A DNA stretch of 64,000 nucleotides. It comes from Octopus vulgaris (lineage: Eukaryota). Made by a program: the position numbers and the translations under genes. Shown here in pieces: positions 1-64,000 of this stretch. The notes under the pieces were generated by a model that was given only the letters and a program-made list of their open reading frames with translations, had not been told where the DNA came from and searched no databases. The DNA is taken from positions 72,230,001 to 72,294,000 of the forward strand of contig OX597823.1 of the NCBI GenBank assembly GCA_951406725.2, read 5' to 3'. Numbering within the stretch: the first letter of the stretch is position 1; every line of letters begins with the position of its first letter.

Positions 1-946
1 AAAAAAAGCAAGAAAATTCGGAGGGTGAAAGTTCACAGTAATTTAGTGAGGAAGGATATAAATCAATGAAAACCAAACAATAATGTCCGTTGGTGGGACA
101 GAAAAGAAATTTAGAGGATTTTCGTGATGATTCAAATTTATATATAAATGACAACAAAATGAAAATGTCCGTGAACTTTAATGATGTGCTATCATTAATA
201 AGTACTTTGTTAACTGATGTTTAAGGGGAAAGTAATTTTCATCCAATGTATTATACAAGAAGAAAAGGAATAACCATATGAAAACATGTGAAACTAACTC
301 CCGTTGATATTGATATAATGTCGGCAAGTGTAGCAAGATAAGGGAGGTAACACTGTAAATATTGTAAAGAGTTAAAGAAACTGAACAGGAAAAACCCATT
401 ATAGTGGTTGATGCTGTTCATTTAATTCTATTTTCAAAACCATTGATAGAGTGGCACGAACGTCATCAGTTCACATGTTCTACTCACATATGTTTATTAG
501 TAGAATTCTCTATATTTGAACCATCTAAAGTGATTATTATCAGTTTATAGAACTGATCAGTCATCCAGGAAAAAGATTAAAATTTATGTACTTTTAGTAT
601 TGAACTAATTCACTGCTACGGAGAAATTAATTTAAAGACACTGTTTGGATTCTTAGCAGAAGCAACTTCATCTTACCAACATTCATGAATAGCAATTTTA
701 GCCAAGAAGAAGCCCTCTTCGCGTTTTATCAAACTGCTAGAAATAGGAGCTATATCTCTGATATATCACACTGTACTATACGAAATGATGAAAGAACACT
801 TCAGATTATGTAGTCATACCAAATCCGAAAATGTTGAGATGATCGTAAATGAAATGATTTTGATTACGCCAGCTTAATCAATATTGACTTGGATCTCACA
901 ATATCAAATTATACTCCTTTTGCGTTATTATCTCCCTCCTTATGAT

Positions 947-1019
<73 letters not shown>

Positions 1020-1103
1020 CCCTACAGTAAATATATTTTCTACCTGTAATACATGTAGCCTATTTTATTACGGCTTCATTTATGTTACGCTTATCACTGA
1101 TTG

Positions 1104-1142
<39 letters not shown>

Positions 1143-1145
<3 letters not shown>

Positions 1146-1385
1146 AATGCGTCTGTGTCTTTGCGTTTGAGTTTTCCCCTATCGTCCCTGCTTGACAACC
1201 GGTTTTGCTTTGTTTTCGTCCCCGTAACTTAGTGGTTCGGCAAAAAGAGGCAAATAGGTTAAGTACTATGCTAATAAATAAATAACTATTGGGACTGATT
1301 CATTCGACTAAAAGTTCCTTAAGACGGTGCTCCAGCATAGCCGGAGCCTAACGACTGAATCAGAAAGAAGATAAAGCATAAAAGA
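1143..1385 (+). mobile_element. 3' half of CORE-type tRNA SINE (diverged)
   Basis: Matches the 3' half of the full copies at 8048 and 58895 (cttgacaacc...cccgtaacttag...ggttcggcaaaa...ggtgctccagcat). Confidence 0.75.
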
Positions 1386-2103
1386 CAAAAAGAAAAATAA
1401 GAAATAAGTGGAAATTTTACCAGTGAGTAGAATTATAATTATAAGGCACAAAAAGAAAATGACTCTCTCCAGACACAACAGAATATGCTTCAACACACGA
1501 ACTCATATAAAGAATCTTGCAAACCAAATCCAAAAAAAAAAAAACGAAATGCAAAATGGAACATTTATTATTTAAAAAATAGAGGCAAATCTGTTGGATT
1601 CTAAACTCAGAAAAATGAAGAACCCAAGAAGATGGTGTAGTCAAATGAATGTATTCAACATATGCCTGTCACTTAATATTGTCAAGACAGTACAAGGAAG
1701 AAACTGTTCCGGAAGAATTTGAATTCCACTCCGCACAAATTTGAGGGTACTAGATAATAGTTGAACTGAAAACTATGGAGAATTTCTCCAGTATGGGAAT
1801 AATGTATTTAAGCTAACACTGTTGCTGCCATTTATTATTTAGGGAAAATATCAGCGTCCGCTTCTACATTATTCTTTCTATAACAATGGGTAATTCATGT
1901 ACTGGATTATTATAATTCATGTATTTATTGATACTTGAATTCATATCCTATCACTCGAAAATATAGTAACGTATTGTGATATATATATACGGGAGGTAAC
2001 TCTTCAAGAGATTTTTCTCCCTTCAATCTATATTTGACTTATGATTTTGTTTCTTGAGAAAGTACTAAATAAAATATACTTATATTTAGACAGCATGTTA
2101 ATT

Positions 2104-2420
2104 ACGGTAATATCACATTTTTACGAGGACCGGCTTTACAAGACCCGTCTTTACGAGTTTTAGTTTATGATAAATTTTTCAAGCACAAGATACAAATTTT
2201 TGAACGAAGTGCAAAATTTTCTCGTACCATAACAAATGCTTCTGCGTGTTACCAAGAAATTTACAGAGAGCGAAAAATAGCTTCTTCTTAGCAAACGATT
2301 CTAGATTTGTTTTTCAGAAAGAAATCTACAAGTCCGTCTACGAGAGCTTGTGAATCGGCAATCACATCTACAGTGATGATGTGCGCGAGTCTTGTGCGAG
2401 TGAAAGTTATTCAGAAAACG

Positions 2421-2481
<61 letters not shown>

Positions 2482-2489
2482 TAATAATA

Positions 2490-2537
<48 letters not shown>

Positions 2538-2794
2538 GTGATGATGATAATAATTTTTATTATAAATGATGCTGACATTCTTTTTACTTTACATAAAATA
2601 TTCCTTATATTCTACTGTTGTTTTATTGACATTTATTTACAAGTATTATATATTTTATAGGTGAACTATTTTTTCTTGGAACGAATTACGATTTATAACA
2701 TTGCTACTATGGGAAATTATTGCTCTGCTTTACGAGCTTTCATTGTACGAACGACCTCCGGGAACGAATTAACTCGTATATCGGGGAATTATTG
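2104..2794. mobile_element. Degenerate pogo/Tigger-like MITE with internal (AAT)n/(GAT)n
   Basis: Imperfect terminal inverted repeats (tacggtaat...ttacgag vs ctcgtatat...attattgta) with TA flanks; reiterated ttacgag subterminal motifs. Confidence 0.35.
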
Positions 2795-3324
2795 TATATT
2801 GATTTTTGACTGTTAGTGACTTTCAGTTTCTCAAGCCATGATTTGTCACAACCGTGTGAGCTTCTTTAGCTTCCTTTGATGCAGCACAATCAACAATAAA
2901 GCAGGATTATTTCATGCCGATTAATAGGCTCGCTAGACAAACGGATACTGGAATTATAACCTTGATTGTGAAGAAAGTAATAAATTGGATAAACTGATGT
3001 TCATGACTTCTGAACTACATTAGTTATCTAAATGTTTCTTGTTATAATCTACGATGTATCGAAAGTACATTGAGACTTAGTTATGGCTCTTATTTCCTGT
3101 TATATTCTACTGCCTGCCGTTATCTTCGTTTGTATGATTCTGGTATCGACGTACTAAAAATCAATCAGGTAAATTGACTACAAAAATCAAACGATAAACG
3201 TCGCCCTTTTCAAGCCTAACCAGGCTCATGGGCCCGGTTTCCCGGTTTCTCTGGCGTATGTGTCCCCCCCCCAGCTGGTATATTTCCTCAAATCGTGCCT
3301 CAGTCACAGACAAATCTTATATAC

Positions 3325-3608
3325 TCTTTTATTCTTTTATTCTTTTAATTGTTTCAATCACCTGACTGCGGCTATGCTGGAGCACCGCCTTTAGTCGAGC
3401 AAATCGACCCCAGGAATTATTCTTTGTAAGCCTAGTAATTATTCTGTCGGTCTGTTTTGCTAAGTTACGGGGAGGTAAACACACCAGCATCGGTTGTCAA
3501 GCGACGTTGGCGGGGACAAGCACACACACTCACAAAAACACACACATGCACGCACACGCGCGCACGCACGCACACACACACACACAAACACACACACACA
3601 AACACACA

Positions 3609-3666
<58 letters not shown>

Positions 3667-3758
3667 CGACGGTCTTCTTTTCAGTTTCCCTCTACCAAAT
3701 TCACTCACAAGGCTTTGGTCGGCCCGAGGTTAAAGTAGAAGACACTTGCCCAAGGTAT
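3325..3758 (-). mobile_element. CORE-type SINE, 5'-truncated, internal (CA)n
   Basis: Reverse complement of the 8048-8455 family from ccttgggcaagtgtctt to the taaaaga tail. Confidence 0.85.
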
Positions 3759-4138
3759 CCTCTCTATTTTCTTTCTTGATGTGTTTTGCACCCTGACGAA
3801 ATATCTTTCAGATTCAGCTACACATAATATAATATATTCATTTCTTTCGAGTACCTTCCTCCTCACATTTCTTTTCTATATTAATCTCGTATTTTTCTTG
3901 ATGATTTCCTTCTGTTGTCATTTATTATCGCTTCTTAGTCTAATTATATTCACTCCCTACTGCCTTGCTGGTGCAGCTAAGCATTTTGCCCGGCGAGATA
4001 ACTATTCCACACATTCGCCGCATTCAGTATGCTAAATGTCGTCCACAAAAAAAATCTAGTGTTCAAAGGGAGACCACTCTATCAAATGTTATGCAGAGTT
4101 GAGAAACCTGGAAAAGCTTGATGCGGAAGTCACCTTAA

Positions 4139-4359
4139 CCCTTTCGCATTCAAACCGGCCATATCTGGCCAAAATATATAACCTGTTTTATATTGAAACT
4201 GACCAGATCTCACCTTTCACCTCAGCCCTACCATGTCGTTCTGAAACTAAAAAATGACATCACTGAAATCTCTAAACTACAAGATAATGCATGATTAATT
4301 CAAACCATTTTAAACAACCAAACATTCACGTTTGACAGAGTAATCTGAACACTAAAGGG
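4139..4359. mobile_element. piggyBac-like MITE, 221 bp
   Basis: TTAA on both sides (4135-4138, 4360-4363); termini CCCTTTCGCATTCA and TGAACACTAAAGGG are imperfect inverted repeats. Confidence 0.75.
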
Positions 4360-4860
4360 TTAAACTATGTCTTGGTCCACCCTGATGTTATTTTTATTTC
4401 ACCAATGATACAAATATCGAATGTCTTAAAAGTTATCACTTCGCATGTTTTTTTTGTTTTTTTTTCATATATAGTAATCAATATGTTGGAACAAATTAAA
4501 TTCATTGTTAGCATTATTAAAAATACAATTTGTATCAAACAAAATTTCTTGACTAGTTGACGAAGAAAATGATAAATACCGACAGTTTGATTTAGAGATA
4601 AGATTTCGAATAAAGGGTGAAAGTATCTACATAGCCATTCGATTGAATAGAATTAACAGCTATTTCACCTGTATATCATAACGTATTCTAAAAATAAGGG
4701 GGTGGAAACATTACCAAATAAGGTCTAGCTAAATGTATGAGCTAGTCACGTTTGACTATATATGTGTGTGCGTGTGCGTGTGTGTTTGTGTATTTATATA
4801 TATATGTACATATGTATGTACATATATATATATATGTGTGTGTGTATGTATGTATATATA

Positions 4861-4968
<108 letters not shown>

Positions 4969-5146
4969 TAATAAAGGGTTAAATGCAACAAGTTGCTCAA
5001 AACCACATACCGAAAATATTAGAAATAGCAGCCAAAATTGGTCAGTATTTCCTCTACTAGTAAAAAGTCTCCACAAACAAACAGAATTTGTAAGCTGTAT
5101 ATGGCAAAAAAAGGCAGAAAATAACGAAAACCCAGCCTCTGGATTA

Positions 5147-5204
5147 ATTATAGACGACTCGTTTCTGGATTAGAACCGAAGGTTCATTTCCTTGTCAATA
5201 TAAT
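5147..5204 (-). ncRNA. Type I hammerhead-like fold, variant core (mirror of 6110-6167)
   Basis: Reverse complement of 6110-6167. Confidence 0.6.
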
Positions 5205-6109
5205 ATTTCCTATAGATCTAGAAATGCTAGGGGAAAAAAACTTACCCGTTACACCAGTACGATCTGCTATATCGGACGGCTTAACGGAACTGCTAGCATT
5301 CGTACATCTATACCGACATGCGAATTCATATTTCCCTCCAAAATCTACCACGTGAGCCACAAAAACATTACCAACGAAACGAAAAATTCGGAGATAACTT
5401 GTAAGGGAGCAAAAGTATTCAATATTCAATAAAGGGTGGAATATAATTAATTTAATAAAATTAATCAATTTCACCTAGTAGATTTGTCGGTATGGAAAAG
5501 ACCATATTTGGTAAGGGTTATAATAATTATAATAAAGGGTTAAATGCAACAAGTTGCTCAAAACCACATACCGAAAATATTAGAAATAGCAGCCAAAATT
5601 GGTCAGTATTTCCTCTACTAGGTTTTCGTTATTTTCTGGCTTTTTTTGCCATATACAGCTTACAAATTCTGTTTGTTTGTGGAGACTTTTTACTAGTAGA
5701 GGAAATACTGACCAATTTTGGCTGCTATTTCTAATATTTACGGTATGTGGTTTTGAGCAACTTGTTGCATTTAACCCTTTATTATAATTATTATAACCCT
5801 TACCAAATATGGTCTTTTCCATACCGACAAATCTACTAGGTGAAATTGATTAATTTTATTAAATTAATTATATTCCACCCTTTATTGAATATTGAATACT
5901 TTTGCTCCCTTACAAGTTATCTCCGAATTTTTCGATTCGTTGGTAATGTTTTTGTGGCTCACGTGGTAGATTTTGGAGGGAAATATGAATTCGCATGTCG
6001 GTATAGATGTACGAATGCTAGCAGTTCCGTTAAGCCGTCCGATATAGCAGATCGTACTGGTGTAACGGGTAAGTTTTTTTCCCCTAGCATTTCTAGATCT
6101 ATAGGAAAT

Positions 6110-6167
6110 ATTATATTGACAAGGAAATGAACCTTCGGTTCTAATCCAGAAACGAGTCGTCTATAAT
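6110..6167 (+). ncRNA. Type I hammerhead-like fold, variant core UUGACAA
   Basis: Stem I ATTATA/TATAAT; core TTGACAA; stem II GGA..GAAC(CTTCG)GTTC..TCC; A-GAAA; stem III ACGA(G)TCGT; GUC site ending 6161. Confidence 0.6.
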
Positions 6168-6451
6168 TAATCCAGAGGCTGGGTTTTCGTTATTTTCTGC
6201 CTTTTTTTGCCATATACAGCTTACAAATTCTGTTTGTTTGTGGAGACTTTTTACTAGTAGAGGAAATACTGACCAATTTTGGCTGCTATTTCTAATATTT
6301 TCGGTATGTGGTTTTGAGCAACTTGTTGCATTTAACCCTTTATTATAATTATTATAACCCTTACCAAATATGGTCTTTTCCATACCGACAAATCTACTAG
6401 GTGAAATTGATTAATTTTATTAAATTAATTATATTCCACCCTTTATTGAAT

Positions 6452-6502
<51 letters not shown>

Positions 6503-6650
6503 CAAAAATTTACAAAAAAAAAAACAAAACAAAAGACGAACACGGGTGTATAAACAACAAACAGATGTATTAGTTTAACGCTCGAGAAGTGAGAAAGCCT
6601 TATACATACATACATACATACATACATACATACATACATACATACATACA

Positions 6651-6715
<65 letters not shown>

Positions 6716-6730
6716 TTATATATATTCGTT

Positions 6731-6960
6731 TATTCTTTTATTCTTTTAATTGTTTCAGTCATTTGACTGCGGCCATGCTGGAGCACCACCTCAAAGGGTT
6801 TTAGTCGAAGAAATCGTCCCCCGAACATATTCTCTTGTAAGCCTAGTCCTTATTTTATCGGGTTGTTTTTTCCGAACCGTTTAGTTACTGGGACATAAAC
6901 ACACCAGCATCGGTTGTCAAACGATGGCATGAGAGACAAACTCAGACACACGCATATAAA
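6731..6960 (-). mobile_element. CORE-type SINE 3' half
   Basis: Reverse complement of the tail of the 8048 family. Confidence 0.8.
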
Positions 6961-7233
6961 TACACACACAGACACGTTCGTGGGCAAGTGAAGAAAATCA
7001 TTGGTCAGAAAAAAATAGGCGCTCTTATATTTGTGCATAGAGAAGGTGTGATAATCAAAGTATGCAGTATGATAGATCCATTACAGCCGATCTTATCACT
7101 TCATCCATACTAGCCGTCTCTGATAAGTACAGTTATTAGATACCGGTGGAAGCCAATTAGTAACATTGACTGTATTGTTTCTATAACACTGTAAACTTCT
7201 CTCTCTCTCCCTCCCTCTCTCTCTCCCTCTTTA

Positions 7234-7290
<57 letters not shown>

Positions 7291-7433
7291 GTGTGTGTGC
7301 GTTTGTATGTATCTACGTATGTGTGAGTGTGATTACGTATATGTGTGTGCATGAAAATATCTACGGAGATATGTATGTATATATCGATCTCTCCCTGTAT
7401 CTATCTATATATCTATCTATCTATCTATCTATG

Positions 7434-7488
<55 letters not shown>

Positions 7489-8047
7489 TTGTCTGTCTGT
7501 CTGTTTGTCTCTCTTCCTATCTCTCTCTCTCTCATTCTCTCACCTCTCTCTCTCAGTCTCTCCCCTAGCTCTCCTCCTCTCTCCTCCTCTCTCTCTATAA
7601 ATATTTGTGCCTATGTGTGTATATATACATGTATGCGTACCAGCATATACGCATACATACACATGTGTGTATGTGTGTGTGCAAAAGTATACGAGAGCCT
7701 TCACTTACAAGCCTGTAGGTCTTGGTAGTAAATACTTAGCTTATTCTTTTACACACGAATGTATTTGAGAAGAAACCATATTTAACTAAGCGAGATATCG
7801 AGGATGTAAGCTAAAACGTGCCGTGCTATCCAGGAATCGAAACCAAAACCTAATGATCATGAGGGGAAGCACGAAAGATGTACAACAAAGGCACTGCAAG
7901 TATAAAATATTCACATATAACGGTTTGTGAGAGAAGTAGAGCAGGTTTGAGAACGGCATGGAAAAGGTGGTAGACTGCAACGAAAAGACCTTTACGAAGC
8001 AACTGGTTGATTGATGAAATAATCAATTAATTAGTTAACTAGTTAAC

Positions 8048-8455
8048 GTAGGAGAGGCTGTGTAGTAAGTAGCTTGCTTACCAGCCACATGGTTCCGGGT
8101 TCAGTCCCACTGCGTGGCACCTTGGGCAAGTGTCTTCGACTATAGCATCGGGCCGACCAAAGCCTTGTGAGTGGATTTGGTACACCGAAACTGAAAGAAG
8201 CCCGTCGTATATATATATATTTGTGTGCGTGTGTATGTGTATATATGTTTTTGTGTCTGTGTTTGTCTCCCCCAACATCGCTTGACAACCGATGCTGGTG
8301 TGTTTGCGTCCCCGTAACTTAGCGGTTCGGCAAAAGAGACCGATTGAATAAATACTAGGCTTACAAAGCATAAGTCCTGGGGTCGATTTGCTCGACTAAA
8401 GGCGGTGCTCCAGCATGGCCACAGTCAAATGACTGAAACAAGTAAAAGAGTAAAA
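8048..8455 (+). mobile_element. Full-length CORE-type tRNA-derived SINE
   Basis: Head with A-box-like ggctgtgtagtaag and B-box-like gggttcagtccc; CORE-like gtggcaccttgggcaagtgtctt; internal TA/TG tract; taaaagag tail; many copies in the window. Confidence 0.85.
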
Positions 8456-9461
8456 AAAAAGAGTGATAATAATGAATACAGTATGTGCGCGTGTTTTGTT
8501 GGCAAAACTTCTATCCAGGTTACAAGAACGTGCGCGTACGCACGCACCATTTTCATTTCACACAGGTTTACAGTACAAATTAATCAAATAGTGAAATTGA
8601 CTGAAATGATCGTGTCCATTATACTCTCAGAAATTGGTCTTCCATTTGTAGCTGTTTCAATTATACTTACAGTCTATTGAACAAGGAGACACATCCTCAT
8701 CACATCTCATTCTCTGAAATTATCAGACCTTATTAAAAAAATTTGTTTGTTTTTTAATTACTTTTGCTGTCTGAGAAAATATGTGGAAATTTGAAGGAAG
8801 CAATCAGTTACGAATTTGTTGACAGGTATTTCTCACAAATCGAAATAAAAAGCAATAATAATAATAATGAGTAAGTGGATATCGAGACAAAATGCACAAT
8901 AGTTTCATGGGAGAAAATTTTACGAAGATAATTAATTGGCAGAAAATTAAACAATCTTCCATTGATTGACCGTGGGATTTCTCTTTCAGTTGTTATATCC
9001 AATGAAGCTATAGTTAGAATGCAAATGATAATAAAATGTAGGTAATTGAATATTTGATTGAAAAAGCAGGTAAAAAGAAAGAAAGCTACGTGGAAATCTC
9101 AATGGATTATATTTAAGGTACGGTGTTGTACAGTATTGGCATATTGATTTCATCAAACCTTATATTTTAAGAAGAAGACTAGTAGTATCTTTTGTGAATT
9201 TTACATGAAGTACGAAACTTGAGAGAATAAACAGAGCTGTGAGGTTAAGAAATTTGCTTCGCGATCATGAGGTATTGGGTTTAGGTCCTTTGTGTGGAAC
9301 ATTGAGCGAATGACATCAACGGTTGCCTCGAGTCGAGCAAAAGCCTTGTGAGGGAAAGTTGATACACGAAAACTGTGCGGAAGCCCGTCGAAGTGATTGT
9401 CCCTGTTATTTCATGACGGAGACAATGTTACCCCATTTAGCACTATCACCTGACTTTAGAT

Positions 9462-9697
9462 ACCTATTTCTTTTACTACCCACAAGGGGCTAAACACAGA
9501 GAGGACAAACAAGGACAGACAAACGGATTAAGTCGATTATATCGATCCCAGTGCGTAACTGGTACTTAATTTATCGATCCCGAAAGGATGAAACGCAAAG
9601 TCAACCTCGGCGGAATTTGAACTCAGAATGTAACGGCAGACGAAATACGGCTACGCATTTCGCCTGGCATCCTAACGTTTCTGCCAGCTCACCACCT
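9462..9697 (-). mobile_element. tRNA-derived SINE, second family (Meta-domain-like centre)
   Basis: Reverse complement of 15043-15272; flanked by repeated tagatacct (TSD-like). Confidence 0.85.
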
Positions 9698-10399
9698 AGA
9701 TACCTTTAGCGGATTACCATCTATTGCAAACTTTCTAGTCACTTCTTTGATTTGAAGAAAACTTTATCAGTTCTACCTGTCAGCAGACCCAGAATCACTG
9801 AAAGTGAGAACGAGCGCAAGCTTTCCCTTCACAAAATAAATTTTTGAAACAAATGATATCCAAGAGAAGGCAAAATGTTTTAAACCGGAATCTAATCGCT
9901 AACTTGCTCAGGAGAAGTTTACTTTTGGCTATACAGCGTTCTTTCATCTTTTATATCTGTTAGAATCTCTACGACGATATCATCATATATTTCTCAATCG
10001 AGCTTTCAGTCTTTATTTCTTCCACTACATCGTATTTCCTTCGCTATAGTAATATCTCTTGTACTTCAGCAATATCTTTTGTATAACGTTATCTTTTTAT
10101 CATCACGCATCCCAAATCATCGTCTTAGTTATCACGGCATGTACATTATTATCATTTACTTCACAACGTTATCTTAATCTTTTACAGTGTTATTTCCTCT
10201 ACAATTATCTTCCTTTTTCAATTCTGAAGAATATTCTCTTGTTTTCGTTATTTGTTTCTGACACAATATTTAGAAAGATGTACAGTAGATTACACAAAAC
10301 TTAGTAAATCACTGGCACATGTTTTACTGAAGCGTGGTGCAGGAAAACCAAATTTTAAACAGATGGAGATTGAACTCACAAGAACAAGAACGTATTTAT

Positions 10400-10785
10400 G
10401 GATGGAAGCACTCCGTCGGTTACGACGACGAGGGTTCCGGTTGATCCGATCAACGGAACAGCCTGCTCGTGAAATTAACGTGTAAGTGGCTGAGCACTCC
10501 ACAGACACATGTACTCTTAACGTGGTTCTCGGGGATATTCAGCGTGACACGGAGAGTGACAAGGCCGGCCCTTTGAAATACAGGTACAACAGAAACAGGA
10601 AGTAAGAGTGAGAGAAAGTTGTGGTGAAAGAGTGCAGCAGGGATCACCACCATCCCTGCGGAGCCTCGTGGAGCTTTAGGTGTTTTCACTCAATAAACAC
10701 TCACAACGCCCGGTCTGGGAATCGAAACCGCGATCCTACGACCGCGAGTCCGCTGCCCTAACCACTGGGCCATTGCGCCTCCACT
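10400..10785 (-). mobile_element. tRNA-derived SINE, third family
   Basis: Minus-strand head ggaggcgcaatggcccagtggttagggcagcggactcgcggtcgtaggatcgcggtttcgattccc has A and B boxes; TSD ACGTATTTAT at 10390-10399 and 10786-10795. Confidence 0.8.
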
Positions 10786-10800
10786 ACGTATTTATATATT

Positions 10801-11016
10801 GGTCTCAAATGTTGGCACAAAGCAAGGAATTTCGGGGTAGGGGGTTAGTTGATTACATCGACCTCAGTACTCAACTGGTATCTATTTTACCGACTCCGAA
10901 AGGATGAAAGGCAAACTCGACCTTGGCGGAATTTGAACGTAGATCATAAAGACGGATGAAATGTCGTTAATCATTTTGCCCGTCGTGCTAACGGTTCTGC
11001 CAGCTCGCCTCCTTAA
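10801..11016 (-). mobile_element. tRNA-derived SINE, second family
   Basis: Same family as 15043; 15-bp TSD ACGTATTTATATATT at 10786-10800 and 11017-11031. Confidence 0.85.
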
Positions 11017-11323
11017 ACGTATTTATATATTCAGTGGTTATCTTTTATTTTGCTGGCGTCGAAAGATGCAATAATAGCAGCTTCTGACTCTGCACTAGAC
11101 CATTTCTTAGATGACATGGCAGAATCAATTGATATCAGCACGTACATGGAATTTATTTATTTTAGCTATAAGTACGGCAATCCAAAGTTAATTGAGCCAA
11201 TAACTAAGAGATCTAAATAAGTTACTAGTTGGACTCAAATTTGTGGATAATTTACTTAATATAGGGACAATATGTTTAGCTTTGTACTCTACTATCGTAA
11301 CAATTATTGGAATAGCATATAAT

Positions 11324-11705
11324 CTAACAGTACCCGTGAAAATGCGACGGTTATCCTGAAAACTGTTGGGTGGTTGGTGATTTATAGGAAACTATGAAAG
11401 GCATATTATGTTGTGTCTGGGGAGAGTCATTTTCTTTTTGTGCTTTATAATTTAACACACTCACCAGTAAAATTTCCACTTATTTCTTATTTTTATTTTC
11501 CTAAAAATTTTCGTTGCGTCTTGCAACCTTTTCAATAAAGACTATTTTAGGAAAATAAAAATAAAAAATAAGTGGCAATTTTACCGTTGAGTGTGTTAAA
11601 TTATAAGGCACAAAAAGAAAATGACTCTCCTCAGACACAACAGAATATGCTTCAACACACGAACTCACATAAAGAATCTTGCAAACCAAATCTAAAAACG
11701 AAACA
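11324..11705. repeat. Dispersed repeat with ~105-bp inverted arms; possible non-autonomous Helitron end
   Basis: 11401-11507 is the reverse complement of 11545-11650; the same family occurs at ~1390-1550. The minus-strand end shows a CCGT..ACGG hairpin then GTACTGTTAG (degenerate CTAG). Confidence 0.55.
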
Positions 11706-13070
11706 AGAAAGGCATAATTTAATGTTAAATTGTATTTTGCTTGAAACAGATTTTGTAGCTGGAATAAAAGTTCATCAGATAATACATTCTGTCTTTACTA
11801 CATAGTCACACGTATTTGAGGTGGCAAATAGTTGATACTATTGACCTCATTACTTGACTGCGTGACCTCATTTAACGCAGTATATATTATCAAGATAAAA
11901 GGCGAAAATGATTTCGGATGTATTTTGAATTCAGAAAGTAACGTCTGAAGAAGTATTTAGCATATACTTACGTAAACAATCACACTTTTTGGAAATTCAA
12001 GAGATTTATAGTTTTGGTCAACGTAAAGTATCTTATCGCTGTAATTATAAATGCAAGAAAAGTGAAATTTTCTTCGTTTCGATTATGATGAAGTGCCAAT
12101 GAAAAATATCGTAAGTTCAAGTTATCACGCTTCTTAATGTGAGAAATAAAATTATCTGACATCCATATCTTTCTCATGGCCACAACAGGCTTAAATACGA
12201 AAACGTTTACAATCGGGAATCGACATACAGTGAAGAAATATTGAATGGGTAATTAACTGGAAAGATAACATTATTTGACGCAGATGCAATTGCTACAGCA
12301 CAGGGAATGCAGATATACGCTAAACATATGAAGAAAGAACGATATGAGTTTGAGGAAAACAAAAAAATAAAAAAAACCTTTGCATATCTTCAATGGGGAG
12401 CAGAGCAAACTATGGCGTCCAGTCTCTTCACATCCTATTGTGTCACTAGAATGATTTTACTCGGAATAATAGGAAATTAAACTGTTAAGATAACATTATT
12501 GTTTATCTTATAAGGCTTGGGGTAACATTGTTAAGTAGAAGGAATATGGTACAAAATCAATAGAGGAACGGAGCTCAATCCTGGAAAAAAAAGTCAAATT
12601 TCAGCCACTGCATATAGCAGTAAAGCTGTGATGAACACAGTTATGTACGTGTGATTCGATTATCAGTCGTATGTATTTCAAATGATAAGTGAGAAATAAT
12701 AAGTTACAGATACATACATTCACACACAAACATACACACACACACACACACACACACACGCATACACACACACACACATAATTTCGAAACCGGTACCAAG
12801 TTGATAAGTATTACTCTTGCTGAGCTAGCAGAGGTAAGACGTTTTCAATGTTCACTGGAATTTTTTCCTACCATGCCTGTAGTAGATTTGTGACTATTCT
12901 GTGGCACAGAATAGTCACAATTTTTTAGCGATGTAGGTGCTCAAGTAGTGCCTTCGTGTATATATATATATACGTAAGTACATATCTTATATTGTATGTA
13001 TATCTTTTGCTAATTTGCCTGTGCGGCTGATAACTCGCTTGCCACTCGTGGTGGTATTTTAATAATAATG

Positions 13071-13104
<34 letters not shown>

Positions 13105-13264
13105 TGTATGTATGTATGTATGTATGTATGTATGTACTATCATATATATCAATATACTGGGTTTCGTATATTTCACCCCAGTGTTATTTTGATGGCATGC
13201 ACTGCTCTATCACTCAATAATAATAATGGTTTCTTTTATTTTCAAAATTATCAAAACTCCTAAG

Positions 13265-13465
13265 AATTCTTCTCAACACATGGCTATGATGCACCCCCAC
13301 TGATTCTGCTCGTGATCAGAGATGCACTTATCGTCAGCCACGAAGGGACATGCTCAACTGGCTAAGGTCAAGCGACTGACAAGCAAATCTGTGGTATTGA
13401 ACAGAATATTTGCTGTAGCCCATATTTTATACCAAAAGAAAACAATGTACATGATTACACTTCCA
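13265..13465 (-). repeat. Fragment of the (AAT)n-associated repeat also at 21978-22520
   Basis: Reverse complement of ~22030-22215. Confidence 0.75.
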
Positions 13466-13532
13466 GTTATTATTAATATTATAACTATTATTATTGTTGT
13501 TATTATTATTATTATTATTACTGTTGTTGTTA

Positions 13533-13614
<82 letters not shown>

Positions 13615-13996
13615 CATTATTAATTAGACTAAATAATATTTTCATCGCATGAATTCCTTCCAATAGTACAACTCTTAGCAACACCCTGACATCTGGTTCA
13701 TTTCAATTTAATCCGCTCCCTAAATTCTTGACCTGAATCTATTGCTCTTCATCAATCTTAATTTTACTGAGATTTCTATGCAAACAAACAAGACCATCCC
13801 ATTTTCTTTCAAAGCAATTCCCTCCAACACCTTTCCCATTATCTCACTTAACAGATACTCCTCTTCGTTTTTCCCCTTTCTGTTTCTCTACCCCTCTATA
13901 GACATATCTATCCTCCTAACTTATTACTCGAATTACTGCTCTGACCACATATATATTGAAATTTTTCGATCATTTACTTTTCAATTTTTGAAGTGT

Positions 13997-14071
13997 TTTA
14001 ACTGAGGAAGGTTTACGTAAGTCATACATTTCCTAATATGTGTTACGTACACCTGAAACATACGTATTAAA
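13997..14071 (+). ncRNA. Type I hammerhead ribozyme, long stem II
   Basis: Stem I TTTAA/TTAAA; CTGAGGA; stem II AGGT/ACCT extended by TACGTAA/TTACGTA; GAAA; C(ATAC)G; GUA site ending 14066. Confidence 0.8.
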
Positions 14072-14423
14072 TAATTTCAAAATATCACTGTTCAGTTTGA
14101 CTTCATAATTTTAATTAACACGGCTCGATACCAATATAAACTGGCCGGTCTCGACTCTACTAACTCGGATACTTTAACATCAATTTGGAGTAGTTTGTTG
14201 TATTTGACTGGAGGCGAAAATTCTGGTACCATGCACCGCTTCTTAGCTTATCTTATATCTCTTTACTTGCATCTATCATTTGACAGCAGCACCGCCTTCT
14301 AGGGTTTTAGTCGAATAAATTGACGCCTGTACTTGTTTTTCTTTAAACCTTTAAACCTAATACTTTTTCTATCGGAAGTATGTGGTTGGAATGCAAGCTT
14401 CTTACCACACAGCCACGCCTACG

Positions 14424-14476
<53 letters not shown>

Positions 14477-15042
14477 GCACACATATATATAAAACATTGA
14501 TTAGAGAACAAACATCAAACTCGAGTCAACGACTTTATATAACAACACGCTTCCATACATTTGATCATATATAAAAATATTATCAAACTAGATTCTGTCA
14601 GGTAATTTAGTAGAGGTATTTTACCGCGTAGGTGTAATCACTTTGACATATACTCAAAGACTGTATTGTCGAGGAGCATGTTTTGGTGTTTGTTATTCAA
14701 ATTTCAACTCGTGTTATAAACCCGTTAAGCTTACAATACGGATATAATTACCAATTAAAATATACTGAAGCGCGAGCACATGTGAAGGAACAAACCAAAA
14801 GAACGTTTTGCATACATTTTGATTTTTCTCTGCTTTAGAATTCAACATCAATTAATGAGCTTACACACCGATGCGGAAGAAAAAAAATAAAATCTACCTA
14901 CTTTGACGCATCTGTGTTTCATTGTGATAATCGGAAACCAGTTTAAATATTTCGAGGAAAAGGATATGCTAGAGATGCGCATACAAATGATAGTGAGAAG
15001 GTTTGTTTTAAGAAAGTTGTAGGATGCCTGGTATTTATGTAG

Positions 15043-15272
15043 GCGGCGAGCTGGCAGAAACGTTAGCACGCTGGGCGAAATGCGTAGCCGTATTTCGTCT
15101 GCCGTTACGTTCTGAGTTCAAATTCCGCCGAGGTCGACTTCGCCTTTCATCCTTTCGGGGTCGATTAATTAAGTACCAGTTACGCACTGGGGTCGATGTA
15201 ATCGACTTAATACCTATGTCTGTCCTTGTTTGTCCCTTCTGTGTTTAGCCCCTTGTGGGTAATAAAGAAATA
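15043..15272 (+). mobile_element. Full-length tRNA-derived SINE, second family
   Basis: Head gagctggcagaaacgttagca...gagttcaaattcc; centre cctttcatcctttcggggtcgat...agtaccag resembles the Meta-SINE domain (from memory); TSD GGTATTTATGTAG at 15030-15042 and 15273-15285. Confidence 0.9.
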
Positions 15273-15321
15273 GGTATTTATGTAGAGCAATTTCTCGTTA
15301 GATTTACTATCAGGTGAGAAT

Positions 15322-16020
15322 GCGAAAGCTCGTGGCTTAGTGGTTAGTGTATTTGGCTCATGATCATAAGGTCGTGAGTTCGATTTGCAGTGGCGCATCC
15401 TGTGTTTGGGCAAGGCACTTTGTTTGGGCAAGGCACTTTATTTCACGCTGTAAGGCGGTGAGCTGGCAGAATCGTAAGCACGCCGGGCGAAATGCTTTGC
15501 AGTATTTCGTCTGCCGTTACGTTGTGAGTTCAAGTTCCGCCGAGGTCGACTTTGCCTTTCATCCTTTCGGGGTCGATAAATTAAGCACCAGTTACGCACT
15601 GGGGTCGATGTAATCGACTTAATACCTATGTCTGTCCTTGTTTGTCCCCTCTATGTTTAGCCCCTTGTGGGTAATAAAGAAATAGGTATTTCGTCTGCCG
15701 CTACGTTCTGAGTTAAAATTCCACCGAGGTCGACTTTGCCTTTCATCCTTTCGGAGTCGATTAAATAAGTACCATGTTACGCACTGGGGTCGATGCAATC
15801 AACTTAATCCCTTCCCCTAAATTTGAGGCCTTGTGCTTCCAGAAGAAAGAACTTTATTTCACGTTGCTCCAGTTCACTCAGCAAATAAGTTGCACTTGTA
15901 ATTCATAAAGCCATCCTTGTGATATCCTGTGTTACGCTGAGAATTGCGTGTCTGTTGAGTGTTCAGCCACCTGAACGTTAATTTCACGAGCTGGCCGTTT
16001 CGTTGATCGGATCATGTGTC
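15322..16020 (+). mobile_element. Nested SINE cluster
   Basis: tRNA head at 15325-15400 and tail at ~15855-16020 (third-family-like) interrupted by a second-family copy at 15452-15690 and a partial tandem copy to ~15850; actttatttcacg is duplicated on both sides. Confidence 0.75.
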
Positions 16021-16634
16021 ACGACGACATCTTGAACACTTGTCATATTAGTAGGAGGGTCGACGGATGTATTTACAGTTTACATACACATATATCCGGG
16101 TATGTACCATGAATTCAAAATATAAAAATTATCGAAATAGATAAATCATTATAAGAATATTTCGTTAACTCGAGAGAGAACGCGTAATAACTCTTTTGGG
16201 GGTGGGGTATAAATATTAAATATTGGGTTTTAAATAGAAAGACTGAAGCTTTCAGATCTACTGTTCTAACAAAGAATCAAATCATTATAAATTGTGATGT
16301 AATGAAGTTATATGAGATAACAGAAAGCTTCTGGTAAGCTAAAAGCTTGAGTGAAATTCTCTCTTTCTGGGCCTCAGAAAGTAAGCAATCCAGGAAATTG
16401 CAATGTCCTCAAATAACACTCAAATAGTTGAAGTTAAAGATCCATTGTCCAAGCATGCGCTCCTCCCCACACACATACTCATAGTCTTTCTTTTATCTTT
16501 CTTTTACATGTTTCAGTCATTAGACTGCAGCTATGATGGAGCGCCGCCTTGAATATTCATTCTTTAGATTCTTTAACTTATGGAATGGATTTCTCTACGA
16601 TTCGCTACTTGATTGCATGTAGTGTGCAGCTGGT

Positions 16635-16760
16635 CGTCAAATCCCATACGCGGCTAGTCAACTTAGTAGTTTTACTTTTGTCGATGTGCTGGAAAGAAGA
16701 TAGGTGGTTAACATAACGTCTTTTGAAACGGCCTTCACTTAAACCGATATAATTTCTCTT
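16635..16760 (-). pseudogene. Penelope-like element GIY-YIG endonuclease fragment
   Basis: Translation RNYIGLSEGRFKRRYVNHLSSFQH...TKLTSRVWDL matches the YIG..F(K)xRxxxH pattern of PLE GIY-YIG domains. Confidence 0.7.
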
Positions 16761-16868
16761 TTCAGTGAAGTTATCTTGAAACGTTGTTCTGACTTCTTCG
16801 CCATAAACGACGAAGTCTGTCATAAACACTTAGTCAAGGAGGCAAGCCTGAGGATCTCTCTTTTCTTT

Positions 16869-16910
<42 letters not shown>

Positions 16911-17112
16911 CTATCACATACTGGGAATGAAACAAATACCACATGGCTGGGAAGCAAGCTTCTTAGCATTCATATCTGTTAATGGCTATTTTTAATACTT
17001 GTCTCGCTCTATTGCGTTTCTGTTTTCAATCGTCTTTTTTATTAATGTGCTGCTTATCTTTACACGAAGTGAGAAGATACATTGTAGTACTGTCATTTCA
17101 ACGAGTTATATC

Positions 17113-17228
17113 TATTTATCATCCGAAGAGACACATCTTCACCGTCGGATGCCTCTGAACCGATTGCTAAGTATTCCACCCGCGAGGGATCGATGCTAGA
17201 TGTGTCGAAACAATTGTCGTGATAAATA
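17113..17228 (+). ncRNA. Type I hammerhead ribozyme, CCGAAGA core, ~59-nt insert in loop II
   Basis: Stem I TATTTATCAT/GTGATAAATA (10 bp); CCGAAGA; stem II GACACATCT/AGATGTGTC (9 bp); GAAA; C(AATT)G palindromic loop; GUC site ending 17218; AATAAA follows, then (TA)n. Confidence 0.85.
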
Positions 17229-17267
17229 AAAATTCTCATATCTTCCATCTTCCGTCTTAGCTTTACA

Positions 17268-17327
<60 letters not shown>

Positions 17328-17333
<6 letters not shown>

Positions 17334-17466
17334 TATATAGAAGGAGCTTCTACAGGACTAGAACTGTTTCATTCAAGAGAAATCTTCAGGAAGCTCAGTG
17401 CTTCCTGAAGATTTCTCTTGAATGAAACAGTTCTAGTCCTGTAGAAGCTCCTTCTATATAATAAAT
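17328..17466. repeat. Perfect 67-bp-arm palindrome carrying a hammerhead on each strand
   Basis: Arms 17328-17394 and 17400-17466, loop TCAGT; flanked by (TA)n. Confidence 0.9.
17400..17448 (+). ncRNA. Type I hammerhead ribozyme (mirror copy on minus strand 17346-17394)
   Basis: Stem I GCTTC/GAAGC; CTGAAGA; T-TTC(TCTT)GAA-T; GAAA; stem III ACAG/CTGT; GUA site ending 17443; AATAAA downstream. Confidence 0.75.
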
Positions 17467-18116
17467 TAATTTTACTCTGCTATGTATTGAGTACCTTATT
17501 TACTGTGGTTAACCCCGAATCAACCCGGGACCTACATATATATATATATATATATACACATCGTTGCTCACACGTGACCATCGTCCATCTTTCCCTTCCT
17601 CACGTGATCATCTTTCTTTTCCCTTCAGTCCAGACGCATTCCTCTCTGTCTCTTCTATCTTTTCTCTCATCAAAAAATCTTCTTCCAGCGTTCGCTACCT
17701 TACCTCGTCTGAGCCTAACGGCTCTCCCTGTTTGTATTTGTTTCGTTTGGCTTGTTGTATGTTTTGCTTTTGTTACCAGCTTTCACCCTCCGCAAAGCCC
17801 AAATTATATTTTGGTTTGCGAGAACAACTCCCTTCTAAGTCTTATCGTGTCGTTCATTACTCGAAATAAGGAGTAGAAGAGCTGCCGACAACTGATGAAG
17901 GGTCGTTTTTTATGTTGCTTGTCTTGCTTCCATTTGTTTCTCTCGTTCTTTGTGTACCCATCGTTGTTTTCTTATTTCATGTTGTTTACGTTTTGTGACG
18001 CCCTGTAACCATATATGCATACCTATATGCATACATATGTATGTATGTACATATGTGTGAGTATATATGTACATATTTATATATATATAAATATATAAAT
18101 ATATATATATACATAC

Positions 18117-18214
<98 letters not shown>

Positions 18215-18596
18215 TATATATAAATATATATATATATATATATAAGAAATAAAATACATTTTGTAACGCATAGTACCAGTTTCTGTCTTTTCGACTTTTT
18301 CAAGAGAATGTAAAACAAAGGTGGACATTGAGAAGAAAAACAATTAAGTTCAAGGAAAAATTAAATGAACTATTATGTAAATATTTCATAGTCTTCAAAT
18401 AGGTTAGACATTTCCCTTTTTTCTGTCTTCCTCTCCTTCCCTTTGTGAAGGTTCGTATGGTAGGTTGTAGCAGATCTGAAAAATCTTATTTATGAGTGCA
18501 GAGATATATTTGGTTCCGAAGTTTGATGGTTTAACATACATACATACATACATACATACATACATACATACATACATACATACATACATACACATA

Positions 18597-18795
18597 AATA
18601 TACCAGAGTAAGCACATAAATGTGAAACAAGATGGGAAAATATAGTACTAGAATACCAGAGGTAGAGTAATATGCTTTATTAAAAAGCAGCAAAAACATC
18701 ACAAAAATGTTACTCAGAATTTCACGTTCCCGTTCGTCGGACAGTTTTTGTCCGACGAACGGGATTGTGAAACTCTAAGTAACAGTTTTTGTGAT
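18597..18795. mobile_element. pLTR-like fragment with inverted hammerhead pair
   Basis: Imperfect palindrome 18698-18795; on the minus strand the hammerhead is followed by AATAAA and a tail ending at the (TACA)n tract. Confidence 0.7.
18703..18790. ncRNA. Two divergent type I hammerheads, CCGACGA core
   Basis: Consensus of the two arms: AAAAACTGT CCGACGA ACG(GGAA)CGT GAAA CTCTGAG TA ACAGTTTTT. Minus copy 18703-18749, plus copy 18749-18790; each has private mutations. Confidence 0.7.
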
Positions 18796-18800
18796 ATACA

Positions 18801-18879
<79 letters not shown>

Positions 18880-19004
18880 TTATATATACATATACATATT
18901 TTGATTGATTTTGATTTTGATTTTTCCAGTTTCAGCTAATGAGCTGTGGCCATGCTGGGGCACCGCCATTATGTACATATATATAATATATATAGATAGA
19001 TGTA

Positions 19005-19054
<50 letters not shown>

Positions 19055-19097
19055 TTATATATACATATATGTACATATATATACATATATATAGATA

Positions 19098-19146
<49 letters not shown>

Positions 19147-20098
19147 CTGTGCGTGTTTGTTCGTGTGCATATAGAGTTAGAGTTATGAGTGTGTACTCAG
19201 TATTCGTGTGTTAATGTATGTATACACATGCATTACGTATATACACGTGTATCTTTCGCTCTTTCTCCCCCACTTTTTACGTTTCTGTATGTGATAAATG
19301 TTGTGAAACAAGAAGTAGAATGGAAGCGAAGGAATTCATAGCTCGTACCATTTCACAGACAACATACCATGTGCATGACATTGACAGAAAAAAACAAAAA
19401 AAAAGCAAAGAAAAAATACACCTTGGAAGATTATATAATCACATTTGCCATTCCATTATCAATCTATCTATATTATAAATCAATGATTTTTCGGTGTAGG
19501 ATTTAAACCTCAGTTTACTACATTGACTTACTCTGTTTTTAGTGAATTTCAGCTTTATTTTCTGTTTAGATGAATCAGTTTTTTTTTTTATTTATAACCA
19601 TGTCTCGAAGTCTTCAATTTTTTACATCTTAAAGTATTTCTTTATTTGTCCTATGAACTTCTCTATTTTTCTTCCTGTTGTTTAAACAGTGATTTATTCC
19701 TGCTGCTGTACTTCCCTGAACTTATTATAGTTTCTTTCATTTTGAGTTTAAAAATATGCAAAAAAAAAGAAAAAAAAATTCTTTGGTATGTTTTCTGTTT
19801 TCTTATCAAAGAAATTTTTCCAGGACGTTTTCCTGATTTATTTCAATTTTATATTTCCTTTCTCGTTTTATATTTACTTCAATATTTGCTTTTACTTCTT
19901 AATATAATTAGTTATCTATTTATCTATTTCAAATATATATATCTATATATAAAAAAAATTAGTTCTCTGAGTTACAGAATTTACAAACAACAACACATCA
20001 TGAAGAAAAGAAAAATTATGAAATGGGAAAAACATGTAAAAAAAACACTCACACACATTTGTATATATGTGTATGTGTACACGTCTGCATACATATTA

Positions 20099-20129
<31 letters not shown>

Positions 20130-20167
20130 CATATATATGTGCGTGTGTATATATATATAGATGTGTC

Positions 20168-20198
<31 letters not shown>

Positions 20199-20589
20199 AT
20201 GTATGTGTGTAAACATTTTAACTTTTAAGCTGAAGTATTATTTAAAATTTTTTTAGTAGAGTACATGTTTATGAAACCTACGTAGAAAAGTTCGACTGTG
20301 ACATCGGAAGTTCGGCTTGGTTGCTTTTGTCAGACTGACGAAGACAAGTAATGTTAACTTGAAAGTATGTCCTCGTACTACATCAGGGTTTTCCACTTTT
20401 TTTTTTTTTTTGGTAGGTATTGTTCTTTATCCTGTTGCCTTTCTAGCAAGGCAAGTAAAACTGGTGGGAGAGCCGATCGAGTTGCTGACGTCCCGGCCGT
20501 ACAATGCAATGCACCGGACTATATATTGCTTACAGCACTCAAGCCCTGATATTTTGGAGAAGGAGTCTAATCTATTACATCAATTCCAG

Positions 20590-21935
20590 TAATCAACTAT
20601 TAGATATTTCATGGGCCCTGAGACGATTAAAACCAGAATTAAACCTCGGTAGAATTTGAACTCATAACCTCAAAACGGGCAAAATGCCGCTAAGCATTTG
20701 GCGTGCTGACAATTCAGCGATTCTGCCAGCTAACGATTCTGTCTCCTTGATGTGACTAAGGATGTCGAGCAGATGGAGTATTTTACTCTTATTTCTAGCA
20801 ATCTAGGTGTCTCGGGACCCTTAGTCACATTTAGTGACGATCGAATTTTTCCATTATAGTATCATATTGCGCCTAACTGCTTATATTAATGTTTTGTATA
20901 CACATTAACACTCCGCTAAATCATCCATAAATTTCTATGGAAAATACATATATGCTGACTGGCGGAATTAGTTGACACCAGTCTTAATAATTATAGCAAT
21001 CATGTCTTCTATAGACACAAATCCTGAAATTTTGGGAGTTAGAATTGGGATTGGGGGCAAATTGATTTCAGCGACTCCAGTGCTTGACTGGTATTTATTT
21101 TGCGGGCCTCGAAAGGATGTAAGGTAAAGTTGGTTTCGGTGGAATTTGAACTCAGAACATAATATTCCTTATAATTATATTAATATCAGTATTATTATCT
21201 TTATGGCGGTAGATTGACAGAATCGTTAGAACATTCTTTGCTTTGATATTTAAATTCTGTGTTCAAATCACATCATAATTGTATTTACGTTCCATCCATG
21301 ATGAGGCAATAGAAAAAAGCGCATCGGACAAGAACTGGGGTCTATCTGTTTGTCCCTTGCAGGTCGGCGAGTTGGCAGAATTGTTAGCACGCAGGACAAA
21401 GACGGCATTTCGTTCGTCTTTACGTTTTAAGTTTCAAATTTCGCCGAGGTCGATTTGCCTTTTATCTATTTCGGTGTCTTTAAAATAAGTACAAGTTGAA
21501 CACTAGAATCGATATAACCAACTTATACAACTCCCTCAAAATTACTGGTCTTGCACCGAAATTTGAAACTGATATATCAGTTCCATATATCAGTTCCTTT
21601 CATCCTTTCGGGCTCGAAAAAATTGAAGTTCCACTCGAGTGCTGGGGGTTAATGTTTTCTTCCAAAAACTGCAGTCTTTATGCCAAAATTAGAAAGAATA
21701 ATTGCCATAATTATCTAATAATCTTTTCTACTCTAGGCACAAGGCCCGAGACATTTGGGGAGGGCGCGAGTCGATTAGATCGACCTCAGTACGCAACTGG
21801 TACTTAATTTATCGACCCCCGAACGGATGAGAGGTAAAGCCGACCTTGGCGGAATTTGAACTCAAAACGTAGCGACAGACGAAATACCGTTAAGCATTTT
21901 TCCCGAGTTGCTAACGCTTGAGCCAACTCGCGCCT
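20590..21935. mobile_element. Cluster of degraded second-family SINE copies on both strands
   Basis: Repeated ggaatttgaactca / cgccgaggtcga / catcctttcggg motifs; best copy 21722-21935 on minus. Confidence 0.7.
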
Positions 21936-21977
21936 TTATAATAATAATAATAATAATGATAATAATAATGATGCAGT

Positions 21978-22627
<650 letters not shown>

Positions 22628-22628
22628 C

Positions 22629-22752
22629 GATTAGTAAATATAAAGACAAGATTAGTAAATATAAAGACAAGATTAGTAAATATAAAGACCAGATTAGTAA
22701 ATATAAAGGCCAGATTAGTAAATATAAAGACAAGATTAGTAAATACAAAGAC
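22629..22752 (+). repeat. 21-bp tandem repeat, 6 copies
   Basis: GATTAGTAAATATAAAGACMA starting at 22629, 22650, 22671, 22692, 22713, 22734. Confidence 0.95.
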
Positions 22753-23110
22753 CTGCTAATAGAAATTGAAAAAACGTGACATCTCAAGGCGACTACAGTA
22801 CCAGTGATTGTAGGATCTCTAGGAATGATAAAAAAAGGTACTGAAACCTATTTGAAAATGATTCCAGGCTTACAGGAAGTGCAAAAAATCATATTAACTG
22901 GAACGGCTCATGTACTGAGAAGAGCATTATCGCTGTGAAAACAACATCCATCCATAAATTTATTTATTTATTAATTTTTAAATACATAGTTTATCTGTGA
23001 ATTTGCGTGTTTAATCTGGGAATGCATACATTGAGCTTCTCTGCCCTGGGTGTACGGAAAACACTCGGCGAGAAACGGAAGAAAATTTGAAGAAAGAAGG
23101 AAAAAAACAT
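22729..23110 (+). mobile_element. RLE-type LINE 3' fragment (family Y)
   Basis: Translates to ISKYKDLLIEIEK...VPVIVGSLGMI...LTGTAHVLRRALSL*, then a 3' UTR ending in (AAT)n; second copy at 60078-60430. Confidence 0.8.
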
Positions 23111-23120
23111 AATAATAATG

Positions 23121-23181
<61 letters not shown>

Positions 23182-23188
23182 CAATAAC

Positions 23189-23230
<42 letters not shown>

Positions 23231-23695
23231 TAATAGTAATAATAATAGTAATAATCTTTTCTACTCTAGGCAGAAGACCCAAACTTTTTGGGGAAGGGGG
23301 CGAGTCGACTAGATTGACCCTCTTCTAAGCATACTGCAAAGCGTTTCGTCTATTGTGCCAGTGATTCTGTCAGCTCGCCCCTTATAATTATCGAATATTA
23401 TCTTTTTCGTTCCTGTAACTTTTATGGATGTTACTAATAATGTGTGTATGGAGGTTTTTCTTTCAAGTTGGTTTTTGTTAGTGGTTTGGTGTAATAATTG
23501 TCTGAATTCTGAAATCTGAATTCTTTGAAGAAGCCGCTGCACACCTCGAGAAAGCAATGCTAATGTTCATAAACTGTACATTCGACTCTTGAAATAATTA
23601 CCTTGTCGTTTCTGGCTCTTTAACCTAACAACGCATTTCTATGTATGTATGTATGTATGTATGTATGTATGTATGTATGTATGTATGTATGTATG

Positions 23696-23730
<35 letters not shown>

Positions 23731-23868
23731 TTATCTATCTATCTATCTCTCTATCACAGTCCTTCAGCTGGAATAAATAGTGGAAAACAACATCCATACA
23801 TACATACTTACATCCATCCATGCATGCATGCATGCATACATACATACATACATACATACATACATACA

Positions 23869-23900
<32 letters not shown>

Positions 23901-24182
23901 CTTGGTATAATCAACATAATTAAATCCGAAATGCTGCAGCATGGAAATTTTCCAAAGCGTGAACTGTAAAATAATAAAAGAAAGTATGTATCTGTATGTA
24001 TGTATGTATGTATGTATGTATGTATGTATGTATGTATGTATGTATGTATGTATGTATGTATGTATGTTTGCATGCATGTATGTATGTATGTATGTATTTA
24101 TGTATGTATGTATGTTTGTATGTATGTATGTATGTATGTTTGTATGTATGTATGTATGTTTGTATGTATCTATCTATCTATT

Positions 24183-24213
<31 letters not shown>

Positions 24214-24287
24214 GTATATGTATATGTGCGAGTTTGTGAGTAAGAGTGTGCGTATGTATATATACACAGATATGGACATAACTACAT

Positions 24288-24375
<88 letters not shown>

Positions 24376-24950
24376 GTATATATGTACATACTTATAGATA
24401 CATTCTCGCATTCATACGAACACACACATACATACATATAAACAGGTACATACTCGTACCAGAACAATTGTTTAGCGAAATAATCAGCTGTCATAGCTAA
24501 ATAAGAAGCACCATTATGTTGGTATTATCTAGAAAACATATTGTGTCTCGTTCTTCCGACTAACGTTATAGAAAATATGCGAGAGAAACGTGTCAGAACT
24601 AAAGGTGAAGACGTTTTATTTATGTATGAGAATATTGATCACCGACTGCTCAATCAGCAAACTGGAGAATGTGAGGAAAAGTTATGGAGGAGCGGAATGA
24701 AGCCAAAATTTTCAACACAAAACGTGATGAGTAAAAATTGAAGCATTGTGTGGCATCACACGTAAGAACAATATAACCCCCCCTCCACATATATATATAT
24801 ATATATTTACATATTGATAAACATACATACATACACATACATATTATAGATATGTATGTGTGTGTGTGAATGTGAGTTTGTGTGCATCTATACATATATC
24901 AATTTATATACACAGCCGAAAGAGCTACAAATAATTTCATACTTTATTTT

Positions 24951-25033
<83 letters not shown>

Positions 25034-25241
25034 CATATATTCTCTAAAACATGCACACCCCAACGCCAGCATACATATGATATGCGCTAATATATATTTG
25101 GGCATTGATTTTTATAATACAAAATAAAGCATTTATAAGTCTATCTACCCATCTGTCTGTCTATCTATCTATCTATCTATATATCTATCTATCTATCTAT
25201 CTATTTATCTATCTATTATTTTTTATGTATCCATTAATAGG

Positions 25242-25297
<56 letters not shown>

Positions 25298-25314
25298 TAT
25301 GTATACACCCCCCC

Positions 25315-25378
<64 letters not shown>

Positions 25379-25827
25379 TATACATACGTTTATAAATTGA
25401 AATTTACGTACACATGTAACACACGATGTCCAACACATTAAATGTCACGTTCGAAGGCTGGGGACATGTTGATATAAGAAAATGTTGGATTTTCATAGAA
25501 ACCCTATAAATGAATAATTTGGCACGATTTCGGCTGCGTGGAATAGAAATAATAAAAAGAAAAAAAAGACAAAGCAATCTACGTATATATCTATGTATGT
25601 CTCCCCCCGCTCTCTCTCATTATATTTATATCTATGTATATGTATATATGCAGGAGAGGCTGTGTGGTAAGTACCTTGCTTAACAAGCGAATGGTTCCAT
25701 GTTCAGTCCCACTGCGTGGCACTTGGGCAAGTGTCTTCTCTAGCCTGAGGCCGACCAAAGCCTTGTGAATGGATTTGGTAGACGGGAACTGAAAGAAGCC
25801 TGTCGCATATATATATATATATATATA

Positions 25828-27516
<1,689 letters not shown>

Positions 27517-27660
27517 TTGTGGGCCTGTGTTTGTCCCCCACCATCGCTTGACAAGCGATGTTGATGTGTTTCCGTCCCCGTAACTTAGTGGTTCGGCAAA
27601 AGAGAACCGACAGAATAAGTATTAGCCTTACAAAGAATAAGTCCCGGGGGCGATTTGCTC

Positions 27661-27830
27661 GGCCACTTTGAAGCTTCTCGATCCACTCATACCCACTTCC
27701 ACGCGCTAGTGCACCGTCCCTTTGTTGTGCTAAAAACCTCCGATGAATTTCAGCACCTGCCATACCTTCTGTTCAGAGAAATCGGATCACTGCTGTTTGT
27801 TCTTCTTTGGTGCTCACACTTTAAAACGAG
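27661..27830 (-). pseudogene. Mariner transposase N-terminal fragment
   Basis: EEQTAVIRFL*TEGMAGAEIHRR...YEWIEKLQSG resembles the mariner N-terminal HTH. Confidence 0.65.
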
Positions 27831-28547
27831 AAAACAAAATGGCACGGTCAGGCTCAATCTTCGATTATGTGACCATAATAGTACTAACTGTAAGCATGCA
27901 TGCGCAGAAGGCAGTGTGACAATAATAAGACATGTTATGGTGAAAGTGCAAATAATTTTTTACTTCTCGTATATATATTTCCGTAAAGATACACACGTAT
28001 GCTTGCATCTACTTTACGTACAGCACTTAAACTATACAGGTTTCGGCTCAAATGTGAATTGTCTGTGGGCGAGTGACGGTGGCAGTTTAACGCGATTACC
28101 ATTATAAAACGTACATATAATTACGAATATTTATTTCGCCCCACTGTATGTGCGTGTATATGTAAGTGTATGCATATGTATTGTCATCCTGTGCCTATGC
28201 GTGTGCGCTCGTATGTGAAAGGATGGGATTGGTTACTGACTGGAAGCCTTAGTAGAGGCTGTGTTGATGCCATTATCTCTTAGTGGTTTATTGCACTCCA
28301 TTATCTTGGCGGCCAGCTATCTTCCCACCCACTACACACCTCTCATAAAGTCAAGTAAAAGTAATTTAAGTCCCCTTTCTATGTCCAGTGACTAACCTCT
28401 ACCCTTACAAACACCAGTCCATTCTGTAATTATGTCGGTCAGTTTCCAAGCCTACCCCCTATATCTCCTTCTCACTCTCTGGCCTTTATCTTTCCATGCG
28501 TTTAAATTTGGTTGCTGCAAGGTTTCATACTTGTATTCCTTCTTCAG

Positions 28548-28642
28548 CTGTCTGATGATGTGTCTGCTCACCATGCCGACCTTATAGAGTACGTTTACTG
28601 TGTGGCGTCATGTGTTACTGACTACTGAAAGATATGTCACAG
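28548..28642 (+). ncRNA. Degenerate type I hammerhead
   Basis: Stem I CTGT/ACAG; CTGATGA; long poorly paired stem II; GAAA G(ATAT)G TC with the expected C replaced by G; AATAAA follows. Confidence 0.5.
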
Positions 28643-30797
28643 ATGAAATAATAAAGGAATGTCAAAACAATACCATGTTCTTTTCTGTTATCGTGTATAT
28701 GTATTTGATTAAAGAACATCTATACAGGACCAAGGCGTTTCACAGTGAAGCATGCCATAAATTGGTTAGACAGAGAAACGTAAAAGTAGTTAAATTATGT
28801 ATTATTTTAGCACAGAATGTAGCGATGAAAGAAGTGTACTGGTGTTCGATAATCTGCAAATGCATTAATATCCAACATATTCAAAATTATCCAACGATGA
28901 AAAGAGACTTAAATGTTGCTAAAAATACGATAAAAACAGACGAATGGTTTATCTGGTATTGCTGCAATTTTTCTGTTAGGAAGTTTCTATTGTGGCATAA
29001 ACATAATACAATTGGTGAGATTGCATAATATATTACATAACTCCCAGCTCCTCAGGCTGCCAAATAAACATTGACTTGCTGATTCGTAAACGTATCAACA
29101 AATGAAATTTTAAATCAGAATTACCTACATTTAGAAAATTTAAGTTGATTGTATCTTCGACCTGCCAACCTAGAACTGTGTTAATTGGAATAAATTTGTA
29201 AATATAAGGACAGTTAAAGGCGAAAGAAGTCATTAAGTCTAGTGAACTCGTTCACAAAGGTTACTTATTGCAGAACGTACTCGAACACTGCTGATAACAT
29301 GCGCTAAGCATGGACTTTGACCCTATCAAAGCAACATCAAATGCAGCAGCCAACGTTGCTGCAAAAACCATTTATTGTAATATATTACTTTGAAGTTAGC
29401 GTTAGTTTTATATTCAAGAACTTCATCTTCATAGAAGTGTTCAGACAGAAAATTACCGAACTGGTAGAATATTAGCATAATCTAATGAAGCTTCATCTGA
29501 TTATAATACAAGGAGAAATGTTTAGAGCAAAATAAATTAACTAAGTTTTCTGCGAAATTCTAGACGACTGAGGGGTGAAAGAAGAATAAGGAGGAAAAAG
29601 AAAAGAAATATATAAAACAAAATAAGAAATTAAGTAGAGAGAAAATATTTTCTTTCGACTATGGCTGATATAGATATGCATATTAGTAATAATTATAACG
29701 ATAGAGAATTCAGAGACTGGTACAACCTCAAAATTTATTTCCCTTTATTTTACAATGTCATACAGCATATTTTATGGTTACGACGACATTCAAGCGTTTC
29801 CACTGCACAGATTATGAGCAGTTGCACATGCAACCGGGCATAATTATCTGTGCAGCTTAGTTCAGGGTCTTTCAATCAGCTTGGTTCGAGGCGGATTGTA
29901 AAATAAAAAGGAAATAAATTTTGAGGACGTACCAGTTTCCATATTCTCTAACGTTATAATTATTGCTAATATTATTTCTTTATTGCCCACAAGGGGCTAA
30001 ACATAGAGAGGACAAACAAGGACAGACAAAGGGGTTAAGTCGATTACATCGACCCCAGCTTCTAACAAATATCACAATTAAAGCCTAAGTAACTTTAAAT
30101 CTTTTCAACAGACTATAACATAAAGGATATTTCTGAATGTTCAAACATTTACTAGACCTTCGAGAGCCTAGAATCTAGCATATGCAGTTGTGATCAATCC
30201 TGAAACTTTGCATGTTTGAAGATCTACGTATTGTCTATCACTTGAGAAAATTAGAAAACTAATAATACTACTTCTTAGCTCATAAGAAGAGCTTTTTGAT
30301 TCAGAGAATTTAAAAGAATATTCGCTTGTTAAGTATGGCCTGACAAAGTTATAAAACTCTTTGATTAAGCTCGTGTCATTCAATTTTTGCTAATTGTGGC
30401 TAAATTTCAAACGTTGATAACTTTTTGAGCGGATTGGTCTCAAAGTTTCAGATCTTCCTTATAGAAGCTTTCTGTGGTTAAATTTAAAAGCCAATTTGAT
30501 ATGTGACTCGTGGGTACTTTTGAAAAATTCGTTAATTTCATACATAGATAAATATATATGTATGTTATATAACAGATGTTAGGGTTATCTAGCACTACTA
30601 CAGTTGTTTCCTTAATTGTTTTATGACGTAAACATGGTACAGTCAAGTATGTAGTATTCACAATATCCATAAAAAAACCATGCAATGCAATACGCAGCTC
30701 TCAAAACACCAAGCTGGACAAATATATATAAACAAGCAGTGACATGCGCACGACCCAACAGTTCATCAGCTCGTGAGTTTCGAATTAGTATTATAAA

Positions 30798-31720
30798 TCT
30801 CTCAATATATAAAACTGAGAATGTGTCTGTCTGTCTGTCTGTGTGTCTGTGTGTTTCCCTAAAACTTGAGAACTACACAACCAATTTCATTCAAATTTTA
30901 CACATGCCTTACTTAAGGTCCGGGGAGTGTCATCGGCAAAATAAATCTTAACTTTTTCCCTAGGGCGACCCCACAGCAATATCATATCTTCTCCACTATT
31001 TCAGTATTACGTGTTAAAAGTGAAAAAAAAACATCTCTCTTTTGTAATGCAGACACTTTCACTATTAAAGTGAAAGTATTATATAACAAGGATGAACCAT
31101 TAACAATGGTCATCCATTTTGCTAGAAGAAGATCCGCTATGGTCTTATATGCTACACCACTGGCTTTCAATTCATATTAATCAAATTAATATTAAATTTT
31201 TCGCCCTTATTATGTGTGTGTGTGTATTAGCAATTCGTATAAAATTGCATCAATGACTTGAACTTGAATAAGTGGTTTCACATAAATGGGGATAAATTAA
31301 AAAGGTTTGTTGTTATTATTATTACTGTTTGACTATTGTAATCACGTTTGTTGGTTCCTCGTCAGGGAAACGCTGTTGTGTTGCATTTGTTAAATAATTG
31401 TAAACCGTAACCCTCCCCCTTTCGGAGAAGGGGTTTTGGTTATTGCTTAAAAATTGAATTGTGTCCCTGTTTGGGGAAATTGACAATATTTTCACCGTCT
31501 TTACGGAAGCAATTTTGTTAAAATGCCTTCGATAGAAGAAAGTCCAAAAATGAATTTCGCTGCAGCCGTACACTTCTATACAAGAGGGAGGACAAGATCC
31601 AATTGATCGAAATTGCAAGAGACGGGCCTACAATTACAGTCTGTTTAATATTTTGAGTATTGTTATCACTAGCGATATCAAGATATAACTTTGTATTTTG
31701 TATTTTATGTGTAGATGTAT
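30798..31720 (+). mobile_element. Helitron 5' terminal region
   Basis: A|TCTCTCAATATATAAAA followed by (GTCT)n, a typical Helitron 5' end; lies upstream of Rep/helicase remnants. Right boundary uncertain. Confidence 0.55.
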
Positions 31721-31827
31721 ATATATAGATGTACATGTAATATGTACACATATATATACACATATATACATGCATAATATATCTACCCATACACACATAC
31801 GCACACACGCACACACACATACATAGG

Positions 31828-31960
31828 GGCAGGTGTGGCTGTGTGGTAACAAACTACGTTCCAAACACATGGTCCTGGGTTCAGTCCCACTGTGTGGTGA
31901 CTTGGCATATGTCTTCTGCTGTAGCCTCAGACCAACAAAAGCCTTCTCAGTGGATTTTGT
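31828..31960 (+). mobile_element. CORE-type SINE head
   Basis: gcaggtgtggctgtgtggtaa...gggttcagtcccactg. Confidence 0.75.
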
Positions 31961-32019
31961 ACATATATACAGACATACATACATATATATATACATGCAT
32001 ACGTACATATTCGGCATAA

Positions 32020-34775
32020 ACACTCTACCACTACAACTAATAACTGTTGGGAACACTTTCAAACCTGCCTTACATTCGAACCAGAATCTCAACGCCCGAG
32101 TTTTCCATCTCAAGTTAATCTCTCTCATGGAGCTCATACAAAAAGGGCAAGTATTTGGGCCCATACAATGTGACATGTACACAATCGAGTGGCAAAAAAG
32201 GGGCCTTCAACATGCTCATATCCTGCTTCGGCTCTCAGCGAAGATCAATTCCAATGACATCGACAACATAATCTCTGCAGAGCTTCCTGATCCAGCTTTA
32301 GACAAAGAACTATACGAAATAGTTAAGGCAAACATGGTACATGGTCCATGTGGGCGTGGATTCAACAAAAACTCACCATGCTTGAAGGACAGCATGTGTT
32401 CAAAAAAATTTCCAAGGAGGTTCCTACAAGAAACTCAGACAGGTGCTGATGGGTATCCATCATACAGACGCAGAAAACCAGAAGACAGAGGTTTCACAGC
32501 AACTATCGGACAGCACGATATTGATAATAGATGGATTGTTCCATACTGCCCACTCCTGTCAAAGACTTTCGATGCCCACATCAACGTTGAGTTTTGCAAC
32601 TCCGTTAAATCCATCAAGTACGTTTGCAAATATGTAAACAAGGGTTCTAACGCTGCAATGTTTGGACTTCAACAAGAATACTGCCAGGATGAGGTGACGC
32701 ATTATCAGGTGGAACGGTACATAAGTAGCAACGATGCTTTCTGGCGCATCTTTGGCTTTCCAATTCACCAACGACACCCCGCCATTCAACAGCTTGCAGT
32801 GCACCTGGAAAATGGTCAAAAAGTGTACTTCACCGATGCTAATGCTCTTCTGTTGGCAGAGGAACCAAGAGATAGCACGCTCACTGCATTCTTCAAGCTT
32901 TGTCAAGTGGATCCATTCGCTCAAACCTTGCTGTATCCACAGATTTCATCGTACTACACTTGGAATGGAAAAAATGGGCCCCACGGAAAGCAGGTCAAAA
33001 TGTTCATGGATACCCTGGCATTAAGTTTCACACTTGCCTTGGGTGCATCCCACTCAACAAGAGTGCTTCTACCTTCGTCTACTACTGCATGAGGTCAGGG
33101 CCAACGTCTTTCCAGGCCCTAAAAACCGTTCATGGACATGTCTGCACAACATACAGAGAAGCCTGCTATCGAAAAGGTCTGTTAGAAGATGGTGCACAAT
33201 GGGATGCAACTTTAGGAGAGGCTGCTTTATCACAATCACCTAAAAGTCTCAGGGCACTATTTGCACTATTACTACAGGCATGCGAACTGTGTGATCCGGC
33301 CACTGTATGGCTCAAATATAGAGACAACCTGGCTGAAGACTTTCAGCGCCAAGCTCAACTGCTCTATCCTGACATGGAGGATATCAGCTATGAAATCTAT
33401 AACAAAACACTCATTGACATTGAAGACAGAATTGCTAAACTGGGTGGAAATGAATTGTCGACGTATGGCCTGCCACAAGCATTCAGGTCAGGGTCAAATA
33501 GCCTTCCCACTGCTGTCATTCGTGAAACAACCTACGACACTCAAGCACTTTCAAAGTACATTGTTGAAAATGAGCCTAAAGTACTTCCGGACCAGCTGCA
33601 GGCCTACAGAGCTATTCTTAACAGTGTACGCCAACGCGAGGGACGAATCTTCTTCCTCGATGCTCCTGGAGGGACAGGAAAAATATTTATTACAAAGTTT
33701 CTCCTTGCAGAAGTTAGACAGCATCAGGACATTGCAGTAGCTGTAGCCTCCTCTGACATTACAGCTACTTTGTTACCCGGTGGCAGGACAACACACTCAA
33801 ATTTTAAACTCCCTCTCAATTTAGCAGCATACGAAACGCCTTCATGCAGCATCAACAGAAGCTCAGATCAGGGACAAGTACTTAAAATGTGTCATCTAAT
33901 TATCTGGGATGAGTGCGCTATTGCTCACAAGGGAGCTAGCTTTGGAAGCATTAGATAGAGCCCTGAATGACATCTGAGACTGCCAGGCTCCAATGGGAGG
34001 GGTAACGCTTCTGTTGTCAGGTGATTTCAGGCAAACTCTTCCTGTCATTTCGAAAGGCACTAGAGCAGATAAAGTCCAAGCATGCCTAAAGTCCTCTAAT
34101 CTGTGGCATCATGTTACAATCCTCAGTCTCACCACTAACATGACAGCTCAGCTACACGGCGACAAAATGTCCACAAAGTTTGCACAGGACATCTTGACAC
34201 TTGGTGAAGGCGATGCCTCTCGATGCTGCCGGACAAATGGAAGTGTTGTCATTTTCCTATGTTGTTAATTCTGTAGATGACCTCAAAAACAAAGTCTTTC
34301 CCAACTTCACACAAAACTACCAAAATCACAATTGACTGTGTGAAAGAGCAATATTAGCTCCAAAAAACGTCGCTGTTAACAAAATTAATCAACAGCTAAT
34401 GCATTCTCTTCCCGGCACTATACACACTTACAAGTCTGTTGATACAATTCCAGATATAAATGAAGTTATGAACTATCCTCCTGAATTTCTCAATTCACTG
34501 GAGCCTCCTGGACTACCACCACACATATTAGCACTTGAAGTTGGAACTCCTGTAATGCTACTCCGCAATCTGGAACCACCAAGACTTTGCAATGGAACAC
34601 GACTGGTGATAAAGAAAATGATGTCACACGTTATCGAGGCGATCATTCTTTCTGGATGTGGAAAAGGTGATGTCTTTATTCCAAGAATTCCTCTTTCTCA
34701 ATCAGGAGCAGAAATTCCATTTACATTCAGAGGACTGCAATTCCCCCTTCGTGTCAGCTCTGCCATATCCATCGT
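32020..34775 (+). pseudogene. Helitron Rep-Pif1 helicase (RepHel), truncated and frameshifted
   Basis: HUH motif EWQKRGLQHAHILL, YVCKYVNKG, Walker A FFLDAPGGTGK, LIIWDE, LLSGDFRQTLPV, LLRNL..LCNGTRL, QFPLR spread over four frames with stops. Confidence 0.95.
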
Positions 34776-34776
34776 C

Positions 34777-35095
34777 TATCTGCCTGCCAACTAAATTCTG
34801 AACTCACGTCGTTGGCTTGTCACCAGGAACCGATTTTCCTGTTGAATCCTACAGTAAAATTACCTTGTTGGGGAGGGGTTATGCCAATTTGAAAAAAAAT
34901 TTCTTTGAATTGTTGTGCTGCTGTTTGCCGTAGCTATTCAAAGTAAACATAAGTGAATTGTCGCCTGAAGTGGTCTACTTTGAAAAAAAAAAATGTTTGA
35001 CTGTCCTTGAGGTTGTTTTGTAACGAAAAAAAATGCAATTGTCTTTAAAATTATATACACCGTACATCTTTGAAAAATATTTGCTAAGCTTCAGT
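34777..35095 (+). repeat. ~320-bp direct repeat, copy 1 (copy 2 at 48693-49010)
   Basis: Colinear similarity from tatctgcctgc to ctaagcttcagta, both followed by (TA)n. Confidence 0.9.
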
Positions 35096-35097
35096 AT

Positions 35098-35133
<36 letters not shown>

Positions 35134-35134
<1 letters not shown>

Positions 35135-35791
35135 AGAAAAATAAGTTGGCTAGCAGCGAGCTGTTTTGCCTCATACCGAAGGAATTAGAAATGGCAGTCA
35201 AAGACCGTTTTTTCATTTCTATAAGTGGAGATTCCAAAAACGAATGCCCTTGCGGCTCACATACACAAAACCGGAGTGGCAAATATACGAATTCAGTCAC
35301 TTACCGTTAATAGCGAACACGGTGTTTCTGGATCACAAACATATAAAAAATAGGGGAGTTTGAATTCCTTCTTCAGCGCTATATTCGTTAGCTTTATCAA
35401 ATGCCACCAGCCCTCACTTCTGACCCAGCGACATCAGATAGTGGGGGAAGTGCGCAGATGCTAAAACCAAGTAACGACTGGGAACGTAAATTTTCCCTCC
35501 AAAATTCTGCCATGCGCGCCTTCTGGGTAATCGTAATGGAATGAGGAATCCACATGGTAATACAATAAAAATGGTAAATAATTTTCCTGTGGTTTTTCAT
35601 GTAACCAACAATTATTTACCGGTAAATTTCGGTATGTAAATACGACAAAATAATTGTCAAGACCTTTGTAAGGTTCAGTATATAGTAAAGAAAAATAAGT
35701 TGGCTAGCAGCGAGCTGTTTTGCCTCATACCGAAGGAATTAGAAATGGCAGTCAAAGACCGTTTTTTCATTTCTATAAGTGGAGATTCCAA
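35134..35791 (-). mobile_element. Hammerhead-containing 554-bp monomer repeat (unit C), ~1.2 copies, in (TA)n
   Basis: aagaaaaataagttggc...gattccaaa at 35134 and 35688; no RT-like ORF. Confidence 0.85.
35310..35382 (-). ncRNA. Type I hammerhead ribozyme
   Basis: Minus strand: ATAGCG CTGAAGA A GGA..CAAAC(loop)GTTTG..TCC A GAAA CAC(C)GTG TT CGCTAT; GUU site. Confidence 0.85.
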
Positions 35792-36433
35792 ATATATATA
35801 TACATATACACATATGTATATATATACATATATGTAAGTATTTATATATATATATATATATATTTCATCGAAAATTTTCACCAAAAATTTTTCGAAAATT
35901 TTCACCGGTAATTTTATCCAAAATGTTTCGAAAATTTTACCAAAATTTTCACCAAAAAAATTTTCACCAAAAATTTTCGAAAAGTTGCCCCAAAGATTTT
36001 TTACCGAAAATTTTTCGAAAATTTTGCCCCAAAATTTTACGAAAATTTTCCGAAAATTTTCAACGAAAATTTTCCCCAAAAAATTTTCCCAAAAAATTTT
36101 TAGAAAAGTTTTGCCGAAAATTTTCCCCAAAAATATTTCCAAAATTTTCCTCAAATATTTTTCGAAAATTTTCATCGAAAATTTTCCCCAAAAATTTTTC
36201 GAAAATTTCCACCGAAAATTTTACCCAGTAGACCACTGTGTTTACTTTGAATAGCTACGGCAAACGTTGTAAACCATTCAGCTATGCTAGTTCTCTTTCA
36301 ACTGGAATTTAACCCCTGACCAACCCTAAATTATTGGACATTTTGGTCGTGGCCATCCCGCTTTGATGTAAATCCAATACTGCATTGTTCAGTTTGACTT
36401 TAAAAAAAAATCGGCTGCTATTTCTAACAGTTC

Positions 36434-36483
<50 letters not shown>

Positions 36484-36652
36484 AGCGGGATCAGCCATCT
36501 GAATGTGGCTAGGGACAGGGCGGGGTGGTGGGGGTGTTACTGATGCATTTAGCCCCAGGCGACTATTGACGTCACCAGAAGAGCCGACACCATCACGGTG
36601 TCCTTGCTGGCCTGCAAAGGGAGATCAGCCTCCCCGAAGATACGGATGCTAC

Positions 36653-36693
36653 ACACGGACCGGTTTCGAGGTAATCGCCTCTCGTCAGCGCAT
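36653..36693 (-). ncRNA. Minimal type I hammerhead ribozyme
   Basis: ATGCG CTGACGA GAGG(CGATTA)CCTC GAAA CCGG TC CGTGT. Confidence 0.85.
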
Positions 36694-36934
36694 GGCAAGC
36701 ACCGTTCTTCGTTGAGGGACTTCCTGTACAGGCCAGATATATATAGATTTTCACAGTAACCACAGGCACTGGCGTAGAAAATCTGTTCGAAAACAATAAT
36801 AAATCTCTGAGCGAGGTATAAACAGTAACTGCTCTTTAATATAAGCGGGATCAGCCATCTGCATGTGGCTAGGGACAGGGCGGGGTAGTGGGGGTGTTAC
36901 TGATGCAGTCCCTCAACGAAGAACGGTGCTTGCC

Positions 36935-36975
36935 ATGCGCTGACGAGAGGCGATTAGCTCGAAACCGGTCCGTGT
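36935..36975 (+). ncRNA. Minimal type I hammerhead ribozyme
   Basis: ATGCG CTGACGA GAG(GCGATTAG)CTC GAAA CCGG TC CGTGT; palindromic ACCGGT stem III; GUC site ending 36970. Confidence 0.85.
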
Positions 36976-37556
36976 GTAGCATCCGTATCTTCGGGGAGGC
37001 TGATCTCCCTTTGCAGGCCAGCAAGGACACCGTGATGGTGTCGGCTCTTCTGGTGACGTCAATAGTCGCCTGGGGCTAAATGCATCAGTAACACCCCCAC
37101 CACCCCGCCCTGTCCCTAGCCACATTCAGATGGCTGATCCCGCTTATATTAAAGAGCAGTTACTGTTTATACCTCGCTCAGAGATTTATTATATATATAT
37201 ATATATATAAATATATATATTTCACCAAAAATTTTAACCAAAAATTTTTCGAAAATTTTCACCAACAATTTTCTCCCAAAAAATCCCCAAATATTTTTGG
37301 GAAACTTTCACCGAAAATTTTAGCGAAAAATTTTACGATAATTTTCACCCAAAATTTTTCGAAAACTTTTACCGAAAATTTCAAAAATTTTTCGAAAGTT
37401 TTCAGAAACTTTTACCGATAAATTTTTCAAAAATTTCCTCAAAAAATTTTCACCGAAAATTTTCCCCAAAAATTTTTCGAAAATTTTCACCAAAAATTTT
37501 TCGAAAATTTTCCTTAAAACTTTTCGAGAATTTACCACAAAAAAGTTTTCGAAAAG

Positions 37557-37730
37557 AGCCAGCGGGGCCAAAATCACAAAATATGGGAACCCACGGTGCC
37601 AAAATCACAAAATAAGGAAAGCCATACTTTGTGATTTTGGCACCGCAAGGTTTCCATACTTTGTGATTTTGGCACCGCTGGCTTTCCATACATTGTGATT
37701 TTGGCACCGCTGGTTTTCCATACTTTCCAT
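37557..37730. repeat. 32-bp minisatellite foldback
   Basis: cagcggtgccaaaatcacaaagtatggaaagc units reverse orientation near 37620; longer copy at 46861-47170. Confidence 0.85.
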
Positions 37731-38224
37731 AATTTTCTCTAAAAATTTTTCGAAAATTTTCACCAACAATTTTCAGAAAATTTTCACCGAAAATTTTACC
37801 CAAAAATTTTTCCAACATTTTCACCGACAATTTTCCCCAAAAATTTTTCGAAAATTTTCACCAAAAAATCTTTCGAAAATTTTCCGTAAAAATTTTCCGT
37901 AAAAAGTTTTCGAAAATTTTCACTGAAAATTTTACCAAAAAATTTTTCGAAAATTTTCCCCAAAAATCTTTCGAAGATTTTTTGGGAAAATTTTCGGTGA
38001 AAATTTTTCGAAAATTTTGGCCCAAAATTTTTCGAAAATTTCTGCCGAAAATTTTTCCAATAAATTTTTCGAAAATTTTCCCCAAAAATTTTCCAGAAAA
38101 ATTTTTTGAAAATTTTCACTGAAAAATTTACAGAAAAATTTTTCGAAAATTTTCACTGAAAAATTTACCCAAAAATTTTTCGAAGATTTTCCCCAAAATT
38201 TTAAAAAAATTCTTTGAAAATTTA

Positions 38225-38678
38225 GTTGATTTGTTGTTTCTGAAAACTTATGATCGAATGTTAGATGGTATATAGAGGAAATTTATTTGTAAAATGAGAG
38301 GAAAATCGTATAGTATAAGCCATAGCCACCCATAATAAAAAGGAATACGGGTGGGGTACTTGTCGCGTAGACTGGATCCGGTGCGCGCATCTGTGCATCC
38401 GCGCTAGCCATCGATCCTATAGCGACTTGCGTATGCAAAACATTTTTTTTTGAAAGTAGACCACTACTAGTAGACCACTGTGTTTACTTTGAAAAGCTAC
38501 GGCAAACGTCGTTAACCATTCAGCTGCGCTCGTTCTCTTTCAACTGGAATTTAACCCCTGACCAACCCTAAATTATTAGACATTTTGGTCGTGGCCATCC
38601 CGCTTTGTTGTAAATCCAATACTGCATTGGTCAGTTTGACTTTTAAAAAAAATCGGCTGCTATTTCTAACAGTACGTA
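38225..38678 (+). repeat. ~450-bp spacer block repeated between satellite arrays
   Basis: Near-identical copies at 39453-39905 and 43211-43663, partial at 36227-36437 and 48221-48490. Confidence 0.9.
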
Positions 38679-38690
38679 TATATATACATT

Positions 38691-38732
<42 letters not shown>

Positions 38733-38768
38733 CACACATATATATATATATATATATATACATATATG

Positions 38769-38806
<38 letters not shown>

Positions 38807-41239
38807 TATATATTTCACCGAGAATCTTAACCAAACATTTTTCGAAAATTTTCACCGATAATTTTCTCAAAAAACTTTTCGAAAATTTTACCCAAGATTT
38901 TCACCGAAAATTTTCTCGAAAAAAATCCCCAAAAATTTTTGGAACACTTTCACCGTAAATTTTAACCAGAAATTTTACGTTAATTTTCCGCCAAGATTTT
39001 TCGAAAACTTTTGCCGAAAATTTTCCCCAAAAATTTTTCGAAAATTTTCATTGAAACTTTTACCAAAAAATTTTTGGAAAACTTTCACCGAAAATTTAAA
39101 CCAAAAATTTTACGATAATTTTCCGCCAAAATTTTTCGAAAACTTTTGCCGAAAATTTTCACCGAAAATTTTTGCCGAAAATATTCCCAAAAAATTTTTC
39201 GAAAATTTTCACTGAAAATTTTACCAAAAACTTTTTCCAAAATTTTCACCGAAAATTTTCCCTAACAATTTTTTGAAAATTTTTACGGAAAATTTTCCCC
39301 AAAAATTTTTCGAAAATTTTCGCCCAAAATTATTCGAAAATTTTCCCTAAAAATTTTCGAATATTTTCTCAAAAAATTTTCCACAAAAATTTTTCGAAAA
39401 TTTTCACTGAAAAATTTACCCAAAAATTTTTGAAAAATTAAAAAAAAATTTTGTTGATTTGTTGTTTCTGAAAACTTATGATCGACTGTTAGATGGTATA
39501 TAGAGGAAATTTATTTGTAAAATGAGAGGAAAATCGTATGGTATAAGCCATAGCCGCCCATAATAAAAAGGAATACGGGTGGGGTACTAGTCGCGTAGAC
39601 TGGATCCGGTGCACGCATCCGTGCATCCGCGCTAGCCAGTCGATCCTATAGCGACTTGCGTATGCAAAACATTTTTTTTAAAGTAGACCACTACTAGTAG
39701 ACCACTGTGTTTACTTTGAATAGCTACGGCAAACTTCGCTAAGCATTCAGCTATGCTCGTTCTCTTTCAACTGGAATTTAACCCCTGACCAACCCTAAAT
39801 TATTAGACATTTTGGTCGTGGCCATCCCGCTTTGTTGTAAATCCAATACTGCATTGTTCAGTTTGACTTTAAAAAAAATCGGCTGCTATTTCCAACAGTT
39901 CGTATATATACACATTTATGTATATATATATATATATATATACATATATACATATGTATATGTATATATACATATATGTGTGTGTGTATATATATATATA
40001 TAAATATATATATTTCACCAAAAATTTTTCCCAAAAATTTTTCCCAAATTTTCACCGATAATTTTCTCAAAAACTTTTCAAAAATTTTACCCAAGATTTT
40101 CACCGAAAATATTCTCGAAAAAAATGCCCAAAAATTTTTGGAAACTTTCACCGAAAATTTTAACAAAAACATTTTACGATAATTTTCCCCCAAAATATTT
40201 CGAAAACTTTTGCCGAAAATTTTACCACAAAATTATTCGAAAATTTTTGGAGAAAATTTTCACCGAAAAATTTCCCCAAAAATGTTACGAAAATTTTCCC
40301 CAAATGTTTTTCGAAAATTTTCACCGAAAATTTTACCCAAAGATTTTCACCAAAAATTTTCAGTTATGAAATTTTCAGTTATGGAAAATTTTCACCGAAA
40401 AGTTTACCCAAAAATTTACACCAAAAATTTTCAGAAAATTTTCACTGAAAAGTTTAACCAAAAATTTTTCCAAAATTTTCAGAAAATTTTGCCCAAAAAT
40501 TTTTCAAAAATTTTCACCGATAATTCTCTCCAAAGATTTTTCGAAAATTTTACCCAAGATTTTCACCGAAAATTTTCCCGAAAAATTTGCCCAAAAAATT
40601 TTGGGAAAACATTCACCGTAAATTTTAACCAAAAATTTTACGATAAAAATTTTGCATAAAAAGTTTTCGAAAATTTTCACCAAAAATTTTCCGAAAATTT
40701 TCAACGATAAAATATACCCAAAAATTTTTCGAAAATTTTCACTGAAAATTTTACCACAAAATTATACGAAAATTTTCACCGAAAATTTTATCCAAAATGT
40801 TTTCGAAAATTTTCACCGAAAAATTTCCCCTAAAATTTTTCGAATATTTTCCCCAAATATTTTTCGAAAATTTTCACCAAAAATTTTTCCAAAATTTTAA
40901 CCGAAAATTTTGCCCAAAAATTTTTCCAAAATTTTCACTGACAATATTCCCTAAAAATTTTTCGACCATTTTCACCGAAAATTTTCCCCCCAAATTTTTT
41001 TCGAAAATTTTCACCGAAAATTTTCACCAAAAATTTTTCGAAAATTTTCACTGAAAAATTTAGCCAAAAACTTTTCGAAATTTACAAAAAAATATATATG
41101 TATATATAGATTTGCATATATATATACATTACACTTACACACACTTCAAATTTACTTGCCATACATACAACTACGCACACTGGACACACACACACACTAC
41201 CACTCAACACACACACTGGCACGTTACTTACACCCCCAC

Positions 41240-41735
41240 CCTTTCCCTCCTTCCCTTCTTCCCTCCTTCCTCTTCTTTTTACCACTGACCACTCACTTGA
41301 GACTTGCTATGTCAACTACTGTTCGCCCTACCACACACACTTACATACAGACGCACGCACTAACATATACATATATTTTTTGTTTTTTATCTCGCCTCAC
41401 ACACACATACACACACGCACACGCACACACTCACACATACATACACATCATTTTTGTTACCAACCTTCCTGTCTCCACTCTTTTGGCTTTGAAAACCTAC
41501 TTTGCCCTTGTTATCCAAAACTTCCGGCCTTTCAGCATGTGTACTTCGTAAACACCAGTCGCGTTTTTTTTCCCTCTGTTCGCCCACATCAGGATCTTTC
41601 TTTCTTCTTTCTTCCTTCTCTTATGTTTCCGACGAAGAGCTCCGCTTCCATTTTCCTGAGCGCCTAATAATAATAATACTGTAATTGTTCCACGTGTTGT
41701 TGTTTTTTCTGTTTTCCCGTTTGGATTAACCTTAT
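41240..41735 (+). repeat. Pyrimidine-rich repeat, duplicated at 44372-44865
   Basis: Near-identical ~495-bp copies, both ending at (TA)n. Confidence 0.85.
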
Positions 41736-41750
41736 ATATATATATATATG

Positions 41751-42596
41751 TCAACAATTGAGGGTAAAATTAATTAATTAATCAATTTCACCAAGTATTC
41801 AGTATGCAAAGGGACCATTTAAGGCGAATTCAAATTATTACATTATATAAAAGGGCTTAGTAAAATAAATTACTTTGCCGCATACTGAACTCATTAGAAA
41901 TAGCAGCTAAAAAAACTTATTTAAAGCTATTTCCAATACTTAAAGAAAATCTCTCTCATATAGTGTTTGCTCCATTCAACTCACGAAAGTATGAGGGTAG
42001 AAACATTAAAAAATCAAATGCAAAGGTTATTTGAGAACGTACGTTTCAAGATTAGTCAGAATCGACACTTCTATCATCAGCTCAGAACTCCCTGGTTTGG
42101 ATTTGAAAGCACTGAAAGTCGGAGCATACCTTTTCGGCTTCCCATCGCCTCTGAAGATCTACTCGAAACTAACAGTGCCAGCAAATTCAAATATGCAAGC
42201 GAACAATTTCTGCTCTCCCCCTTCCACCAGCGTGGGTTAAAATCAGCAAACAACATGCTTTTTTTCGGTAAAATCCGAGGCATTAAAATAGAGGGAGATG
42301 AATTATAATTTCAACAATTGAGGGTAAAATTAATTAATTAATCAATTTCACCAATTATTCAGTATGCAAAGGGACCATTTAAGGCGAATTCAAATTATTA
42401 CATTATATAAAAGGGCTTAGTAAAATAAATTACTTTGCCGCATACTGAACTCATTAGAAATAGCAGCTAAAAAAACTTATTTAAAGCTATTTCCAATACT
42501 TAAAGAAAATCTCTCTCATATAGTGTTTGCTCCATTCAACTCACGAAAGTATGAGGGTAGAAACATTAAAAAATCAAATGCATGTTGTTTGCTGAT
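41751..42596 (-). mobile_element. Hammerhead-containing 560-bp monomer repeat (unit B), ~1.5 copies, in (TA)n
   Basis: tcaacaattgagggtaaaat at 41751 and 42311; ends with a 17-bp inverted piece (42580-42596 is the reverse complement of 42242-42258). Confidence 0.88.
42032..42084 (-). ncRNA. Type I hammerhead ribozyme
   Basis: Minus strand: TGAG CTGATGA T-AGA..GTC(GATTCT)GAC..TCT-T GAAA C(GTAC)G TT CTCA; GUU site. Confidence 0.82.
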
Positions 42597-42626
42597 ATAT
42601 ATATATATATATATGCATGTTGTTTG

Positions 42627-42700
<74 letters not shown>

Positions 42701-43678
42701 TATATATGAAAATATATATACTTTACCGAAAATTTTAACTAAAAATTTTCGAAAATTTTCACCGATAATTTTCTCCAAAAATTTTTCAAAAATTTTAACC
42801 AAGATTTTCACCGAAAATTTTCTCGAGAAGAATCCCCAAAAATTTTTGGAAAACTTTCACCGAAAATTTTAACCAAAAATTTTACGATAATTTTCCGCCA
42901 AAATTTTTCGAAAACTTTTGCGAAAATTTTACCCAAAATTTTTCGAAAATTTTCACTGAAAATTTTTGCCGAAAATATTCCCCAAAAATTTTTCGAAAAT
43001 TTTCACTGAAATCTTTAACAAAAACTTTTTCCAAAATTTTCACCGAAAATTTTCCCTAACAATTTTTCGAAAACTTTTACGGAAAATTTTCCCCAAAAAT
43101 TTTTCGAAAATTTTTCGAAAATTTTCTCCAAAAATTTTCCACAAAAATTTTTCGAAAATTTTCACTGAAAAATTTACCCAAAAATTTTTGAAAAATTAAA
43201 TAAAAATTTTGTTGATTTGTTGTTTCTGAAAACTTATGATCGACTGTTAGATGGTATATAGAGGAAATTTATTTGTAAAATGAGAGGAAAATCGTATGGT
43301 ATAAGCCATAGCCGCCCATAATAAAAAGGAATACGGGTGGGGTACTAGTCGCGGAGACTGGATCCGGTGCGCGCATCCGTGCATCCGCGCTAGCCAGTCG
43401 ATCCTATAGCGACTTGCGTATGCAAAACATTTTTTTTAAAGTAGACCACTACTAGTAGACCACTGTGTTTACTTTGAATAGCTACGGCAAACTTCGCTAA
43501 GCATTCAGCTATGCTCGTTCTCTTTCAACTGGAATTTAACCCCTGACCAACCCTAAATTATTAGACATTTTGGTCGTGGCCATCCCGCTTTGTTGTAAAT
43601 CCAATACTGCATTGTTCAGTTTGACTTTAAAAAAAATCGGCTGCTATTTCCAACAGTTCGTATATATACACATTTATG

Positions 43679-43710
<32 letters not shown>

Positions 43711-45327
43711 TACATATATATATGTATATATACATATATGTGTGTGTGTATATAAATATATATAAATATATATATTTCACCAAAAATTTTTCCCAAAAAT
43801 TTTTCCCAAATTTTCACCGATAATTTTCTCAAAAAACTTTTCAAAAATTTTACCCAAGATTTTCACCGAAAATATTCTCGAAAAAAATGCCCAAAAATTT
43901 TTGGAAACTTTCACCGAAAATTTTAACAAAAACATTTTACGATAATTTTCCCCCAAAATATTTCGAAAACTTTTGCCGAAAATTTTACCACAAAATTATT
44001 CGAAAATTTTTGGAGAAAATTTTCACCGAAAAATTTCCCCAAAAATGTTTCGAAAATTTTTCCCAAATGTTTTTCGAAAATTTTCACCAAAAATTTTCAG
44101 TTATGGAAAATTTTCACCGAAAATTTTACCCAAAAATTTTCACCAAAAATTTTCAGAAAATTTTCACTGAAAGGTTTAAACAAAAATTTTTCCAAAATTT
44201 TCAGAAAATTTTGCCCAAAAATTTTTCAAAAAATTTTCACCGATAATTCTCTCCAAAGATTTTTCGAAAATTTTACCCAAGATTTTCACCGAAAATTTTC
44301 CCGAAAAATTTGCCCAAAAAATTTTGGGAAAACATTCACCGTAAATTTTAACCAAAAATTTTACGATAAAATTTCCCTCCTTCCCTTCTTCCCTCCTTCC
44401 TCTTCTTTTTACCACTGACCACTCACTTGAGACTTGCTATGTCAACTACTGTTCGCCCTACCACACACACTTACATACAGACGCACGCACTAACATATAC
44501 ATATATTTTTTGTTTTTTATCTCGCCTCACACACACATACACACACGCACACGCACACACTCACACATACATACACATCATTTTTGTTACCAACCTTCCT
44601 GTCTCCACTCTTTTGGCTTTAAAAACCTACTTTGCCCTTGTTATCCAAAACTTCCGGCCTTTCAGCATGTGTACTTCGTAAACACCAGTCGCGTTTTTTT
44701 CCCTCTGTTCGCCCACATCGGGATCTTTCTTTCTTCTTTCTTCCTTCTCTTATGTTTCCGACGAAGAGCTCCGCTTCCATTTTCCTGAGCGCCTAATAAT
44801 AATAATACTGTAATTGTTCCACGTGTTGTTGTTTTTTCTGTTTTCCCGTTTGGATTAACCTTATATATATATATATATATATCTATGTATATACATATTC
44901 TCTAAATTTTTCGATAATTTTCACCGAAAATTTTCCCCAAAAATTTTTCGAAAATTTTCCCCAAATATTATTCGAAAATTTTCACCAAAAATTTTCCTCA
45001 AAAATTTTCACCAAAAATTTTCAGATAATTTTCACGGTGAAAATTTTCGAGAAATTTTTTGGTAAAAGTTTCAATGAAAATTTTCGTAAAATTTTTGGGG
45101 AAAATTTTCGGCAAAAGTTTTCGAAAAATTTTGGGGGAAAATTATCGTAAAATTTTTGGTTAAAATTTTCGGTGAAAGTTTTCCCAAAATTTTTGGGGAT
45201 TCTTCTCGAGAAAATTTTCGGTGAAAATCTTGGTTCAAATTTTTGAAAAATTTTTGGAGAAAATTATCGGTGAAAATTTTCGAAAATTTTTAGTTAAAAT
45301 TTTCGGGAAAGTATATATATTTTTATA

Positions 45328-45422
<95 letters not shown>

Positions 45423-45627
45423 CATATATATTTTTTTGAAAATTTTCGAAAAGTTTTTGTCTAAATTTTTCAGTGAAAATTTCCGAAAAATTTTGGGGGA
45501 AAATTTTCCGTGAAAATTTTCGAGAAAAATTTGGGAAAATTTTCGAAAAATTTTTGGAGAAAATTATCGGTGAAAATTTTCGAAAATTTTTAATTAAAAT
45601 TTTCGGGAAAGTATATATATTTTTATA

Positions 45628-45728
<101 letters not shown>

Positions 45729-46116
45729 CATATATATTTTTTTGAAAATTTTCGAAAAGATTTTGTCTAAATTTTTCAGTGAAAATTTCCGAAAAATTTT
45801 GGGGGAAAATTTTCCGTGAAAATTTTCGAGAAAAATTTGGGGAAAATTTTCGAAAAATTTTTGGAGAAAATTATCGGTGAAAATTTTCGAAAATTTTTAG
45901 TTAAAATTTTCGGTAAATCTTTGGAAAAATTTTTGGGCAAAATTTTCTGTGAAAACTTTGGAAAAATTTTTGGGTAAAACACCCAAATTTTTCGAAAATT
46001 TTCCCCAAATTTTTCTCGAAAATTTTCACCGAAAATTTTCCCCCAAAATTTTTCGGAAATTTTCACTGAAAAATTTAGACAAAAACTTTTCGAAAATTTT
46101 CAAAAAAAATATATAT

Positions 46117-46251
<135 letters not shown>

Positions 46252-46460
46252 TATATATAAAAATATATATATTTTCCCGAAAATTTTAACTAAAAATTTT
46301 CGAAAATTTTCACCGATAATTTTCTCCAAAAATTTTTCGAAAATTTTCCCCAAATTTTTCTCGAAAATTTTCACGGAAAATTTTCCCCAAAATTTTTCGG
46401 AAATTTTCACTGAAAAATTTAGACAAAAACTTTTCGAAAATTTTCAAAAAAATATATATG

Positions 46461-46547
<87 letters not shown>

Positions 46548-46860
46548 TATATATAAAAATATATATACTTTCCCGAAAATTTTAACTAAAAATTTTCGAA
46601 AATTTTCACCGATAATTTTCTCCAAAAATTTTTGAAAAATTTGAACCAAGATTTTCACCGAAAATTTTCTCGAGAAGAATCCCCAAAAATTTTGGGAAAA
46701 CTTTCACCGAAAATTTTAACCAAAAATTTTACGATAATTTTCCCCCAAAATTTTTCGAAAACTTTTGCCGAAAATTTTTCCCAAAAATTTTACGAAAATT
46801 TTCATTGAAACTTTTACCAAAAAATTTCTCGAAAATTTTGACGGAAAATTTTCCCCAAAT

Positions 46861-47170
46861 TATGGAAAGCCAGCGGTGCCAAAATCTTGAAGTATGGAAA
46901 GCCAGCCGTGCCAAAATCACAAAGTATGGAAACCCAGCTGTGATGAAATCGCAAATTATGGAAAGCTAGTGGTGCTAAAATCACAAAGTATGGAAAGCCA
47001 GCGGTGCCAAAATCACAAGATATGGGAAGACAGCGGTGCCAAAATCACAAAATAAGGAAAGCCATACTTTGTGATTTTGGCACCGCTAGTTGTCCATACT
47101 TTGTAATTTTTGCACCCCTGGCTTTCCATACTTTGTGATTTTGGCACCGCTAGTTTTCCATACTTTCCAT
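46861..47170. repeat. 32-bp minisatellite foldback
   Basis: About six forward units then three inverted units, switching near 47062. Confidence 0.85.
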
Positions 47171-48692
47171 AATTTTCTCTAAAAATTTTTCGAAGATTTT
47201 CACCAAGAATTTTTAGAAAACTTTTACTGAAAAGTTTTACCCAAAAATATTTCCAAAAATTTCACCGAAAATTTTACCCAAAAATTTTTCCAAAGTTTTC
47301 ACCGACAATTTTCTTAAAAATTTTTCGAAAATTTTCACCTAAAATCTTTCGAAAATTTTCCAAAAAGTTTTCGAAAATTTTTACCAAAAATTTTCCGAAA
47401 ATTTTTAACCGATAAAACACTGAAAATTTTGCCACAAAATTATTCGAAAATTTTACCCAAAAATGATTCGGAAATTTTCCCGAAAATTTTCGAAAATTTT
47501 CGATAATTCTCTCCAAAAATTTTTCGAAAATTTTAACCAAGATTTTCACCGAAAATTTTCTCCAAAGATTTGCCCAAAAATTATTCGAAAACTTTCACAG
47601 AATATTTTAACCAAAAATTTTACGATAATTCCGCAGAAATTATTCGAAAACTTTCACCGAAAATTTTAACCAAAAAGTTTACGATAATTCTCCCCCAAAA
47701 TTTTTCGAAAACATTTGCCGAAAATTTTCCCCAAAAATTTTTCGAAAATTTTCACTAAAACTTTTACCAAAAAATTCTTCGAAAATTTTCCCTAAAAATT
47801 TTCAATAAAATGTTTTCGAAAATTTTCACCAAAAATTTTCTCCGATAAAATATACCCAAAAATCTTTCGAAAATTTTCACTGAAAATTTTACCACAAAAT
47901 TATTGGAAAATTTTCACCGAAAATATTCTCCAAAATTTTTCGATAATTTTCACCGAAAATTTTCCCCCAAAATTTTTCGAAAATTTTCCCCAAATATTAT
48001 TCGAAAATTTTCACCAAAAATTTTCAGATAATTTTCACTGAAAGTTTTACCCAAAAATTTTTTCAATGTTTTCACAGAAAATTTTGCCCAAAAATTTTTC
48101 CAAAATTTTCACTGACAATTTTCCCCAAAAATTTTTCGAAAATTTTCACTGAAAAATTTACCACAAAAATATTTCGAAGATTTTCCCCAAAAACTTTTGA
48201 AAAATGTTTTGAAAAATTTTGTTGATTTGTTGTTTCTGAAAACTTATGATCGACTGTTAGATGGTATATAGAGGAAATTTATTTGTAAAATGAGAGGAAA
48301 ATCGTATGGTATAAGCCATAATAAAAAGGAATACGGGTGGGGTACTAATCGCGTAGACTGGACCCGGTGCGCGCATCTGCGCTAGCCAGCCGATTCTATA
48401 GCGACTTGCGTATGCAAAACATTTTTTTTTTAAGTAGACCACTACTAGTAGACCACTGTGTTTACTTTGAATAGCTACGGCAAACTTCGTTTGTTTTTAA
48501 CCAGACGTAAAGTAACCCTTTACTTCATAGAAATGTTTTATTTCTACGTGGGGGCAATTTGTTTATTATAAGTTTACGTTGAAGAGACTTGGTCGTTGAC
48601 AGGAGCCTCATAAGTTAACGCAGTGTACCATTTCATACGAGGCAATTAGTGTTATCTTCGTCTGTGATCTGTCACTGTACTACTTTTCCTTT

Positions 48693-49108
<416 letters not shown>

Positions 49109-49111
49109 TTA

Positions 49112-49144
<33 letters not shown>

Positions 49145-49172
49145 CACATATGTATATATATATACATATATG

Positions 49173-49203
<31 letters not shown>

Positions 49204-50074
49204 TATATACATGGGTACTTTTCTACAAGCGTGGTCCCGGTGCTAGCTAATCGTGACTAGTCGATCTTACGAAGACTATATAACGCGAGTGCGCGACTAA
49301 AAATCACACTCGCATGCGCTAGACATGTATGAGGTTTTTTTTAACAAATGATCTTTTTTAAACAAAGAAAATAAAACAAAGTAAGTAATTTGTTTTGTTG
49401 AGTCTTTTATTTACTTTGTTTTAGACAAAATCCATTTTTTTATTTATATATTCAGACATTATATACATATATTATTATGCGCGCACCTGTTAATTTGCAT
49501 ACTTGCGCTTGGTAGTCGTTAAAAGATCGACCAGTTACGACGGATTAGCACGAGTGCGCGCACCGGGACCATTGTTTTTGAGTAGCACCTTTGGTAGAGT
49601 ATGGAGGACTTGTTGGAGAAAATTTTCGAAAAATTTTTGGGGAAAATTTTGTGAAAATTTTCGAAAAATTTTTGTGTGAATTTTTCGGCAAAAATTTTCG
49701 AAAAATTGTTGGTGAAAATTTTTGGGTAAAATTTTCGAAAAATTTCTGGCTAAAATTTTCGGAAAATTTTTGGTGAAAATCTTTGGGTAAAATTTTCGGT
49801 GAAAATTTTCGAAAAATTTCTGGGTAACATTTTCGGTGATAATTTTCGGAAAATTTTTGGGTAAAATTTTCGGCAAAAGTTTTCGAAAAATTGTTGGTGA
49901 AAACTTTTGGGTAAAATTTTCTGTGAAAATTTTCGAAAAATTTCTGGGTAACATTTTCGGAAAATTTTTGGGTAAAATTCTTGGTGAAAATTCTCGAAAA
50001 ATTTTTGGAAGATTTTCCCCCCAAAATTTTGAAAATTTTTCGAAATATACTATAATTATATATATACATATATT

Positions 50075-50202
50075 AGACGGGCTTCTTACGGTTTACATCA
50101 ACCAGATATACTCACAAGTCTTTGGTCGGCCCGAGTCTATAGCAGAAGACACTTGCCCAAGATATCACGCAATAGTACTGAACCCAGAACCATGTGGTTG
50201 GG
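50075..50202 (-). mobile_element. CORE-type SINE 5' part
   Basis: gacgggcttc...agaagacacttgcccaag...aaccatgtggttgg. Confidence 0.75.
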
Positions 50203-50224
50203 AATACATATATATTTATATATA

Positions 50225-51423
50225 TCTGTATATATATACGGCAAGATGTGTGTGTGTGTGTACGAGATTGTAGTTTATGCACATCCACAATTTAGCACGC
50301 ATGTCGCTCAAATTTTAGGAGGACATTCGTCAACATCCTATCTGGGGTTTTGTCAACTTATTTTCTTCTCGAGGCACACGCGGATAGCGGTAAAAATCTA
50401 TTTTCAGCCATAGCTTTTTGACGGCGTCTAACAAAAAAAACAAGATAAAGAAAATTGGAAGAAGAGAGGCAGAGAGTTTCACGGGAAATACAAAGTGAGA
50501 GAGGGAGAGAGAGTAAGTTACGACGTTCCTAAAAATCTATTTTCAGCCATAGTATTCTGACGGCCTCTAACAAAAAGAAACAAGATAAAAAAAGTGGAAG
50601 AGAAGTAGAGAGTTTCACGGGAAAGACAAAGTGAGAGAGGGAGAGAGAGACAGTAAGTGACGACGTTCATAAAATATAAAATGTAAAATGTTTTGTCTTT
50701 TCTTAAACACGAGATATAGTGTTCAATTCAGAATGTTTTTGAAAGACACTATATTTTATAATCATAGTATATATACTTTCTCACACAACAATTACAATAT
50801 ATTTATTTAAAATCATTTATTTACTTTAAATCGTTCATCTTTCTCCCTCACACTCATTACTTTGGGTGCGAAAGAGTTTTGTTTTTATTTTACGCCGTGT
50901 AAAAAGTGTTTTGTTGACAATCCATTTATTTAACAACATAGAAACAAAGAGGTGAGTAACAATTTGTCAGTGAATTGCACAATATAAATGGGTACAATTT
51001 CCGAGGCTTCCACGACACCCACTCCGTTTCACGGACCCCAAAAAGGGTTTTGTAGCATATTAGGAGGCCAGAGTAGTTGATTCCACGCAAAAAAAATCCC
51101 GATTATTTTTCTTAGTGAAAATCGTGCGAGTGTTAATCTACCAATTTAACAACATTTTCCCATTCATTTCTGTTTATGAACATGTATGCATGCACAAAAC
51201 ATGCAATAGGTATACGTACGTACATGTGTGTTCGTGTCTGTTGCCCATATATATTTATATTATATTATATTATACATATATAATATATATATATAATATA
51301 ACCAATTTCAACGGATTTTGCCCAAATTTGACGTCGATATTACTTAGTTTGGTTTGAAATAAAGAACTTTATTAGCTTAATAATCGTAACTTAATCCCGG
51401 GCAAGGCCGGGTTATACTGCTAG
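50225..51423 (+). mobile_element. Non-autonomous Helitron, ~1.2 kb
   Basis: A|TC 5' end followed by TA/TG tracts; 3' hairpin CCCGG(GCAAGG)CCGGG then 8 nt and CTAG|T; internal 139-bp tandem duplication (50391, 50530). Confidence 0.8.
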
Positions 51424-51465
51424 TATGTAATAAATGCAAAGCGGGCGTTGATATCAGAGTGAGGT

Positions 51466-51843
51466 TGTAAGTTTTTTATGATGCGGTGTTTTCCACAGTT
51501 ATAATGTATGGTCACTCTTATGACTGTAACTGTTGTATTCACTCTAGTAGCCACGATATTTTCTTGGTATCAGATAGAGTGCATCTCTTCTTGGTATCAG
51601 ATGGAGTGCATCTCTTCTATACTGGAATGGTAATACACCGCTTCGTCTATCGTGCTATCGCTGATTGCTCTGCACGACACCGAATTTGAGCCGAAGATCT
51701 TGACTGTAACTCGAACTCGACTATAACACGTAACATACTCTTAACTCCAACTGAGAACTCGTACAACGACTGACACACGACTCACTTTATAGAGGCCTCT
51801 CATACCACTAGTCCCATGGGAGAGGTGTACCATTTCCACTACA
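51466..51843 (-). mobile_element. Possible solo LTR
   Basis: TGTA...TACA termini, TATAAA on minus strand, internal 27-bp duplication; no target-site duplication found. Confidence 0.3.
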
Positions 51844-52950
51844 ACAAAATTATAAAAACACATGATTTTAAAGGCATATTTAGTCTAAAGATGTCATTGA
51901 GCTTAGCGACACATCTTATAAATTCTGGTACTGGAAGACCTTAGCTTCTAGTTATAAGATTTATGGATATTATTTCGGTAACCAAGAGTATTTTAATAAT
52001 ATTATTACTGATACCTGGTCATATTAAACTACTTTTGCGAATCCTTAATTCTAATGACAGTTACCGATGGTTGTAATTTTATTCAGCTTGTTTCTAAACT
52101 TATCCGTTATTTTTATAGTTGCTTCATCCGCCTTAGTAATGGTCTTTATAATTCTTTATAATTCTTAGAAATTCTCTTAATATTATCTTGATACTCCTCG
52201 TAGTTGTGATCTGAAATGATTATTCAGCCTTCATAATTTTAATTGATTTGGTTAATAGAAACACTATGAAACAGTTTTTCAGATTTTATCGGGCATATCG
52301 GTTTTGTTTTCCTTCTATATTACTTCTAGGCTTTGAACCCATAACTTTATGACAGTTATATAAGTCATATTTCTATATTTCAATATTTAATTTTATATAT
52401 TTTTATATTGATACTGTTTATAGCCTGAACTACTTTCATTAGCCTAGTATACATATTTATTTGTTCTCTTTTGCAAACACTGTCTTCCCGCGTTGTTCTA
52501 TTCCGTTGCTATTTAAATATTTATAGATTATGATTACTGACACTGTGTCTATGGTTATCTCAATATATTTATAATGTTTTCCCTTATTCTTTCCCCTCCT
52601 TTTGTCCGCCCTCGTCTTCTGAAATTTCGAGACACCTTTGCTATTCTTTGCGTTTTATTTTTAAGTTATTTTCCCTGAATAGTAATCAGCTGGATCACTC
52701 TTAAGAAAAGCTAATATTCTATTAGTTCTGAAAAAATGAGTTGGAGTACTTTAATGAAGAAGAAATGAAATAGATGAATAAGTAATGACGGAATATATTA
52801 ACCATTTGAAATACCAAACAATATAACTCAGTAACTAATTTTTTGAGAATTACACCGGCAATTATTTTGTCTAAGGTTTTGAAAGGGATCATTGTCATGC
52901 AAGGTCGCCGGCAATCTGCTTGTGTGTATATATATATATATATATATATA

Positions 52951-53020
52951 GCTGCTATTTCTAGTAAGTTCAGTATGTGGCAAAGTAATTTATTTTACTA
53001 AGCCCTAATTATATAATATA
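52951..53020 (+). repeat. Fragment of a unit-B-like monomer in (TA)n
   Basis: gctgctatttctagtaagttcagtatgtggcaaagtaatttattttactaagccct matches the reverse complement of ~41852-41907. Confidence 0.85.
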
Positions 53021-53312
53021 TATATATATATATATATATCTGTTTTGCCAGTACCAGACTTTGTGGACGATGTAGCTACGTTTAATGACATCTTTAGAAC
53101 AGATACACTTTTCAACTATTCTATTATTTAGAGCGTCGTTTTGTTATCCACCCGCACGATTGACTGATTGTAGTTCAATCCACTTTACATTTTCTCCATA
53201 TGTTGGTAATTCTGATTCGAAATTTCACTTGTTGATGAACTATTGATTCATGGGCATGTTATTGCGGGCTTGTATATTTGTTCAACCTGATGAGTTGGAG
53301 GGTTGTGTAATG

Positions 53313-53597
53313 CAGTGCAACTCGATGTGGTGGTCCACGGACCGGTGCAGGTCCGCGAGCCATCAGCTACCGGTACGCGATGAGTTTCCAGAAAAGAAAG
53401 AAACATTATAAAATGATTGTGTAATATTGTATTATTTGTTTATAAAATAAATATAAGATTGAAAAATTGTCAACTTTTATTATATTCATTATATATACTG
53501 TATCCGGTATAAATTAATATTACTAAAAAATATTACCGGTCCCTGGCACATTGGAAAAATAACTGCCGGTATGCCACATCAGATAGTTTGAGCACTG
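53313..53597. mobile_element. hAT-like MITE, 285 bp
   Basis: CAGTGC...GCACTG termini; 8-bp flanks GTGTAATG and ATGTAATG (7/8); subterminal ccggt motifs. Confidence 0.75.
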
Positions 53598-55088
53598 ATG
53601 TAATGTATTCCATAATCTTATGGATGTTGTGCATACAACATACTTGCATCATGTTCAAGTCACAATAATGGTTTATAATGAGACAACTGTAGCAGTAACA
53701 GATAACTCATTCGTCTGTTTTTAAGTTTTTCACGCCATTTAAGGTTCCATTCATCTTTGCATACTACTGGAGTTTCAGATTACCTGAAAGCAAAGAACTT
53801 CTCTTCAACGATGCATTCTGTGCTATGATAATGGATTACTTAATTGACTGATTTGCATCATTCAGTCGAGCCATTAATTGTGGCGTCTTTCACTTTGATA
53901 AGCTTCGAACTTTAATGGATTCTCCTTAATCAAATTCCACCCCACCTTTCAGTACACACATACATACATACGCAAGCATACATGCATACACACACATGCA
54001 TATATATGCACAGACCATTCATGAGACGATTACTTCTTTCTCAAATGCAGCTGGTATTTGCCAACTCTGTTTCCGCGAGAAAATACGCATTGTCCACTAG
54101 CTTTCAATATCCGTCAACAGTGACCTATCTTATTGTTGAAACTAAACTTTTGCCCTGTTGTTGAACTGCAAATGAACTTGGCTTTTCTCTTCTACTAGAT
54201 TTATTAAATTCTCTTTCAATTGGTTGCATATAGATACAGAGATATCGAGACACACAGAGAGATATGGACGAACGTGTATGTGAAGCTAGTTATTTTCACA
54301 AATATTCTGTTATATACATATAAGAAGAAAGCACGAGAAATAACGTGTAGTATGATAATAAATGTCAAAACCATAACTTGACTTCCTCTCTGTATGTTGT
54401 TCTTCTGCAAAGACTGCTTCATTTAAACTACACAGCAGCAGACGTGACAAAAAATACAATAGACTTTCTTAAGGAGGCACTTTCACCAAAATGCTGAGTG
54501 TTCAGGGAACATATTTAAAATGACAAAGTGTTGCTTCGGAATTCGGTTTTAGTTCTAATTGCTTTTATCTCCAAACATTCCAGACGCTTGAAAATATCAA
54601 TATCTACATTTATGAGTTATACTACACATTTTTGTTTATCATGTTTTATGAGTGTTGCACAAATGATGTCCAAAGTTCGTTCAGTTTGAGGCAGTATGTT
54701 ATTCTCAAGCAGTAGCGTATATTTCGTGCCATTGTGGTAACAAGTCTATATCACTAGAAACGCTTTGATGTCACCGACAATAAAATTATTTTAAAAATCT
54801 GTCTTTACGATTCTAGTGAGTTATAGTTTTGGCGAGTACAAAGATTTTATGATTGACACATATACACACACTCAAGCATATACTCACGCACACACACATA
54901 TATAAAATATATTCGTATATATATCTGTATACATATATATTAAATATATCTATATATATACCCGTATACATATATATATATTAATATATATATACATATA
55001 TACAGACATACATATATATATATATATACATACATACATACATATTATTCACAAACACACACACGTACACGCATATTTATAAATAATT

Positions 55089-55140
<52 letters not shown>

Positions 55141-56058
55141 TTATGCATCTCTCTCTTTTTTGCTTTCATACACACATACACACATATGTATGTATGTATA
55201 TATGTGTACACTACAAACACTAAAACAGAGAGTTGGTTTTGATCTTATTTAATGTCGTGAACAGCCACGTGTTTCAGTGACGAGTGTTACCGAATCATAT
55301 AACACAGACAAGGTGCAGGAAGATCGAATGGTTCAGAAATTCATCATGCAGCCATCGTAGTGTTTCATGTTAAGTATTCCTCTGTGAAGCATCTTGAGCT
55401 AATCTAACTTTCTGTACGCCATCTTAACCCAGGCATTGTAAGTAATATTCGGTAGACATAGACCGCGTAGTATCCCGACAAGTAAATTGTATTTGTAACT
55501 CAAAACATACAGCCTAGTTTCCAGGAAGGTCAAGGAACTCATCAAAGGCTGATGAGACCTGGTACTAGTACCTTGTAAACCACTATTATTTGTTTCATGG
55601 TCGATTGGTCGGCGACTAAACCGGTTTTTCCACTTGAGTAGCTGGCTATCTTTGAGAGTAGGGTGTCTGGACAGCCAACGGGATTAAAAACATGACCTTT
55701 TCTAGGTGGATGAATCCATTATGAGCCAACGGTCATTCAGTGGAAGAAAGCAATGGAAAACGATCCCAATATCTTTGGCAAGAAAACACAAGTCAGAATG
55801 AAGTAACGCTATGGCTTCATCCGATGGGAGGACTGGTGCATAATTGGGAAAACGTTCGTTGTAGTATCATCAATGTGCTGCAAAAACATAGAATACGGCG
55901 GCGACAATGACGAAAGCCTTGTTACTCATATCGTCACTCTGATTCTGCTCGACAACTGGGTTACGGTTTGTAGAATGCTACTTACACAGGAGCAGGTAAT
56001 TAAGATCAATCTTCTTAATCTGAATCAACACAGAACGACGAAGAACCGACGTGCGCTC

Positions 56059-56090
<32 letters not shown>

Positions 56091-56418
56091 CCACACAAAA
56101 GATACTATGATTCTTCGTTTGGAACTTGGAGAAATTAGCTGCACATCTCGTTATATTTGAAAAGCTCTATCAGCTACACAACTGAAGACAGAAAAGCACG
56201 TACAGCTCATAGACTCGGTTGTCAGACACTGAGAAAACGAGAATAAACAAATGGATAAAAACATACTGACTGACAAGGACTCAGACAGCTAGAGAAGACT
56301 AAATAGACACACAAAAACCTAATGTTAAAGGTCGTTCTCTATCCGAGTGTACACGAGTGTGTTAAATACGATTGTACACTTATAATTCATTTAACACGCC
56401 ACTCTGTGCGTCTCAAGC

Positions 56419-56484
<66 letters not shown>

Positions 56485-56714
56485 TATGTATATATGTATA
56501 AATATATAGTACACATAAAAAATTCTGTCTAATAACTTAATGTGCTCAAGTTGCATTATTACTAAAATTCCGGCTTGAACCGCAACTAAATCAAAAGTGG
56601 AGTTTTAACAGGCTAGCAAATAATGGCTATAAATGGTTTTTTATCGAGTGGATAGATATATATGAGAAAGAAAGAATGAGCCAACACAAAATGTAGTATA
56701 AAATTTGAGCGTAT

Positions 56715-56980
56715 GATCTGTAATTCAAACATAATTGCTGATTTGTCAGAGCAAATAATGGATTAAGAAATAATGCATAAAGTCCCTTACAGCAGTCTCT
56801 AGAATAGCTGTGCATATAGCGCATAGGTCATTAATAAAGGACTTCTATATGAGCCAGTTATAAGCCCTCTTCAGAGAGGAAGAATTAAGCAATATCCTTA
56901 ATAAAGGGTATTGATATTTAGCAGTTCTATCATCGAAGAATCAAGAAATATCCTTAGTAAAGTGTAAAAGTAGTTACCAG
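56715..56980 (-). repeat. Dispersed ~270-bp repeat, inverted homolog at 61700-61970
   Basis: Colinear reverse-complement similarity; the second copy interrupts a LINE ORF. Confidence 0.8.
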
Positions 56981-57753
56981 CTCCATACTCGAATTGAGTC
57001 TGAGACAGATTTAATCTTATCTTTCAGTCTTAATCTCCTATTTACTATAACTACTCTGCAAGGATGTTTGAATTATAAATTAAACGCTGTAAAGTGATAC
57101 CACATATTTTGCTTGTCCATTCTTATGTATATACTAACAGCTAAGACAGGTTTCACCCGGTCGGTTTGAATGATGTGGTTGTAAAACCTGCTCTGTGTAA
57201 GCATTCGACTTGTTTGGGCACGCTTACGTTAGAAAACAATTTTAGAATGACTTTACTCTGCCAAACCGCTAAAAATAACTGACCAACAAAAAAATCATGA
57301 TTCAACCAAATCGAAAAATAAATCCAAATACTAAGCAAAGATGAACCTTCCCACTTCCATTGCGAACGCACACGCACACGCACACACACGAACGCACACA
57401 CATACACACGCACGCACACACACACACACGCAGTCACATACCCCCTTTTACATACACACATATATTTACCCAGAGTTGAAACACTGTTTGATTTATTTTT
57501 TCAGCGTACAATTTTCATCATCCCACTACCAAGTATGACATCTCCACTTCCTTCCTTATTCATCTATCACCCCTTCCTTTCTCATTCATAAATACAAGAG
57601 TATTATTATAGTAGATTATCTCGGTAACCATGGGAACTATGAAAAAGTACAAAGCCCAGTAGCACAACCGGATCATTCGACACATCTGTGTAATTTCACA
57701 CGCAGTTCCACCCAGCTATTTGACCGTGAATCCCAAGAAAGAATCGCCCATGT

Positions 57754-57874
<121 letters not shown>

Positions 57875-58839
57875 GTGTGTGTTTGTGCGCGCGTGTGCGT
57901 GTGTGTATGACAGAGAGTCTGTGTTTGTGACTCTGTGTGTGTGTGGCGTTACGTAGAGAGAAACAGTGTATAAATTGCTGAATCAGTGGTGATGGAAAGT
58001 TCGAGAGAGAAGCGGTAGAGAGTACTTGATAAGTCTAAACGATTCAGTAAAAGATATATTGTGGGCTGTGATGAGGTTGATTTAAGAGAGGAGAAAAATT
58101 TGCTCTTAAAACACCAGCATGAAGCACCATATGTTTGACGAGAATGCTGGATGCTGCGTTTAAAATACGAAATGAAAAATCTAGCACCGAGTATAATCAA
58201 ATGGCGTGACCATGAAATATTTGAACTTCGATGTCAACAAGTAATGTAGGGAACTACAAAGATTGGTAGTAAAAATGACAGCAAATGATTGCCAACAACT
58301 ACACGTGATTGCACAGAAATCTTTTATGTCTCCGTCTATTATAATTATCTATGTGACATGGTTGGTTTTCCACTCAGAATATTGTCGTTAGAGCTGCTGC
58401 CGTTGCCTAGCATATTATATCGATTGTAATTGCAGCAGAGACGTTTTAAGTCGAAAAATAAACACATGAACGCTCACATCGCTGCTAAGATATACTTACG
58501 CAACTACATTTTGTTGTAACTACACACAGCATATACTCGCTGGCGCCATGTGTTAACACATCTACATATTAAGTGACGTAAATACACTTCACACTTCCAT
58601 ACAACTGTATTTATATGCATACATTATATTGATTTTTTTCGTCCTAGATACAGAATTCAGCGTTAGGAATGAAGACAATGAAAAATAGCCATGAAAAATA
58701 AAACCAATATATTACTGGTTGTTCGGTCATGCAATTTAGAACGGTCAAGTCGACTTTCGTGCTGTTCGAAATCAAAATGTTTCTGAATATATGGCATCTT
58801 TAGTTGGCGTTTTCCTGTTAATGCTGTACTCCCTCCCTT

Positions 58840-58889
<50 letters not shown>

Positions 58890-58894
58890 ACTCT

Positions 58895-59053
58895 GCAGGA
58901 GTGGCTGTGTGGTAAGTAGCTTGCTAACCAACCACATGGTTCCGGGTTCAATCCCACTGCGTGGCATCTTGGGCAAGTGTCTTCTGCTATAGCCCCGGGC
59001 CGACCAATGCCTTGTGAGTGGATTTGGTAGACGAAAACTGAAAGAAGCCTGTC

Positions 59054-59110
<57 letters not shown>

Positions 59111-59338
59111 TGTGTGTGTGTGTTTGTGTGTCTGTGTTTGTCCCCCTAGCATTGCTTGACAAGCGATGCTGGTGTGTTTACGTCCCTGTCACTTAGCGGT
59201 TCGGCAAAAGAGACCGATAGAATAAGTACTGGGCTTACAAAGAATAAGTCCCGGGGTCGAGTTGCTCGACTAAAGGTGGTGCTCCAGCATGGTCGCAGTC
59301 AAATGACTGAAACAAGTAAAAGAGTATAAGAGTAAAGA

Positions 59339-59340
<2 letters not shown>
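58895..59340 (+). mobile_element. Full-length CORE-type SINE
   Basis: Same layout as 8048-8455, well conserved. Confidence 0.9.
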
Positions 59341-59385
<45 letters not shown>

Positions 59386-59545
59386 TAAGGCTTTTCCTTT
59401 CCAGATGGCCTTTGAATTTAAAATTTACACACTATAATTTGTAGCTTCTTCTAGTTCGAGATTCCCCGATCCAAAAAAGAATTATCTCATATATATACAT
59501 ATACGTTTATATATTTAGCATATATACATATATATAACTAACTAT

Positions 59546-59578
<33 letters not shown>

Positions 59579-59996
59579 TATATGCATACATGCATCCACA
59601 AAACACACAGACACACACCTCCCATGCAAACACACTCATACAGACAATTACACACGCATATAGTATACGCAAACACATGCATGTACGGTTAGCGCTATAA
59701 AAACTGAGGGATAAGAATAAGTTGAATAGTCCCAGCATGGCCACACTACTGAGTCTGTACGAGGGAAAGAATAAGTGATTATATAATTTTCTTTAAATTC
59801 CATGCACTGCTCTCTCACTCAGTAATAATAATAACAACAAAACAACAACAATAACAACAATAATAACAATAATGATAACGATGATGATAATAATAATAAT
59901 AATGATAATGATGATAATAATAATAATAATGATAATGATGATAATAATAATAATAACAACAGCAACAACAGAAACAACAGCAACAACAACAACACC

Positions 59997-60077
<81 letters not shown>

Positions 60078-60078
<1 letters not shown>

Positions 60079-60430
60079 TGAAAAAATGTGGCATCTCAAG
60101 GCGACTACAGTACCAGTGATTGTGGGATCTCTGGGAATGACAAATAAAGGTACTGAAACCTATTTGAAAATGATACCAGGCTTACCATCCCTACAGGGAG
60201 TGCAAAAGATCGTGTTCACTGGAATGGCTCATGTACTGAGAAGAGCATTATCGATGTGAAAACAATATCCATTCATGAATTTATTTATTCATTAATGTTT
60301 TAAATACATATTTTACCTATGAATTTGCGTGTGTAATCTGGGAATGAATACAATGAGCTTCTCTGCCCTAGGTGTACGGAAAACACCCGGCGAGAAACGG
60401 AAGAAAATTTGAAGAAAGAAGGAAAAAAAA
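60078..60430 (+). mobile_element. RLE-type LINE 3' fragment (family Y)
   Basis: EKMWHLKATTVPVIVGSLGM...GMAHVLRRALSM* plus a 3' UTR matching 22940-23110. Confidence 0.8.
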
Positions 60431-60449
60431 AATAATAACAATAGGTGTG

Positions 60450-60680
60450 TTAGGCATGATAAAAATATATTAAGATAAATACATATCAAAAACACCAGGA
60501 CTTACAAACACATATAACATACAGAAAATTGCACTACTAGGCACTGCACACATCCTACGCAGAACACTTTCAATACAGTAACCATCAGAGCATCACAACA
60601 AATCACAGCACATACCCAAGGCACACAGAGCTGCGCTCGGTAGTGAAGTGATAGCACGTTATAAAAATAAAACTACTGAA
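60450..60680 (+). mobile_element. RLE-type LINE 3' fragment (family X)
   Basis: Near-identical to 63000-63236. Confidence 0.85.
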
Positions 60681-60707
60681 TGATAATAATAATAATAATA
60701 ATAATAA

Positions 60708-62212
60708 TGTGACTGCCATCAACATATGGGCTGTTGCTGTCGTCCACTACTGTGCACCCATCCTCAAATGAACACAAGCGGAAATTAACCAACTTGATCA
60801 CATTACCTGAAAGACAATGACAATACATGGTGCCCTCCACCCTAAGGCGAACGTACACAGGCTTTACATGAAGAGGTATAAAAGTGGGTGTAGGCTGATT
60901 AGCGTACGGGAGTGCATGAATAGTGAAAGAAGAGGCATAGCAGAATATTTGGTAAACAGCAAACAAGACCTGCTGCCGTATGCTGCTAATGTAGAAGGAT
61001 TTACCAAAAATGGACTTGAGAGTACTTATGAATTCCGATCACGAATAGCCAGCGAGAGAGAAGAAATCCTACTCTGCATGGAATTACATGGTCAGTTCCA
61101 CCGTGAAACTAACACATTAACAGACCAAAAAGCATCATGTAGGTGGCTCAGCAAGGGTGACCGAAAAAAGAAAACTGAAAGCCTAATCATCACTGCCCAG
61201 GATTAGCCATTGAATACTAACTCAGTGAAAAGATATATATATATATATCACACAAGGCCAATGAAACTCTGCAGAACGTGTGGGAAGAAGGTCGAAAGCG
61301 TGGTTCACATTGTTAGTGCTTGTGAAAGTCTTGCGCAGAAACAATAAAAGCGCATACATGAAAAGGTAGCGCAGAACCTTCACTGGCTACTATGCCGGAA
61401 GTATGGATGCGAGGTGACGGGTTCTTGGTATCAACATACACCGGAAAAAGTAATGGACCAAAAGGGGAAGGCAAAAATCCAGACAGACAAGGTGTTAGAA
61501 GACCGAAGACCAGATATAGTAACCTTTAGGAGGGATAAAAAAAGTGCCTTATAATCGATGTAGCTGTGCCAGGAGATCAACATATCATCATGAAAGAAAA
61601 ACAAAAGATTGATAAATATAGAGACATGAGAATTGAGATCGCCATAAAGTCAAACATAAAGGTTGTCTTTATTATCATCGGAACATAGTGTTCCGATGAT
61701 AATGGTAACTACTATTACACTTTACTAAGGATATTCCTTCATTCTTCGATGGTAGAACTGCTAACTACTAATACCCTTTATTAAGGATATTCCTTAATTC
61801 TTCCTCTCTGAAGAGGGCCTATAACTGGCTCATATGAAAGTCCTTGATTGATGAACTATGCGCCATATGCACAGCTATTCTAGAGACAGCTGTAAGGGAC
61901 TTTATGCATTATTTCTTAATCCATTATTTGCTCTAACAAATCAGCAATTATGCTTGAATTACAGTTCATACTTTCAATATCAAACAATCTGAAAAAAAAG
62001 AACAAATTAAAAAACAGCCGGAAACTTTAGAAATACCCTACAATCTTGGCGTATTGCAAAAATCGGCATTACTTGGAACTGCACGCATATTGCGTAGAGT
62101 AATGTCTGTCTGAGATCCTTGTTGTAACTTCACGAACAAACCTCCGGTAGACAATACCTTGAATCAACACAATCAGCAACATCACGATACGGGATACTGT
62201 GCAACGCCTTAC
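60708..62212 (+). pseudogene. RLE-type LINE (R4/Dong-like) C-terminal region, family Z, disrupted
   Basis: HPKANVHRLY..R..G thumb region, LHGQF, TESLIITAQD, CRTCG..VHIVSAC zinc knuckle, RRPDIV, IDV, KIDKY, ALLGTARILR; stops and frameshifts; ends in (AAT)n. Confidence 0.85.
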
Positions 62213-62249
<37 letters not shown>

Positions 62250-62255
<6 letters not shown>

Positions 62256-63236
62256 GAAATCATACCACCTAATAAACATGAAGAAGAAGAAGATGAAGAA
62301 ACAACAAAAGCTATAAAACAAATGAAATCCAAACTAAAAATAGAACAGCAACGAACCATGATAAAACGATGGCAAGAAAAGCCCCTTCATGGTAAATACT
62401 GCACTAAACTAAACGCAAAAGAAATAGACAAAGAAAAATCCCAGCAATGGTTGAGAAGCTCAGGACTCAAAGCAGAAACAGAGGGATTTTTAATTGCAGC
62501 ACAAGACCAAAGCCTCCCCACCAGAAATTACCAAAAACATGTAATGAAAAGAAATATTACAAGTAACTGCAGAATATGTGGAGATGGACAAGAAACAATA
62601 AATCATATTATCTCTAGCTGCCCAGTCCTGGCTAAGAAGGAATATATTCACAGACATGACAGAGTTGGAACCTACATACATTGGAAGCTATGTCAACATT
62701 ATGGAATAACAACAGAAAAAAGATGGTATTGGCACACACCAGAAAAGGTCACAGAAAGCGAGAAAGCAGCCATACTCTGGGATATGCCGATACACACAGA
62801 TAGAGAAATTAAGGCCAACAGACCAGATATAGTTGTCAGAGATCATGAAGAAAAAAATGCTTTCTAATTGATGTATCAATACCGGCAGATGACAACGTGT
62901 CTCTAAAAGAAATGGAGAAACTCTCAAAATACAAAGACCTGGAAATAGAGGTAACTAGAATGTGGAATCTAAAAACAGAAACAATTCCTATCATAGTAGG
63001 TGCATTAGGCATGATAAAAAAAGATTCAGACAAATACATAACAAAAACACCAGGACTTACAAACACATATAACATACAGAAAATTGCACTACTAGGCACT
63101 GCACACATCCTACGCAGAACACTTTCCATACAATAACCATCAGAGCATCACAACAAATCACAGCACATACCCAAGGCACACAGAGCTGCGCTCGGTAGTG
63201 AAGTGAAAGCACGCTATAAAAATAAAACTACTGAAT
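62250..63236 (+). pseudogene. RLE-type LINE (R4/Dong-like) 3' fragment, family X
   Basis: CRICG..ETINHIISSC, RHD, NRPDIVV, LIDVS, KLSKYKDL; one frameshift in the A run near 62855; 3' UTR ends in (AAT)n. Confidence 0.92.
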
Positions 63237-63252
63237 AATAATAATAATAATG

Positions 63253-64000
<748 letters not shown>

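Follow-up and report, generated by a model that had tools for sequence, protein, structure and literature searches.

Three repeat units (A, B and C) in a 64,000-nucleotide stretch of the Octopus vulgaris genome (the window; C10:72230001-72294000 of 2.8 Gb) are non-LTR retrozymes, i.e., hammerhead-bearing, non-autonomous Penelope-like elements (PLEs) of ~555–560 bp. They share an RNA domain of six helices, and their copies end in (TA)n at two discrete positions, one in a loop of this domain and one directly after its last helix, which are combined one per arm in inverted insertions. The domain probably serves as a docking and two-site initiation platform for a PLE reverse transcriptase (RT). 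Whereas the element class and the tail are already known, there appears to be no previous description of the fold, of a tail three times as long, or of the pairing rule in quantified form.

The assignment to the retrozymes is based on both the composition and the anatomy of the insertions. Self-BLAST yielded repeat periods of 561 (A), 560 (B), and 554 bp (C); all three are partial tandems ending in (TA)n, and self-comparison revealed an additional inverted left arm in A. Each of the tandem units carries a type I hammerhead, and no open reading frame of at least 150 aa was found in unit A, in unit B, or along the body of C; PLE proteins had no match in the window (tblastn). As in PLEs, partial tandems are truncated at the 5' end and adjoined by an inverted copy (42 inverted insertions among 111 groups), with scattered 5' ends. 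Genome searches with A, B, and C returned 2,354, 1,445, and 1,098 candidates, respectively, of which 40 each were scored; these copies reach identities of 98–100% and occur as dispersed singles, arrays (up to seven tandem units), and inverted pairs. Monomers are 99.6–99.9% identical inside one array (in B also between opposite arms) versus 96.2–99.0% between loci, which is consistent with one template source, circle or multimer alike, for both arms. Helentron-type termini, considered because of a nearby Helitron fragment, were ruled out by the hammerheads, the variable 5' truncation, and the tandem monomers; decayed fragments of a Helitron Rep/PIF1 helicase (PF14214, PF05970) are located at 31827-34800 (+).

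The non-LTR retrozymes of other animals likewise consist of tandem units a few hundred bases long that each contain a type I hammerhead and no open reading frame; they too are dispersed in thousands of copies and related to PLE terminal repeats (PMC7229834; 10.64898/2026.07.22.740005). In the octopus, however, the insertion anatomy itself is of the PLE type. The available text of these papers includes neither a cephalopod example nor a conserved domain other than the hammerhead nor a map of start sites. Li et al. (2026; bioRxiv, 10.64898/2026.07.22.740005) argued that retrozymes use PLE enzymes and called the mechanism open; the insertions in the octopus provide direct anatomical evidence, beyond shared ancestry, that animal retrozymes move by PLE machinery.

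The hammerheads of all three units are minimal type I ribozymes with a palindromic stem III, whereas stem I differs in sequence across families but keeps its pairing. The palindromic stem III, the unpaired base before stem II, and the U3-A8 core of unit A, a variant reported for schistosome PLEs, are also found among the minimal hammerheads of metazoan PLEs (PMC4209133); that paper, in its available text, deals with the ribozyme and not with a downstream domain. The 5' ends coincide with the hammerhead cut in 11 of 37 copies of C (3.1 expected), whose sampling favoured near-full copies, and do not cluster there in A (4/37) or B (5/44). Most of unit B is covered by contigs of four sequencing runs guessed to be RNA (as were 14 of 19 run rows), which carry no information on ends, strand, or circles. 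In one such run (X3), A>G is the commonest contig difference between 41700 and 42620 (30 of 71 places), which may point to editing.

Table 1. Positions of retrozyme units, domain helices, hammerheads, and related elements (window coordinates unless a contig is given).
Feature	Position	Strand	Details
A domain	6255-6453	+	P0 6255-6261/6393-6399; P1 6262-6268/6287-6293; P2 6301-6308/6381-6388; P2a 6310-6337; P2c 6363-6374; P3 6400-6440
A sites		+	site-1 linker ~6338-6352; site-2 junction to (TA)n ~6453
A upstream direct repeat	5618-5898	+	period 561, second domain copy; self-BLAST 98.6% to 6179-6459
A inverted left arm	4957-5621	-	one full domain copy; terminates in (TA)n at site 1
A minimal type I hammerhead	6110-6165	+	core 6116-6161; U3-A8 core variant, palindromic stem III; predicted cut after 6161
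B domain	41752-41941	-	ends at site 2 in (TA)n; P1 41936-41926/41904-41894; P2 41889-41880/41807-41798; P2a 41879-41854; P2c 41825-41814; P3 41792-41763
B upstream direct repeat	42304-42582	-	period 560, second domain copy; self-BLAST 98.9%
B minimal hammerhead	42036-42086	-	core 42080-42036
B-like stump, 72 bp	52949-53020	+	within (TA)n; ends at site 1
C full domain copy (5' repeat)	35560-35775	-	P1 35775-35768/35747-35740; P2 35733-35726/35636-35629; P2a 35724-35702; extra hairpin 35676-35661; P2c 35658-35644; P3 35620-35573
C 3' repeat	35125-35238	-	shortened at site 1, joined to (TA)n
C minimal hammerhead	35310-35382	-	core 35376-35316
Family F	36477-37192		hammerhead core 36940-36970; inverted insertion, 360-bp unit, tail ~41 nt, 2,218 candidates
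Autonomous PLE loci	L171 (C16:20834500-20842500), L172-L183		two overlapping frames: ORF1 and 781-aa RT/GIY-YIG

The first-pass annotation had proposed a three-helix domain downstream of the hammerhead. Its helices 1–3 (here P1, P2, and P3) are real: all quoted strands of A, B, and C lie at the positions given for them, and all three helices are present in the free minimum-free-energy (MFE) folds of A, B, and C. Nevertheless, the domain comprises six helices, because P0, P2a, and P2c had been overlooked. In an alignment of 23 rows, P0 closes a three-way junction with P1 and P2; the loop enclosed by P2 holds two hairpins, P2a and P2c, with a U-rich linker between them, and P3 follows. The P0/P1 region is rearranged in C. 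The domain is located downstream of the hammerhead in A and B, whereas the full copy of C in the window lies upstream of its hammerhead and has a downstream position only in the tandem unit.

The 3' ends of the copies are remarkably restricted with respect to this fold. They join (TA)n either at site 1, in the loop of helix 2, or at site 2, just after helix 3, which together account for 105 of 118 BLAST-defined ends of A, B, and C (site 1/site 2/other: A, 12/21/4; B, 15/27/2; C, 21/9/7; the choice of query biases the proportion of ends per site and leaves the discreteness of the sites unaffected). Among 249 distinct motif copies from all families, the end lies at site 1 in 73, at site 2 in 64, and elsewhere in 9, and the other 103 run on past both. 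The earlier observation that the right arm of A and unit B end a few nucleotides after helix 3 is borne out (11–15 nt), but the left arm of A, unit C, and the B-like stump end at site 1. Although each monomer contains 18–22 TAT/ATA patches, only two are in use. The junctions are located ~9–23 nt 3' of a hairpin (P2a or P3; the site-1 sample of A is small and noisy, n = 9) and mostly overlap the TA run by 2–6 nt; both linkers are predicted to be unpaired (0.60–0.94 versus 0.38–0.41 overall). Despite differences in linker and loop length among families, the ends keep homologous structural positions.

The two sites are also combined in a regular manner. Among 42 head-to-head insertions, 11 have an unclassifiable end; the 31 with both ends classed comprise 29 pairs of site 1 with site 2, two pairs of site 2, and none of site 1 (p = 2e-7 against 0.5). 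A tail is therefore present on one end only in 29 of 31 cases. A tail on one end only is known from PLEs, where it measures 30–40 bp (PMC8557442, PMC3846280); those of the three units are longer (about 97 nt in A, 96 nt in B, and 119 nt in C).

Two discrete ends would also be left by two cuts in the RNA, if a second self-cleaving motif or a nuclease site produced two 3' ends that are then copied end-on, and the single-stranded, AU-rich linkers are plausible nuclease sites. However, this scenario must contend with the numerous copies that read through both sites and with the long arrays, and cutting does not explain why each insertion receives one end of each kind. The conserved bases sit within helices and not in a loop core, and no ribozyme family matches the domain, which makes RNA processing extremely unlikely as the origin of the ends. 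Of the functions suggested in the first-pass annotation, nothing was found in support of a second catalytic motif or a ligation aid, whereas a role as an RT/endonuclease docking site, the binding itself being putative, is supported by the location of the two fixed 3' ends, one within the domain and the other directly behind it. That the structure belongs to no named family agrees with the Rfam searches, which yielded no match over the domains among the matches listed (150 of 154, E ≤ 1; only microsatellite-driven, miRNA-like ones) and none at the gathering threshold in five loci; the silence of Rfam is weak evidence, because it missed all three hammerheads as well.

The closest parallel is Poseidon_Ac of the anole, for which Frangieh et al. 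(2024) reported that the ends of the tail correspond to two internal RT starts, which lie in a stem loop downstream of the hammerhead and were obtained directly from RNA in vitro; the protein is a predicted dimer, and the start site did not differ between strands, which counts against the strand-specific priming proposed below (PMC11167929). By analogy, the ends described here would represent RT start sites. In both systems, a minimal hammerhead is followed downstream by two discrete 3' ends, the target is AT-rich, and the start region is structured. They differ in tail length (96–119 nt versus 30–40) and in the non-coding nature of the octopus elements, whose starts would be located in U-rich linkers of a six-helix domain common to dozens of clusters rather than in an AC-rich stem loop within an ORF, match the target by 2–6 nt, and are paired one per arm (PMC11167929). 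A match to a described transposon terminal structure, which the first-pass annotation had named as an argument against its reading, thus exists for the two ends, which correspond to the known PLE tail (PMC11167929, PMC8557442, PMC3846280), whereas no conserved fold at PLE start sites was found in the openly accessible papers searched.

An RNA platform for initiation would operate as follows. A PLE RT/GIY-YIG protein supplied in trans, presumably as a dimer, would dock on the domain of a possibly circular template and start cDNA synthesis internally, using two modules that each consist of a hairpin (P2a or P3) and a 9–23-nt, U-rich single strand whose end matches (TA)n by 2–6 nt. Cleavage of the (TA)n tract by the protein would provide two DNA 3' ends, one acting as primer at site 1 and one at site 2. 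Extension of the two cDNAs in the 5' direction and their head-to-head joining would give rise to an inverted insertion with a tail on one arm only.

More tentatively, a dimeric PLE RT might hold the two hairpin-anchored single strands so that each strand of the (TA)n break is served by one active site, and the parasites themselves may have invented the six-helix form. If so, every insertion would be primed twice internally in a fixed and asymmetric manner, the six-helix form would be absent from the autonomous elements whose enzyme the parasites capture, and the PLE tail would for the first time have a defined RNA architecture underlying it. In telomerase RNA and the 3' UTR of R2, the RNA is held on the RT by a helix located 5' of a single-stranded template. 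The likeness of the octopus domain to these RNAs would be one of layout, and it differs by having two start sites on one RNA; PLE RTs are the closest relatives of telomerase. In the literature available, the choice of internal starts by PLEs, the one-armed tail, and the mobilisation of retrozymes are called open. These questions can be tested in the octopus, where a specific fold is available in dozens of natural variants, together with two mapped sites and the strict rule by which they are paired; an intact PLE protein is encoded in the same genome.

The thermodynamic stability of the domain leaves the strand open. Folding z-scores against 100 dinucleotide shuffles are −3.5 (A), −6.5 (B), and −4.3 (C) in sense and −4.9, −3.6, and −3.1 in antisense orientation; since these values are comparable, the strand is not fixed by stability alone. 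Antisense folds are equally stable in about half of 16 families. This would accommodate a mechanism at the level of DNA, in which hairpins formed by the cDNA, or by an intermediate with inverted repeats, are recognised by the GIY-YIG endonuclease, which cleaves both sites when the insertion is resolved, with the inverted arm arising by self-priming. Endonuclease-mediated resolution has been proposed as a source of the tail (PMC8557442), as has self-priming (PMC3846280), and the mechanism likewise predicts a single tail per insertion. Three observations argue for RNA instead. In P2 of cluster 3, which is abundant (22 of 381 motif matches), G-U pairs occur in tandem, and these would turn into A-C mismatches in the cDNA; A>G changes exceed T>C changes in paired columns (38:24) but not in unpaired ones (42:62; p = 0.01); and both starts of Poseidon_Ac arose in vitro on the RNA directly (PMC11167929). 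A DNA-level origin of the two sites is therefore considered unlikely. The excess of G-U pairs (about 50 versus 26 events) is due solely to the A>G changes (C>T 22 versus G>A 30) and is explained by A-to-I editing of the helices as well as by selection, both of which require RNA helices of the sense strand.

The core motif that links helix 1 with helix 2 occurs 14,321 times in the genome as an exact match (reversed control, 0), and 381 core-motif matches in the extracted loci form 32 clusters, including many singletons and a few junction artefacts. Pattern matches in metagenomes (33) and viruses (6) are due to chance, as 0 of 39 match model R1. In the MAFFT alignment, 85.6% of the cells pair, which was reached by none of 500 shuffles and compares with 36–48% for slid partners. 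Paired columns have half the substitution rate of unpaired columns (1.74 versus 3.4 per column). Much of this conservation is plain sequence conservation. RNAalifold recovered only P2, P2a, and one pair of P2c from the MAFFT alignment, incompletely because of misalignment; double changes, counted on the same alignment with its misaligned C-clade columns, are absent from the nine pairs of P1 and occur once in P2. The P2c and P3 hairpins are retained with different sequences in the C clade and in cluster 3 (by eye).

A tree-aware test was conducted with 39 rows, obtained from the best 79 of 150 model-aligned matches by reduction to 44 rows of <96% identity and removal of five redundant or junction sequences; foreign 5' parts were masked, as were P0, the 5' strand of P1, and P3 in seven C-clade rows. 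Only 1 of 51 pairs is significant (a C-G/U-A change in P2a, E = 0.005) and another, in P2c, is borderline (E = 0.09); testing all pairs yielded no significant pair. Deep covariation is weak and underpowered, with more divergent copies lying beyond the sample. The compensatory changes reported previously fared differently. The A-U to G-C swap in helix 1 of C is a register shift, in which the 5' strand of C aligns with the 5' strand of P0 in sister families, and the absence of double changes from P1 leaves no compensatory change in this helix. The G-C to A-U swap in helix 2 is real (G-C 25, A-U 7, A-C 3, and G-U 2 of 39 rows) but borderline on the tree (p = 0.054), with both changes being CpG transitions. 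A selected RNA structure, as claimed in the first-pass annotation, is thus supported by the conservation of the helices, but by covariation in a single pair.

Weak covariation is also what one would expect if the fold served RNA stability, circularisation, or transcription, and the ends were set only by a local pyrimidine-plus-UAU sequence. The local sequence is alike at both ends of A, B, and C and also precedes the ends of an autonomous PLE family, and whole monomers are highly structured (z about −4). By contrast, the ends hold their structural position while linker and loop lengths vary, as reflected in the different tails of B and C, and the remotely homologous family G (2,276 candidates; e.g., L043:1245-1470, L281-L284) keeps two ends with different hairpins, which renders control by local sequence alone very unlikely. 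Family G matches model R1 with about 30 bits and retains P2, P2a, P2c, and P3 with largely replaced sequence, including two double changes in P2 (by eye); no hammerhead was found in the truncated copies examined.

A candidate helper for the initiation platform is an autonomous PLE of the Neptune/Nematis type, which is abundant and intact in the same genome. Its 781-aa frame has matches to RVT_1 and GIY-YIG and a CxxC linker as in Neptune/Nematis but no relative in the PDB; it overlaps with an ORF1 of about 430–480 aa that belongs to no known family. The element has a U3-A8 hammerhead and, within its terminal repeat, CCAAT-, CRE-, and TATA-like repeats. Like A, B, and C, it targets (TA)n and has two ends, which are separated by about 38 nt and follow the one-per-arm pattern: 20 loci selected because they extend beyond site 1 all terminate at site 2 or close to it, and the six inverted arms all stop at site 1. 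In the MFE fold, a motif ahead of site 1 is predicted to pair with the start of ORF1 in a long helix around both ends; none of the 20 loci reaches into the ORF. The end of the element does not match R1, but a loosely similar short motif is located ~20 nt before site 1.

An autonomous partner with the domain itself was not found by GIY-YIG search (150 of 6,136 candidates scored, 30 of those extracted, plus flanks), tblastn, or R1, which counts against the platform reading. The 20 PLE-coding loci contain no full R1 match except for copies of A, B, or C nested in three of them (best other match, 24.3 bits). PLE coding fragments adjoining the motif in five loci were rejected as partners, as they appear to be separate insertions; one locus (L097) consists of two insertions in one TA tract.

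Further elements in the window and the genome share parts of this organisation. The MFE fold of family F is a miniature of the domain topology, with a weak helix that closes around site 1 and, ahead of site 2, a small hairpin. A 14-mer of the 3' strand of helix 1 has 28,701 matches in the genome (control, 19); 16 of 30 loci examined (e.g., L192, L195-L201) are older, decayed repeats without TA ends, which are possibly ancient relatives of family G. A repeated unit that ends in (TA)n 9 nt after the helix-1 3'-strand motif occurs at 36227-36483, 38469-38726, 39696-39950, and ~43400-43660, surrounded by 10-bp A/T-rich satellite arrays (35860-50050) that contain inverted and nested duplications. 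A near-perfect palindrome of 139 bp is present at 17328-17466. At the 5' junction of B (42583-42625, −), two short (~15 nt) inverted pieces of the monomer lie between TA runs, and seemingly direct insertions may bear a minute second arm. Downstream of site 2, a G-rich motif is found in A (~5955-5995, +), C (35485-35515, −), and partly in B (42215-42235, −), which we take to be loosely similar to a Pol III A box and thus a possible internal promoter.

Follow-up and report, generated by a model that had tools for sequence, protein, structure and literature searches.

How did the 360-nt hammerhead-bearing element at 36477–37192 reach its present site, and was a self-cleaved RNA circle its template? 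Non-LTR retrozymes and their likely origin from Penelope-like elements (PLEs) have already been published (PMC7229834; bioRxiv 10.64898/2026.07.22.740005). On whether PLEs move animal retrozymes, and whether the circle or the ribozyme is needed for it, these reports offer co-occurrence, pLTR homology, and a model.

We analyzed the element within a 64,000-nt stretch of Octopus vulgaris DNA (hereafter the window) and searched the genome (2.8 Gb, 227 contigs) for its relatives. Our main conclusion, with a probability of roughly 0.85, is that a non-autonomous 360-nt retroelement with a hammerhead was recently inserted at this locus, having been moved in trans by a PLE RT/GIY-YIG protein. The element is of a kind already known; its copies show the mode of movement unusually clearly, the family gives direct anatomical evidence of PLE-type insertion, and there are hints in the copies that movement may proceed without self-cleavage.

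The window locus is a head-to-head insertion into (TA)n

The element is a head-to-head insertion flanked by (TA)n on both sides (Table 1), with unit positions m1–m360 numbered along the reverse complement of 36477–36836. Because the same flank occurs three more times in the window without the element, 36477–37192 represents an insertion into (TA)n. The host region (35863–50000) is a large AT-rich satellite of 12- to 13-nt units with interspersed 208- to 453-nt blocks and (TA)n, and the element lies inside one of these blocks.

Table 1. Features of the element and its surroundings (window positions; m, position in the unit)
Feature	Position	Strand	Basis
(TA)n target, left flank	36435–36476	.	
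Left arm, 431 nt: m290–360 then m1–360; 3' end is the short end point (m360) at 36477	36477–36907	-	
Complete 360-nt monomer m1–360, non-coding, GC 50.8%	36477–36836	-	
Partial second unit m290–360, 2 private mismatches; 5'-truncated end of left arm	36837–36907	-	
Head-to-head junction, 1-nt overlap (m290 / m116)	36907	.	
Right arm, 286 nt: m116–360 then m1–41; 3' end is the tail end point	36907–37192	+	
41-nt "tail" m1–41; at one end only; best conserved part across related families	37152–37192	+	
Right-hand (TA)n of the target; a target duplication, if present, would be masked by the microsatellite	37193–37220	.	
Minimal type I hammerhead: C3-G8 core, stem I 6 bp, stem II 4 bp, palindromic helix III ACCGGT; predicted cut 36658/36657	36652–36694	-	motif + covariation
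Second hammerhead copy: private G.G mismatch in stem II (36957); predicted cut 36970/36971	36934–36976	+	
Paralogous site without the element; 208-nt flank shared with the insertion site, followed by (TA)n and satellite	38469–38813	+	
Two further paralogous empty sites	39696–40013 and 43454–43775		

An earlier note on this DNA had described a GC-rich monomer with an exact 360-bp period. The offset is indeed exactly 360, and the sole direct repeat at that offset spans just 71 nt (36477–36547 versus 36837–36907, 2 mismatches), giving 1.2 units on the minus arm and no array. The base composition is rich in GC relative to the window only, and the right end falls at 37192 rather than 37191 (ambiguous within TA), while the start at 36477 stands. 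The near-identity of the arms was borne out, with one difference in 245 positions (36477–36721 versus 36907–37151) and one in 278 in a wider comparison of arms, as was the continuation of the right arm across the start of the left one, into m1–41. The 1/278 divergence compares with 1.2% between arms of one locus and 3.7% between loci across the family, and together with the three empty sites it agrees with the recent insertion proposed earlier.

The two hammerheads of the locus face apart, with no two in the same sense; thus, no monomer or circle can be released from the locus itself, and as a source of circles this copy is a dead end. Its read-through RNA would be a single long hairpin. The locus is an ordinary copy, a young member of a dispersed family.

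A self-BLAST of the element found no other match in the window at E ≤ 1e-3, in line with the earlier statement that it is unrelated to a 560-nt family. The latter is probably the second hammerhead family that we observed at 4965–6459, which has a period of 561, lies head to head in (TA)n, and carries a U3-A8 minimal hammerhead at 5198 (-) and 6116 (+); its anatomy is the same as that of the 360-nt unit and its sequence is unlike. Direct repeats with periods of 554 and 560 were also seen at 35135–35792 and 41751–42582, with a hammerhead-like motif at 42080 (-).

Each unit carries a type I hammerhead

Both arms carry CTGACGA, a 6-bp stem I, GAAA, and the palindrome ACCGGT, with a predicted cut between GTC and CGTG. 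The minus arm (core at 36688, 4-bp stem II) has the complete canonical minimal hammerhead previously ascribed to the element, while on the plus arm (core at 36940) the fourth stem II pair is broken by the mismatch at 36957. An Rfam search of the element returned no hammerhead match, either at the gathering score or at E ≤ 10; the call rests instead on covariation. Over 25 chosen hammerhead variants of related families, a sample in which kinship of the sequences inflates the test, 95% of cells were paired (0 of 500 shuffles as high), and 25 cells were changed on both sides, at 6 of 13 pairs, the 3-8 pair among them. In the family as a whole, each unit holds a type I hammerhead with a conserved core, in which the 3-8 pair is mismatched in some lineages.

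The fold of the 360-nt unit (z = -3.49) is more stable than those of 100/100 shuffles. All five hairpin pairs named in the earlier note are present in the sequence, and four of them form in the minimum-energy fold, the exception being GGGAG/CTCCC. The predicted ground state mispairs the hammerhead core. By prediction, the hammerhead fold of a circular monomer lies 5.7 kcal/mol above the ground state; in a dimer, the double hammerhead lies 13.5 kcal/mol above it, yet is 9.7 better than two single hammerheads.

The unit belongs to a dispersed non-coding family

Searching the genome with the unit yielded 2428 candidates, of which 40 were scored and gave 149 matches. Among the matches listed, full-length units were 95 to 100% identical and lay on many contigs. 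Tandem arrays consist of exact 359- to 360-nt units, with up to 5.6 units per arm and a longest arm of 2013 nt (locus L152). Exact patterns gave 104 occurrences for the core context of the window copy and 88 for the unit junction, a wider hammerhead pattern gave 784, and a 16-letter core of the tail gave 3671 compared to 2 for a control. We also found related non-coding families with 354- to 356-nt units, 65 to 78% alike, which have the tail and the layout in common with the 360-nt unit. Compared to family D, which was found through its hammerhead, the tail is 92% identical and the body 75%; in one copy met by chance, 37 of 38 nt of the tail were identical. In one related family, the 3' hairpin plus tail makes up a 119-bp minisatellite of seven units (L211:548-1262).

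The longest stop-free frame in tandem units has 115 codons, consistent with the non-coding, retrozyme-type monomer proposed before. Judged by sequence and distribution, the family would be classed as a non-coding non-LTR retrozyme with dispersed copies and tandem arrays. In contigs of four runs presumed to be RNA, the unit was covered in pieces, and two of them contained the head-to-tail joint 36835->36477, which genomic tandems also yield. Our literature search found no report of retrozymes in octopus and no account of this family; supplements and Repbase could hold entries.

Copies end at two fixed points, one at each side of an insertion

The 3' ends of the copies fall at two fixed points, m357–360 (short) or m40–48 (tail), separated by 41 to 45 nt and mostly located beside (TA)n. 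We scored 33 loci. Twenty-one of them were two-armed and head to head, and 19 of these had one tail end and one short end (exceptions, L003 and L012), while independent choice of ends would predict at most 50% of such mixed loci. The 12 one-armed loci ended at the tail in eight cases and at the short point in four. The pattern was kept by 5/5 further two-armed loci among the matches listed. It was kept as well in an out-of-sample set of 14 loci chosen from C3·A8-core matches and window-core-context matches, where all 12 two-armed loci had one end of each kind; since L258 and L259 have one junction in common, 11 of these cases are independent.

The 5' ends are truncated elsewhere than at the ribozyme site. 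None of 54 lay at the cut site m180 in the first sample, which was weighted toward long copies, and none did in the 14 out-of-sample loci; no end at the ribozyme cut occurred in any copy scored. The arms meet at junctions (n = 20) with an overlap of 1 to 6 nt in nine, a blunt joint in five, and 2 to 13 extra nt in six. Target duplications of ~7 to 12 bp were present at all three non-TA sites inspected. Family features matching PLE insertions thus comprise 5' truncation, an inverted 5'-truncated copy, an AT-rich or microsatellite target, and target duplication. The 41- to 45-nt offset of the head-to-head arms is the PLE "tail." What had been described as circularly permuted arms is therefore a fixed offset between two insertion ends, which alone is no evidence for a circle.

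Hammerhead core variants have been amplified

For a lineage with a C3·A8 core (CTGACAA), we counted 28 motifs; they occupy 19 places, spread over 12 contigs, and two of the places are one duplicated insertion. In the 17 of 19 places examined, 161A was linked to this core in all, and 163A, 204T, and 270G in most. These common markers indicate that the core change was inherited, and they rule out recurrent CpG decay as its origin in the copies, as distinct from the master. In a tree of 50 units rooted toward family D, the basal position of U3-A8 copies was well supported (96/92, 99/98). The C3-G8 group to which the window copy belongs was nested within C3·A8, a weakly supported placement (82/67, 80/75) in a tree whose bootstrap had not settled. 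In an abundant related family, 72 to 77% alike (L134-L151), the core pair is a U3·G8 wobble. Thus, all four 3-8 combinations (C3-G8, C3·A8, U3-A8, and U3·G8) have been amplified.

In active cores, C3 pairs with G8 and covaries to U3-A8 (PMC3884650, PMC3088659, PMC4209133). By analogy with this pairing (PMC3884650, PMC3088659) and with G8C and C3G mutants (PMC11167929), a C3·A8 core would be expected to be catalytically dead; our literature search found no cleavage rate for it. C3·A8 RNA could possibly be cut in trans within a dimer.

The template was a circle or an uncut multimer

The left arm of the window copy holds m42–115, which are absent from the right arm, and the right arm runs from m116 to m360 and on into m1–41, a run absent from the left arm. 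Neither is a continuous copy of the other; thus, two separate runs on RNA were needed. Across 18 loci, arms within a locus differed at 62 of 5017 positions (1.2%), compared to 3.7% between loci, and arms of one locus have their haplotype and private variants in common. This likeness may reflect one template, one source, or later conversion. At L023, one arm carries C3·A8 and the other C3-G8; the difference at the core implies two templates or a later change.

Because arms run across the cut site and are longer than one unit, the template was a circle or an uncut multimer and not a linear cut monomer. One possible reading, which we consider doubtful on balance, takes it to be a circular 360-nt monomer that the hammerhead cuts out, that is then ligated, and that is copied by rolling-circle reverse transcription, so that cleavage is required. 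Consistent with this, arms longer than one unit run unbroken across the cut site (431 nt in the window, 2013 nt in L152), compensatory changes preserve the hammerhead in families 65 to 78% alike, some loci have private variants in every unit (L021, L074), and coral, mussel, and axolotl retrozymes form circles of 170 to 400 nt (PMC7229834). An uncut multimer, however, accounts for the long arms equally well. Moreover, in three of the four arrays with three or more resolved full units (nine loci tried), variants recur in non-adjacent units, and in the L253 array they follow a three-unit period, a pattern that a single monomer circle does not predict. The recurrence favors a mixed multimer as template, although duplication after insertion could give the same pattern. 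The mixed units in long arrays and the C3·A8 lineage, with its spread over contigs, together speak against the view that the template has to be a monomer circle formed by self-cleavage.

Arm anatomy argues against fold-back priming

We judge it very unlikely that the inverted arm arose by fold-back self-priming or later gene conversion, with the tail end as a real RNA 3' end and a LINE-type protein moving the element. Self-priming has been suggested for PLE inversions (PMC3846280), very short hairpin copies do occur (L104, L109), and a TTTT run lies at m44–47, beside the tail end. However, the short-ended arm is the longer one in the window copy and in L008, L016, L019, L025, and L072, and such an arm could not have been produced by folding back and copying the other. 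The two fixed ends, the lack of poly(A), and arrays that run through the T run are also unlike LINE-type priming as generally understood.

Young PLE families are present, and none shares sequence with the retrozyme

The genome holds at least three young RT + GIY-YIG families, with proteins of 781 aa, 784 aa, and one known from a 574-aa fragment. All three have a (TA)n target, a minimal hammerhead, an optional tail of ~30 to 35 nt, and head-to-head inversions. A zinc-finger-like motif before the nuclease suggests that they are Neptune elements, as labeled in PMC8557442. Very young families (L068:81-3784, L061, and L203) have many intact ORFs (781, 784 aa) and full-length tandems; those of the 784-aa family are spaced 4.4 kb, the ORF being repeated with the element. 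The 781-aa family has a second frame of ~480 aa upstream, overlapping the RT frame and with a weak Pfam hit, which is unusual in a single-ORF class.

No autonomous PLE with a retrozyme tail or body was found in ~60 GIY-YIG loci by BLAST and profile search, a survey in which the Pfam model is biased toward Neptune-like ends. In 150 partly overlapping family loci with flanks of 1.5 to 3 kb, there was neither a PLE coding end sense-upstream of the tail or hammerhead nor a 360-nt unit serving as pLTR of a coding element, the finding that the earlier note had named as contrary to its proposal. The widely spaced hammerhead pairs and tail-pattern loci examined were without a PLE partner, and no PLE protein match was found in the window or between tandem units. 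The tails of the three active PLE families resembled the retrozyme tail no better than shuffles did (p 0.19, 0.92, 0.29); a likeness to the tail of the 781-aa family was rejected on the first of these values. It is the insertion anatomy that points to a PLE protein as the probable mobilizing enzyme. A degenerate RT-core fragment of a different PLE type was observed at L240:2400-2905, where a DNA search matched only another repeat inside the fragment.

That the copies are merely 5'-truncated 3' ends (pLTRs) of an unseen autonomous PLE is highly improbable: the insertion anatomy is that of PLEs (PMC8557442) and a truncated retrozyme unit of a related family directly follows the L240 fragment, but arrays of the 360-nt unit, with up to 5.6 repeats, contain no ORF between one hammerhead and the next, whereas an autonomous element repeats with its ORF, hammerhead spacings of 1380, 1630, and 3580 bp are local duplications without PLE protein matches, and the PLE matches near tail loci L099, L015, L150, L215, and L232 are on the opposite strand, have their own ends, or are not C-terminal.

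A model for movement by a PLE protein

Movement of the retroelement in trans by a PLE protein could proceed as follows. A tandem array elsewhere would be transcribed, and its hammerheads may cut as dimers. The PLE protein would bind the conserved 3' signal and cut a (TA)n or AT-rich target on both strands, at points ~10 nt apart. The cut ends would prime reverse transcription at m357–360 or m40–45, in keeping with the pattern of ends seen, and use of both strands would give one arm from each. The two runs would use a common RNA, or RNAs from a single source, as template and continue through the ribozyme site and past one unit to a random stop, a step for which the arms give partial evidence. 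The truncated ends would then be joined head to head, often via microhomology. Against this model count the two of 21 loci that depart from the end rule and a hammerhead that is not the predicted ground state; the identity of the arms could also stem from gene conversion after insertion.

A bolder version, to which we give a little less than an even chance, is that the retrozyme is a SINE-like passenger of PLE proteins, moved from uncut or multimeric RNA with no need for ribozyme cutting. A C3·A8 master, between the older U3-A8 and the present C3-G8, would have left ~18 insertions; the three-unit period of L253 would record multimeric templates; and the near-strict one-tail rule would reflect a single asymmetric complex that ties each of the two cut strands to an RT start of its own. 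If movement is independent of the ribozyme, the latter would be kept for another stage, e.g., RNA persistence as a circle. The natural core variants (C3-G8, C3·A8, U3-A8, and U3·G8) beside young PLE families with intact ORFs make the question testable with short RNAs and one purified protein.

Comparison with known systems

Like the animal non-LTR retrozymes described by Cervera and de la Pena 2020 (PMC7229834) and Li, Clavereau, and Pollet 2026, the family has a non-coding unit within 150 to 450 bp, one type I hammerhead, and dispersed monomers plus tandem arrays without LTR, PBS, or PPT, and it co-occurs with autonomous PLEs. Its 360-nt unit falls within the 350 to 390 bp of mussel units, and its GC content (50.8%) is at the upper edge of the <45 to 50% stated there. 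The window locus lacks the two consecutive units with hammerheads by which Li 2026 defines an active element. The main texts of PMC7229834 and Li 2026 are silent on fixed two-point ends, head-to-head inversions, and (TA)n targeting, and their retrozyme-PLE link is one of co-occurrence and pLTR homology; ours is one of insertion anatomy, with no homologous pLTR found. A counted one-tail rule in retrozymes was not found in the literature, although supplements and Repbase could hold one. Plant LTR retrozymes differ in having a type III hammerhead in LTRs and a 4-bp target duplication, compared to type I and ~7 to 12 bp here.

PLE insertions are known to form partial tandems, with an inverted 5'-truncated copy and a 30- to 40-bp tail often at one end only (PMC8557442, PMC3846280), and non-autonomous PLEs with head-to-tail copies are already in print (PMC8557442). 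Endonuclease-bearing PLEs (Arkhipova 2013, PMC3846280; Craig 2021, PMC8557442), including non-autonomous Chlamys elements such as MRC1, resemble our family in 5' truncation, partial tandems, inverted copy, one-ended tail, microsatellite targets, and target duplications near 10 bp. The family differs from them in having no ORF, a tail of 41 to 45 nt, and one tail per insertion counted as nearly strict. An autonomous PLE has an RT + GIY-YIG ORF between pLTRs, which is absent here.

For Poseidon of the green anole, in vitro work identified two internal RT starts that correspond to the tail ends, cutting and extension of both strands, and insertion by ribozyme mutants (Frangieh 2024, PMC11167929). 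Shared features are an AT-rich target and a hammerhead upstream of the RT starts, which in Poseidon is dispensable for insertion in vitro. In Poseidon, the signal lies within the ORF and the strands are alike in start site; here, the element lacks coding sequence, and a start shared by the two arms of an insertion is very rare. Last, metazoan PLE minimal hammerheads (Cervera and de la Pena 2014, PMC4209133) likewise have a palindromic helix III suited to dimer cleavage and include both C3-G8 and U3-A8 cores, the U3-A8 covariation being reported also by Perreault 2011 (PMC3088659). In contrast to them, the stems of our family are of canonical size (6 and 4 bp), and C3·A8 and U3·G8 lineages have been amplified too.
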